Assembly: GCA_041697335.1 (NCBI GenBank)
Contig: JBGUGD010000039.1
Location: 1-64,000 of the forward strand
Source of the DNA: Vampirovibrionaceae bacterium NZW_1234
Lineage (GTDB): Bacteria; Cyanobacteriota; Vampirovibrionia; Vampirovibrionales; JAGQHJ01
Direction of reading: 5' to 3'
Length of the DNA: 64,000 nucleotides
Notes under the pieces: model-generated
What the model was told of the DNA's origin: nothing
Database searches by the model: none
The model's input: only the letters and a program-made list of their open reading frames with translations
In this document: positions 1 through 64,000 of the stretch, in pieces
Layout of the letters: each line of letters starts with the position of its first letter
Position numbering within the stretch: the stretch's first letter is position 1
Translations under genes and position numbers: made by a program

Positions 1-133
1 ATTAGCTGACGCAGCCTACCCCTTCCAAGGCCTCAAACTCAGCGAGGCTGCACACAACCGCTTAGGCGAAATTGCAGACAAAGTCCTGGATGATAAGCTT
101 GGTGTGCCCGAAGTTGATCTAGCCAACGCTTAA
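1..133 (+). CDS. 3' end of a gene entering the window (partial; ...LADAAYPFQGLKLSEAAHNRLGEIADKVLDDKLGVPEVDLANA*), product unknown
   Basis: Open frame from position 2 to TAA at 131-133, followed directly by a terminator-like hairpin. Confidence 0.55.
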   Translation, partial: LADAAYPFQGLKLSEAAHNRLGEIADKVLDDKLGVPEVDLANA

Positions 134-152
134 TCTGAGACTATTACTCTTT

Positions 153-186
153 AAAAGACCCGTCCTATAAACAGGCGGGTCTTTTT
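153..186 (+). terminator. Rho-independent terminator
   Basis: AAAAGACCCGTC...GGCGGGTCTTTTT stem-loop with a T tract, 20 nt after the stop codon. Confidence 0.7.
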
Positions 187-617
187 CATGGATGATTGTT
201 GCAAAAAGAACTAACTCGAAGGGAGGGGTTGATTAGTCCTTGCATGATATACCAACCTGATATAAACTTAGGTGTTGTTTTTGCATCAAATGGGTGCAGC
301 GGCAGGTTGGGATAGCCGGTTTCTGAACAAACCCGGAAAAAAGACTCAACCACGTGTCGCCCCCAAACCGGGCTTAGTCCGGCGGATGCTTCACATTCTA
401 CTGTTTTAATAGTAATATAAACCATACGCTAGGGTTAAGGTACGCATGAGTTCACGTCAATCACCGACATACATCGGACAGGAATGTCTTGTGGCTGGGC
501 CACATGGCCTCACATGTCAGAGCGATTGCCTGAAACTCGGCGTCAACAACAACACGACTCGGCACGCCCTTCGGGGGATGTGCCTGGGGTCCAATAGGTA
601 AACGGGGAAAAGCGACC

Positions 618-893
618 ATGGGGAAAATGACAATGGACATGAGCGATATTGATATTAACGCCATTCGCGAAAAACTGATTGCCAGTGGGATTACAGAGAC
701 CCACGTGGCCGGATCCATTCTGCAATTCACGGAATTATTTCCACCCGATGTCTTTGATCGCACACTGAAGCAGATTCAGGAGACATTGCAAGAATTCGGG
801 TGTTCGGACCCTCAAAAAATTCAAAAACTCGCCGAATACTTATTTGCGGAGATTTTTATCGGGGCTCCCAGTATCTCTCCGGCGGCCATATAG
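618..893 (+). CDS. Small acidic helical hypothetical protein
   Basis: 91-aa ORF with protein-like amphipathic composition; no motif recognised. Confidence 0.55.
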   Translation: MGKMTMDMSDIDINAIREKLIASGITETHVAGSILQFTELFPPDVFDRTLKQIQETLQEFGCSDPQKIQKLAEYLFAEIFIGAPSISPAAI

Positions 894-1244
894 CCACACA
901 CCGACCGGAAGGCTCGCGAACCCACAGCGACCAAGAATCATCGCAACGTCATGGAAGGCGCGATATCATCGTGCCTTATGTTGGACTGTGCGGGTTATGT
1001 ACCAGCGTTACTGCGACCAAAGCAAACCTCATCGTTATTTAACCTCAGCAAACCGGGGCTTTTTGCCGCTGCCTCCTCCGGCCGGAGGAGCCCGGCAAAA
1101 TAAATCCACTGGGCAGATGTGGTGAGGGATCCCGATGCTGGACTACCATGGCGTGCAAAGGCTACATAACTTTACCTCCTCATGAATTTCGAGTAAGATA
1201 AAGTTCCGTAACGTTTTAACAGGTAAGAATCACCACTGGAATGG

Positions 1245-2027
1245 TTGACCGAGGGCATTACATTGAACGCTAAGACATCCGAAAAAGAAACCCCATCGGC
1301 TTCGTCACAGGCTAAACGCAACGAAAAAGTCCTGATTGTGGACGACGAGGCCAGCATTCGCCGTATTCTCGAAACTCGCTTTAAAATGCTCGGCTACGAA
1401 ACCGCCATTGCCTCAGACGGGGAGGAAGCCATTCAGCTCTTCGACCAGTTTTCACCGGACATTGTCATTTTGGACATCATGATGCCCAAAATGGATGGTT
1501 ACGGCGTCACCAAAGAAATTCGCAAAAATAACGACACACCCATCATCATTCTCACGGCCTTGGGCGATGTGTCTGAGCGTATTACCGGCCTGGAGCTGGG
1601 TGCCGACGATTATGTTGTCAAGCCCTTCAGTCCCAAGGAGCTGGAAGCCCGGGTTAAATCCATTTTACGCCGTACCTACGGCAAAAACGGCACCACCCCC
1701 ACCAAGGAAACCAACCATGTGATTCAGGTGGGCCACATTAAAATTGACACCAGCAAGCGCCAGGTCTTCCGCAAGAACGAGCGGGTGCGCCTGACGGGCA
1801 TGGAGTTCAGCCTCCTGGAACTGTTGGTCACCAATTCGGGTGTTCCCTACTCTCGGGGCGAAATTCTCAAGCATGTCTGGGCCTACCCGGAAGACCACCG
1901 CATCGACACCCGGGTGGTAGATGTTCACATCAGCCGTCTCAGGTCCAAGCTGGAAAACGACATTAGCAATCCCGAGCTGATTCTGACCGCCCGCGGCATT
2001 GGCTACATGTTCCAGAAAATTAATTAA
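1245..2027 (+). CDS. rpaB: OmpR-family response regulator, RpaB/Ycf27-like
   Basis: VLIVDDEASIRRILETR, LDIMMPKMDG, RITGLELGADDYVVKPFSPKELEAR, RLTGMEFSLLELL and DTRVVDVHISRLR..LE.D.SNPELILTARG match cyanobacterial RpaB. Confidence 0.9.
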   Translation: MTEGITLNAKTSEKETPSASSQAKRNEKVLIVDDEASIRRILETRFKMLGYETAIASDGEEAIQLFDQFSPDIVILDIMMPKMDGYGVTKEIRKNNDTPIIILTALGDVSERITGLELGADDYVVKPFSPKELEARVKSILRRTYGKNGTTPTKETNHVIQVGHIKIDTSKRQVFRKNERVRLTGMEFSLLELLVTNSGVPYSRGEILKHVWAYPEDHRIDTRVVDVHISRLRSKLENDISNPELILTARGIGYMFQKIN

Positions 2028-2076
2028 TCCGCTGTTTTCGTTTTGGTCCTTGCATGACGAACCCCACCTGTTTGGG

Positions 2077-2103
2077 TCAAGTTTTGTCGGCTTAAACCGA
2101 TAC
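2077..2103 (+). promoter_or_regulatory. Sigma-28 (FliA-type)-like promoter
   Basis: TCAAGTTT-N11-ACCGATAC versus consensus TAAAGTTT-N11-GCCGATAA, 43 nt upstream of a prepilin gene. Confidence 0.6.
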
Positions 2104-2146
2104 TCTCATCACGCATAGCATACGAATGCAGGGCCCCTAAAAACTC

Positions 2147-2713
2147 ATGAGAGCGACTGCGCCAAACGCCGGATTCACACTGACCGAAGTGCTGGTCACC
2201 ATGATTCTCATGGGCGTCATTGCCCTGTTTGCCCTACCCAAACTCGTGCTGCCCAAGGAAGACCGGCATGGGGATGCCATGATCCGCGACAGTTTTACCC
2301 TGATTGGTGAAGCCTACCTGGCCCGAAAGCGCGATAGCGAACTGCCGGCCGAGCAAATAGGCACCCTCGAACGTGAACTCTTCGGCCGTTATTTATACAG
2401 CCATCTCAATTACACCGAAGCCCTCAACCCCAATGACGTCGATGACTATTGTGAGGAAGCTGACTATTTCAAGCTTCCCATGGGCGTGGTGGTTCGCCAA
2501 ATTTGCGATATCCCTCAGAACATGTCCGATCCGGCCCGACTGGAGGTCACCCTTCACGTTCCCACCTGGAACAATACCGAGACCGAAACGGTGACCGTCG
2601 TCATTCCCAAGGACACCAACCGCTATATGACGCCTCATGGCTATAATGCCACAATCAATCCTTGCACCCATACCGATGAAGTGATGAAAGTGGTCGACGA
2701 GTGTCCCGGCTAG
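2147..2713 (+). CDS. Prepilin-type N-terminal cleavage/methylation domain protein (minor type IV pilin or pseudopilin)
   Basis: AG|FTLTEVLVTMILMGVIALFALP class III signal with E+5; four Cys in the globular part. Confidence 0.85.
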   Translation: MRATAPNAGFTLTEVLVTMILMGVIALFALPKLVLPKEDRHGDAMIRDSFTLIGEAYLARKRDSELPAEQIGTLERELFGRYLYSHLNYTEALNPNDVDDYCEEADYFKLPMGVVVRQICDIPQNMSDPARLEVTLHVPTWNNTETETVTVVIPKDTNRYMTPHGYNATINPCTHTDEVMKVVDECPG

Positions 2714-2811
2714 GCCGAGCTTTCGAGCGGACCACAGACATCCGGCAGTAAACATCTGGATTCATCGGCAGTCCTGGCTCCTTCACATGCTCGATTTTTG
2801 GGCCACACAAA

Positions 2812-2839
2812 TGGACACACCAAATTCGTCTTTTATAAT
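2812..2839 (+). promoter_or_regulatory. Candidate sigma-70 promoter
   Basis: TGGACA-N16-TATAAT upstream of the GTG at 2873, with GAGGGA SD-like sequence. Confidence 0.4.
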
Positions 2840-2872
2840 AAAATAGGGGAAGTACTATGAGGGAATTGGCAC

Positions 2873-4267
2873 GTGATCACACAGGAAAAAGCCTTAAAAA
2901 CACTGTCTCGATTCAATATTGACGAAGACCAGCTGGAGTCTTGGGAGTCCGAGCTGAACCTGGATATTCCTGTCGACAAGTTCGGAAACAAAATTTACAG
3001 TCAACTGCATATCAACCTGTTTAAAAACATCAAAAAGCACCTTACGCTGGGACGTTCCCTCCTGGACATCAAGCGCATGGTCATTCTGCCGCGCCAGGAA
3101 GCCACACAAGAGAACGATTCTTCCAAAAACGATTCTGCGTCGGATCAACCGGTAGAAACCGAATCCAAAGCCTTGGCTTCTGTGGGGTCCTCCGCTGCCA
3201 ACAAAACCGACGGCAGTGCCAGCCCCTTTGCTCTGGCCTTGGAGGCTACACAGGTTTTCGCCCAGGAACCCACTACCATCCCTGAATCGGTTATCACAAC
3301 CCTTCAGGAACCGGTGGCACCAGCAACCGTGTTGAGTACGCCCTCAGAGACCCGTTCGTCCGAACAACCGGTTCTTCTGGCTACGGCTCCCAACAGTTTG
3401 TCCCAACGGCTCTTACGAGAGTTAAAACCGGTTGAGCCCAAACGCTTAAGCCTTCAAGAATTTGTTGATGCTCATGAGACCCAAGGCATTGGTGAACCTC
3501 TTATGGGCTCGTCTCTGGTCAGCCGGAAAAGCAGTCGGTTCAGCACCCCCCCGGTGCGGATCAATACGGCCTCCATGCAGCCCACACAAGGGCAAAACGC
3601 TGGCTTATTGGCCCTCATCGACAAACTGATGGCGGAAAAAGATACCTTGCAGCAAAAACTCTTACTGGCTGAGAAACAAAAAGCCCATTTAATGAAGGCC
3701 AATGACATTTTTCAACAGAAAGTCAACGATCTGAATGCTGAAATCGAGCATCTCAAGGAAATTTTCCAATCCAAGGAACACTTCCAAGAGCATTTAAAGC
3801 TCATCGACGACAAATCTCGTCTGCAAAAGCAAGTTCTGGATGTTGAAGAGCGCCACACCCGGGCTGAGAAAAAGCTGATGCAACTGAACTCCGAAGTCGA
3901 GCGCCTTCGTTCCAGCTTGTCGGATCGCATCGATCCCAAGGTCTTCGTGGGCAACTGGCTGGAAGAAGCCGACCTGGTGGAAGTGGTCTTCGACAACTTC
4001 GGCATCAACATCGAAAGCAAGCGCAACCGGATGTTTAAAATCACCCACCCCCCCGAGCGCTGCTTTGGCCACACCGCCGTGGTCGAAACCACGTACGATT
4101 ACCAAACCAATACGTTGTGGAAGCGGACCGAAACCCTGGTGCTCAGCATCATCCACGAAAACCGTCTGGAAGGCGAGCTGATTGTGGAGTATCAATTGGA
4201 CGGCACCCCTGTGGCTCGAGCCAATTACAAGGCCCGATGCTATCGAAACGGAATCAAGGGCAACTAA
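2873..4267 (+). CDS. MerR-like HTH / low-complexity linker / coiled-coil / beta-rich C-terminal domain protein
   Basis: N-terminus (QLESWESELNLDIPVDKFGNKIYS...G.SL.DI) resembles a MerR/RacA-type HTH; heptad-rich coiled coil at about aa 245-350. Confidence 0.7.
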   Translation: MITQEKALKTLSRFNIDEDQLESWESELNLDIPVDKFGNKIYSQLHINLFKNIKKHLTLGRSLLDIKRMVILPRQEATQENDSSKNDSASDQPVETESKALASVGSSAANKTDGSASPFALALEATQVFAQEPTTIPESVITTLQEPVAPATVLSTPSETRSSEQPVLLATAPNSLSQRLLRELKPVEPKRLSLQEFVDAHETQGIGEPLMGSSLVSRKSSRFSTPPVRINTASMQPTQGQNAGLLALIDKLMAEKDTLQQKLLLAEKQKAHLMKANDIFQQKVNDLNAEIEHLKEIFQSKEHFQEHLKLIDDKSRLQKQVLDVEERHTRAEKKLMQLNSEVERLRSSLSDRIDPKVFVGNWLEEADLVEVVFDNFGINIESKRNRMFKITHPPERCFGHTAVVETTYDYQTNTLWKRTETLVLSIIHENRLEGELIVEYQLDGTPVARANYKARCYRNGIKGN

Positions 4268-4483
4268 AGGCCGTTTTGTAGCGCTATTTTTGAGTACCTC
4301 ACCCCTGGGGTCGGCTTTTGTCTGCAAAGATTGAGAGTCTTAATGGTTTTACAAGATTTCAACAGGCAATTTTGAGCGCCTCGTTGTTTTTATTGTATTG
4401 AAACGTAATAAATCCCTTTGGGGCGTATTCAGCCCCATCCCCCTGGAAAAGAGAAGCGAACGACGAAGAGAGGCCCCCTGGAG

Positions 4484-5101
4484 ATGAACACCCTGGGTTT
4501 CAATGCCAATTGGAATGCTCCGGTTTATGATCAAACCGGCCGCATTGCCTCATGGCGTGAGCCTGTGGGTTCCATAGCCCCTTGGCCTGCCTCCCAGTGG
4601 GGGAACTTCCAGGGCCACACAGACAGCTTTACCACCACGACCGATTGGCCCACCCTCACGGGTTCTCCCTCGCGTCGGCCGGTCTATGTTCAGCAAACCC
4701 GCTATTCTCTGTATGACAACGCCCCAAACCAGATCTGGGATGTCCTGGGCCCCCCGGTGGGTCCCGCCAGTCTGTCTGCCAACGATGCCACCCGCCTGGG
4801 GCAGCTCATCGCCTTCGGCCGCTTGGGCTCGGGCAGCGTCATTAACCCCACCCCCTTGGAGCCTGAGCCGGAATCGCCTTGGCTTAGTCCACAAGAACAG
4901 GTTGCCTGGCTGATGAGTCGCAACCCGCAAGGCCAGCCCATGGCCCATCCGGGATTGCCCGCTTCGACTCCCCTTCCGATGCCGGGCAACTGGAACGGAT
5001 TTCAACCAGTGCGCCAACAAACGGCCGCACAACCCACCAGCGGCTTTGGTCAAATTCTGCCCTTGCTGCTCCTGGCCCTGGGCGGTCGCAAAAGCGCCTA
5101 A
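4484..5101 (+). CDS. Pro/Gln/Trp-rich hypothetical protein with hydrophobic C-terminus
   Basis: ATG at 4484 within the ORF opening at 4418; low-complexity sequence ending ILPLLLLALGGRKSA. Confidence 0.6.
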   Translation: MNTLGFNANWNAPVYDQTGRIASWREPVGSIAPWPASQWGNFQGHTDSFTTTTDWPTLTGSPSRRPVYVQQTRYSLYDNAPNQIWDVLGPPVGPASLSANDATRLGQLIAFGRLGSGSVINPTPLEPEPESPWLSPQEQVAWLMSRNPQGQPMAHPGLPASTPLPMPGNWNGFQPVRQQTAAQPTSGFGQILPLLLLALGGRKSA

Positions 5102-5110
5102 AATTCCCGC

Positions 5111-6265
5111 TTATCCCTTGGCCAAGGCAACAGCCTCTTGCTGGCGAAACACATCTCGAATTCGGGCCGCCTCGGCACGCAAGCGAGCCTTGGGGGTCTG
5201 AGGCTGCCAGTCGGGCAGGCGAGAGGCGGGGTCTGCCGGAACAAACTGATACACGCTGGAGGCAATGACGCGTGGGTTGGTCAAGAGACGCCGATACAAA
5301 GCAGGGATAGCCTTAACCCATGACGCACCGGGCCGGGGCCGATAGGCCACCAAGTCCACCTGCACTTCCATGCGTCGGCCCTCCCAAGTCCGGGTCACCA
5401 CGGGCTTGGCCACCAGGACTTCTCCAATATGCCCCGGCTCTTCAAAGGCCATGCGATCCTGGTGAGTCAGTTTCAAGGGCATCCGTGCAAAGGTCTGGGC
5501 CCCTTTCAGGGCCCCCTGGTGGAGGACATCGAGAATCGTTCCGCCAAACACCGTCTGATGAATGTTTTGATCCGTGGCCCGGGTGACATACATGGCCTCC
5601 GTTCCAGGCAACACCTCGTGATCCTCAACCTGCATGGCACGGCGCTCCGGGGCCAGCTGCCATATTGCTGCAGCCTCGGCCTTGCGGTTCTGGCGCCGGA
5701 TCTCAAACTGGCGCAATAACACCGGATCCTGAAGCAGGGCCTTCACTGGCGTTTTTTTGTCTCCCACCAGGGCAAAGGTCAAATAGCCCTTTAAAATCAT
5801 CCGCCCGGGGCCTTTGGGCGACTCGCCCCCGGCGGCATCATGCGGTAGTTTGTTTTTGGCATACACCCCCAGCTCCAGTTCCAGAGAGGTTTGTCCCACC
5901 CCACTGAGGCGGCCTTCGGTCATCAGGTAATCAAAGGGCTGGGGTGTATCACCGTACTCCAGACGATCGGCCCCGGCAGTCACCATGGCCCTGTCCGGGC
6001 ACAGATCCCGGACCAACAAGGCCCCAGCCGTATCAATACGCTCGAAGGCCACATACTGATTGCTGATACCAGAACCCGTGGGCGGCACATAACGAGGAAA
6101 ATACACCCCGGCAGGCAGGGGATCGCGATGCGGCCTGGGCCAGGCCGAGCCCTCCGGCGTCGCCTGAAACCGAAGCGCATCGGGGGCGGTAGCGGACATC
6201 GGCCTTGTCCGGGGGAAAACCCGCGCCGTTCCAGGTACCGTTGTTGTCCTTGCCACCTGCATCAT
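5111..6265 (-). CDS. Double hotdog-fold acyl-CoA thioesterase-like protein with N-terminal extension
   Basis: DQNIHQTVFGGTILD and D...F..P..IGE.L motifs; degenerate first hotdog domain; GAGGA SD before ATG 6265. Confidence 0.75.
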   Translation of the reverse strand: MMQVARTTTVPGTARVFPRTRPMSATAPDALRFQATPEGSAWPRPHRDPLPAGVYFPRYVPPTGSGISNQYVAFERIDTAGALLVRDLCPDRAMVTAGADRLEYGDTPQPFDYLMTEGRLSGVGQTSLELELGVYAKNKLPHDAAGGESPKGPGRMILKGYLTFALVGDKKTPVKALLQDPVLLRQFEIRRQNRKAEAAAIWQLAPERRAMQVEDHEVLPGTEAMYVTRATDQNIHQTVFGGTILDVLHQGALKGAQTFARMPLKLTHQDRMAFEEPGHIGEVLVAKPVVTRTWEGRRMEVQVDLVAYRPRPGASWVKAIPALYRRLLTNPRVIASSVYQFVPADPASRLPDWQPQTPKARLRAEAARIRDVFRQQEAVALAKG

Positions 6266-7158
6266 ATGTCGGTCATCCTCGCACCCATCCAGAGACATGC
6301 ACGCCCATGCCATCCTGATTGGAGAATACCGATTTTCACGTCACAACACAAGCCGCCCCCGTGAGAAACCCGTACTTTATTTATAAAAATTAACAAGCAT
6401 TCCCTGGCCCTTAAACGCGTCATGGCCCCCTTCGGGTCAATGGGGAAGGGGTTCTGAAAAAATAAAGAAGGAAAACAGCATGGTGCTTACGCACGAAACA
6501 TCGCCTACATGCCGATAAACTGCCACGCCGACTCGACATGCTGTTTTCCTCTAGACTTGGTGTCTGATAAACCTCCACATCAGACAACCCATGTTGCGCT
6601 CCCGTGCAACGTTCCCTACAAACGTCGCTCCTACCAACCAACCATGAATTCTGTTAATTCGGTGATACCGCCTGAACCTGTTCCAAATCCTCGAGCATGG
6701 TCGACAACCATCCGGGCAAATGCACGGCCACATCCATATAGCGCTGCTCCGCCCCATGGATTTTAAAGCGATGCGAGGCGGTCCCTCGAAACATCAAATT
6801 GGATTGAATAATCTTCTTCGTACCACGACTCATGTGACCTCCAGCAAACGTGACCCAACCGCTTAACAATTTATACCTATATAAAAACAAAACATTAATA
6901 GGGCTTGCTAGGAAGTATATCCTCCAATAATTAACAAATTCTTAAATCCCAAAAAGCCCAGCCAGTTTGGCTTTTTAGCCCACATCCCCATGCTACACAA
7001 TTTTACGTTTGTTCCGGTTTTATTCAGACATCTCAGGCAAAGGCCGCCCCAAGAGGCCTCGAACAGGCTCATCCGGCACGAAACGCCGCAGACCGTGAAG
7101 GTCCCTTCCAAAATCAACTTATGCTAGACTATTGCATGCACGAATGGAGTGATTCCCC

Positions 7159-8214
7159 GTGAGCACGTTACCCTCTCTCATCGGTTTAGACTTACCGGCC
7201 CTCGAAGCCCTGGTCAGCAGCCTGGGCGAGCCGAAATTTCGGGCCGAGCAGCTGCATTCCTGGATTTATGTGCGTAACGAGCGCGATTTCGACAAAATGA
7301 CCAATCTGGCCAAATCCTTGCGGGCCAAGTTGAAAGAACACCATCAGGTGGGCTGCCTCACCATTGCCGACAAACAGGTAAGCCAGGACGGGACCATCAA
7401 GTATCTCTTCCGCCTGCCGGACGGCCAACAAGTGGAATCCGTGCTGATGTACTTTGAAGAGCGCGACGTCTATGCCGTGTGCCTCAGCACCCAAGTGGGC
7501 TGTGCCGTCAACTGCGACTTCTGTGCGACAGCCAAACTGGGCTTCAAGCGAAACCTGAGTGTGGCCGAAATCGTGGATCAGCTGATGTACATCCGCCATG
7601 ATTCGGGCGCCAATGTCCGCAACATCGTTTTTATGGGCCAGGGTGAGCCGCTTCTCAATTACGACAACCTGCTGGCCGCTATCCACATCATCAACAAGTC
7701 CGCCGAAATCGGCATGCGCCACATTACGATTTCCACCTCGGGAATTGTCCCGATGATCGACCGCCTGGCCGACGAGGACCTGCAACTGACGCTGGCCGTG
7801 TCCTTGCATGCCCCGGATGATGAGACCCGGCTGAAATTTATGCCCATCACCAAAAAGTACCCCATCGACATGCTGATGACCTCTCTGCATCGTTACGTGG
7901 AGAAAACCGGGCGCCGCATTACCATTGAATACATCTTGCTGGCCGGAGTCAACGACACCGTTCCCCACGCCCAGCGCCTGAATGTGTTGTTAAAGCGCCT
8001 GCACTGCAACATCAACCTCATCCCGTACAACCCCATTGGTGAAGAATACGGCTATTTCCGCCCCAGCCGGGAAGACGTGCTGGCGTTCCGCGATCGCGTT
8101 TACGAAAGCGGCCATAAAGTCACCGTCCGCATCGAGCGCGGTACCGACATTGCTGCCGCCTGCGGCCAGCTTCAGAACAAGCACCAGATGCAGCTGGCCA
8201 CCTGCGCCAGCTAA
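7159..8214 (+). CDS. rlmN: 23S rRNA/tRNA A2503/A37 C2-methyltransferase (radical SAM)
   Basis: CLSTQVGCAVNCDFCAT, VFMGQGEPL, SLHAP, NLIPYN, DIAAACGQL. Confidence 0.95.
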   Translation: MSTLPSLIGLDLPALEALVSSLGEPKFRAEQLHSWIYVRNERDFDKMTNLAKSLRAKLKEHHQVGCLTIADKQVSQDGTIKYLFRLPDGQQVESVLMYFEERDVYAVCLSTQVGCAVNCDFCATAKLGFKRNLSVAEIVDQLMYIRHDSGANVRNIVFMGQGEPLLNYDNLLAAIHIINKSAEIGMRHITISTSGIVPMIDRLADEDLQLTLAVSLHAPDDETRLKFMPITKKYPIDMLMTSLHRYVEKTGRRITIEYILLAGVNDTVPHAQRLNVLLKRLHCNINLIPYNPIGEEYGYFRPSREDVLAFRDRVYESGHKVTVRIERGTDIAAACGQLQNKHQMQLATCAS

Positions 8215-8480
8215 AACCGCCTCCCAGAAACATATTTTGCAAAAATATTCTTAAAATCATCACAAAATGGCACTTTTAGACACAGACCACGTTTAAAAGA
8301 CAATCAATATGGGAATATAACCCAAAAGGATACTTAAAAAACGGGTCTGACAACAATGGCCACGACACCCTCTTCTACAACCCAGGCATTAACCCAAAAC
8401 ACCCCAAGCCGCTTTGCCTTGCCCAGCGGCGGGAAGGCATCCGCTCGTGAAACCACCCTGACGTTTTGCCCCAAGATTTC

Positions 8481-8587
8481 CCGTACGGACAATTTGTCCG
8501 TACGGAATCACACCCCCATTGACCGAGTGGCCAATTTGGCCACTCGGTCATCTCATGCTCAGCCACCATGCGGACAATTTGTCCGCA
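8481..8587. repeat. Three tandem perfect inverted repeats sharing a CAATTTG centre
   Basis: CCGTACGGACAA-T-TTGTCCGTACGG (8481-8505), TGACCGAGTGGCCAA-T-TTGGCCACTCGGTCA (8520-8550), TGCGGACAA-T-TTGTCCGCA (8569-8587). Confidence 0.9.
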
Positions 8588-8639
8588 CGGTCACAGCGGA
8601 CCCGAATGCCCTTAAACTGACTGGATGGCCAAAGCCCAA

Positions 8640-9416
8640 CTAGGCTTTAAAGTTAATGCGGGGTGGCAATAAGCCTCGGACGGCCAACACATCCATACCC
8701 ACCATCCGGCCCAGGCGGTTCTGCTCGGCCAGCCAGTTTTGAAAGGAGTGATAATCCTGAAACGTGCGCAACGGCACATCCAACTGCCCGACAATCAAGC
8801 CCTTTTCATCATGCTCCTGAAAGGCATTGCTGGTCTTGCCCGTGGCAAAGACCATGGAAAAGCTCTTCATCTCCGTCACCGCACCTGGCGATACGGCAAA
8901 AGCCTGGTTGGCCAAGCGCTTGGACTTTACGACTGTCATCCCGGTCTCCTCCCGGGTTTCCACGTCGCCTTGTTTAAAAATTTTCGCCATCTTGTCGCCA
9001 CCGGCCAGACTCTTGGTCACGGCAGCCCGGCTGGATTTGTCGCCGGTCGGGTCATCGTTCATCACCAGCCCACCGGGGACTTCCACCACCAGTTTCCCCA
9101 TGGCCCCGGGCTTTCGAGTGACCAGCAAACGAACGAAAAGCTTTCCCTTCTTGTTTCGAATGATGGGCAACGCATGAACGGCACCCAGCTCCGCGTTATC
9201 CCGGTGTGCTACGGTCCAGTTCTTCTCCGGGGGCAAGGCATCGGTCACCCCAGGCACACCACCCGGGACATTGTACAGGGCCAAAAACGGGCTTCCGCCC
9301 GGAAGACGCTCAATACCCTTGCCCAAGGCATTGGTCTGGGTTAATGACCGGGGGGAAGGGACCAACACCGGTTGCTGCGGTGCCCGTGACGGGCGCATGC
9401 CAAATCGTACGTCCAT
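8640..9416 (-). CDS. Nudix hydrolase (ADP-ribose pyrophosphatase-like) with an interrupted Nudix box
   Basis: AVHALP...LLV.R......VEVPGGL...ETREETGM and SPG..TE motifs. Confidence 0.75.
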   Translation of the reverse strand: MDVRFGMRPSRAPQQPVLVPSPRSLTQTNALGKGIERLPGGSPFLALYNVPGGVPGVTDALPPEKNWTVAHRDNAELGAVHALPIIRNKKGKLFVRLLVTRKPGAMGKLVVEVPGGLVMNDDPTGDKSSRAAVTKSLAGGDKMAKIFKQGDVETREETGMTVVKSKRLANQAFAVSPGAVTEMKSFSMVFATGKTSNAFQEHDEKGLIVGQLDVPLRTFQDYHSFQNWLAEQNRLGRMVGMDVLAVRGLLPPRINFKA

Positions 9417-9652
9417 ATCGTCTCAGTTCCTTATCCAATCGCGCTACCCCAACCCGGATAGCTTTTACCACAATACGGAAGAGAACCCTCTCAAGCCACA
9501 AATTTGCGCATTTTTCCGGCCCTGATATCCAAATTGTTACAATCATCACAGGTATGAATATTTGTAAAGAAACGCCATCCCCGTGGGCAATTCAATTCAG
9601 TGCGCCGTGTTTGTTGGCCTGTAGACCCGTTGGCGTACAGGACACGGACAGA

Positions 9653-10921
9653 ATGCATATACCTTCCCATTTTGGCGCTTCTACCGCCCAAACCCCACCC
9701 TCTCGAAACAATGTAACCCGGGCAAGTAGGCTTCCGGCTACCCGCTTTGGTAGTACCCGGCCAACAGCAGCCCAAATGATTGCCCCGGAGATTATCGGGG
9801 CCAGCCCAGTCCTGGTTAAAGTGCTGGATGCCTTGCGAAAAGTGGCCAACACCGATGTCACGGTCCTGTTGCTGGGCGAAACCGGGGTGGGCAAAACAGC
9901 CTTTGCCAAGGTCCTGCATGCATTAACGGCTCACCGGGCTAATGGCCCCTTCGTTCCGGTGAATTGCGGCGCCGTCAACGAAAACTTAGCCGAATCCGAG
10001 TTTTTCGGCCACAAAAAAGGCGCTTTTACCGGAGCTCAGGCCGATCGAACGGGGCATTTCGTCCAAGCCCACGGCGGCACTCTGTTTTTGGATGAAGTGG
10101 GAGAAACACCGCTCCCCATGCAAGCCAAGCTGTTAAGCGCTTTGGAAGAAGGCCAGGTGACACCTGTCGGCTCCTCCACTGCGATGGCCGTGGATACCCG
10201 GATTGTGGCCGCCACAAACAAAGACCTGAGAGCCGCCACCAAAGACCGGAGCTTCCGGGCGGACCTGTATCATCGCCTCAAAGTATTTCCTATTGCGATT
10301 CCCGCCCTTCGGGATCGGCATGACGATATTTTGCCCCTAGCCCAGCATTTTCTGACCCAGAAACACCAGGCCTTGAGTACCAAGCTTCCCGACTTTAAGG
10401 CGCCCACCCAATTTAGCACCGAAGCCCTGACACTGCTGAAAGAGTATCATTGGCCGGGCAACATCCGAGAATTGAAGCAAGCGGTGGAAAGCGCCCTGAT
10501 TCTGGCCCAAGGGGAGTCCGAAATTCAGCCCGAACACCTGCTGGCCAGTTTGGATGGCGAGTTCAACGAGGAACCGGCTCAAGCCGAAAGCCCGTCACCT
10601 GCCAGAAGCCTGCTTCAAAATGAGGGCCCCAAGATCCAACTGGCTCTGACATCGGGCCAACAAGCTACTGTGCGCCCCTTGGCAATCCTGTACGATGAAA
10701 TGGCTGTTGAGGCCATTCGCTTGGCGTTAGGCCAAACCCGCAACAGCAAGCCCAAAGCCGCCGAACTCCTCGGCATCAGCCGCCGGACCTTGGATAAGGA
10801 AATTCAACGCCTGGGCTTGAAAGGCACCCCGCAAGAAACCCATATCAGTGTACCCATGTCTGACGACGTTGCCGAGACAGACGATGCCAATGATACGCCC
10901 CCCTCGGCACATACCGGTTAA
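9653..10921 (+). CDS. Sigma-54-dependent enhancer-binding protein (AAA+ plus Fis-type HTH) lacking a sensory/receiver domain
   Basis: GETGVGKT, VNCGA, ESEFFGHKKGAFTGA, LFLDEVGE, RIVAATN, WPGNIREL, AAELLGISRRTL; ATG 9653 chosen as likely start. Confidence 0.9.
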   Translation: MHIPSHFGASTAQTPPSRNNVTRASRLPATRFGSTRPTAAQMIAPEIIGASPVLVKVLDALRKVANTDVTVLLLGETGVGKTAFAKVLHALTAHRANGPFVPVNCGAVNENLAESEFFGHKKGAFTGAQADRTGHFVQAHGGTLFLDEVGETPLPMQAKLLSALEEGQVTPVGSSTAMAVDTRIVAATNKDLRAATKDRSFRADLYHRLKVFPIAIPALRDRHDDILPLAQHFLTQKHQALSTKLPDFKAPTQFSTEALTLLKEYHWPGNIRELKQAVESALILAQGESEIQPEHLLASLDGEFNEEPAQAESPSPARSLLQNEGPKIQLALTSGQQATVRPLAILYDEMAVEAIRLALGQTRNSKPKAAELLGISRRTLDKEIQRLGLKGTPQETHISVPMSDDVAETDDANDTPPSAHTG

Positions 10922-10942
10922 CCCTGTTGAGGATGTGATTGT

Positions 10943-13102
10943 ATGGACATTCGCTTGATGCCAGCCCAAATCTCCCTGGCCCCCGGGGCCCGATTCTCTC
11001 CCTTGACCTTTGGCGGGCTGCAAAAGAAACGAAAGGTTCAAACCGAAGCCCAAGAAGCCTCGGAACTCTTTGACGCCATCAAGAAACATCACCCCCGCCT
11101 GAGTGGGGACGAAGAAAAACGTCTGACCCGCCAACTGGTGACCAGCTACAACGAATTGGCCAAACTTTTCATAGACAGCGTGACGGCCAGCGCTCCGGCA
11201 GGACCGGATCAGGAGCAAATTCGCCAAGACGGCAGACTGCTTTCGGAAAAAATCACCGAAATCACTCAAACCGTTCATGCCGATCGTCTGAGAAGTGCGT
11301 CTCTCGTCCGGGAACGCCTTACCCAGGTTCAGGCCCTGGCGGCTGAAACCCTCAACAAGAAACAAAGCCAATTTGTCCGGGACACCCTGAGCCGCTTGAG
11401 TGTTAATGGTGATGGCCTGGTAAAAGCTTTGGGCAAAGAGGAGAAAAAGCAACTCCAGGTGATGATGGGAGGCTTGGTTCGCGCCCATAAAGATTCGGAG
11501 AATATGCCCCTCAAAACCGCCCTTGAAGATGCCCAAGAAACACTGAGGACCTTTATCGGCCTCGACAGCATTGGTCGCACCGGAGTGGTGTCCTTTATCA
11601 ACATGGAGTCCATGAAGCTCCTCTCTCGGATTAATCCTGTCCAGGGCCGTCGGCTCTGGGGAGAGTCCTACCAGGAAGGCTCCGAAGACGGGGACAAAGA
11701 CACTCCCAAAGAGAAAGGCAAACGTTCGCGAACTCCCCGGGGCATTTACAAGCTGGCTCAAATTCTGACCGAAGAACTGGAGACGCTCAACAAGGCCCGG
11801 CGGGAAAAGCGCCTGGCTGTTCTTCGCTCCGACAGCCCTGTCGATATGAATATCTATGCCTCTCAAGAACCTTTATTGGCGGTAATTCCGGAAGAAAACC
11901 GGGTCACGGCCATGAAGCTGGCCAAGGACCTGGTCAGTGCCAAAAAGCGCATTGCCGAAGGCAATCTGAAACTGGTGGCCAAACAAGCCCGGAAAAATAT
12001 GGGCCGTGGCCTGTCCTTCGTCGATCTCATCGGGGAAGGGAATGTGGGCCTGATTACGGCCACGGAAAAGTTCGACTACAACCCCGGCCACAAGCTTTCG
12101 ACCTACGCCACCTGGTGGATCAACCAATCTATCAAGCGCGCCTTACAATACCGCTTTTCGGTCCACCGCCCAGCCTACGTTGTGGAAGCAAATGGCTACT
12201 GGAAAAACCAGGAATCAACCTACTTTGGGCATTACGGCAAAACCCCATCGGCTATGCAGCTGGCCTTCTATACCCTTCACAACACCACACCCGAGGACAA
12301 AATTCTGAGCCAACTCGAGGCCTTCCAGGGCAATCTGGCGGATCTGGGCAATTTCCCTCGCTCAGGCAAAGCCATTACGGAACTTTTACTGGTCTTAAAA
12401 CTTCAGGAGACCGAAGCCCGCCTCCAAAAGAAGCTGCACCGGATGCCTACGGTCGACGAATTGGCTGGCGATAAAACCCTGGGGCTCAAAGCCACGAAGA
12501 TCAAACATATCCGCAGCAGCGATGCCTACCTTGAGGACCCCAATCCGACACTTGTCCGGATCATCAACGCCCAGGCTGACTACCAAAGCCGCTTCAAGAG
12601 TAAGCCCAGTAACGAAGAGCTGGCCTACTTCATGACCTTTAGACGTCAACCCACCGAAGCCAAGCTGGAACCCCTGATGGCTATTATCCAAAACTTCAAT
12701 GCCATCGAAAATTATCGTAGCAGCAACCGGGCCGAGACCCATTTTTCGGCTATGGGCCGCACGGAACAGGAAACCGATGAGCCGCAGTCGGCCGAAAATC
12801 TGTTGGAAGAAGCGGATGGCGAAAGCCCCGAGGACAAGGTCACCTTTGAGGATCTCAAAGAGGCCATTAAGACCCACCTCCTGAGATGGCTCAATGAGCG
12901 CCCTCGGGAAATTATCATGGATCGCTTCGGCATTGACAAAGGCGATCCCATGACCCTGGAAGACATTGCCCAAAAATACAAGCTCACCCGTGAGCGCATT
13001 CGCCAGATGGAGCAAAAGGCAATCCTGAAGCTCAAAACCGTCCTGGCCTATAAACCCCAGATTGCCCGGGCTTTTGAGGCCTTCGTCCAGACACATCAGT
13101 AG
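10943..13102 (+). CDS. Divergent RpoD-family sigma-70 factor (719 aa)
   Basis: Region 1.2-like [11 protein letters not shown]; region 2 [27 protein letters not shown]...EKFD...[12 protein letters not shown]; region 4 RFG.....[24 protein letters not shown]. Confidence 0.9.
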
Positions 13103-13236
13103 TGAAGCCTGTGTCTCCCTTGAAAAGCCCCTCGTCCAGGCTATAGTCGAGTGCCTTTCACAGCGCTAGACTACAAATGGTATGGGATTTTCAGGTAAGC
13201 AAGCACATCACCAAGTACATTAAAAAGAGAGGCTTT

Positions 13237-14424
13237 ATGGCACTGGCATCTACCGCCCTCGCCCGGCTGTGTCAATGGACCTTAAATTCGGTTCTTCCCG
13301 AAAACGCCAATACCCCCATCCCGGTTCTGCCGTTTTCCCCCAGGTCCGTCGCCGTGATCCTCCCCATTTTTATTGGGGATACCGTTCTGGCCCTGCCCGT
13401 GCTTGAAACTTTGGCCCGTCATCTTTACCGCCAAGGCGGAAACCTCTATCTCATTGGGCCTCAAAGCCATTTAAACCTCGTGGAAACCCTGCCCTTCAAC
13501 CCACACCGCATCCTTATGCCAGAACCCCTGGCCGAGCGCACGGCCTTGTTACGAGCCCTTCATTGCGACTGCGTTCTGCTGTTGCGCTATTCCTTACCCT
13601 GGGGGGTTGCGGTCCTGGATGCCGGGATTCCCATTCGCATGGGCTTTACCCTGGAGCGCTTTGGTCTTCAGAAGCTCCATCGCTGGGGCGACATCCTGAC
13701 CCACGCCATTCCTTCCGGGCCCTTTGATTCGGCCTATCACCAGACCACCCACTTTCAAGCTATTTTAACGGCCTTTGGCCTCCCCTGGCACGACTATCAC
13801 CCGACCATTTACTTAAGCGACGGCGACTATGAAACCGCCAAAGCCATGCTGGCCGGCATCAGCGAGCCTCGTATCATTATTCATCTGTCGGCAGGCTCGC
13901 CCGGCAAACGCTGGCCACTGGAGTACTGGGCAGTTTTGGTTGATGCGGTGGCCGACCTGACCCATGGACAGTTCATCGCGCTGGGCATACCGCGGGACAG
14001 GGCCCATTACGAAAAGCTGGAATCCTTGGTGCGAGTGCCCATTCATAATTTCTGCGGCCAAACCACCTTGCGAGAGTCAGCAGCCCTCTGCCAGATGTCC
14101 GACCTGGTTATTACGCTGGACACGGCCATGGCCCACCTGGCCGCCGCCGTGGATGCCCCTCGGCTGGCCGTTTTGTATGGGCCGACCAATATTCCCATGT
14201 GGGAACCTGTGGTGTCACCTCGAACCCGGCTGGAGAAGATTGCCGTCCAGATTCCCTGCCGTCCATGCATTACCCGGACCTGTTACCATCGGGCCTGTAT
14301 GACCATGCTGACGCCAGAGCGGGTGTTTCATCGCATTCAAAAGCTCCTGGCCGATGAGCCATGGGTCGGTGCTCCAACATCGGTGGAGTCAACGGTTTAT
14401 CGTAAAACCGAAACTACGGTGTGA
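13237..14424 (+). CDS. GT9-family glycosyltransferase (ADP-heptose:LPS heptosyltransferase-like)
   Basis: [47 protein letters not shown]....C. Confidence 0.85.
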
Positions 14425-15511
14425 CGGCTTTGGGACTCTCCGCCAGCTTGGCGACCCGAAGGGCGATCTGGTCACCGATTTCCGAAGTGCCCACCACGTT
14501 TGAGCCAGGTTCGGCGATATCGTAGGTGCGATAGCCATCGTTCAAGGTTTGAAGCACGGCTTCATCCACCCATTTGGCAGCCTGGGCATAGCCAAAGGAA
14601 TGCTCCAGCATCATCGCTGCCGACATAATGGTGGCAATGGGGTTAACCTTATTTTGGCCCGCATACTTGGGCGCACTGCCGTGGGAGGGTTCGTACATTG
14701 CCCGATTGTTCTCGCCCAGGCTGGCGCTGGGGAGCATACCCAAGGAGCCGGTCAGCATCGAGGCCTCGTCCGACAGAATATCGCCAAAGGTGTTTTCCGT
14801 CAGCAGGACATCAAACTGCTTGGGATTGCGAATCAGCTGCATCGAGGCATTGTCGACGTACATATGGGTCAAGGCCACATCGGGGTATTGTTTGGCGATT
14901 TCCTCGACAGTTTCACGCCACAACTGGGAGCTGGCCAACACATTGGCCTTGTCCACCGAGCAGAGCTGACGGTTGCGGCCTTGGGCCAATTTGAAAGCGG
15001 CATGGGCAATGCGCTCGATTTCGAGCTTGGTGTAGAGCATGGTATCAAGGGCCCTGTCGGCCTCTTTTTGGCGGGGACGACCAAAGTACAAGCCACCGGT
15101 CAATTCCCGAACCACCATAATATCAATGCCATCCACGATTTCAGGCTTCAACGTAGAGGCGTGTAACAAAGGCTTATAGGCTTTCACCGGACGCAGGTTT
15201 GCAAACAACTCCATGGCCTTGCGAATCTGCAACAAGCCCTGTTCCGGACGACGCTCGGGCTCAATGGTGTCCCATTTGTAATCGCCCACCGCCCCAAGGT
15301 AAACGGCATCAGCCGCCAAGGCGAGCTTCAAGGTCGACTCCGGCAAGGGAACCCCACTGGACTCTAACCCCGCGCCACCGATATCGGCATATTCCAGCTC
15401 AAAAGTAGCCCCCAAAGGCCCTTCCAAAGCTTTCAAGACTTTTAACCCCTGATCCACAATCTCAGGGCCAATCCCATCACCGGGCAACACTGCAATTTTA
15501 TGAGATACCAT
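14414..15511 (-). CDS. leuB: 3-isopropylmalate dehydrogenase
   Basis: [20 protein letters not shown]...[41 protein letters not shown]. Confidence 0.95.
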
Positions 15512-15677
15512 CTTCACCGCTCCTTCTGTCAAACGTTTCCCCCATTCAACCACAAAGCCTCGCCAAGGTTAAGTGGCCCGGCAAACCTAATCGCATCCTC
15601 CTAAAATATTTTGCATAGCGCCTATCGAATTGGTGAGCTCCACGAGAAAAACAAGAACAAGTTTCTCTTAACGGAAC

Positions 15678-15686
15678 TTATCCACA
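15678..15686 (+). promoter_or_regulatory. Single consensus DnaA box
   Basis: TTATCCACA in the intergenic region between leuB and the island. Confidence 0.3.
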
Positions 15687-15726
15687 CAACAGACAAATAA
15701 AAATTAACAGAAATATCGCTCTCAGA

Positions 15727-18700
15727 TTATTGCAACTTCAACAATTCAATTGCCAAAGCTTTTACAGAATTAATTTGCTTATAATCATCAGAATACTCAA
15801 TTTTAAATGGCTCGGGCATTTTAACAATTTTAAAGTTCTCACTCTTTTTAAACTTATCCTCAAAGTCCAAATAATATTCACCAGGAGGTAAATTGCCAAA
15901 ATAGAAATAGCCATCTTCCATTGTTTCTGTCACTTGAACAACTTGCTTATCCTTGTTTATCAAAAGCAGCCGGATATAGGGAAATGTTGTCGAATTAGCA
16001 TCTTTGGGCAGAACACTCTTAATGGAAAGCTTACCACTAGCTGTACTCCCAGTCGCCTGAATCGGGACCAGTGCTTTATATAAAACCGGCTTTTTAATAT
16101 TAATATACATATCATCCGGAACTTTTAACGTTAAAGGTAATGTGTTGGAATTTACAGCAACACGGTGTTTTCCCAAAGTCAGATTAGAAACCATGAGTTC
16201 ACCTTGCTTATCGGTTTTCCCTTCAGGCTTATAATCAATATTCAGATCAATATCGGGCAAGAGGGGTTCCTTTTCAGAACGTTTCCCGTCAGCATTGTAA
16301 TCCAAAAAAGAAATCAGCTGCAGTCTTGCCTGTTTAGTCATGTTAGGACCACCAAACCGTAAGGAGTGCCCAACAAAACCAATTAAATCGGTAAAATTTG
16401 TAGTGACTTCATGTCGAACTGTCGATTGTAACTGTCTATCCACTTCCTGAAAGCCAAACCGAAACCGATTATAAAAGTACCCCAAACCAATCTTCCGGCC
16501 ATTCTTGGCTGTGTAATTAAACCTCATACCAATTCTATCGTTAATTTGGAGAGAGTTATAACTCAATTGAATCAAAGGCTCAATTTGAAATCTACCGATA
16601 TTCAGACTGGCCTTGATATACGAAAAATCCAGGACATTGGAATGCGTTGTACCAAGCTCAAGTGTATGTTTTTTTAGGAAGGGTAATTGTATTGAATTTG
16701 CCAGCCCTTTCTGAACGAACTCGTTTTCCAATACAATGGGAGTTGAGATTGGGTTTGCGGGATCGGGAAGTGTAATATTATTTGTGCTTTGGTTAAATAA
16801 ACGTAAATTATAGACCCAATTATTGCGGAAGGTTTTACTATAATTTAGATTCAACGATTGAGAAATAAATTCGTTCAGATTATTCGAACCAGCACTGCGA
16901 TTAAAGTTGAGATTTATCCGACCATTCTGGTTTAGGTTATAGCTGAGTATTCCATTTACTAACACAGCATTGACTCTTCCTCCCCTAACCAAATCAGATA
17001 GATTGCTTTGGTTTCCGGTAAGATTAAATTGATATGTTAGTGGGCGCTTAATTGAGTTCCCTGTCACTGATAATTTAATGCCTCGCCTATCATACAAGCC
17101 AGTGAGATTTTGTGTACTGGAGGGCGAATAATAATCGGTATCGTAATGGAAGAAAGACAAAGCCGATTTCAAGTGGCCATTATCATACTCAAAATTAATA
17201 ACCCCACTCTTTCCTAGTGCTGTATCGTCCAAAAAGTTTTGCGCACTGGAACGTAAGTTATACCGACTTATCCCAAAGTCAGATAAAAGAGAGACTTTCT
17301 CGCTCAACCTCCGATTAAGCGAAATTCCCAAGGCTTGGCCTTGGAAAAAATCAAAGTTGCGAATATAACTGGTTGAACCATTTAAAGGAACAAAGGGAGA
17401 CGCAAAGGTATTTTGGAAGAAACTTTGAGCTGGCCCCAAAATCGAATCATTCGCAAAGGAAACACCTAAAGTGGTTTTCTCGCCCAAGCCATAATAATAT
17501 CGCCCCCCCAATAATAATTTAAAAGATTGAGGAAGCAATAATGGGTTGTCACGGCTTGGTTGTGGGGGCGTAAACCGGGGAGGCGAGATACCTGCAAAAG
17601 TTGACCAGGCAGAAGTTTTAGGCAGTAAAAAGTTATTTCCGGAAATATAAGTTAGCTTGGACTTTAACGTTTGTGGCCCCTCATCGGACCTTGATATAAC
17701 CCTAACATCGCCAATATCTTTCGAGGTCAGAGTGACATCCGTAAAATTATACTTGTCATTGGCGTTAATTCTTTGGCGTTCTTCATTGTTAATCACTAAT
17801 ACGACTTCACCAGGTTGCTCAATTTTTCCATGAATCACATAACCTGGAGTATCGCTAATTTTAGCAGGTGTTAATGCATTTTTTGAGGCTAGTTTAATAC
17901 CCCAAGTCGGTAAGTTAGGACTGACAATGGGAGAAAGCCCAGCATCAAGGCTACCAATTTTTGTTTGAAAATCAGAGTTTTCTTTAACAAAAGCCCAGTC
18001 CACTGCTTGTAAGGTGGTTCGATTATTAAAACTTAGAAACTTTGGCTCCAAACTCCAATCCCATCCTCCGAAGCCGCCCGATAAACCAAATGAGGTTGTT
18101 GCGTTTCCTTGAGACAAATACCGAAAATCGCGAGCAATCGCGCCACGACCAGGGGGAATAGTACTATAGATACCCATATTTCGCTGTTGAATCGACAGTC
18201 GTTCAAGAAATTGACGCGATTCTTTAAGATCAATATTATTTTCTTCTTTTTTAGTGGCCTTCCTTGTTTGGGCTTTAATGTTACCGGATAATGGATTAAT
18301 TGTGAGCACTAAATTCTTCTGATCGTAAACCGTTTTAACATCAAAAATCGTCTCAAAGACCGCTTGGTCAATAATAAGATCTTGCGCATAAGAAATCCCT
18401 TTAACTTCAATCAAAGGGTGGGAATTATTAAGGATAACCTTACCATTTACCTTAATTTGTTTAGTGCTTAGATCGATGTTAATCACATCTTGATTCGGTG
18501 TTGTTAGGGCTCGGTAAATTTTTTTATCAGAATCATAGGAGCTTTCATGGCCCAAAAGCTTTCCGATAGTATTGACCGGTATCCCAATACTACCATCAGT
18601 ATATGAGTAGATTTCAACACTCTCATCAGACCGGTTAAAAATTTTAACACTGACAATATTTAACGAACCTTGACTTAAATCTGTAATTTCAGACTTTTGT

Positions 18701-19617
18701 TCCTTTTTCTCAAGACTATCTGTATCAGCAGGTACAGGTTCAATGTGCAATGGCTGAATTTCGTTTGGAGATGATGAAGTCAGAGGTATATTCGCACTGG
18801 AACCCTCACTGGTTTCTACATCCAAGAAGTTTATAGGCGAAGTCATTTGTTCAACTTCAGGTATTGTAACGGAAGTGCCTTCACTCACCAGAACGTCCTG
18901 GTTCTTGGCAGATGTGTTGGTAGATAAAGGCTCATAATGAATAGATAGTAACGAAGGATGGTGCTCAGCGGGTTCAGTTTTTTCAAGACCCAGCTTAACA
19001 GTTTGGGGAACCAAAGTATATTCAAATATATCTGAGGACGAGCGAATATTGGTTAAATCGTATTTGCTTAACCTTTTTGTTTTTGCCGACTTCTTCTTTT
19101 TATGTGGAATTAATGCTTGTTGAAGCATGGAAGAGACCGCATTTTCAGAATTGGAAATACCAGACTGAGGAAAAAAATAATCATGGTTTACATAAACCGA
19201 CTTGCTTGAGAGAGAGATAGGTGATGATACCTTAGGTGTAATCCACTCGGGATCCGAGGACAGAGCATTGCCAAAAGTCAGAAGCGGGTTTAAGGCAATA
19301 GAGAGAGCAAATGAACTGCTTAACCCAATTTTAAGAGTCTGCTGTTGAAGTATATCCGGATCAATAGTGATCAAACTTTCAACAGACAAAATATCTTGTA
19401 CAGCTCTGACTTCAAAATCAACTTCAAAAAAAGACTTAGCTTGCAGGCGCTCTTGACAGTGACGATAGGTATTCACACCCAATATCTGACTTAAAATACA
19501 AATTTCATAGGTAAGAGAGAGCCTCAGTGGCAACCTCTGGCTTTGCACGTTTTCTTTACTCTTAAACAAGAGATTGAGTAATCCTTCCGCTAGCACAGCT
19601 AAATTCTCATCTACCAA
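15727..19617 (-). CDS. Large usher-like outer-membrane protein with C-terminal SdrD-B/carboxypeptidase-regulatory-like repeats
   Basis: Long run of amphipathic beta-strands, YYYGL...TLG motif, FLDYNADGKR...EP and DGYFYFGNLPPGEY repeats; directly downstream of a PapD-like chaperone; start uncertain. Confidence 0.7.
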   Translation of the reverse strand: MVDENLAVLAEGLLNLLFKSKENVQSQRLPLRLSLTYEICILSQILGVNTYRHCQERLQAKSFFEVDFEVRAVQDILSVESLITIDPDILQQQTLKIGLSSSFALSIALNPLLTFGNALSSDPEWITPKVSSPISLSSKSVYVNHDYFFPQSGISNSENAVSSMLQQALIPHKKKKSAKTKRLSKYDLTNIRSSSDIFEYTLVPQTVKLGLEKTEPAEHHPSLLSIHYEPLSTNTSAKNQDVLVSEGTSVTIPEVEQMTSPINFLDVETSEGSSANIPLTSSSPNEIQPLHIEPVPADTDSLEKKEQKSEITDLSQGSLNIVSVKIFNRSDESVEIYSYTDGSIGIPVNTIGKLLGHESSYDSDKKIYRALTTPNQDVINIDLSTKQIKVNGKVILNNSHPLIEVKGISYAQDLIIDQAVFETIFDVKTVYDQKNLVLTINPLSGNIKAQTRKATKKEENNIDLKESRQFLERLSIQQRNMGIYSTIPPGRGAIARDFRYLSQGNATTSFGLSGGFGGWDWSLEPKFLSFNNRTTLQAVDWAFVKENSDFQTKIGSLDAGLSPIVSPNLPTWGIKLASKNALTPAKISDTPGYVIHGKIEQPGEVVLVINNEERQRINANDKYNFTDVTLTSKDIGDVRVISRSDEGPQTLKSKLTYISGNNFLLPKTSAWSTFAGISPPRFTPPQPSRDNPLLLPQSFKLLLGGRYYYGLGEKTTLGVSFANDSILGPAQSFFQNTFASPFVPLNGSTSYIRNFDFFQGQALGISLNRRLSEKVSLLSDFGISRYNLRSSAQNFLDDTALGKSGVINFEYDNGHLKSALSFFHYDTDYYSPSSTQNLTGLYDRRGIKLSVTGNSIKRPLTYQFNLTGNQSNLSDLVRGGRVNAVLVNGILSYNLNQNGRINLNFNRSAGSNNLNEFISQSLNLNYSKTFRNNWVYNLRLFNQSTNNITLPDPANPISTPIVLENEFVQKGLANSIQLPFLKKHTLELGTTHSNVLDFSYIKASLNIGRFQIEPLIQLSYNSLQINDRIGMRFNYTAKNGRKIGLGYFYNRFRFGFQEVDRQLQSTVRHEVTTNFTDLIGFVGHSLRFGGPNMTKQARLQLISFLDYNADGKRSEKEPLLPDIDLNIDYKPEGKTDKQGELMVSNLTLGKHRVAVNSNTLPLTLKVPDDMYINIKKPVLYKALVPIQATGSTASGKLSIKSVLPKDANSTTFPYIRLLLINKDKQVVQVTETMEDGYFYFGNLPPGEYYLDFEDKFKKSENFKIVKMPEPFKIEYSDDYKQINSVKALAIELLKLQ

Positions 19618-19724
19618 TTCGGCCTACTCTCTCACAAAATATTATGGCAGGCATCGAAAAAGTTACACACCATTGAAAAGATGAGTTTCTATCACTCAAT
19701 AACAGCCAGAAAATTTAAATACTG

Positions 19725-20603
19725 TTAGATCGAAACTTCGCACTGCTGGGTAAGAGTAGTATTAACCTTTCTCTCATCCGAAAGGCGTAACTCAAGGCGA
19801 TATTTACCAGCAGCATAAACATAGTCGGACGTTTCCGGAACAGCTATATCTAATGGTTCATTTTTTTTAGGTAAAACCACGAAAGTAGATTTACTCAAAT
19901 CTAAAATACCAAATGGTTCAAAATTATTGTTGAGTTGCTTTTCAATAATGACTCGAGGCTGTAAGCGAGCGGTTTTATTGCCTGCATTAAGTACTTGGGC
20001 ATTAATCAGAAAACTTTTTTGATTCGCAGCAAAAGAACATCTCGTCAAAGTGACAGATGGTTGAGATTGAAGCTCACCCTTAAACAAATAGCCGACATAG
20101 GCAAAATTAGGGACAGGTAAAACCCGAATCTGTGTTGAATTGGTATCACCATTATACTTATTCACCGATTGAACGAAGTCTGGAGTCATAGACTGACGGA
20201 ATGTTAATTTAATACGGTACTCGCCATCAGGAATAGCTTCAGGAAAACGCAACCCATAACGAACGACTTGCTTTTCTTGCGGTCCTAACTTAAATTCTGA
20301 CGGAGAAATAATAATATTTTCCAAAATTCCTGATTTAACATTATCAGGAACATCTATTGGTTTTTTATCAGTCATTGTCCATTCGGAGGGAAGCACCTTA
20401 ATACTAATCATCCCCTCGCTAGTATTCTTTATGGTCACTTGGCTGGATACAAAATTATCTTTTACTGTTAATTCTTCACGTAAAGGAATAATTGAATACG
20501 CTGCTTTCACCACATAAGACCAGGAAGGTAGCATTAAGATAGCACCGCCGACAACAGCAAGGCACCCCAAGCAAAACAATTTATGCATTCGGCTACACTT
20601 CAT
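19725..20603 (-). CDS. PapD-like periplasmic pilus chaperone
   Basis: Signal peptide, IIPLR start, ISPSEFKLGPQEKQVVR, PDGEYR, N.GN..AR motifs. Confidence 0.8.
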   Translation of the reverse strand: MKCSRMHKLFCLGCLAVVGGAILMLPSWSYVVKAAYSIIPLREELTVKDNFVSSQVTIKNTSEGMISIKVLPSEWTMTDKKPIDVPDNVKSGILENIIISPSEFKLGPQEKQVVRYGLRFPEAIPDGEYRIKLTFRQSMTPDFVQSVNKYNGDTNSTQIRVLPVPNFAYVGYLFKGELQSQPSVTLTRCSFAANQKSFLINAQVLNAGNKTARLQPRVIIEKQLNNNFEPFGILDLSKSTFVVLPKKNEPLDIAVPETSDYVYAAGKYRLELRLSDERKVNTTLTQQCEVSI

Positions 20604-20647
20604 ACTCTCATCCTTTTTTTATTTTTCACTACCACAGTATCCACAAC

Positions 20648-21094
20648 TCAATATTGAATTGTGAGGTTAATTGTATCCTGAGCAAACCCAGACACAGCTG
20701 GGGTAAAGTTGTATTGTAGAGTACAGGTTACAACGCCTTCAGCAAAATTGTGAGCAAACGTAGTTGTCCCACCAGTAAATAAAGCATTATTAGGCATTCC
20801 ATCCGAATATTGACAGGAACTGGAGGATGTTTGATCAAAACTTGCGCCAAGAGCAGTGGTTTCAGGAGATATAAAGGTGATTGTTTCGGTTCCGCTTCCA
20901 GTAAGGGTGCATGAAATATATTGATAAGATAAAGGAACGCCTTTCGTTACAGAACCTAAATTAAGACCACTACATGCAAAATTATCAACTGCCGCCTGAG
21001 CGGTAAGAACCGGCCCACAAGAAACAGAACTTACTATTAACAACGTAACAAACAGTTTTTTAATACGCGCTATGAAAGAAGCCATTTGGGTCAC
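20648..21094 (-). CDS. Secreted Csu/SCPU-like pilus subunit
   Basis: Signal peptide (AQA), LNLGSV, Cys pairs, C-terminal DTINLTIQY strand. Confidence 0.65.
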   Translation of the reverse strand: MTQMASFIARIKKLFVTLLIVSSVSCGPVLTAQAAVDNFACSGLNLGSVTKGVPLSYQYISCTLTGSGTETITFISPETTALGASFDQTSSSSCQYSDGMPNNALFTGGTTTFAHNFAEGVVTCTLQYNFTPAVSGFAQDTINLTIQY

Positions 21095-21186
21095 AATTGC
21101 TTAAGACACATACTACATGGACTATACCATATTTTCAGGCACCATGGCCAAATTATCCGTCATATAAAGGAAATCTAGGAGCAGGG

Positions 21187-21603
21187 TTACTGTACTCCAA
21201 GCGCATTTGTATTGGTTGCGACCGTACTCGTGCTAGGCATCGAACACTTCAAACGATTTCTTGATTGGTCATTCACGTGACGGCAACTGAAATCATGCTG
21301 CTGTTCGGAAAAATGAGTTGATAGATCTACAAACTGCAGATCTACCCCGATATTCTCGGTTTCAACATCCGAGTTGCCCAGTTGTGCAATCCCTTCCGTT
21401 ACACACTCAATCTCGGTGAGAACATTATTTTTAATTTCACAAGTCAGCTGTTCAATTCCGGCAGGGACAATGGTAATCTCAAAAGAAGCCGATGAATCGA
21501 GGGTTTTAGCGACAGTTAAACCTGGGAATACTAACACCACAAGGACTAAAGCACATAGGCATTGCCGAACACACCACAAAAAACAGGAAACACGCAAGTT
21601 CAT
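21187..21603 (-). CDS. Secreted Cys-containing pilus subunit-like protein
   Basis: Signal peptide, ASFEITIV donor-strand-like segment, four Cys in the mature part. Confidence 0.6.
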   Translation of the reverse strand: MNLRVSCFLWCVRQCLCALVLVVLVFPGLTVAKTLDSSASFEITIVPAGIEQLTCEIKNNVLTEIECVTEGIAQLGNSDVETENIGVDLQFVDLSTHFSEQQHDFSCRHVNDQSRNRLKCSMPSTSTVATNTNALGVQ

Positions 21604-21712
21604 AAACAAACCCCTTAATGTCTTTATTTAATATAATAAAAACATTAAGGGGTTTGGAATTGCCCCCAAATTGTAAAATAATATTACAGGATTAGCATTG
21701 CTTTTATACCCC

Positions 21713-21748
21713 AAAAAATACACCTGACTGTATACAGCCAGGTGTATT
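21713..21748 (-). terminator. Rho-independent terminator after the putative major pilin
   Basis: Minus strand AATACACCTGGCTGTATACAGTCAGGTGTATTTTTT. Confidence 0.75.
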
Positions 21749-21784
21749 CTAAAAGCATCTTATGGGTTAAAGCACTTAGATAAC

Positions 21785-22273
21785 CTAAGCCGAAACCCAT
21801 ACAACGTTGACATCAATGGTGTCTGCACCACTATTGCCGGGGGTACCAGTCAGATCAACCGTCATCGTATACGTTTGCGCCGTTGGGTTGTTCCATGTAC
21901 AGTTGGTGGTATTGTTGCTACCCGAATTATCGCAACTGTCAACTTGTGGGGTATACGTGTTGCCGGCCGAAGAATTCGTAACATTAGGCGTACCAACTAG
22001 AGTCCCATTGTAGCCGGAATCAACGACAATAGAGCAAGAATACTGAAGTGCATTATCCCCAAGAAGCTGGCCTCTGGTAAAAGTGCCCCCCCCACCTTGG
22101 GTTACTGAACAGGAAGCACCACTAATGTCAAAGTCTTCAGCGATGGTAATAGAAAATTGTGTGGTTCCCGTCTCAGTGTTCGCATCAGAGAAAGGGGTCA
22201 AAAAGCTAATGGCCGTAAAAGCTGCAAATGTAAGGGCTAATTTAACTTTGGTTGCTTTAGATACATTTTTCAT
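21785..22273 (-). CDS. Probable major chaperone-usher pilin (Csu/SCPU-like)
   Basis: Strong SD AAGGAG, signal peptide (SDA), TQFSITI donor-strand pattern, four Cys, C-terminal GADTIDVNVVW; has its own promoter and terminator. Confidence 0.7.
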   Translation of the reverse strand: MKNVSKATKVKLALTFAAFTAISFLTPFSDANTETGTTQFSITIAEDFDISGASCSVTQGGGGTFTRGQLLGDNALQYSCSIVVDSGYNGTLVGTPNVTNSSAGNTYTPQVDSCDNSGSNNTTNCTWNNPTAQTYTMTVDLTGTPGNSGADTIDVNVVWVSA

Positions 22274-22326
22274 CGAATAACTCCTTCTCGTGTGTGATGA
22301 ACAATCCATTCGTTTTCTTGAAGGAT

Positions 22327-22354
22327 ATATCGACTGTAAGCTTATAAAGCTTGA
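22327..22354 (-). promoter_or_regulatory. Sigma-28-like promoter
   Basis: Minus strand TCAAG-N15-GTCGATAT upstream of the major chaperone-usher pilin. Confidence 0.55.
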
Positions 22355-22505
22355 GCAAATGTAAAGTTATATAAAATACTTATCCTAAAGCACTGTTAAG
22401 TCTTTTCACTGCCGGCTATTTTAAAGAGATATAAGCCTCCAATGGGTAAATAGCCGGCTTGAAGATATCGACCCCGGAATCTTATGTTTACGGTTACAGA
22501 AACAA

Positions 22506-22991
22506 TTAGTAAGTGCTATAGGTACCACTGACAATAATAGTGTCTGCTCCAGGGATACTGGACGAACCGGTGATGGTAAAAGAATTATCTGCGGATGTTA
22601 CACCATTGTGTAAACAGGAGTTCCCACTCAACATTCCGCCTGAACCGCAACTCAACGAATACAAAGTAAAATGCACATTGTTTGAGGAGTAGACAGAAGT
22701 GCTCGGGCTAAAATTCAAATTTGCAATACCACCGCCAGTCGTCGAAGCAGAACAATCTGCGGTTAAATAGATTGGCTCGTTGGGGCTATATACAGATTGG
22801 TTTGATGGATTTGGTGTACAAGACACACTATCAATTTCAGCACTATACACAGTATAATTCACCATCACTGATGTCGTGTCGGCCCAACCCTTGGACAACA
22901 AAATAAAACAACAAATAAGCAGGCCGAGGACTATCCAAAAGGTGTTACTTCTGGCAGTAAAGTAGCCCTTAAGCCTTTTAGTAAGCATCAA
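22506..22991 (-). CDS. Secreted Csu-like minor pilus subunit
   Basis: Signal peptide, SVMVNYTV...SVSC, four Cys, C-terminal GADTIIVSGTY. Confidence 0.65.
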   Translation of the reverse strand: MMLTKRLKGYFTARSNTFWIVLGLLICCFILLSKGWADTTSVMVNYTVYSAEIDSVSCTPNPSNQSVYSPNEPIYLTADCSASTTGGGIANLNFSPSTSVYSSNNVHFTLYSLSCGSGGMLSGNSCLHNGVTSADNSFTITGSSSIPGADTIIVSGTYSTY

Positions 22992-23484
22992 AAGACACTC
23001 CTATCGTTTCCGCCTGGCTACCTGGTGAGAGCTGCACACTACTATCCGTGTATTGAGCAGTACAACTTAATGAACTTACAGCGGTTGCATCCACATAGGA
23101 ACCAGGGCTAGCTGCACCCATCCAACCATTATCACAACTGATATAGTCTAAAACAAATTCATTTGAAGAGCTGTAACCATTAGGAGTGAAACGAATATCT
23201 GCGTAACCACTGGATAAGGTGCCGGTACACGAAATGGATAAAGATAACGACTGGCCACTATTTACGGAAAACGGACCTGCACCTGCAGAGCAGGATACAG
23301 AAGAAAAGCTGGAAGGAACAACAGTCATTGAAACAACAGGATTACTAAACATCTCCAAGGCATAGCCCATTGGTGTGTAGATAAACATCATCACAAGAAG
23401 TGTCAAAGACCGATGCTGCTTCAACATTTGAAAACACACTCTCTTCATTAAGATACTCTTCATTATACCATCCATAGCTTCCAT
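22978..23484 (-). CDS. Secreted Csu-like minor pilus subunit
   Basis: Signal peptide (GYA), VVSMTVV...SVSC, four Cys, C-terminal AETIGVSFDAY; start uncertain. Confidence 0.65.
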   Translation of the reverse strand: MEAMDGIMKSILMKRVCFQMLKQHRSLTLLVMMFIYTPMGYALEMFSNPVVSMTVVPSSFSSVSCSAGAGPFSVNSGQSLSLSISCTGTLSSGYADIRFTPNGYSSSNEFVLDYISCDNGWMGAASPGSYVDATAVSSLSCTAQYTDSSVQLSPGSQAETIGVSFDAY

Positions 23485-23547
23485 AAATAACCCACCTTCC
23501 TATACAAGACAGCTCTTAGACGTTCATTTATAAAACAGAAAACTCAG

Positions 23548-24798
23548 TTACCGTATTTTATCGAGCTGCTGCTCCCATAACGCTTCAGGTGCCAATTGAG
23601 TCTGAGGTTGTGAAAATAAGACCAATGGAGGCTCGGAAGAAACCTCATTGGAACGCTCTTGCTTCTTGACCTCTTCAGGAAGATTGGCTTGAATACAATG
23701 GTTCATAGCCTTGTGTATTTCGTTAATATTATAAGTGGGCAACGGGCAATTTTGATGTTTCTGCAACAGCTGCAAACCAATGCTTAGAGCCTCCTGATAA
23801 TGGCCTGTCTGCGCATAAGTTAAACATAAATAATAGTCAGTTTCCCAATTGTAAAGCGTTGGATTGTAAAACCCATTTAATGGGGGCTTAATTTTGCTGG
23901 CCGCCATAAAAAACGGCAGTGCAGCTTCATAATCCCCTTTCTCATAATAATAAATACCCAGTAACTGAAATGCTTCGCGCTGTTTCGGATCATATGCAGC
24001 GGCTTGGCACAGGGCTTCAACTTTTTTAGGTTCATCTTTAAGACGATCATAGCATTGAGCAATATGAATGTAGCAGGAGTATTTAATCCAATAATTCACA
24101 TCTTGCATGTCATGAATACATCTATCGTATTCATCAATAGCATCGAGATACTGCTTCCGATATCGGAGATCATGGCCCAGATAAAACGAAATCCAAGGGG
24201 ATTCATCGTCTTGTTCACGAAGTTTGCTAAGAATTTTGGCATTGCGCTCCATCTTAGAGGGTCTGTCTCGGATGTCATCACGATGTTCGATGGCTATATT
24301 ATTGATTCGTAAGCGCTTTACGTCTTGACCGTCAGGCTTAACCAAAACAATTGTCTCGTGTATCGGCCTGTCCCATTTGAACTGTGCACTTCGGCTCACA
24401 ATACGCTCACGGAAATAGACCCTGATACATTCCCCAGACTCATCAAAGGTGTACTGATAAGGCAATTCAATAACATCATAGTCGTATTCCATGTTCATAG
24501 TCTTTAATTGATTGAGACCTCTCTGCCCTTCCTCATTGACCACGTCATCGGCATCGAGCCAGATGATCCAGTCGGAGGTGCATTGTTCAAAGGAGAAGTT
24601 CCGGGCAGCGGCAAAATCGTTGATCCACTCGAAATGATAGACCTTGGCCCCCATGGCTTCGGCCAATTCCACGGTGCGATCGGTGGAGCCGGTGTCGACA
24701 ACGATCATTTCATCGCAAAATGTCTTTGCGCAGCCAAGAACCCGCTCGATGTAGCGCTCTTCGTTTTTGACAATCATGGCAAGGGACAGGGTGGCCAT
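23548..24798 (-). CDS. GT2 glycosyltransferase with TPR repeats (SunS/GmaR-like architecture)
   Basis: LSLAMIVKNEE, VDTGSTD, DFAAARN, WLDADD, IHE motifs followed by TPR helices. Confidence 0.9.
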   Translation of the reverse strand: MATLSLAMIVKNEERYIERVLGCAKTFCDEMIVVDTGSTDRTVELAEAMGAKVYHFEWINDFAAARNFSFEQCTSDWIIWLDADDVVNEEGQRGLNQLKTMNMEYDYDVIELPYQYTFDESGECIRVYFRERIVSRSAQFKWDRPIHETIVLVKPDGQDVKRLRINNIAIEHRDDIRDRPSKMERNAKILSKLREQDDESPWISFYLGHDLRYRKQYLDAIDEYDRCIHDMQDVNYWIKYSCYIHIAQCYDRLKDEPKKVEALCQAAAYDPKQREAFQLLGIYYYEKGDYEAALPFFMAASKIKPPLNGFYNPTLYNWETDYYLCLTYAQTGHYQEALSIGLQLLQKHQNCPLPTYNINEIHKAMNHCIQANLPEEVKKQERSNEVSSEPPLVLFSQPQTQLAPEALWEQQLDKIR

Positions 24799-24905
24799 TG
24801 AATCCTCTCTTTCCAGGGGTAAGACACAGTTGCATCACGATAACCCTATAGTATAGAGAGGCACGGTGGGATCCGACATCCTTTAATCATAGGAGGGATT
24901 TTTGG

Positions 24906-25379
24906 CTAGAACGTGAGCCACATGAGGTAGTCGTGGACGGCGAGGGAGAGGGCGATGCCGAAGAGGGCGCCGACGAATACTTCGAAGGGGGTGTGGCCCA
25001 GGAGTTCCCGGAGGCGTTCAGGGAGGTATTCGGGATGGTGCTGGTAGAAGTCCTCAGTCATCCGGTTGAGAATGCCGGCCATCTTGCCCGCCGCCTGGCG
25101 AACACCGGCGGCATCGTACATGACGACCAGGGCAACCCCAAGGGCGATGGCAAATTCCACCGACGTAAAGCCGCTGACCAACCCCGTGCTGGTGGCCAGA
25201 GAACACATGGTGGAGCTGTGGCTGCTGGGCATGCCGCCCGTTTGCACCAGGAGACGAAAGTTCAGCCGATGCTGAAAGACAATGTGACTGACGAGCTTGA
25301 TAAACTGGGCCAAAAAGCCGCTGGCAAAGCCCGCAATAATAACTTCAACACCGGTGCCGGAAAATTGTGCTAGTGACAT
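24906..25379 (-). CDS. DUF212 / divergent PAP2-family membrane protein
   Basis: TGGMPSSHS, VMYDAAGVRQAAG, LRELLGHTPFEV. Confidence 0.9.
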   Translation of the reverse strand: MSLAQFSGTGVEVIIAGFASGFLAQFIKLVSHIVFQHRLNFRLLVQTGGMPSSHSSTMCSLATSTGLVSGFTSVEFAIALGVALVVMYDAAGVRQAAGKMAGILNRMTEDFYQHHPEYLPERLRELLGHTPFEVFVGALFGIALSLAVHDYLMWLTF

Positions 25380-26281
25380 CAGGACTCTCGCTTTTCCACA
25401 AACCCCACTAAATACAGCAACTGCTCTGTCTCAAGATCGCCGTCCAGCTCGTCCAACAAGGCATGCAGGGCAGCAATCCGATCTTTAAGGATACGCTCGG
25501 TCTCGGCCACGCCAAAGACCGCCGGAAAGGTCATCTTGCCCTGGGCTTGATCTTTACCCGGGGTTTTGCCCAGGACGTCGGCAGAGGCCTGGACATCCAA
25601 TAAATCATCGACAATCTGAAAAGCCAGGCCCAACAAGTCGCCGTAACGGCTCAAACGCGTCAGGATCGGCTCGGGTTGGCCTGCGATGAGCCCGCCCGCC
25701 CAGGTGGAAAACCGGAACAACGCACCGGTCTTGCCGTGATGAATCCGATACAAAAGCTGCTCATCCGGCGCTGCATGGGCAAACTGAATGTCATCCACTT
25801 GCCCATTGACCAGACCCTTGACGCTGGAGGCCCAAGCCAAAGCAGATAAAAGGCGAAGCTTGGCCCGATCGGACAACTGGGGCGCGAAATCCGTAATTTG
25901 AGCAAAGGCCAGCCCATACAGGGCGTCTCCTGCCAACACCGCCATGTCCTCGGAAAAGGCCTTATGCACCGTCAGGCGCCCCCGGCGCATATCGTCGTTG
26001 TCGATACAGGGCAAATCATCATGAATCAGACTGAAGCAGTGAATCAGCTCCAGGGCACAGGCCGTGGGCAGGGCTTTTTCCAAATCGCCACCGCTGGCCC
26101 GACAGGTTTCCAGCAACAGCACCGGGCGAATCCGCTTGCCCCCGCTTAAGACCCCATGGCGCATGGCATCCCAAAGAACCTGAGGCTCCTGGGGGGCCAA
26201 ACACGTCTCCAGATAAGACTCGATGGCCTGAAGATGGGTCTCAAACCGACTCTGATACGTTTGTCGTGTTTCAATCATCAT
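25379..26281 (-). CDS. crtE: Polyprenyl (geranylgeranyl/farnesyl) diphosphate synthase
   Basis: GGKRIRP, SLIHDDLPCIDNDDMRRG, FQIVDDLLD, GKTPGKD; adjacent to DUF212 as in cyanobacteria. Confidence 0.85.
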   Translation of the reverse strand: MMIETRQTYQSRFETHLQAIESYLETCLAPQEPQVLWDAMRHGVLSGGKRIRPVLLLETCRASGGDLEKALPTACALELIHCFSLIHDDLPCIDNDDMRRGRLTVHKAFSEDMAVLAGDALYGLAFAQITDFAPQLSDRAKLRLLSALAWASSVKGLVNGQVDDIQFAHAAPDEQLLYRIHHGKTGALFRFSTWAGGLIAGQPEPILTRLSRYGDLLGLAFQIVDDLLDVQASADVLGKTPGKDQAQGKMTFPAVFGVAETERILKDRIAALHALLDELDGDLETEQLLYLVGFVEKRES

Positions 26282-27335
26282 CCTCTAGTGTACCATCTTC
26301 AGAGGTCCAATCCTGAATTTGCTGTTTTTTGGTCCGGCGAGAGGCTTCTCGCTGTTTTTCGTGGAGTTTGAGAATCTGGACCTGCTTTTGCTTGCCTCGC
26401 TTGAGGGTTTTGTAGCCGTATTCCTGTTTGTTGCTGGTATTTTGAGCCACTTCCACCCCTTCCTGGGCTTCGGCCTGAAACAGGACGTAGCTCTCATAGC
26501 GGCTTTCTGCCAGGGTTTCCAAATCGGCCTTGACGGCACAGGCCTCTTCATCCAAATGCAGGCAATCCTGAAAGCGACAATGGGTGCGATAGGGCACAAA
26601 CTCCGGAAAAACCGATTCCAGTGTCTTGGGCATCACCGTATCGAACTTCAGATAGCTAAAGCCCGGGGTGTCGGCCACATAGGTCTTGGTACAGAGCTCG
26701 ATGAGCGTTACATGCCGGGTGGTGTGCTGACCTCGCTGGAGTTTTTCCGAGGTCTCCTGTACCCGTAGGTTCAGATCCGGTTGGATGGCGTTGAGCAAAC
26801 TGGATTTTCCAGCCCCGCTCGGGCCTGCCAGAACGACAGTCTTGCCTTCCAAATGCGAGAAGACTCCGGAGACTGTTTCCGGAGTAAAAATGCTGGTGGA
26901 AAAAACGGGAATCCCCAAGGGTTCATACACGGCCCGAATGGCGGCAATGTCCTCGCGGGATGCAGCCAAGTCGGCCTTGCTGATACACAGGCATGGCTGG
27001 ATACCGGCCAGCTGGATGTGCGTCAAATACCGGTCGGTCTGCACAAAGTCGAAGGCCGGGTTCGAGATAGAGGCCACAACAAGCGCATCGGTAATGTTGG
27101 CAATCTTGGGACGACTAAGTTGGGAGTGCCGCTCAAGGACCTGGACCACTCGTCCAGCCAGATTGGCCTCATCCAGGCTGTCCACCACCACCTGATCCCC
27201 TACGAGAACCTCTGAGCCTTCTTTCTTGAGAACCCCACGCAAAAAGCATTGATACAGGCTATCGCCCACCTTAACGGTGTAAAAGTTCGAGTGGTAGCTC
27301 AGGACAATGCCTGTGATGGGAGTCGCTTCCGTCAT
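26271..27335 (-). CDS. rsgA: Ribosome small subunit-dependent GTPase A
   Basis: OB fold, SKADL, GPSGAGKSS, RGQHTTR, DTPGF, C.F.DC.H..E..C zinc site. Confidence 0.93.
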   Translation of the reverse strand: MTEATPITGIVLSYHSNFYTVKVGDSLYQCFLRGVLKKEGSEVLVGDQVVVDSLDEANLAGRVVQVLERHSQLSRPKIANITDALVVASISNPAFDFVQTDRYLTHIQLAGIQPCLCISKADLAASREDIAAIRAVYEPLGIPVFSTSIFTPETVSGVFSHLEGKTVVLAGPSGAGKSSLLNAIQPDLNLRVQETSEKLQRGQHTTRHVTLIELCTKTYVADTPGFSYLKFDTVMPKTLESVFPEFVPYRTHCRFQDCLHLDEEACAVKADLETLAESRYESYVLFQAEAQEGVEVAQNTSNKQEYGYKTLKRGKQKQVQILKLHEKQREASRRTKKQQIQDWTSEDGTLEDDD

Positions 27336-28158
27336 AATCCAACCAAGCCAAAATGCGTTCGAAATAAGCCAACGCGGCATGATGTGACCTGTCTAAATTA
27401 TAAGACAGGCAATCCGTAAAGTAACGTCGTGCCGCAGATGGACTCAACCACGGACAACGGGCCTGAGCCGCCCGAAACACCGATGACTGAAGGCCTACAT
27501 CGGCCTGAAAGCGCTGCTTTTGAGAAACCAGCGCGTGATTCAACTGGAGCAAAAGGTCCGGATGGGTCTCGGCCCAAGCTCGACGCGCCACCCAGACCGC
27601 AAAGACGAAAGGTAAGCCCGTGTGCGTTGTCCACCACTGGGCCAAATCCACAATGGGATAGGGCCTATCGGACACCAGATCTTTCAGACGCAGAGCTTCA
27701 TCACCAATAGCCAGAAGCGGCAATCCGGCTTCCAAATGCCCCATACCTTCACCAAGGGGGTAAAGCGTCATCTGGGAGGGTTCATAGCGAAATCCGGTTT
27801 CCCGAAAGAGCATGTAGCGCATCAGGGCCACCGATGTTTCGGACTGATCAGTAACAGCCAGGGTGGTTGACGCCTCCCAGGAGAAATCTGCACGAGGAAG
27901 AAACATCAACACACTGTCCACCTGGGTCTGGGCGCTAATGGAGACCTCCTCAAGCATGACTAACGCTTCCTGGTTACGTAGATAACAGGCACTGGACACC
28001 GGAGAAACATCCAGGCGCTGCTGCAAGATGGCCTCGTTTAACTTGTTCGGAGCCATGGGCATGCGAACTAAAGGGACATCCGTCAGTGCAGCCTCGGGCA
28101 GCGTCAAGGGCAAGGCATTGATAAACGCAATCTCACCAAAGCGAAGGGGGTCTGTCAT
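27271..28158 (-). CDS. mqnA: Chorismate dehydratase (futalosine pathway)
   Basis: G.I.FINALP, P..LN, SETSV.L, IGDEAL, DLAQWW..HTGLPFVFAVW. Confidence 0.88.
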   Translation of the reverse strand: MTDPLRFGEIAFINALPLTLPEAALTDVPLVRMPMAPNKLNEAILQQRLDVSPVSSACYLRNQEALVMLEEVSISAQTQVDSVLMFLPRADFSWEASTTLAVTDQSETSVALMRYMLFRETGFRYEPSQMTLYPLGEGMGHLEAGLPLLAIGDEALRLKDLVSDRPYPIVDLAQWWTTHTGLPFVFAVWVARRAWAETHPDLLLQLNHALVSQKQRFQADVGLQSSVFRAAQARCPWLSPSAARRYFTDCLSYNLDRSHHAALAYFERILAWLDYDGSDSHHRHCPELPLELLHR

Positions 28159-28184
28159 GGCCGTCACCCTCCCCATCATGGCGC

Positions 28185-29339
28185 TTAGTCAAAGATTTGT
28201 TTGATGTTGTAGAGCGTGTCGCGCTCGACGGGAATTTTACCCGCCTGCTTGATCACGTGCACCAGCTCGGACTTGGTGACCGCCTGGGCCGAATCGGTTC
28301 CGGCCATGTGGGTAATTTTCTCCTGGGTCACCGTGCCATCCAAGTCATTGATCCCAAAGGACAGGCTGACCTGAGACATTTTTAACCCATGCTGAATCCA
28401 GTAGGACTTGATATAGGGCACGTTATCCAGCAACAGTCGACTGAGGGCAAAGAGTTTGAGGTTCTCGACCCCGGTCAGGGCATTGGACGCATCCACCGCC
28501 GTGTTGTCATACCAGCAGTTCAGGGGGATGAAGGTCATAAAGCCGCCGGACTTATCCTGTTGTTCGCGAACGTACAAGATGTGATCGATACGCTCTTCCC
28601 AGGTCTCGCCCAAGCCCGCCAACAAGGTGGCGTTACTCTTCATGCCAAGCTTGTGAGCCATACCGTGGATGGCCAGCCATTCCTGGTGGGTAATTTTATC
28701 CGGATACAACATCGCACGGATTCGATCCGAGAAAACTTCGGCACCACCCCCCGGCATGGAATCATGCCCATTGGCTTTTAACGTGGTCAGCACCTCTTCG
28801 CAGCTAATGCCGTTGAGTTTTGCCAAATAATCGATTTCAGCCGCCGTGAGGGCTTTGATATGGACATGAGGAAACTCGGATTTCAGGGTTTTAAACAACT
28901 CAAGATAGTAGTCCAGGTTCAGTTCAGGCGTCATCCCGGAGACAATGTGGAACTCCGACAGATCGGCCAGCATCGGGTAGGCATGCACCTGCTTGACGAT
29001 ATCCTCAATGGTCAGAAAATAGGCATTTTTGGCTTTCAGGGAGCGCCGACTGAAGGCACAAAAACGACAGGTCCCTTCACACACGTTGGTAATGTTGATG
29101 TGGTAATTGTGAACCCAGTACACATGGTCCATCCGCTCAACCGGCGTCATACGTTTGCGCATTTCATCGGCCAGCAACCCTATTCCCAAGAGGTCATTGG
29201 AGTTCACCAGATCAAACCCATCGGCCTTGGACAGGCGCTGGCCCTGACTCAATTTGTCATAAATGGAGCGCAGCGGATTGGATGGGCGGGTGAGGTAGTC
29301 TTCAACAAGGGGGGAGGGAGCGACAACAGCCATGGGCAT
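28185..29339 (-). CDS. mqnE: Aminofutalosine synthase (CofH/MqnE radical SAM)
   Basis: NITNVCEGTCRFCAF, EFHIVSG, HIKALTAAEI, SMPGGGAE, GGFMTFIPL, ERDTLYN; adjacent to mqnA. Confidence 0.85.
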   Translation of the reverse strand: MPMAVVAPSPLVEDYLTRPSNPLRSIYDKLSQGQRLSKADGFDLVNSNDLLGIGLLADEMRKRMTPVERMDHVYWVHNYHINITNVCEGTCRFCAFSRRSLKAKNAYFLTIEDIVKQVHAYPMLADLSEFHIVSGMTPELNLDYYLELFKTLKSEFPHVHIKALTAAEIDYLAKLNGISCEEVLTTLKANGHDSMPGGGAEVFSDRIRAMLYPDKITHQEWLAIHGMAHKLGMKSNATLLAGLGETWEERIDHILYVREQQDKSGGFMTFIPLNCWYDNTAVDASNALTGVENLKLFALSRLLLDNVPYIKSYWIQHGLKMSQVSLSFGINDLDGTVTQEKITHMAGTDSAQAVTKSELVHVIKQAGKIPVERDTLYNIKQIFD

Positions 29340-29589
29340 TTCAACCTCTCAGGACGTGATGTGAATTCTACTATAGCTTCCACCAAACACACCTTTGCTT
29401 CAAGTGTCCTTTTCCACAGCCCAAAGCGACTCCAGCCACGTCAAAACCAGCCCCTCTTGATAGGGATTGCAGAGGATTCAATGTCCGTGTAAAAGCCTCA
29501 CTCTCCAGGCAGGACTTGAAAAAACCCCGTGTGGGTGAAACAATCAGGGCATCTTGTGAAGTCTCGTCATCTTTGGAGGGCAAACCACG

Positions 29590-30531
29590 ATGTATCATAA
29601 AATCTCCGTTATCGGCGCCGGAAACGTTGGGGCAACATTGGCTCAGCGTTTGGCCGAAGCCGAATTATCCAAATACGTTGCCTTGGTGGATGTCGTTGAA
29701 GGCGTTCCTCAAGGAAAAGGCTTAGACATTGCCGAATCCGGGCCGGTGTATGGCTACGACACCCGGTTACTAGGCAGCAATACCTATGATGTCATTCGGG
29801 ATTCCGAATTGGTCGTCATTACAGCTGGGATGCCCCGCAAACCGGGGATGAGCCGCGATGATCTTTTGGACGCCAATGCCAAAATCATGACCCAGGTGTG
29901 CCAGAACATTAAGAAAGAAGCCCCGAATGCCACCGTCATTGTCGTATCCAACCCGCTGGATGCCATGTGCCATGTTGCCTTGCAGGTTACCGGCTTCCCC
30001 TCCAACCGAGTTATTGGTATGGCAGGGGTCTTGGACACCGCTCGCTTCCGGACATTTATTGCCGAAGCACTCGATGTTTCCGTTGAGCAAGTTCAAGCCT
30101 TTGTGCTAGGTGGCCATGGCGATACCATGGTGCCGCTGGTCCGCTTCACCAACGTGGCCGGGATTCCCTTAACCGAATTACTGGACGGTGAAACGATTGA
30201 GCGCCTGGTAAATCGCACTCGCAATGGTGGTGCAGAAATTGTTCAGTACCTTAAAACCGGATCCGCCTTCTATGCCCCCAGTGCGTCGGTGGTGGAAATG
30301 GTGGAATCCATTGTCAAAGACAAAAAGAAAATTCTGCCCTGCTCCGTCTACCTGAACGGTGAGTACGGTGTCAATGGCCTCTATGTCGGGGTGCCCGTGA
30401 AGTTGGGCAAAAATGGCCTGGAAAAAATTATGGAAATCCCCCTGACCGATGCCGAGCGTGAACAACTGAACGTCTCCATCGAAGACGTACGTCAAAACGT
30501 GGAAAAACTGAAAACTTTGGTGACGGCCTAA
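29590..30531 (+). CDS. mdh: Malate dehydrogenase (LDH-like)
   Basis: [50 protein letters not shown]. Confidence 0.95.
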
Positions 30532-31829
30532 AGCTGGCGGGAATCCAGTACGTCGGATTGGAGTTTAGCAAAGCAGGCTTTCGGGCCTGCTTTTTGCTGG
30601 GCCAAGCCCGCATACAGATTGACCAGGTCGGCCACAATTTCTTCCTGACTGTAGCGACTCACCACAGTCTGGCGCGCGTGAATACCCAGCCGAGTTAAGA
30701 GTTCCGGACTATCAAGCAAGAGCCGCATAGCTTGCCCAAGGCTGCTGGCCGTCTGTTCGGTCACCAGAAAGCCATCTTCCCCATGGCGGATAATCTCCAG
30801 AGGCCCACCCTGGGCAAACCCGACTACGGGAGCTTCACAGGCCATGGCTTCAATAAACACCCTGCCGAAGGGTTCACAAAAGGAGGGCGCCACGAATAAT
30901 TTACACTGACTATACCAGTAAGACATTTGGTCATAGGCAATGCGGCCCAGAAAATGAACCCGCTCTGCCGCTGGATGCCCTTGTAAGCGCTCGCGTATCT
31001 GATGCTCATAGGCCGGCTGGCGGTAATCAAATTCACCGGCAATGGCCAAATGTACCTCCGGCATGGCGGCGCTGATGTCTGCAAGAAACGCCTCAACCAA
31101 AAGATGCAGGCCTTTTTCGTAAATCAACCGCCCGGAATAAAAAATAAATGGCGTCTCGGGCATCAGCCCATACCGTTGAAAATACCCTTCAGGCGCCTCT
31201 GTCGGGGACAAGCGGATGACATCAATCGGTGATTCAGAAACCTGACGGGGGTGATCGTCGGATCCCAAGCCCAGGTAGTCTACCATGCCGGTTAAAGCAT
31301 GATGGGAAACCCCCAGCCAGTAATCCGCATCCAGCGCCACTTGGCGTAAATAATGCTTAAATAATTGCCGCCGCTTGGCTTTGAGTTGGGGCAAGGCCCC
31401 TTCAATGCGTTCGTAGGTTTCCCGATTTTCATGAAACTTGGCTATCAGGGGTACGCCCAGTTTAGTTTTGTAAAAACGACCCCACGCCAGGCTTTCAAAA
31501 AACGTCACCGGGCATTGGATCACGTCCACGGGATCTTGTCGGTGAACCCGTTCGATATCTTTGGCTAAGAGCCAACTGTTCCACAAACAGGTCGCCCCTG
31601 TCCAGGAGCGTTGGTACACTTTATGTTGGGGAACACGCCGCACCAGCACACCTTCTTCTTGAGTATGCCAATCCTCCCCGGTGGTGCTAGAGGCAAAAAC
31701 AGTGACACGGTGTCCCTGACGAACCAACTCTTCGGCAATCTGCCGTGTATACAAAGCCAGTCCACCCCCCGGATCAGGAGGATAATAGCGAGAAATCAAG
31801 CCAATATGCATGGCTGAATCGGTTGTCAT
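30528..31829 (-). CDS. GT4-family glycosyltransferase
   Basis: [35 protein letters not shown]. Confidence 0.9.
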
Positions 31830-33082
31830 GAGACCAACACTCCTTCTTGCTGGTAAAAACCTAACAACAATTCCATATGTCGCTCTAAATCAAAGGTCCG
31901 CTTTACCCATCGAGCGGCCCGCTCTCCAATGGCATTGGCCTCCGAAGCCGACATATTGGCAACATAGCCTATAGCATGTCGCAAGGCTTCATGATTTCCA
32001 GGCGGAACCAGAAAGCCGGTTTCACCGGGAATCACCAGTTCGGGAATCGCCCCCACGTCAGAACCAATCACCATCGTGCCGCAAGCAAAGGCTTCCAAAA
32101 TACTCAGGCCAAAAATTTCCCCCCATCTTGAAGGCATTACCACGGCCCGGGCTTGCTGCAAATACGGTACCAATTCGGCCTCGGACAAAGCTCCGAGCCA
32201 CGTAATGTGCGATAGCCCGTTACGCTCCGTCTGGCGGCGCAGGAATGGGTACATAGGCCCTTCCCCTGCAATTAGCACACGGATATCTTTTAAGGGCGCT
32301 ACGGCTTGCAAGAAGGTGGTAATGCCTTTTTCCGGAGAAATCCGCCCGGCATACAAAAAGGTTCTACCCCCTTCGGGCTTGGTTAATGCCGGAGTAAACC
32401 GTGTGGTATCAACAAAGTTTGGATGCAGCTGCAAGGTATGGGGTGCCACACCGGAAGAAAGCAATAAATTTCGTAAATACCCGCTCGGGGCCAAATGCAG
32501 GTCGGGTTGAGTCCGATATCGCCGATGATTAAGGGACCACTCCAGTGTCGAAACAATGCTACGAGCCACGGAATTTTCCTGGCACCGATGTTGGACACAT
32601 TTCCATGGCTGACCATACAGGCAGGGCATGCGTTCACAATAGGAGGCCTCCCCTTGTAACAACTTCCCGGTAGGGCAGGCCAGCTTGACGTAGTGATGGG
32701 TTTGAATCAGGGGAATCTGCCGCCGTTGGGCCGCATCGTAAATGGCTGGCGAAAAACTGCGCATCAGCCCATGCACATGCACCACGTCAGGACGAAAATC
32801 ATCTAAAAACGCCCCGAATTGTTTTCCCACTTGGGGATTGTAAATGCTCTGGGCCACATCGCGAAACACAAGCGGCAGCCGCTTGAGGGACAGCGAATAC
32901 CGCTGGCGATCCACGTCCTTGGGAAAATAATGGCGGTAGGGCGAATCAAGATTACGTTCATGGGATTGGGCAAAAATAACGGCCTCATGCCCCCGACGCA
33001 GCAGTTCCTCGCGCTGGACCAGGACCACTTTGTCCATGCCCCCATCCAGCCAATCTCGATGGTTCACAAAGGCAATACGCAT
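31826..33082 (-). CDS. GT4-family glycosyltransferase (with Cys-rich insert)
   Basis: FRPDVVHVH, H.Y.L.CP, GRISPEKG, EIFGLSILEAFA. Confidence 0.9.
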   Translation of the reverse strand: MRIAFVNHRDWLDGGMDKVVLVQREELLRRGHEAVIFAQSHERNLDSPYRHYFPKDVDRQRYSLSLKRLPLVFRDVAQSIYNPQVGKQFGAFLDDFRPDVVHVHGLMRSFSPAIYDAAQRRQIPLIQTHHYVKLACPTGKLLQGEASYCERMPCLYGQPWKCVQHRCQENSVARSIVSTLEWSLNHRRYRTQPDLHLAPSGYLRNLLLSSGVAPHTLQLHPNFVDTTRFTPALTKPEGGRTFLYAGRISPEKGITTFLQAVAPLKDIRVLIAGEGPMYPFLRRQTERNGLSHITWLGALSEAELVPYLQQARAVVMPSRWGEIFGLSILEAFACGTMVIGSDVGAIPELVIPGETGFLVPPGNHEALRHAIGYVANMSASEANAIGERAARWVKRTFDLERHMELLLGFYQQEGVLVS

Positions 33083-33930
33083 TAGTGGCTCGCTTCAAGG
33101 GTTTGAACAGATTGACGCTTAAGCCCGATATGGCAGGCCAGACGAAGGGCAAACGGAAAGTCCTGAACGATATAGCGCTCAAATAAACTGCGTTCTCGCC
33201 GCTGACGATCAAATAAGAGACGATACACCCATTCCAGTCCGGCATGTTGCATCCATACAGGGGCTCGGCCTACCGTTCCGGCAATATAGTCAAATGCTCC
33301 CCCAACCGGCACAATAACACAGTCAGGAAGCCTATCCCAATTGCGATCAATCCACATGGTCTGCCACGGTGAACCCAGGGCCACAAAGATGACCTGTGGC
33401 CGAGCCTCTTGAATTTGCTTGAGAACGGCATCATTGATCTGGGGATCGTCCAATAAATGACGCGGCTGAGACCAATGATGGATGGAACGGGGCAAACTAT
33501 TACTCGCCGCTAATTTACCCTTGGCCTGGGCCAGCGTAATTTCATTCGAACCCAGCACAAACACCCGATAAGATTCACGGGCGCACAAGCGCAGCATCAT
33601 GGGAACCACATCAGTCAGCGCTAATCTTTGGGGCACTTCAACACCCGCCATTTTTGCCAGCCAACATACCGGCACCCCATCCACCAGAATAATATTGGCA
33701 CGGTCGTTCAAGACCTGGCGATAGGCTGCGTCCTGACGTGCATGCCACAATATATCCATATTCACATTATCAATTAGAAGCTTACGGCCGTTTTGGCAGG
33801 CGAGTCGAACACCGTGCAAAAGCTCATCCATGGTCAAAAGCGATATTCCCACCTGAAGGGCTGGAATAAACACTTTGGAATACACCCATGTTGCATCCGC
33901 TTTGGGTCGCACATCGGTCATGCTAAACAT
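33082..33930 (-). CDS. WecB/TagA/CpsF-family glycosyltransferase (GT26)
   Basis: DGVPV.W, VALGSP.Q, VGGAFDYIAG...RAP.WMQ..GLEW.YRL. Confidence 0.9.
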   Translation of the reverse strand: MFSMTDVRPKADATWVYSKVFIPALQVGISLLTMDELLHGVRLACQNGRKLLIDNVNMDILWHARQDAAYRQVLNDRANIILVDGVPVCWLAKMAGVEVPQRLALTDVVPMMLRLCARESYRVFVLGSNEITLAQAKGKLAASNSLPRSIHHWSQPRHLLDDPQINDAVLKQIQEARPQVIFVALGSPWQTMWIDRNWDRLPDCVIVPVGGAFDYIAGTVGRAPVWMQHAGLEWVYRLLFDRQRRERSLFERYIVQDFPFALRLACHIGLKRQSVQTLEASH

Positions 33931-34367
33931 TGCATACAGCTCCTTATGCTTGATGCTTGCCGAAAAAGCAAATTCCGCATTTGATGAAAACTACCCCCAA
34001 TAAAAACAAAAAACCCGACATTAAAAATTACTCCCCCTGGCAGTGTTCCGCAAACGAGACCTATGCCCTCAGCTTGAAGACGCCAGGAGCAGCCAAGATA
34101 GGCAGTAAAAGGTGACACCCTACCCAGGGCTAAATAGTCGGCCTGGACCATATTGTCTACACCCTTGGGCAATAGTCTTCAATCCGCAAATTCGATAAGG
34201 TCTTCAACAATACAGAAATCAACCACAAGAACACTTGGACCCAGGACGAAGACCCTGAAATAAAAGGGTTTTCGATATTGATGCCACAGACGTTGGCAGA
34301 TGTTGGTATGGTTTCCAAACCACAAGCAATTGAGTCAGTTAGTTAGCATGGGGCAACAGAGGATTTC

Positions 34368-35075
34368 GTGGCAATGGCTTGGTTTAATCGCATCGGGTTG
34401 AATTCACCTTCTTTATTCTCCGACAGGATGACGAGAGATGTGACCATGCCCATGTCTCCACAAGCCAAACGCATTCAATGGTTTATGAAACGCGGCATGG
34501 ATATTCTTTTAAGTGGTGGCGGGCTGATTCTGCTGAGCCCGTTTTTAGCCCTCGTCATGCTGCTTATCAAGCTGGACTCTCCAGGCCCATGCTTTATCCG
34601 ACAACGCCGTGTCGGGTATTTGGGACAAGAGTTTTATATGTATAAGTTTCGAAGCATGGTGGCCGATGCCGATCGCTATCGCCAGGCCTTATTGGCTCAA
34701 AACGAAACCAACGATTTTATGTTCAAAATGAAGGCCGATCCCCGCATCACGCGCGTGGGCAAATGGATCCGCCGCTATAGCATTGATGAGCTGCCTCAGC
34801 TGATTAATGTGCTGAAGGGGGAAATGAGCCTCGTAGGACCTCGCCCTCCCTTGCCCGATGAAGTCTGTCGCTATCGTAAATCCTACCTCAAACGCCTGGC
34901 CACGGTTCCAGGTCTCACCTGCAACTGGCAGATCAGTGGGCGCTCGGACATCCAAAATTTTGATCAGGTAGTTGAATTGGATGTCAGCTATATTCGCTCA
35001 TGGTCTTTGTGGCGGGATCTGGAAATTCTGATAAAAACCGTTCCCATCGTGATTAGTGCAAAAGGTGCCGCATAA
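34368..35075 (+). CDS. Priming undecaprenyl-phosphate sugar phosphotransferase (bacterial sugar transferase)
   Basis: KR.MDI, YKFRSM, DPRITRVG..IRRYSIDELPQL.NVLKGEMSLVGPRP. Confidence 0.92.
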   Translation: MAMAWFNRIGLNSPSLFSDRMTRDVTMPMSPQAKRIQWFMKRGMDILLSGGGLILLSPFLALVMLLIKLDSPGPCFIRQRRVGYLGQEFYMYKFRSMVADADRYRQALLAQNETNDFMFKMKADPRITRVGKWIRRYSIDELPQLINVLKGEMSLVGPRPPLPDEVCRYRKSYLKRLATVPGLTCNWQISGRSDIQNFDQVVELDVSYIRSWSLWRDLEILIKTVPIVISAKGAA

Positions 35076-35099
35076 AAAAACGGAGTTGGAAGACACGCT

Positions 35100-35891
35100 A
35101 TGCTTCTACACACAACGTCATCTCGACCACGTGCGATTAAGCAATCGCTTTTGGAAGCTCCCTTGTTGAGCATTATTCCCTGGTTGGCAGAGCCGCTGTA
35201 TGCGGCATTTTATCCACCCAATTATCATCAAACCGATCGCCTGCCGGATGCCCCAGCCTATGCATTTTTAACAACGCGTCTCATGGAATTGCGCACGGAT
35301 ATGGAGCAGGCACTGTGTGTCAACGTCGCTTCGACAACCCGAGGCAAAAGCACCTCTTGGATGGTCATGAAACTGGTTCATTTTTTATCTCGCCATCATC
35401 AACGCGTACTGGTTATGGATGCGGATTTTTCATGGCCCACCCTGCACCTGGCCTTTGATCTGGCTTATGATTCGGGATTATCCTTTGTTGACTTGCTGAG
35501 GCATTGCCATCCGGAAATGAACTGGGCTGAAATGCCAAACGACTTCTGGAGGCGTTTTCAAGAACAATGCCATTCATCTTCAGATCTCCCCGGGGTCACC
35601 TTACTGCATAACACCCCGGCCTTAAAATCCGCAACCGAAGCCCAGCAAACGCTGACAGACAATTTGGCATTGCTGCCATCTTTGCTGAGTTATCTTAAAC
35701 CCCATTTCGACTGGATTGTGATGGATACCGGCCCCCTGACCGCAACCCCCGAGAATCGAGAACTCTGTGCCATCGGGGATGGGCTGGTTTTGCTTGAAGA
35801 TCGGCTCTTCAATGAAAAAGAACGCCGAGCCCTGCATCAAATCCTCTTAGATGACAATATTCATGTCCTGGGTCGCGTAAAGCGTCACTAG
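35100..35891 (+). CDS. CpsD/CapB-like (BY-kinase fold) protein, divergent
   Basis: Shortened P-loop STTRGKST, VLVMDADF..P, FDWIVMDTGP; no C-terminal Tyr cluster. Confidence 0.7.
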   Translation: MLLHTTSSRPRAIKQSLLEAPLLSIIPWLAEPLYAAFYPPNYHQTDRLPDAPAYAFLTTRLMELRTDMEQALCVNVASTTRGKSTSWMVMKLVHFLSRHHQRVLVMDADFSWPTLHLAFDLAYDSGLSFVDLLRHCHPEMNWAEMPNDFWRRFQEQCHSSSDLPGVTLLHNTPALKSATEAQQTLTDNLALLPSLLSYLKPHFDWIVMDTGPLTATPENRELCAIGDGLVLLEDRLFNEKERRALHQILLDDNIHVLGRVKRH

Positions 35892-35921
35892 TCTCACCCG
35901 GAGTTTGGGCAACGATATACA

Positions 35922-35954
35922 CAAAAAACACCACAACTTGTGTGGTGTTTTTTG
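35922..35954. terminator. Bidirectional Rho-independent terminator
   Basis: AAAAAACACCACA-ACTTG-TGTGGTGTTTTTT between convergent genes. Confidence 0.85.
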
Positions 35955-35971
35955 AGTAACCCGATTAAACG

Positions 35972-36211
35972 TTAGTCGTTCTTACGACCGGCATGGCTGC
36001 TTTGTCCGCCTTTACGTCCAATAGCGGCCATATGCTCACGATTTTGGCTGACTTTTTCCCCACCTTTGCGGCCCGCTTCGCGAGCTTCATCCGATGTAAA
36101 TTCGTGAGCCGTTCCTTTTTCATGAGCAGCACGGCCGCCTTTACTAGCTATTTCACGTTGCTTCTCGGGAGGCATTGATGCAAATCCCCGTAAGCTTTTC
36201 CCTTCTGCCAT
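35972..36211 (-). CDS. KGG-repeat general stress protein (YciG/GsiB-like)
   Basis: RGFASM, IASKGG, AGRKGG, IGRKGG repeats; GGAGG SD. Confidence 0.92.
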   Translation of the reverse strand: MAEGKSLRGFASMPPEKQREIASKGGRAAHEKGTAHEFTSDEAREAGRKGGEKVSQNREHMAAIGRKGGQSSHAGRKND

Positions 36212-36492
36212 TCTTCAGTCCTCCTTTCCTGGGAGTAATCCTAACCTGTCTATTTACCAGCTTGAGTTCAACCTCATCTTAGAAGGATTTCCAGCCTCAG
36301 AGTATTCTCCAGGTCTCCTATTCCCGGACAAATCACTCTTCATTCAATAGAATTACGCCAATTGACTAGCGCTTAGACAAGCCATTGACTTAAAACACTG
36401 ACACCCAATGGTGAGTTGGCGCTCCAAACAAGCCCTAATAGAGTGGCTCATAACAGACAGAGCCAAAGAAAAACTTCAAAACGGCAGTAAAC

Positions 36493-37524
36493 TTAAAGGG
36501 TCAGTTGATAAAGCTTCATCACCGAACGGACTTCACGCATGGTGTCTTGGCAGGTGGCCCGGGCTTTTTCAGTCCCTTCCCGTAACAGTTGGTGAACATA
36601 TCCCAAGTCGTTAGCCAACGCCTGACGCCGCTCACGAAGCGGACGCATCTCTTCCATAACGAAGTCCAATAAAATTTTCTTGCAGTCCATACATCCACGG
36701 GCTGCCGTGCGACATTCATCGGCAGCCAAAGCCTGCGCCTCAGCAGAGGCAAAGACTTGATAATATTTGTAGATGACTTCGCAATTTTCAGGGTTTCCCG
36801 GATCCGTGCGTTTAATACGAGCCGGATCGGTAATACCCTGTTTCAGTTTGGCCCAGGTCTCATCCTCGGTCTCGCTCAAATAAATCGCATTGCCATAGGA
36901 CTTGCCCATTTTACGGCCATCCAGCCCAGGCAAGAGCGGGGTTTGGGTCAACAGAGGCTGGGGAGGCACAAAGACTTGAGACTGGTATGTATGATTGAAT
37001 CGGGTGACGATGTCTCGGGCAATTTCCAGGTGGGCCAATTGATCCTTACCAACAGGAACCAGCGATCCTTTGACTGACAAAATATCAGCGGCCTGCAGAA
37101 TGGGGTAGCCCAATAAGCCATAGGTCAAATCAGCATTAACCCCATCTCGCAACATTGTCACCATGTCCTTGAGTGTTGGGTCTGTTTCTACCCACTTGTT
37201 GGGAGTGACCATGCTAAAAAGCAAATGCAACTCAGCAATCTCAGGCACCTGAGACTGGATAAACACCGTGGCTTTCTGGGTATCAATGCCAGAAGCCAGC
37301 CAATCCAACGCCACATTCAGGATGTTTTCTTGCAGCATCTCGGTGTTATCGTACTGGGTAGTCAGAGCATGCCAGTCAACAATAGAGAAATAACACTCAT
37401 ACTGGTGCTGAAGCTCAACCCAGTTTCGCAAGACACCCACATAGTGCCCCAGATGCAGTTTTCCTGTCGGCCGCATCCCGGACATAACACGCTTATGTTG
37501 CACTTGATTCGAAGCGGAACTCAT
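36493..37524 (-). CDS. trpS: Tryptophanyl-tRNA synthetase
   Basis: SGMRPTGKLHLGH, YPILQAADIL, VPVGKDQ, KMGKS. Confidence 0.95.
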   Translation of the reverse strand: MSSASNQVQHKRVMSGMRPTGKLHLGHYVGVLRNWVELQHQYECYFSIVDWHALTTQYDNTEMLQENILNVALDWLASGIDTQKATVFIQSQVPEIAELHLLFSMVTPNKWVETDPTLKDMVTMLRDGVNADLTYGLLGYPILQAADILSVKGSLVPVGKDQLAHLEIARDIVTRFNHTYQSQVFVPPQPLLTQTPLLPGLDGRKMGKSYGNAIYLSETEDETWAKLKQGITDPARIKRTDPGNPENCEVIYKYYQVFASAEAQALAADECRTAARGCMDCKKILLDFVMEEMRPLRERRQALANDLGYVHQLLREGTEKARATCQDTMREVRSVMKLYQLTL

Positions 37525-37646
37525 ACCCTTTAGTGTACCCAAGAAAGACCACGAAGAACAACATTGGATTCAAATCACAATTCCCCAGAAGAGCAGGCTT
37601 TTCTCATCTAAAATCCATCAGCCCGATGAATTTTATTTCATCCCAT

Positions 37647-37674
37647 TGAACCCACATTCAGACAGTACCGATAC
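37647..37674 (+). promoter_or_regulatory. Sigma-28-like promoter (weaker -35)
   Basis: TGAAC-N15-ACCGATAC upstream of ATG 37801. Confidence 0.4.
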
Positions 37675-37800
37675 AGCAGATAGCCCTCTGAAGACCGGTG
37701 GTATTTTGGACAAACCCAAGTACACTGTCTCCAGTGGGCTATCAGGGTCCTGCCCCCATAACCCAATTCGCTTTTCCGGTAGTTGTCAAAGGATGCAACC

Positions 37801-38211
37801 ATGAGCCTGTTTTCAAGAATTGCAGCAGCCATCGTTCAAACCAGTGGCCACCCCATTCCGGCCAATGTGGCCAGAAAGTTGCCTAATTTCAACGGTTTGG
37901 CCAACTTTCAGAACATCATGCAAGCACGAGCCATGAATTTACCGGTGATGCCAACGCCGCCCACCCCGCCGGAAAACATGAATGACTCCAAAGCGATGCA
38001 AGAGTATCATATAGCCTTGCAGACCTATAATCAGAATTTTCAAACCTACAATACCCGAATGATGACCTTGTTTTTACAGCGTTTTCAGCTCTTACAGCAA
38101 GCGATCATGCGAGCACAGCAGAGCCAAAGCTCGACCTCAAGTAGCACAAGCCGACTCTCATCCCCAACGCTCGGTGTGGCGGGGATTATTGATAGCGGCA
38201 TTGACTTGTAA
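37801..38211 (+). CDS. Gln/Asn/Met-rich helical hypothetical protein
   Basis: AAGGA SD; PTPPTPP linker followed by a long amphipathic helix and Ser-rich tail. Confidence 0.7.
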   Translation: MSLFSRIAAAIVQTSGHPIPANVARKLPNFNGLANFQNIMQARAMNLPVMPTPPTPPENMNDSKAMQEYHIALQTYNQNFQTYNTRMMTLFLQRFQLLQQAIMRAQQSQSSTSSSTSRLSSPTLGVAGIIDSGIDL

Positions 38212-38904
38212 TTCTAAGGCCTCCAGTCGTCGGATTAATAAAATCACCAGCGTCAAAAGCCCACCGGTCAGTACGCCCCCCAGGTGAGCCATATGGGCAA
38301 CGTTGGCTTGAAGACCAAACTCCAGGTAAGCCCAAAGCATCAATGCTTGAGTTCCGGCCCAAAGGCCTAACAATATCGCTGAGACCATCACAAAGATACC
38401 TTGCCAACTTTTAAAGGGCACAGAGCAATGTCGGGGGAGTAACAGCAAAAACGCAGCCATAACACCGGACACCGGACCGCTGGCTCCGATACTGGGTACC
38501 CAGGACATGGGATTACTCCAGACTTGTAAAGCATCAGCGCCAAGGCCACAGACCAGAAAGAAAACCAGATAGGTCCAATGCCCCATTCGACGCTCCACAT
38601 AACTGCCAAAGACGAGTAAATAAATCATGTTTGAAAGCAAGTGAGCGACATCCACATGCAAAAACATCATGGTCCAGAGACTAATCCAGTAAGGATAAGG
38701 CCCCACCGGAGGCAGATCCGTATGAGTTGTGAATTCTACGGGCATCAGTCCATATTCAAAGATTCCGGCCTGAACATGACTGAGCGGCTTGTCCCACTGC
38801 CAATACCAGAACACCAACACATTGAGTAAAACCAAACCCAAAGTGACAAAAGGCCATCGACAAACCGGTCTGGCCACTGCCTCTCTGGGAATCCCGCGAT
38901 GCAT
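38158..38904 (-). CDS. Rhomboid-family intramembrane serine protease
   Basis: MFLH....HL..NM, VERRMG, IGASG, AH.AHLGG. Confidence 0.9.
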   Translation of the reverse strand: MHRGIPREAVARPVCRWPFVTLGLVLLNVLVFWYWQWDKPLSHVQAGIFEYGLMPVEFTTHTDLPPVGPYPYWISLWTMMFLHVDVAHLLSNMIYLLVFGSYVERRMGHWTYLVFFLVCGLGADALQVWSNPMSWVPSIGASGPVSGVMAAFLLLLPRHCSVPFKSWQGIFVMVSAILLGLWAGTQALMLWAYLEFGLQANVAHMAHLGGVLTGGLLTLVILLIRRLEALELQVNAAINNPRHTERWG

Positions 38905-39056
38905 GGGTACGCCTCTCCCCTCATACTATCCCTTCACCCTAACACACCCTTTGGAGACCCACCTTCGCCAAGTCGGCAAGTCCAGGACACCCCCTTCCCG
39001 TTTCTCTCGGCTCAGCCAGCTTCCCCAAAATCCGCTTGAAAACCCATCATCATCGC

Positions 39057-39083
39057 TGAAGTAGTTTGATTTTTAGTCGATAC
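39057..39083 (+). promoter_or_regulatory. Sigma-28-like promoter
   Basis: TGAAG-N14-GTCGATAC upstream of the metallophosphoesterase gene. Confidence 0.5.
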
Positions 39084-39143
39084 TCATGCAAAGTATCATC
39101 ATCAGTCATCCCCCATATCGGCTAACCCACGTGAGGAGGAATC

Positions 39144-40079
39144 ATGCCCGAGTCGGATAAATCCGTTTCCCGTTGGACCCAGCTGGGACATCAGTTATCA
39201 GAGCAGATTAGCCGATGGCTTCCCCCGTCATCAGCCCAGCAGTTCCGGATTGCATCTCACCGTACGTATATTCCGAACCTTCCGGACGCGCTCGAAGGGC
39301 TCCGGGTGGTGCAATTATCTGATATTCACTATTACGAATACAGCTCCCACTCCTATCATCAGCAAGTGGTTGATACTGTAAACCACCTGAACGCCGATAT
39401 TATTATCACCACGGGTGACATCATCCACTACGGCTCCAAATGCCTTGATACCGGCCACTCCTTCTTGCACCAGCTCAAGGCCCGACTCGGAAAGTTTGCC
39501 TGTTTGGGAAACCATGATTATAGCGACGGCCATCGAAGCCAAGGACTGCGGGTTATGCAACGAGAAGCCGGCTTTGACATGCTGGTGAATGACGCCATTA
39601 TTCTGGATATTGATGGGCAGCCCTTGTGTATTTCGGGCATTGATGATTGCCGCCATGGCACCCCGAATATTGAGAAAGCATTCCAGACCATTGATGCCTC
39701 GATGACTCATCTTTGCCTGATTCACAACCCCGCTTTGGCCCCACATGTGGCCAAAGCAGAGAATGCACCTCACCTGGTGATGGCAGGACATACCCACGGC
39801 GGGCACGTGAATCATATGGTCGTTAATTGGATCCAGCGTCATCTCCTGGATCATGACTACCAATATGGCTGGTTTACCTTTCAAGAAAAAACCCAGCTCT
39901 ACGTCACTAGTGGCGTCGGCTCGGCCAGCTTTGCCGTCCACAAACCCGAGCATGATTTTCATTTTGCGCTGCACCCGTTTCGGGTCAACAGTGCTCCGGA
40001 AATTGCCGTATTTGACCTCACCGGTCAAACACGCTTCGATGCCCCCGCTGTGATGGAATCGTCTCGCATCTGTGCATAA
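39144..40079 (+). CDS. Calcineurin-like metallophosphoesterase (YkuE-like)
   Basis: SDIH, TGD, GNHD, HNP, GHTHGG. Confidence 0.9.
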   Translation: MPESDKSVSRWTQLGHQLSEQISRWLPPSSAQQFRIASHRTYIPNLPDALEGLRVVQLSDIHYYEYSSHSYHQQVVDTVNHLNADIIITTGDIIHYGSKCLDTGHSFLHQLKARLGKFACLGNHDYSDGHRSQGLRVMQREAGFDMLVNDAIILDIDGQPLCISGIDDCRHGTPNIEKAFQTIDASMTHLCLIHNPALAPHVAKAENAPHLVMAGHTHGGHVNHMVVNWIQRHLLDHDYQYGWFTFQEKTQLYVTSGVGSASFAVHKPEHDFHFALHPFRVNSAPEIAVFDLTGQTRFDAPAVMESSRICA

Positions 40080-40167
40080 GCAAAAACCAGCTCTGGCATG
40101 ACTTTGCTGACGTCGCTGTTTGGCGTAACATGGTGACCGATGAAGATTAAGGATAAAGGGCATCGTC

Positions 40168-40641
40168 ATGACGCACCTCGCTTCAATCAACGACACTGTA
40201 CCCAACAGGGCAGCAAGGCCCAGATTTGGCTGGGTGGCCAATGACCAGGAGAAAGACCTGATTATTCACACCGCCCGGCAGTTGATGCCGTTATACCCAA
40301 CCCAGGCCGATTTGTATCTGGTGCAGGAATCCATCGGGCTGAATCGAGACTCGAAGAAACCCTTGGGATTCTTTAAAACCCTAACCTATTTGGCCAGCGC
40401 GATTCGAGACGAGCTTCGAATCAATCGGCTTCGCCGTGAAAAGCCGACGGTGAACTATTTTCTCTGGATCAAAAACGTAAACACCCCACCTCAATTTGTT
40501 GAGCAAAGCTTGAAAAACGTGGACGCGTTCGCCAAAAAAGAGTTGGCGCCTCAAGGAATCGACATAAACGTTCAAGCCAAGGCCGTGTCAGATAACGCGG
40601 TTTTAATGCGTTTTCGAGAAACGCGACCTCAGGACGAATAA
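40168..40641 (+). CDS. Hypothetical protein with N-terminal PRFG leader
   Basis: 157-aa ORF with AAAGGG SD; no family recognised. Confidence 0.7.
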   Translation: MTHLASINDTVPNRAARPRFGWVANDQEKDLIIHTARQLMPLYPTQADLYLVQESIGLNRDSKKPLGFFKTLTYLASAIRDELRINRLRREKPTVNYFLWIKNVNTPPQFVEQSLKNVDAFAKKELAPQGIDINVQAKAVSDNAVLMRFRETRPQDE

Positions 40642-50878: not shown

Positions 50879-52198
50879 ATGCTCAGTTATCCAGACGAGA
50901 CATTACAGGCCGCAGAGGAAGATTCACAAACAACGCTACCCAAAGGCTACCCCAGCCTCCCAACACAGCTGGAAGACACAGGGCTGCCCGATGTGCTTAT
51001 TGAAGATTTGTTGCTCAAAAACTTGCTTGCCAAAGGCACCTTAACCGGGCGAGAAATGGCTGAAACCATTTGTTTGCCCTTTAAAATTGTTCACCCCATT
51101 CTGACCAACCTAAAAAACAAGATGATGCTCACCCACCGGACTACAGCATCCCTGGGGGACTTTTACTATGTCCTCACGGAGCAGGGCAAACAGCAGGCCG
51201 TTTTGTCGAAAGAATACTGTGCCTATAGTGGTGCTGCCCCGGTCGTCTTTAAAGATTATATTGATAGCGTTCATAGCCAAAGCATCCGCCATGAGCTGCC
51301 TCGGGTGGAGGACTTAAAGCGTGCCTTCTCCGATATTGTCACCCCCGAAGGCGTCCTGGAAACTCTGGGCCCAGCCATTAATTCCGGACGGGGGTTATTC
51401 CTGTTCGGCGAACCGGGAAACGGCAAAACGACCTTAGCCGAGCGAATTCGAGATTGCTTTTCAGAGGGCATTTATATCCCTCGGGCGGTTTGGGTGGATG
51501 GTGAAATTGTGCAGCTCTTTGATCCGCAAAGCCACGAGGTTCTCGATGAAGATCAGGGCGAAAAGTTCGACACCCGTTGGGTTAAAATCAAGCGACCTCT
51601 GGTTGTTGTGGGTGGGGAGCTGACCATGGATTCTTTGGAAATCAAGTATGACCCAGTTTACCGGGTTTCAGAGGCCCCACTCCAGATGAAAGCCAATGGG
51701 GGAACCTTCCTCATCGATGATTTTGGCCGCCAACGCATCGATCATCGAGATCTGCTGAATCGGTGGATTGTCCCGCTGGAAAAACGGTATGACTTCCTGA
51801 TTTTACCCAATGGCAAAAAAATACAGGTGCCTTTTGACCAGCTTATTATCTTTTCAACCAACTTAAACCCGAAAGAGCTTGTCGATGATGCATTCTTACG
51901 CCGAATCCCTTACAAAATCGAAGTCCATAGCCCTGATGAGATGCAGTTCCGAAAACTGTTCCAGTTCCAATGCGCTCGCGTGGGCATTGCCTACGATGAC
52001 ACCATGGTCAGCTACCTGATCAACCAGCACTATCAGGGAGTGCGAGGTTTTCGAGCCTGCCATGCCAGGGATATCTTGGATCAGGTTATCAATGCCTCGG
52101 CCTATTTTGGCGTGAAACCTACGTTATCCCAACAACTACTGGACTTGGCCTGCAAAAACTACTTCTCGGCCATGGCATGTAGTTCCGACAACACTTAA
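50879..52198 (+). CDS. AAA+ P-loop ATPase with N-terminal winged helix (uncharacterised family)
   Basis: GEPGNGKT, KANGG.FLIDDFGRQ, FSTNL, AFLRRI. Confidence 0.85.
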   Translation: MLSYPDETLQAAEEDSQTTLPKGYPSLPTQLEDTGLPDVLIEDLLLKNLLAKGTLTGREMAETICLPFKIVHPILTNLKNKMMLTHRTTASLGDFYYVLTEQGKQQAVLSKEYCAYSGAAPVVFKDYIDSVHSQSIRHELPRVEDLKRAFSDIVTPEGVLETLGPAINSGRGLFLFGEPGNGKTTLAERIRDCFSEGIYIPRAVWVDGEIVQLFDPQSHEVLDEDQGEKFDTRWVKIKRPLVVVGGELTMDSLEIKYDPVYRVSEAPLQMKANGGTFLIDDFGRQRIDHRDLLNRWIVPLEKRYDFLILPNGKKIQVPFDQLIIFSTNLNPKELVDDAFLRRIPYKIEVHSPDEMQFRKLFQFQCARVGIAYDDTMVSYLINQHYQGVRGFRACHARDILDQVINASAYFGVKPTLSQQLLDLACKNYFSAMACSSDNT

Positions 52199-52260
52199 GC
52201 CTGCCTACTCTGAAAAAGACATCTGATCTGTTGCCGAGACACGAGGTTAGGTACGAAAGC

Positions 52261-53103
52261 TCACATTCGGATGAAATGGGGCTTAGGCCATAGCTTCATT
52301 GCAATCAGATGGCTGTCTTTCACAGCCTGAAAACTTAATTTCAAGCGAGGCTCGACTTCCAAAACCATCCCAGGCATTAAAGTTTCCTGATGCGTTGGAC
52401 TTTCAAAGAGCACTTGACCGGAAACCACAATAAAACATTGGGCTTCAGCAGTCCAATGAGGCTTTAGAGCTTTTCCCGCAGCAAGATAGATGTGGTACAA
52501 CCCTGCATAATCCTGCTGAAACAAGGGCTCATACACCACAGGCCTGGTGGCAGTCTCCCACAATGCTTTGTCCTGCAGCCGATACTCAGGCGTCTTAGAT
52601 GCTGATAAGAGGACTGAGAGATCCTCCAGGGCCTGGGTGTACACTGTCAGTTCCTGAAGTTTTCGAGCCACCAGGGCTTTTTCCTCAGGCTCCAGAACGG
52701 ATTGGGCCAGGGAAAAGACACCCTGCTCCTCTTCAAGAATATGAGCCTTCAGTCGATCTCGCCACGCAACCCATAAGGGATATAACGTTTCCAATGCAGG
52801 GAAGGGCTCGGAGGAAACCGCCTTTAAAAATGCATCTTGAGTATCCACTAGGCCTTCATGTTCCACATGCATAAGCACCATGGTTCGATACAAACTGAGG
52901 ACCGGGAACAACCCGTGTTCTTCGCAATAAAAATGACGGGCCAGATCCAGGGCCAAGGTCGAGGCTAATGTTTTTACTTGCGTTGGCTCAATGGGGTCAA
53001 CAAGGGCACTATCCATCTGGGTCATTAATCCTTCAGTCACCCGATGGGCCTGGTAGAGCAGGGCACAACACCCCTGCTTTATTTCATCGTCAGACGAGGC
53101 CAT
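52261..53103 (-). CDS. Hemerythrin (HHE) domain-cupin fusion protein
   Basis: HFYCEEHGLFP, EHE, HILEEEQGVF; C-terminal L.PH......IVVSG cupin pattern. Confidence 0.75.
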   Translation of the reverse strand: MASSDDEIKQGCCALLYQAHRVTEGLMTQMDSALVDPIEPTQVKTLASTLALDLARHFYCEEHGLFPVLSLYRTMVLMHVEHEGLVDTQDAFLKAVSSEPFPALETLYPLWVAWRDRLKAHILEEEQGVFSLAQSVLEPEEKALVARKLQELTVYTQALEDLSVLLSASKTPEYRLQDKALWETATRPVVYEPLFQQDYAGLYHIYLAAGKALKPHWTAEAQCFIVVSGQVLFESPTHQETLMPGMVLEVEPRLKLSFQAVKDSHLIAMKLWPKPHFIRM

Positions 53104-53185
53104 GCCAAGGTCCTCCCGATTTTACATATATTCCTTGTTCACACTGGGTATGGTGACTCGATTCAGCAGGTCACCTAGACCGGAA

Positions 53186-53827
53186 CTAGTCTACTTTGAC
53201 GAAAACACGTTGGTTTCGCAATTGCTGAGCCAATGCGTCGGCATTTTCACGATCACTAAAAATACCGAATTGAAGAACGACCTGGCCCCTGTGCTGGCGA
53301 ATATAGGGCTGGCTGGAAAGTTTCCGGTCCTGCAATTGCTTAATGGCTTCTTCCGCTGCCTCCCGGGATGAAAAGCCATCCAAATAGACAAAGTGAAGAC
53401 TTGGAGTTTGTGACGAGGACCCGGCTTCAAGAATTCGAGAACTAGGACCGGATTCGGCCTTTGGGGCATCCGGAAGTGGAACTTCCGGAGAACCATCCTG
53501 AGGGGTTACCTGAGGTTCCAGCGGAACCACTTCAGTAATGGTTTCCTGGGCATTGGGATTGGGGGTCGTCTGGGTGTTATCGGCTGTTTCCTGGGGCTGT
53601 GCTTCTTCTGGAGAACTGACTTTGGCAGGAACTTTTGTGCCTTCACTTTCACTCGTGTCTACCTGAGCACGATTGAAGGCATCAATCGGCGAAGGCGCCG
53701 ATTCCGGATTTTTGACGTTGAAGGAGATATCCATGTCCTTGATAAACACACCGTAAATAATCACCATAATGATGATGGAAAAGGACATGGCCGATAAAAA
53801 CAGAAGAAAAAGCTTTCGTTTACCCAT
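53186..53827 (-). CDS. Membrane-anchored SPOR-domain protein
   Basis: N-terminal TM helix, P/E/T-rich linker, F.SREAA and QFGIFSDRENA SPOR repeats. Confidence 0.85.
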   Translation of the reverse strand: MGKRKLFLLFLSAMSFSIIIMVIIYGVFIKDMDISFNVKNPESAPSPIDAFNRAQVDTSESEGTKVPAKVSSPEEAQPQETADNTQTTPNPNAQETITEVVPLEPQVTPQDGSPEVPLPDAPKAESGPSSRILEAGSSSQTPSLHFVYLDGFSSREAAEEAIKQLQDRKLSSQPYIRQHRGQVVLQFGIFSDRENADALAQQLRNQRVFVKVD

Positions 53828-53834
53828 GTCGACA

Positions 53835-54410
53835 CTACACCACAGCTTTAACCTTGCAACAACAGAGCTTAATGTCTTCCCATTCCTCGGACAGCGTTTT
53901 CATACAGGACAAGGCCAAAGCCTTCACCTGTTGAATTCCCATATCCGAACTCAAGCCGGCCGACTCGACAGGCGTACCCTCCGACTCCACATTAAGCCCG
54001 GCATGAATCAAAATAGAGGTTGGACTGACCGTACAAATAGATACTGAGAGCTTTTTGCTGTCATTAACAAATAAATCGTCTCCAATCCGACGCAGGCTAA
54101 TGTCGGGCCGATCGGCAATCATATCCATAAGTTTGCCTTGAATAATGGCTGAAAAAAGACGCTGCAGAATGACGCCTTCGCGTAAATCCATATCAAAAAT
54201 TTCAATAATAAAGTTCAGCATCCGAGGCGAATAGATCAGGTCATCGTTTAAAACGTCTTCCAAATCCACCATGCGTTTCTTATCAATGTCACACGGCCCT
54301 ACGAAGCCAACCACAGCATCACCCAGGATTCCAAAATTCTTGTAAATCCAGTGATTGGATAACTCTTCACCCGTATAGGGAAACTCTTCATCAATAAAGT
54401 GATACTTCAT
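53835..54410 (-). CDS. DUF366 family protein
   Basis: YTGEEL..HW, GPCD...MVDLED, GDDLF....KLSVSI, H.GLN. Confidence 0.8.
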   Translation of the reverse strand: MKYHFIDEEFPYTGEELSNHWIYKNFGILGDAVVGFVGPCDIDKKRMVDLEDVLNDDLIYSPRMLNFIIEIFDMDLREGVILQRLFSAIIQGKLMDMIADRPDISLRRIGDDLFVNDSKKLSVSICTVSPTSILIHAGLNVESEGTPVESAGLSSDMGIQQVKALALSCMKTLSEEWEDIKLCCCKVKAVV

Positions 54411-54488
54411 AGAACCACACTAAGTGCATTGTTGATGTGCTTACGTACTTTCTTCAGAGTAGCGGATCCGACAGGCCAAGGGCAACTA

Positions 54489-56744
54489 TTAATCATTATT
54501 GAGATTCTCCTGCACCGAATCCAATGTATTTTTCCAGTTTTTGAACTTTTCAGCCTTTTCAGCGGGTGTTTCTTGAATAACGGGTGTTGCAGGACGCCCT
54601 GCATCCTGACCACCGGACTCGGGTTGAGCATCACCAACAGATACCGTAGATGCGGACTTCACAGACGTTTTACCCGATGCCGGCTTGTTGGCATCCTGTC
54701 CTGCCTTAGCTTTCTTGCCTGAATCCGTCTCAGTATCAAAATCCACTTTGTCTTTATCCAGGTTTTCAACACCCAGCTTACGCTTGGCATCGGCCAACCC
54801 ATCGGGATCTACCAAATGTATAATCCCCATTTTGGCCGCATAATCGCTTGAAGCGACAAAGAACTTTTGAGGCGGAATATTATGTGTTTTGTAATAGACA
54901 TCGGCAAAAGCATGCCAGACCTTGGCTGAGTTTGCTCCAAACACCCCGTGCATCGGTTTATTGGCCGGATCTCCCATCCACACCCCAGCAACCAAATCTG
55001 GGGTAAAGCCCATAAACCAAATATCACGCATCTGGTCGGTAGTTCCCGTTTTTCCAGCCACGACACGCTTTTCCAGGCGAGCGTTTTTCCCGGTTCCTTT
55101 TTCGACTACATCAATCAAAATATCCACCAGCGCAGCAACGTCATCTTGCTCAAAAACCCGTTTAGGTGCCGGGGTATCGATTTTAATCAGCTTACCCTGA
55201 CTATCCTCAACTCGCTTAATGGCCGTCGGCTGCACATAAATACCGCCACGAGCAAAGGTAGAATAAGCCGAGGCCAGCTCCAAAAGAGACACCCCGGAAG
55301 ACCCCAACAAGCTGGACGAATTGTTATCAATCGGGGAAATAATCCCGGCCAGTTGGCATGTCTTGATAACTTCATCCAGACCCACCTTCATCCCAACTTG
55401 AACTGTTGTTGTATTCCGAGACAGAGTCAAGGCTTTGCGGATGTCCATCCCCCCCATATACTTGCCGTCCCAGTTATGAGGCGACCAGCCTCCATAGGAT
55501 ACCGGGCGATCCGAAATGGGAGACTTGGTTGTGATTTTTCCCAAACGAAAACCGGTTAGATAGACGAACGGCTTGAAGGTGGACCCAACGGCTCGTCGAG
55601 ACTGCGTGGCAGCATTATATTGGTTCTTTTGAAAATCCACGCCACCAACCATAGCCAAAATTTCACCAGCTCCCACATCAATGGCGACCAAAGCCCCTTG
55701 CTTAATTCCCGATCCGGAAGGAGCGTTAGTCACCCCTTCATAGACGGCTTTTTCTGCCGCATCTTGTGCCTTTTCGTCCATAGTGGTATAGACTCTAAGC
55801 CCACCTCGACGAACCACATCTTCTCCGTAAGTGGCTTCCAGCTCCTGAATAACATAAGTAACAAAGTAAGGGTGCTTGGAAGGCTTAGAATCCCGGCTGT
55901 TTAACACAATTTCTTCTTCAACCGCTTCCTGGCGCTGCTTAGCGGTAATATAGCCGAACTCTTCCATTTTACCAATCACTTCCAACTGGCGGCGACGAGC
56001 AGCTTCTGGATACACATATGGAGAAAGCCCTTCCGGAGCCTTCAACAATCCGGCCAACATGGCTGACTGAGCAATCGTCAGCTGCTTGGCGGGACGTTTA
56101 AAATAACGCCGAGCTGCTTTTTCGACCCCGTAGCTCAGGTTCCCGAAATAAACCTGATTCAGATACATTTCCAGAATCTTGTCTTTGCTATAGTGCTTTT
56201 CAACCCGCAAGGCCAAAATCGCTTCGGCAATCTTACGGGTATAGGACTTCTCCGGGGTCAGGAACAGGTTCTTTACCAGCTGTTGCGTTACTGTACTTCC
56301 CCCTTGCACGTGGCCTTCGGCACTCACATCGGTAACAAAGGCCCGAGCCGTCCCGCGAAGGTCGATCCCGTTGTGTTCATAGAAGCGATTATCTTCTGTC
56401 GCAAGCACCGCACGAATCATATTGGGCGAAATATCCTTCAAGCGAACAACCACCCGATCTTCATCTCCATGAATATTGGCAATCAAAGTTCCACTGCGAT
56501 CAAAGATTTGTGTACTCTCGTTAGGCCGATAGGTTTCCAAAATCCGAATATCCGGGAGCTGGCTAGTGCTCTTGGAGATCAACATCCCCAAAACCACCGA
56601 GATGATTAACAAGAAGAATACAATACCCCACTTCAAGAAAAACCCCAGGGTGAACGTGGCTTTCTCTCGAGGATCTTCCGAGAAATCAACCGGAAGCTCA
56701 TAATAGCTTTGTTGGGGAGGGTTGTCGTGCAAATGATTAACCAT
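54489..56744 (-). CDS. Class A penicillin-binding protein (PBP1A family)
   Basis: EDNRFYEH, GGSTVTQQLVKN, RKIAE, STFK, SRN, KTGT. Confidence 0.95.
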   Translation of the reverse strand: MVNHLHDNPPQQSYYELPVDFSEDPREKATFTLGFFLKWGIVFFLLIISVVLGMLISKSTSQLPDIRILETYRPNESTQIFDRSGTLIANIHGDEDRVVVRLKDISPNMIRAVLATEDNRFYEHNGIDLRGTARAFVTDVSAEGHVQGGSTVTQQLVKNLFLTPEKSYTRKIAEAILALRVEKHYSKDKILEMYLNQVYFGNLSYGVEKAARRYFKRPAKQLTIAQSAMLAGLLKAPEGLSPYVYPEAARRRQLEVIGKMEEFGYITAKQRQEAVEEEIVLNSRDSKPSKHPYFVTYVIQELEATYGEDVVRRGGLRVYTTMDEKAQDAAEKAVYEGVTNAPSGSGIKQGALVAIDVGAGEILAMVGGVDFQKNQYNAATQSRRAVGSTFKPFVYLTGFRLGKITTKSPISDRPVSYGGWSPHNWDGKYMGGMDIRKALTLSRNTTTVQVGMKVGLDEVIKTCQLAGIISPIDNNSSSLLGSSGVSLLELASAYSTFARGGIYVQPTAIKRVEDSQGKLIKIDTPAPKRVFEQDDVAALVDILIDVVEKGTGKNARLEKRVVAGKTGTTDQMRDIWFMGFTPDLVAGVWMGDPANKPMHGVFGANSAKVWHAFADVYYKTHNIPPQKFFVASSDYAAKMGIIHLVDPDGLADAKRKLGVENLDKDKVDFDTETDSGKKAKAGQDANKPASGKTSVKSASTVSVGDAQPESGGQDAGRPATPVIQETPAEKAEKFKNWKNTLDSVQENLNND

Positions 56745-56746
56745 AA

Positions 56747-58849
56747 CTACACCACCAGCTTTGTAAAGTCGGCATATTGGCGATAAGAACGATTCAATGC
56801 GCTGAGCAAGACATAGCGATTGGCTTTGACTGCCGCATCGTCAACATTCACCATCACATTATCAAAGAATGCTTCCACAGCGGGTGCCCAGTGTCGCATG
56901 GGTGCTAAAGCCGCCTCAAAGGAGAGGGCCTCAACCGCGTGTTTTTGGACAGTGTCGAACAATACCCGCTCCGAATCATCCTTAAAGAGTTGTCCATTCA
57001 CCTGACTCAAGGACGCAGTGGGATTATAAGCCTTTCCCAAGATCCGGGAAATCCGATTGGCAGGCTCATAAAGACTCTTAAACAGATCAACATCCTGCTG
57101 CAATTGTTTCAAGGTCCCCAGGCGTTGAACGGTATCAGCCAGGTTGGCAAACGGCGAGATATCGCTCTCTAAAACAGCATCAATGGTGTCATAGGAATAA
57201 TTCTGATCCAAAAGATAGCCTTTGAACCGTTGCAACAGGAACTGAGTAGTACGCTCCAAGGTATCCTGGCGAGACTCTTGTGCCAAAGCTCCCAGATTAT
57301 CGTAGGCTTGGCCAAGAGCTTCATCCAGATTAACAACAATTTTGTTGTCCAGGATAGTCAAAAGAATGCCGAGCGCCATCCGCCGAAGCCCCATAGGGTC
57401 TTTTGAACCGGTTGGATAGCGAGCGTCTTTTTGAGAAAAAACAGCAACCATTGTATCCAGCTTGTCCGCCAGAGACAGAATAATACCCAGCCTGGAGGAG
57501 GCAACAGCATCACCCATAAAACGAGGTTGATAATGTTCAGCAATCGCTATAGCTACATCAGGCTTTTCCCCGCTGAGTTGTGCATAGTGCTTACCCATGA
57601 CACCTTGTAATTCTGTGAGTTCACGCACCATATTGGTGACCAAATCCGCCTTACACAATTCAGCAGCACGCACTGCATCGGTCACTAAGGACGGATTATC
57701 CAGGCCAAGCCCAGGAGCTAAAGCAGCCACAAGGGTTTTTAATCGATTGGTCTTATCCAAGAGTGAGCCTAAGCCTTTTTGAAAGGTCACACCTTGAAGT
57801 TGAGCCACATAGTCACTAAACGGACGCTTACGATCTTCCTGAAAGAAGAAACTGGCATCTTCCAAGCGAGCTCGAAGCACTTTTTCATTCCCATGGCGGA
57901 TCATGTCATCGGCCTGATCGGTCGGGTTATTAGAAATGGTGATGAAGTAGGGCATCAAATTGCCCGAGGCATCCTCGACAGAAAAATATTTCTGGTGGGC
58001 TGCCATCACAGTTGTAATAACCTCTTTGGGCAAAGCCAAAAACTCAGGGGCGAAAGACCCATATACTAAATGCGGGGACTCAACCAGCATCGTAACCGTA
58101 TCCAACAAACCGGGATTCTCTGGAACAACTCCCTTTAAGGACGCGGCCACATTGGCAAGGCCTTCCTGAATCCGCTGACGTCGCACAGCCTGATCCACAA
58201 TCACCAAACCTTTTTCAGCCAGGGTTTGTTGATATTGTTCCACGCTGGGAATTTCAATGGCCTGGGCCTTGGCAAAAAAGCGATGCCCTCTAGTGATTTG
58301 TCCGGATTTTTGAAGACCAATCGTCACAGAAACAGGCGTCTTGTCCAGCATTGAAACCAACCAGCGTATGGGCCGCGAAAATTTGACATCACTGGAATCC
58401 CAGACCATGAAGTGCGAGCCGGAAAGACTCAACACTACATCAGGCAAGATTTCCGGCAAGACTTCGGCAGACGTACGCCCTTGTAACTGACGACGATAGA
58501 CCATATAGGGAGTTCCATCGATAGTTTCTTGAATCAATTGAGAGAAATCCACACCAACCTTTTTGGCGAAACCCAACCCTGCGGGAGTCGGATGGCCGTT
58601 CGCATCCAGCGCTACCGAGACGGGAGGACCTTTCAACACTTCTTCAGAGTCCGCTTGCGAGGACGCGAGGCCATCAATAAACAAAGCTAACCGGCGAGGG
58701 GTCTGGAGCACCCGGATATCACCGTAAGACAACTTGGCTTTTTCCAACGCATCCTGGGTCAGGTGTTTCAGCTCGCCTGCACATGTTTCCAAAAACCCAG
58801 ACGGAAGCTCTTCTGTACCGACTTCCAGCAAATATGTCGATCCGGTCAC
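56747..58849 (-). CDS. glyS: Glycyl-tRNA synthetase beta subunit
   Basis: LLEVGTEELP, TPRRLA, FSRPIRW, HQKYF, GSKDPMGLRR. Confidence 0.95.
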   Translation of the reverse strand: MTGSTYLLEVGTEELPSGFLETCAGELKHLTQDALEKAKLSYGDIRVLQTPRRLALFIDGLASSQADSEEVLKGPPVSVALDANGHPTPAGLGFAKKVGVDFSQLIQETIDGTPYMVYRRQLQGRTSAEVLPEILPDVVLSLSGSHFMVWDSSDVKFSRPIRWLVSMLDKTPVSVTIGLQKSGQITRGHRFFAKAQAIEIPSVEQYQQTLAEKGLVIVDQAVRRQRIQEGLANVAASLKGVVPENPGLLDTVTMLVESPHLVYGSFAPEFLALPKEVITTVMAAHQKYFSVEDASGNLMPYFITISNNPTDQADDMIRHGNEKVLRARLEDASFFFQEDRKRPFSDYVAQLQGVTFQKGLGSLLDKTNRLKTLVAALAPGLGLDNPSLVTDAVRAAELCKADLVTNMVRELTELQGVMGKHYAQLSGEKPDVAIAIAEHYQPRFMGDAVASSRLGIILSLADKLDTMVAVFSQKDARYPTGSKDPMGLRRMALGILLTILDNKIVVNLDEALGQAYDNLGALAQESRQDTLERTTQFLLQRFKGYLLDQNYSYDTIDAVLESDISPFANLADTVQRLGTLKQLQQDVDLFKSLYEPANRISRILGKAYNPTASLSQVNGQLFKDDSERVLFDTVQKHAVEALSFEAALAPMRHWAPAVEAFFDNVMVNVDDAAVKANRYVLLSALNRSYRQYADFTKLVV

Positions 58850-59117
58850 TCTGTGTCAGCCTCTCCAAAACCTGATACTACACCAGTATTGTGAGTCAAA
58901 CCCAGCATTTGGACAAGAGGTTGTTTATCCAAGACAGACAGAACGACAGGATTAGCAACCTCGAGCATGGACTCACACCGGTCATTTTATCGCAGTTGAG
59001 CACCCTGAGGGCCTTCTCTTTATGAATTCTTGATAGCTTAATGACCATCCCTAAGCGCCACGGCCCCGTTTCTTGACAGTCCTTCCCAGGCCCATTAAGA
59101 TGTAATTCGCACCCCAT

Positions 59118-59201
<84 letters not shown>

Positions 59202-59450
59202 AGTTTGACAATCTGCTCGGCTTTACTCTTCAGAGAGTCCTTTGGCTCTTCGATTTAAACGATTGTGCACCAGAGGGCTTGATCCATCTGAATACATTGG
59301 CTCCCAAGTACCCCGACAGTATTCATTAAAAGATTCTGAACTTTGACAACAGGGACCAAGCCTGGCGTTTTTATATAAATGAGTACATTTTGAACATCTT
59401 TTGTTCAGTGGTTAGGTGCGGTTTTGGCAATAGGGTGGAAGTTACGTCTT

Positions 59451-59726
59451 ATGTCTGGAAATATACCGGTATCGAAAAGCAAGCCAGCAATGAATATACC
59501 CCAAGAAAAATCAAGGGAGAATGAGGCACCACGTCGAAAAAGCACCACATTAGAGCGCTTTGCGGCATTTGTTGGCGATGCTGTTGCACAAATTCCTCCT
59601 GGAAACCGAGGATTTAAACCATTTTCCAGAATGCTCGATATGAATGATCGCCTTGTGGATTTAGAGACTAACTTTCAGCGGCTCACCACCAAGTCTTCCA
59701 AGTCAGAAAGCTCTAAGCAGCCCTGA
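59451..59726 (+). CDS. Small hypothetical protein
   Basis: ORF with protein-like C-terminal helix in AT-rich DNA after the tRNA; start uncertain. Confidence 0.4.
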   Translation: MSGNIPVSKSKPAMNIPQEKSRENEAPRRKSTTLERFAAFVGDAVAQIPPGNRGFKPFSRMLDMNDRLVDLETNFQRLTTKSSKSESSKQP

Positions 59727-60098
59727 GACCTATCTCATTTTTTCAACTTCGTAAGGGTTCTATACAAACTAACCCCGATTTTTTGGCATTGATCTGAAAT
59801 ATTGACACTACCAAAGAATAAAGAGACCCGTATTAGCATTTATTACTAACATGGCCTCTCTGAAAACGCTTTATATAAAAGAACAATAGATAACAAGGTC
59901 GGGGAAAGAGCCATTTTACATAAGGTTGTATTTATCTCATTCCTAAAATTCCAGCAGATTAAACCTGATGTAGCCAAATGTTACTCATCCAGCGGGCCCA
60001 GCAAAGGCACAACGTAATCAGCACCCCACACCGAAGCACGAACACCATGGTATAGTGATCTCACTGCTTCTTCTCGTGCTGTGTTATGGGAGGCACCT

Positions 60099-60713
60099 GT
60101 GAGTCTGTTACGCCGAACCCTAGTGGATGCCGTTGTCTTATTGACTGTTATCGCCATTGTCTACCCGCTAGTGATTACCTTTATCATCAAACCGCAGAAC
60201 CCCCTTGAAGCAGCCCCATTTACCATGGGCTATGTGGATCTTAATCGGGTTTTTACCACCTCGGACCATGGCAGCAAACAATATGCGGCGTTGCAGAAGC
60301 TTATCCGGGAGCAATCTGCCGCAGTGCAGGAGCAAAGTCGTAAAACCGAAGCCTTACGAAAAGAAATTAATCAGCTGTTAAGTCAAGGTAACGCCACAGC
60401 GGCCCAACAAAAAATGAGTGCTTATCAACAAAATGAAGTCGCGTTGAATACCCTACAGCAAAAAGCCTCAGCCCTCATTCAGGCGGCTCAATCGGAAGTC
60501 GACCGTAATTTCGTTGGCCAACTCAGGTTGGCCACCGACCAGGTTCGTGAAGAAGAAGGGCTAACTATTATTAATGCCATCGAACCCACCAAAACGTTGT
60601 CCTATGACCCCAAACTGGATATTACCGAGAAAGTCCTACAGAAGTTTAACCAGCTCTATCCGGCCACACCGGCATCTTCCGAAATCAAGCTCAATCAGAA
60701 AGCACCCCAATAA
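60099..60713 (+). CDS. OmpH/Skp-family periplasmic chaperone
   Basis: MGYVDLNRVF, long coiled coil, DITEKVL; GGGAGG SD before GTG. Confidence 0.85.
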   Translation: MSLLRRTLVDAVVLLTVIAIVYPLVITFIIKPQNPLEAAPFTMGYVDLNRVFTTSDHGSKQYAALQKLIREQSAAVQEQSRKTEALRKEINQLLSQGNATAAQQKMSAYQQNEVALNTLQQKASALIQAAQSEVDRNFVGQLRLATDQVREEEGLTIINAIEPTKTLSYDPKLDITEKVLQKFNQLYPATPASSEIKLNQKAPQ

Positions 60714-60714
60714 A

Positions 60715-60746
60715 AACAGCTGCCCCTCTAGCGAAGAGCAGCTGTT
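60715..60746. terminator. Terminator-like hairpin between convergent genes
   Basis: AACAGCTGC...GCAGCTGTT inverted repeat flanked by A/T tracts. Confidence 0.55.
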
Positions 60747-60769
60747 GATTTTGATACGATCCTAGGGAA

Positions 60770-61492
60770 CTAGTTAACCAAGTGCTTACCAGCGTGGGTA
60801 CGGCCTTCCAGGAATGGAGCGGCTAAAGCAGTACCATTGGCGGCAAGAGGCGAAATGCCATTGGCCGGATCGGAAGCAACAGAACCGTTACCCCAGCGGA
60901 AGGACTTTTGGCCTTCTGCTTGGGAACCCACTACAGCGTCAAATGCACCCCACTGGTTAAAGTTACCGACGAAGGCATCTACACCAGCACGGTTGGGCTT
61001 ACTGCTACCGTTATAGTCAATACAGATCACGTTGTTATTTTGTGCGAATTCTCTGGGGAACGGACTGAGGTTCGGCCCGCGTAAACCAGCGATAACAACA
61101 CCATTAGGCAGTTGAACCCAGCCAAGGAAACCTGCGCAGGGGTGAGCCGGGCTCAAACCATTGAAAGGTCCAGCAGGGATGTTCCCGTTAGCAGCCGCAG
61201 CGACATCGTCTGGTGCATTCGCAACGGTGTTCAGGCTACCAATCAGATTGGCATATAAATCGGTGAGTGGGGTTGCGTTTGCCGTTGCACTGGTGTCCAA
61301 AGTGCCTTGGATTTGCTTGTTGTAATAAGCGCTTTCCAGGGTTGCGACCGCTTCACGGACTTTCGCTTGTGCTTCTTGAGATCCAGAGGATTGCAAGACT
61401 TTAGGAATGGTGAAAGCGGCAATAACACCGAGCAAAGCGAGTGCAATCAATAATTCTGCAAGGGTGAAACCCTTTTGTGCTGATGTCCTCAT
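60770..61492 (-). CDS. Type IV pilin-like protein (candidate major pilin)
   Basis: KG|FTLAELLIALALLGVIAAFTIP; IDYNG...PN..G.D.F motif; GGAGG SD. Confidence 0.88.
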   Translation of the reverse strand: MRTSAQKGFTLAELLIALALLGVIAAFTIPKVLQSSGSQEAQAKVREAVATLESAYYNKQIQGTLDTSATANATPLTDLYANLIGSLNTVANAPDDVAAAANGNIPAGPFNGLSPAHPCAGFLGWVQLPNGVVIAGLRGPNLSPFPREFAQNNNVICIDYNGSSKPNRAGVDAFVGNFNQWGAFDAVVGSQAEGQKSFRWGNGSVASDPANGISPLAANGTALAAPFLEGRTHAGKHLVN

Positions 61493-61561
61493 TCGTGAGA
61501 AAACCTCCATATTACCTTGTTCTGTTACGGTGGTCTGAAAAGTAAACTATGATTACGGGGG

Positions 61562-61589
61562 GTATCGGCAGCTTTTGCAAAAAACTTAG
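61562..61589 (-). promoter_or_regulatory. Sigma-28-like promoter
   Basis: Minus strand CTAAG-N15-GCCGATAC upstream of the pilin gene. Confidence 0.65.
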
Positions 61590-61692
61590 AGTAAAATGGG
61601 GTCTATTGTAAAATAAATTTACAGCCCCAAAGACGGTGGCAAAACCCTTATATTTACAACTTTTTACTTATGCCACAAAGGAATAAGGTCCA

Positions 61693-64000: not shown

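Follow-up and report, generated by a model that had tools for sequence, protein, structure and literature searches.

Why should a bacterium encode, side by side in one operon, an activator of sigma-54 and a highly divergent relative of sigma-70, both behind an unusual N-terminal leader? We addressed this question in a stretch of 64,000 nucleotides (the window) from a hot-spring relative of the predatory non-photosynthetic cyanobacteria (genome G000), which, judging from this kinship, is presumably a predator itself. Our analysis supports the view that neither protein resembles ordinary endogenous machinery. We tentatively favour, at somewhat less than even chances, the explanation that both are independently recruited, exported factors that would act on the RNA polymerase of bacterial prey. 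The features of the locus are as follows:

8640 to 9416, minus strand: divergent leader-bearing gene, product starting MDVRFG, NUDIX-like by in-genome similarity, no Pfam match
9479 to 9512, minus strand: second, divergent copy of the leader-regulon motif ahead of the NUDIX-like gene, score 22.3
9582 to 9615, plus strand: promoter-like motif ahead of the activator, 37 nt before the ATG, score 14.4
9653 to 10921, plus strand: activator gene, 422 aa, a bacterial enhancer-binding protein (bEBP) without regulatory domain; leader 1-35, AAA+ 47-309 with GAFTGA, Fis helix-turn-helix (HTH) 353-385
9653 to 9757, plus strand: activator leader, S/P/T/R-rich, zero acidic residues ahead of the motif, ending in PATRFGS
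10922 to 10942, plus strand: spacer between activator and sigma gene, 21 nt, with a GAGGA ribosome site and no promoter motif of its own
10943 to 13102, plus strand: long sigma gene, 719 aa, a group 1/2-type sigma-70 derivative
10943 to 11017, plus strand: sigma leader in a variant form (ARFS + LTFG), disordered in the predicted model
12170 to 12712, plus strand: three tandem sigma region-3 repeats, profile matches at residues 422-443, 485-524 and 537-566, the first copy weak

Both open reading frames are real and intact, and their placement on the same strand with 21 nt between them, as given in a preliminary description of the locus, holds: a separate contig (run X9, 10548-11158) bridges the junction, and the contigs compared over the locus show one variant letter. 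As the spacer lacks a promoter motif of its own, the sigma gene is probably read from the activator promoter; a generic scan for sigma-70 promoters and terminators gave matches at chance level only.

The first gene had been described as encoding an intact GAFTGA-type AAA+ domain with a Fis HTH and no regulatory domain, which is confirmed by the Pfam matches (Sigma54_activat at residues 47-214, AAA lid at 220-309, Fis HTH_8 at 353-385, regulatory domain absent) and by motif inspection (intact GAFTGA, Walker A/B, both arginines of FRxDLxxRL, and GNIREL). An AAA+ domain with GAFTGA, Walker motifs and arginine fingers, followed by a C-terminal Fis-type HTH, is what characterises a sigma-54-dependent bEBP at sequence level. 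Where, then, is its sigma factor? The preliminary description left two sigma genes to be looked for elsewhere in the genome, rpoN and rpoD. No rpoN was found in G000, which is 94.75% complete; across the class, one of 251 genomes exceeded the cut-off, and none was found in the family of G000. Among 61 genomes we found four bEBPs, distributed over three genomes that all belong to this family. All four lack a sensor domain, have leader-like N-termini and retain the Walker A/B and arginine motifs. GAFTGA is intact in the window activator and in that of G004; the G001 protein has GAFTGT, and a second activator of G000 has GSFSGA and lacks the promoter motif described below, which counts against our favoured explanation. 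The best database relatives of the window activator are sensor-bearing bEBPs (40-54% identity). Regarding a common origin, the four formed a single clade in 0% of the bootstrap trees, yet such a clade was not rejected (p-AU 0.454; 4 of 44 rows, without the cut motifs, were left out).

According to the accessible text of Francke 2011 (PMC3162934), activators and sigma-54 match near-perfectly across genomes, two of the exceptions have an altered GAFTGA, and cyanobacteria are without sigma-54. The sensor-less bEBPs listed there as type Ic (PspF, HrpR/S, LafK) resemble our activator in combining an AAA+ domain with GAFTGA and a Fis HTH in the absence of a regulatory domain; unlike them, it carries an N-terminal tag, no sigma-54 was found in its genome or family, and no inhibitor gene was seen adjoining. 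With an intact activator but apparently no sigma-54, this lineage departs from the near-perfect match across genomes, which also gives a hint at the type of prey: the activator speaks for bacteria with sigma-54, and not for plastids, as the target.

The second protein is a group 1/2-type sigma-70 factor, as regions 1.2, 2, 3 and 4 are all recognised, and it shares these regions and the fold with RpoD and RpoS. A weak leader is followed by region 1.2 (near residues 40-70 by alignment; the best ESM Atlas matches were Sigma70_r1_2 clusters at 0.89, below 0.9 and thus a lead only), an insert of ~260 aa, helical up to about residue 330 in the predicted model, region 2 (339-402) with DLIGEG and WWINQSI, three copies of region 3 (~410-590) and region 4 (647-698). 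The preliminary description had listed region 1.2, insert and region 2 substitutions correctly, but had overlooked the tandem region-3 copies, which are present in both orthologues (G000 and G003) and of which the second and third are modelled at pLDDT 80-96, the first below 50. In contrast to RpoD and RpoS, the long sigma lacks the acidic region 1.1, contains an unrelated insert and region 3 in triplicate, scores 168 bits on the general RpoD model against a cut-off of 354 bits, and evolves about tenfold faster (branches of 2.1-2.7 versus a median of 0.23 for other sigmas, in a tree of long branches from which 7 of 55 rows including G000_C20a were left out). Lacking region 1.1 and scoring below the cut-off, it is no primary (group 1) RpoD; a canonical rpoD, cut at the contig end, was found elsewhere in the genome (C18). 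Foldseek with the sigma model returned sigma structures only, and nothing for the insert; a homologue search with residues 400-640 recovered the protein itself alone, and a search for related loci using the sigma found nothing. Its sole full-length relative among 1.84 billion representatives is the G003 protein; among the other multi-stretch matches were no further full-length relatives but sigmas containing duplicated segments. The remaining long sigma reading frames of relatives proved to be ordinary RpoD-like proteins with N-terminal extensions. The two long sigmas are 26% identical overall and both keep the W-W dyad, the Q of region 2.4, the core-binding DLIGE and the ERIRQ helix; several region 2 residues, which we take to be melting-pocket positions, are altered.

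What does the leader signify? In about 190-200 proteins of G000, an acid-poor, S/P/T-rich N-terminus closes in R-F-[G/S/A] (RFG: 132 observed versus 27 expected), with 3% acidic residues ahead of the motif and 10.7% behind it. An N-terminal hydrophobic stretch occurs in 2/190 tagged versus 408/2393 other proteins, and a Sec-type signal is absent. All three N-terminal patterns of P. syringae type III substrates (taken from the accessible text of PMC3338616) are present in 60/190 tagged versus 148/2393 other proteins, in the activator (3/3) and in part in the sigma (1/3), patterns that are not specific and that transit peptides fit too. On compositional grounds, these data support a leader that behaves like an export signal common to about 190 co-regulated proteins. 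Both window proteins had been credited with the same FG leader. This stands for the activator (…PATRFGS, F32), whose score of 22.8 is the 7th of the genome; the sigma leader (…[10 protein letters not shown]) is a weak variant with a score of 3.1, surpassed by 432/2782 genes, which matches the relaxed form alone, with F23 and G25 retained in the orthologue; this weakness counts against our favoured explanation. The cargo is bacterial-type and often stands alongside a leaderless housekeeping copy (citrate synthase, MDH, Prs and Gmk have such duplicates), although only 41/190 tagged proteins have a low-scoring paralogue, which counts against our favoured explanation. Other tagged transcription-factor derivatives multiply DNA-binding domains too, among them a region-4-repeat sigma protein in G003.

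The tagged genes also share an upstream promoter-like motif (26/85 versus 62/1727 in the held-out set), with 42 copies in G000, 34 in G002 and 39 in G004, and it precedes orthologues in other genera. Ahead of the activator, the GCAA and TTT blocks are present and the middle block is degenerate; its score of 14.4 is that of a gene belonging to the final training set. The motif scores 11.4 for the G003 long sigma, 15.9 for the G004 activator and 15.5 for the G003 region-4-repeat protein; the 0.0 for the G001 activator counts against the favoured explanation. The long sigma was rejected as necessary reader of this promoter, since it was not found in G002 and G004 despite their motif copies, and the motif itself was rejected as a sigma-54 -24/-12 site, its spacing misfitting the consensus on either strand.

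Are the two factors a functional pair, as the preliminary description proposed? The long sigma occurs in only 2/49 genomes and the activators in 3/61. In G003 (91% complete) the long sigma is present and no activator was found; G001 and G004 have leader-type activators with different gene neighbours, and no long sigma was found there. Co-occurrence in 0/4 other genomes of the family, together with the lack of conserved synteny, argues against such a pair. The shared operon suggests co-regulation rather than a complex, the two proteins presumably acting separately on two sigma classes.

Through which machine could tagged proteins leave the cell? How Vampirovibrionia attack their prey is unsettled, and a type IV system is the standing proposal; VirB4 of such a system was not found in G000. 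Besides the apparatus of the swimming flagellum, G000 has a second type III export apparatus of flagellar descent with its own paralogues of FliI, FlhA, FliH, FliF, FliE, the rod, FliPQR and FlhB, FlgH/I/K/L and FliG being single copies. A FliA-like gene lies beside flhB2 and has a paralogue in G000. Relatives retain this second apparatus in the absence of any flagellin: family f7 gave 39/39 for FlhA2 and 0/15 for flagellin, whereas family f6 gave 15/15 for flagellin and 0/15 for FlhA2. For Gastranaerophilales, flhB, fliI and flgG retained without a full flagellum and a postulated secretion have been reported (bioRxiv 10.64898/2026.04.24.720558), as here; the accessible text of that account names no substrates, signal or regulon, whereas here a tag and a regulon emerge. 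Two findings count against our favoured explanation: the second apparatus has a much wider distribution than the tag (0/181 genes in Gastranaerophilales-like loci, 0/91 in two f2 genomes), and the promoter motif is absent ahead of the second-apparatus genes checked, so that they do not appear co-regulated. A predicted complex of the leader (60-row alignment) with the cytoplasmic domains of FlhA2 and FlhB2 scored 0.00, which speaks neither for nor against. A close known parallel is the type III effector regulon of P. syringae (HrpL/hrp box). Our set resembles it in a common promoter motif, an acid-poor, serine-rich N-terminal signal on dispersed genes and a type III export gate; it differs in its machine, which stems from a flagellar set and includes rod genes but has no filament of its own, in the fixed R-F-G motif, and in a cargo of bacterial cytoplasmic enzymes and transcription factors with no CesT match (in a search without positive control).

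In the explanation that we favour, an alternative sigma, with the two FliA-like genes (that adjoining flhB2 and its paralogue) as best candidates, would switch the tagged set on at prey contact, and the tag would direct the products to the filament-less apparatus for delivery into a bacterial cell. Once inside, the activator, free of an inhibitory domain, could engage the prey's sigma-54 holoenzyme constitutively, either mis-activating or jamming it, and the long sigma might compete for core RNA polymerase via regions 2 and 4 and, by its extra DNA-binding region-3 copies, redirect or more likely block housekeeping transcription. Phage-encoded sigmas and TAL effectors are likewise foreign factors that redirect transcription of the invaded cell; in contrast to the former, which are made inside the host, and the latter, which target eukaryotic nuclei, the factors proposed here would be injected into a bacterium. 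No account of a sigma factor or bEBP being injected turned up in our literature searches, and the accessible text of PMC12199754 says nothing about this lineage. More doubtful, if conceivable, is the broader proposal that Vampirovibrionia employ an independently evolved filament-less type III machine to inject, under one promoter and one R-F-G tag, a bacterial-type toolkit and re-engineered transcription factors into prey bacteria. Proteases and nucleases would belong to the toolkit, as would TCA, NAD and glucan enzymes; the transcription factors would include a sigma-54 activator that works constitutively, a sigma-70 whose region 3 is present three times and a sigma in which region 4 is repeated many times.

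But, could the tagged set serve its owner at home? As a growth-phase or developmental regulon in its own cytoplasm, it would carry the tag as a processing, degradation or localisation signal; the long sigma would then be an alternative sigma for home use or an anti-RpoD competitor, and the activator would work without sigma-54 like atypical EBPs. We consider this unlikely. The sole NAD synthetase of G000 is tagged, like its G024 orthologue, so that the producer itself can require a tagged protein, which counts against our favoured explanation; the cargo also holds SpoVR, DUF444, CheR-like and receiver proteins, and the abrupt change in composition at the motif would suit a cleavage site, in a genome with several M16 peptidases. 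Sigma-70-dependent EBPs do exist (TyrR, HupR, HsfA, PhhR, NtrX, VpsR) and have, as here, the EBP fold without a working sigma-54 partnership; their GAFTGA, however, is altered (accessible text of PMC6158489), whereas that of the window activator is intact. Moreover, eight other sigma genes have neither tag nor promoter motif, the long sigma is dispensable as reader, and a home role leaves the duplicate tagged enzymes unexplained.

Less probable still, the two may be exported as captured passengers or blunt poisons. Having drifted behind tag and promoter, they would bind DNA without specificity or drain ATP, if they had any effect, instead of acting on the polymerase of the prey. Such drift would suit the patchy occurrence, the very long branches, the changed residues of the presumed melting pocket and the multiplied DNA-binding modules, but hardly the region 2 and helix residues kept at 26% identity or the Walker and arginine motifs kept in all four activators.

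Export into an alga and on to its plastid or mitochondrion, with the leader doubling as transit peptide and the sigma acting on the plastid-encoded polymerase, is the version to which the plastid comparison of the preliminary description points; as first choice it is not supported, and it appears improbable. The leaders are indeed acid-poor and S/T/P/R-rich, ankyrin repeats occur in one tagged G003 protein, V. chlorellavorus preys on Chlorella (accessible text of PMC4451040), and the cargo has functions in common with organelles (TCA enzymes, Lon, ClpP, FtsH-like, DegP, RF-1 domain, glucan enzymes). However, the motif lies within 12 residues of the start in 54/190 leaders, too short for a transit peptide, G000 has no ankyrin family match, and no plastid-like affinity was seen for the sigma (in a long-branched tree without plastid SIG rows; 143 bits on the cyanobacterial RpoD model versus 168 on the general one). 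Furthermore, we know of no target for an intact sigma-54 activator in plastids. Finally, an obligate pair, in which the activator would remodel the long sigma itself into an enhancer-dependent sigma-70, is suggested by the operon arrangement, an insert of no known family and the failure to find a home sigma-54, but is very improbable given the sigma without activator in G003 and the activators without long sigma, in other neighbourhoods, in G001 and G004.

The genome thus offers a concrete alternative to the type IV proposal, with a candidate machine, one motif each for address and promoter, and ~200 cargo proteins. If the two factors are not injected, a tagged regulon of 200 genes in an uncultured lineage would still call for an explanation. 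If they are, this would be the first instance in which sigma factors and enhancer-binding proteins enter another bacterium by injection and seize its RNA polymerase, and the hijacking of transcription between bacteria by means of delivered sigma factors would constitute a new mode of predation.

The activator and the long sigma factor had been described as neighbours 21 nt apart, which both the gene positions and a single contig of run X9 spanning their junction bear out.

9653-10921, forward strand, activator ORF (422 aa)
10943-13102, forward strand, long sigma ORF (719 aa), preceded by a GAGGA site

The runs containing the locus are hot-spring and microbial-mat metagenomes; the four compared amount to no more than two samples, possibly the source itself. 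Pfam matches to Sigma54_activat, lid and Fis HTH, with just 45 residues N-terminal to these, and a check for intact GAFTGA, Walker A, Walker B, FRxDLxxRL and GNIREL motifs agree that the activator is a sigma-54 enhancer-binding protein (bEBP; domain roles as outlined in PMC7175178) devoid of a regulatory domain. The sigma-70-type enhancer-binding proteins treated in PMC6158489 have an altered GAFTGA, whereas the motif is intact here. The long sigma contains regions 2 and 4 (Pfam), scores 168 bits against the RpoD model (cut-off 354) and matched only sigma structures in a structure comparison. A region-3 profile built from 82 ordinary sigmas matches it three times (422-443, 485-524 and 537-566; 1.0, 15.5 and 7.5 bits). 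In its AlphaFold model (mean pLDDT 70.6) the leader is disordered, the insert is helical, and region-3 copies 2 and 3 are confident, copy 1 uncertain. The sole full-length relative among 49 genomes of the order and 1.84 billion representatives is an orthologue of 684 aa (26% identity) in genome G003, with three region-3 matches at corresponding places. It keeps DLIGE, the W-W pair, the next Q and R and the ERIRQ helix, residues which we take to serve core binding, melting and -35 reading. In a sigma phylogeny both long sigmas sit on branches of 2.1-2.7, compared to a median of 0.23, too long for their origin to be placed.

An FG leader had been assigned to both proteins. This holds for the activator, whose leader satisfies all three P. 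syringae type III substrate patterns, while that of the long sigma is weak (matrix score just 3.1, one pattern of three). We found that the leader is a genome-wide tag with the consensus [S/P]-[P/V/L/I]-R-F-[G/S/A] at a median position of residue 19, acidic residues making up 3% upstream and 10.7% downstream of it. Among the 3026 called genes of the source genome (G000), RFG occurs near N-termini 132 times (27 expected), and 147 of 2072 long proteins reach a matrix score of at least 12 within their first 70 residues, compared to 3 in an internal window. The 190 tagged genes are clustered (38 adjacent pairs versus 11.7), rarely encode a hydrophobic N-terminal stretch (2/190 versus 408/2393) and more often satisfy all three type III patterns (60/190 versus 148/2393), which are stated to be not absolutely required (PMC3338616). 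A relaxed variant, which suits the long sigma, is present in 29 of 62 promoter-bearing genes beyond the strict set (417/2359 otherwise) and in 7 of 13 operon partners downstream of tagged genes (versus 89/562). In sampled loci of relatives the tag was seen in G003 (9/66 genes), G001 (3/29) and family f3 genomes (1/40, 0/28, 1/36, 1/58 and 1/54), and was unseen in G004 (0/52), two f2 genomes (0/91) and Gastranaerophilales-like loci (0/181); matches in other phyla amount to 6/1015. Elsewhere in the window, two adjoining DEDD exonuclease-like and PLD nuclease-like genes (45152-48603, reverse strand) each carry a weak leader variant, and a thioesterase-like gene (5111-6199, reverse strand) has an LRFQ variant and a leaderless paralogue on contig C29.

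Upstream of tagged genes we detected a three-block promoter-like motif, GCAA-N9-TTGAG-N4-TTT[AT][AT]T, which precedes about 100 G000 genes. When one half of the tagged genes served for training, it was recovered before 26 of the 85 held-out ones, compared to 62 of 1727 other genes (p = 9e-16). The window contains three copies:

9582-9615, forward strand, 37 nt upstream of the activator (score 14.4, middle block degenerate; this gene belonged to the final training set)
9479-9512, reverse strand, divergent, before the adjoining tagged gene
4361-4394, forward strand, further copy

The long sigma gene has no motif of its own upstream. Exact-pattern copies number 42 in G000, 34-39 in G002-G004, 7 in G001 and 2-30 elsewhere (reversed-pattern controls: 0-4), and 11 of 20 genes tested across relatives score above 11. 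Tagged genes in G003, G006 and G008 are also preceded by the motif; it is absent before the G001 activator and the NAD synthetase of G024. Since it stands before the long sigma of G003 (11.4) and the activator of G004 (15.9), activator and long sigma were recruited to this regulon independently of each other, in different genera. The motif may be read by a FliA-like sigma, encoded directly behind flhB2 in 28 of 30 loci, or by its paralogue.

But, what does the tagged set do? A Pfam scan of 149 of the 190 proteins matched 53, among them FliW, an apparent false positive of the matrix. The matches include metabolic enzymes (citrate synthase, isocitrate/malate dehydrogenase, aldehyde/acyl-CoA dehydrogenase, PRPP synthetase, guanylate kinase, NAD synthetase), RtcB and the RF-1 domain, proteases and ATPases (Lon, ClpP, FtsH-like, ClpB-like, trypsin-like and further proteases) as well as GH13, GH77, SpoVR, DUF444, CheR-like, receiver, FHA and TPR families. 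A leaderless housekeeping twin was found by BLAST for 41 of the 190, part of these twins being mis-started tagged genes. NAD synthetase departs from this pattern: G000 has no copy of it besides the tagged one, which a pure export model leaves unexplained. Tagged sole NAD synthetases occur in two families (L238, G000 C14:96263-98695; L218:1094-3094, G024). A cluster of tagged SpoVR, DUF444, large-ORF and ClpP-like genes is shared by two genera (L071, G000 C5:198089-205961; L225:9740-16589, G003), as is a tagged sigma-70 derivative of ~1080 aa (1077) with many tandem region-4 repeats:

L089:7552-10782 (G000 C8), region-4-repeat sigma
L261:2606-5866 (G003), region-4-repeat sigma

A home regulon, in which the tagged proteins would act in the producing cell, would accommodate the single NAD synthetase; we consider it unlikely, if still a serious contender.

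Export would call for a machine, and G000 possesses duplicated FlhA, FlhB, FliP/Q/R, FliI, FliH, FliF, FliE and rod sets next to single-copy FlgH, FlgI, FlgK, FlgL and FliG. The second, diverged set lacks a filament of its own (loci L102, L257):

G000 C32:8784-20950, second export set
C8:66046-69792, second export set
C29:178730-180600, second export set
C30:50562-52826, second export set

Its FlhA is strongly conserved across the order and is also kept in families f7 (39/39) and f9 (8/9); flagellin was not found in f7 (0/15) or f9 (0/9), four f7 genomes have the second type as sole full-length FlhA, and f6 has flagellin and no second FlhA. A truncated FlhA-family frame of ~500 aa lies beside the full second-type FlhA in G052, G073, G106 and G168 (f7; no flagellin in those tested). 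Retained flagellar genes with a postulated secretion role are mentioned for Gastranaerophilales (10.64898/2026.04.24.720558). A type IV system was proposed for V. chlorellavorus (Soo 2015, PMC4451040); a search for VirB4 found none. The link between the tag and this candidate machine is circumstantial, since the export set has a wider distribution than the tag and the promoter motif is missing from its genes. A 1280-aa protein with transthyretin-like C-terminal folds and two signal-peptide proteins (15727-22273, reverse strand; sub-cut-off Pfam matches alone) resemble, on visual inspection, a chaperone-usher pilus cluster. Both factors might leave the cell as passengers, which we judge improbable in view of the activator's intact motifs; algal organelles as their destination seem more improbable still.

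The preliminary description had also asked for a check that a separate canonical rpoD and an rpoN exist. The former is present elsewhere in G000 (3.70 Mb, 94.75% complete), interrupted by a contig end, along with three further group 1/2-like sigmas, FliA, a SigF-like and one ECF factor; rpoN was not found there with two Pfam families plus a motif. The only one of 251 genomes of the class to pass the rpoN cut-off, G044 (L051, L121), has a partial match, likely contamination because this genome also contains an RpoD of proteobacterial appearance. A marker gene of G000 is 62-67% identical to relatives labelled Gastranaerophilales, Melainabacteria and uncultured Vampirovibrio, with 64-89% reached in genomes of the same order; this suggests the class Vampirovibrionia and probably the order Vampirovibrionales. 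Sigma-54 and its activators co-occur near-perfectly and are both missing from cyanobacteria according to PMC3162934, in which two of the activator-only exceptions have an altered GAFTGA. Only 3 of 61 genomes, all of the same family, encode bEBPs (G000 two, G001 one, G004 one); all four proteins lack a sensor domain and have leader-like N-termini, with loops GAFTGA (activator), GSFSGA (second G000), GAFTGT (G001) and GAFTGA (G004). The second tagged bEBP of G000 (L048:9129-10826, reverse strand) shows three C-terminal HTH repeats by eye, of which Pfam scores one. An obligate activator-sigma pair, as their adjacency had suggested, is highly improbable: the pairing is not conserved, no long sigma adjoins the other three bEBPs, and G003 yielded no bEBP match and has different genes around its sigma.

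We return to export of both proteins as factors acting on the polymerase of a bacterial target, a reading we hold tentatively, at somewhat below even chances. The components are of known kinds and their combination is undescribed in the full-text literature searched, mostly outside subscription journals, where neither the tag nor the motif is reported, nor either of these proteins, nor the injection of a sigma factor. Contact would induce the tagged set, and the tagged factors would be exported into the target to act on its polymerase. There, the sensor-less bEBP with all its motifs may engage a foreign sigma-54 holoenzyme and either drive it or jam it. For the long sigma, with core-binding and -35 elements kept, melting residues altered and extra region-3 modules, the simplest action would be to take up core polymerase and hold DNA in a clamp.
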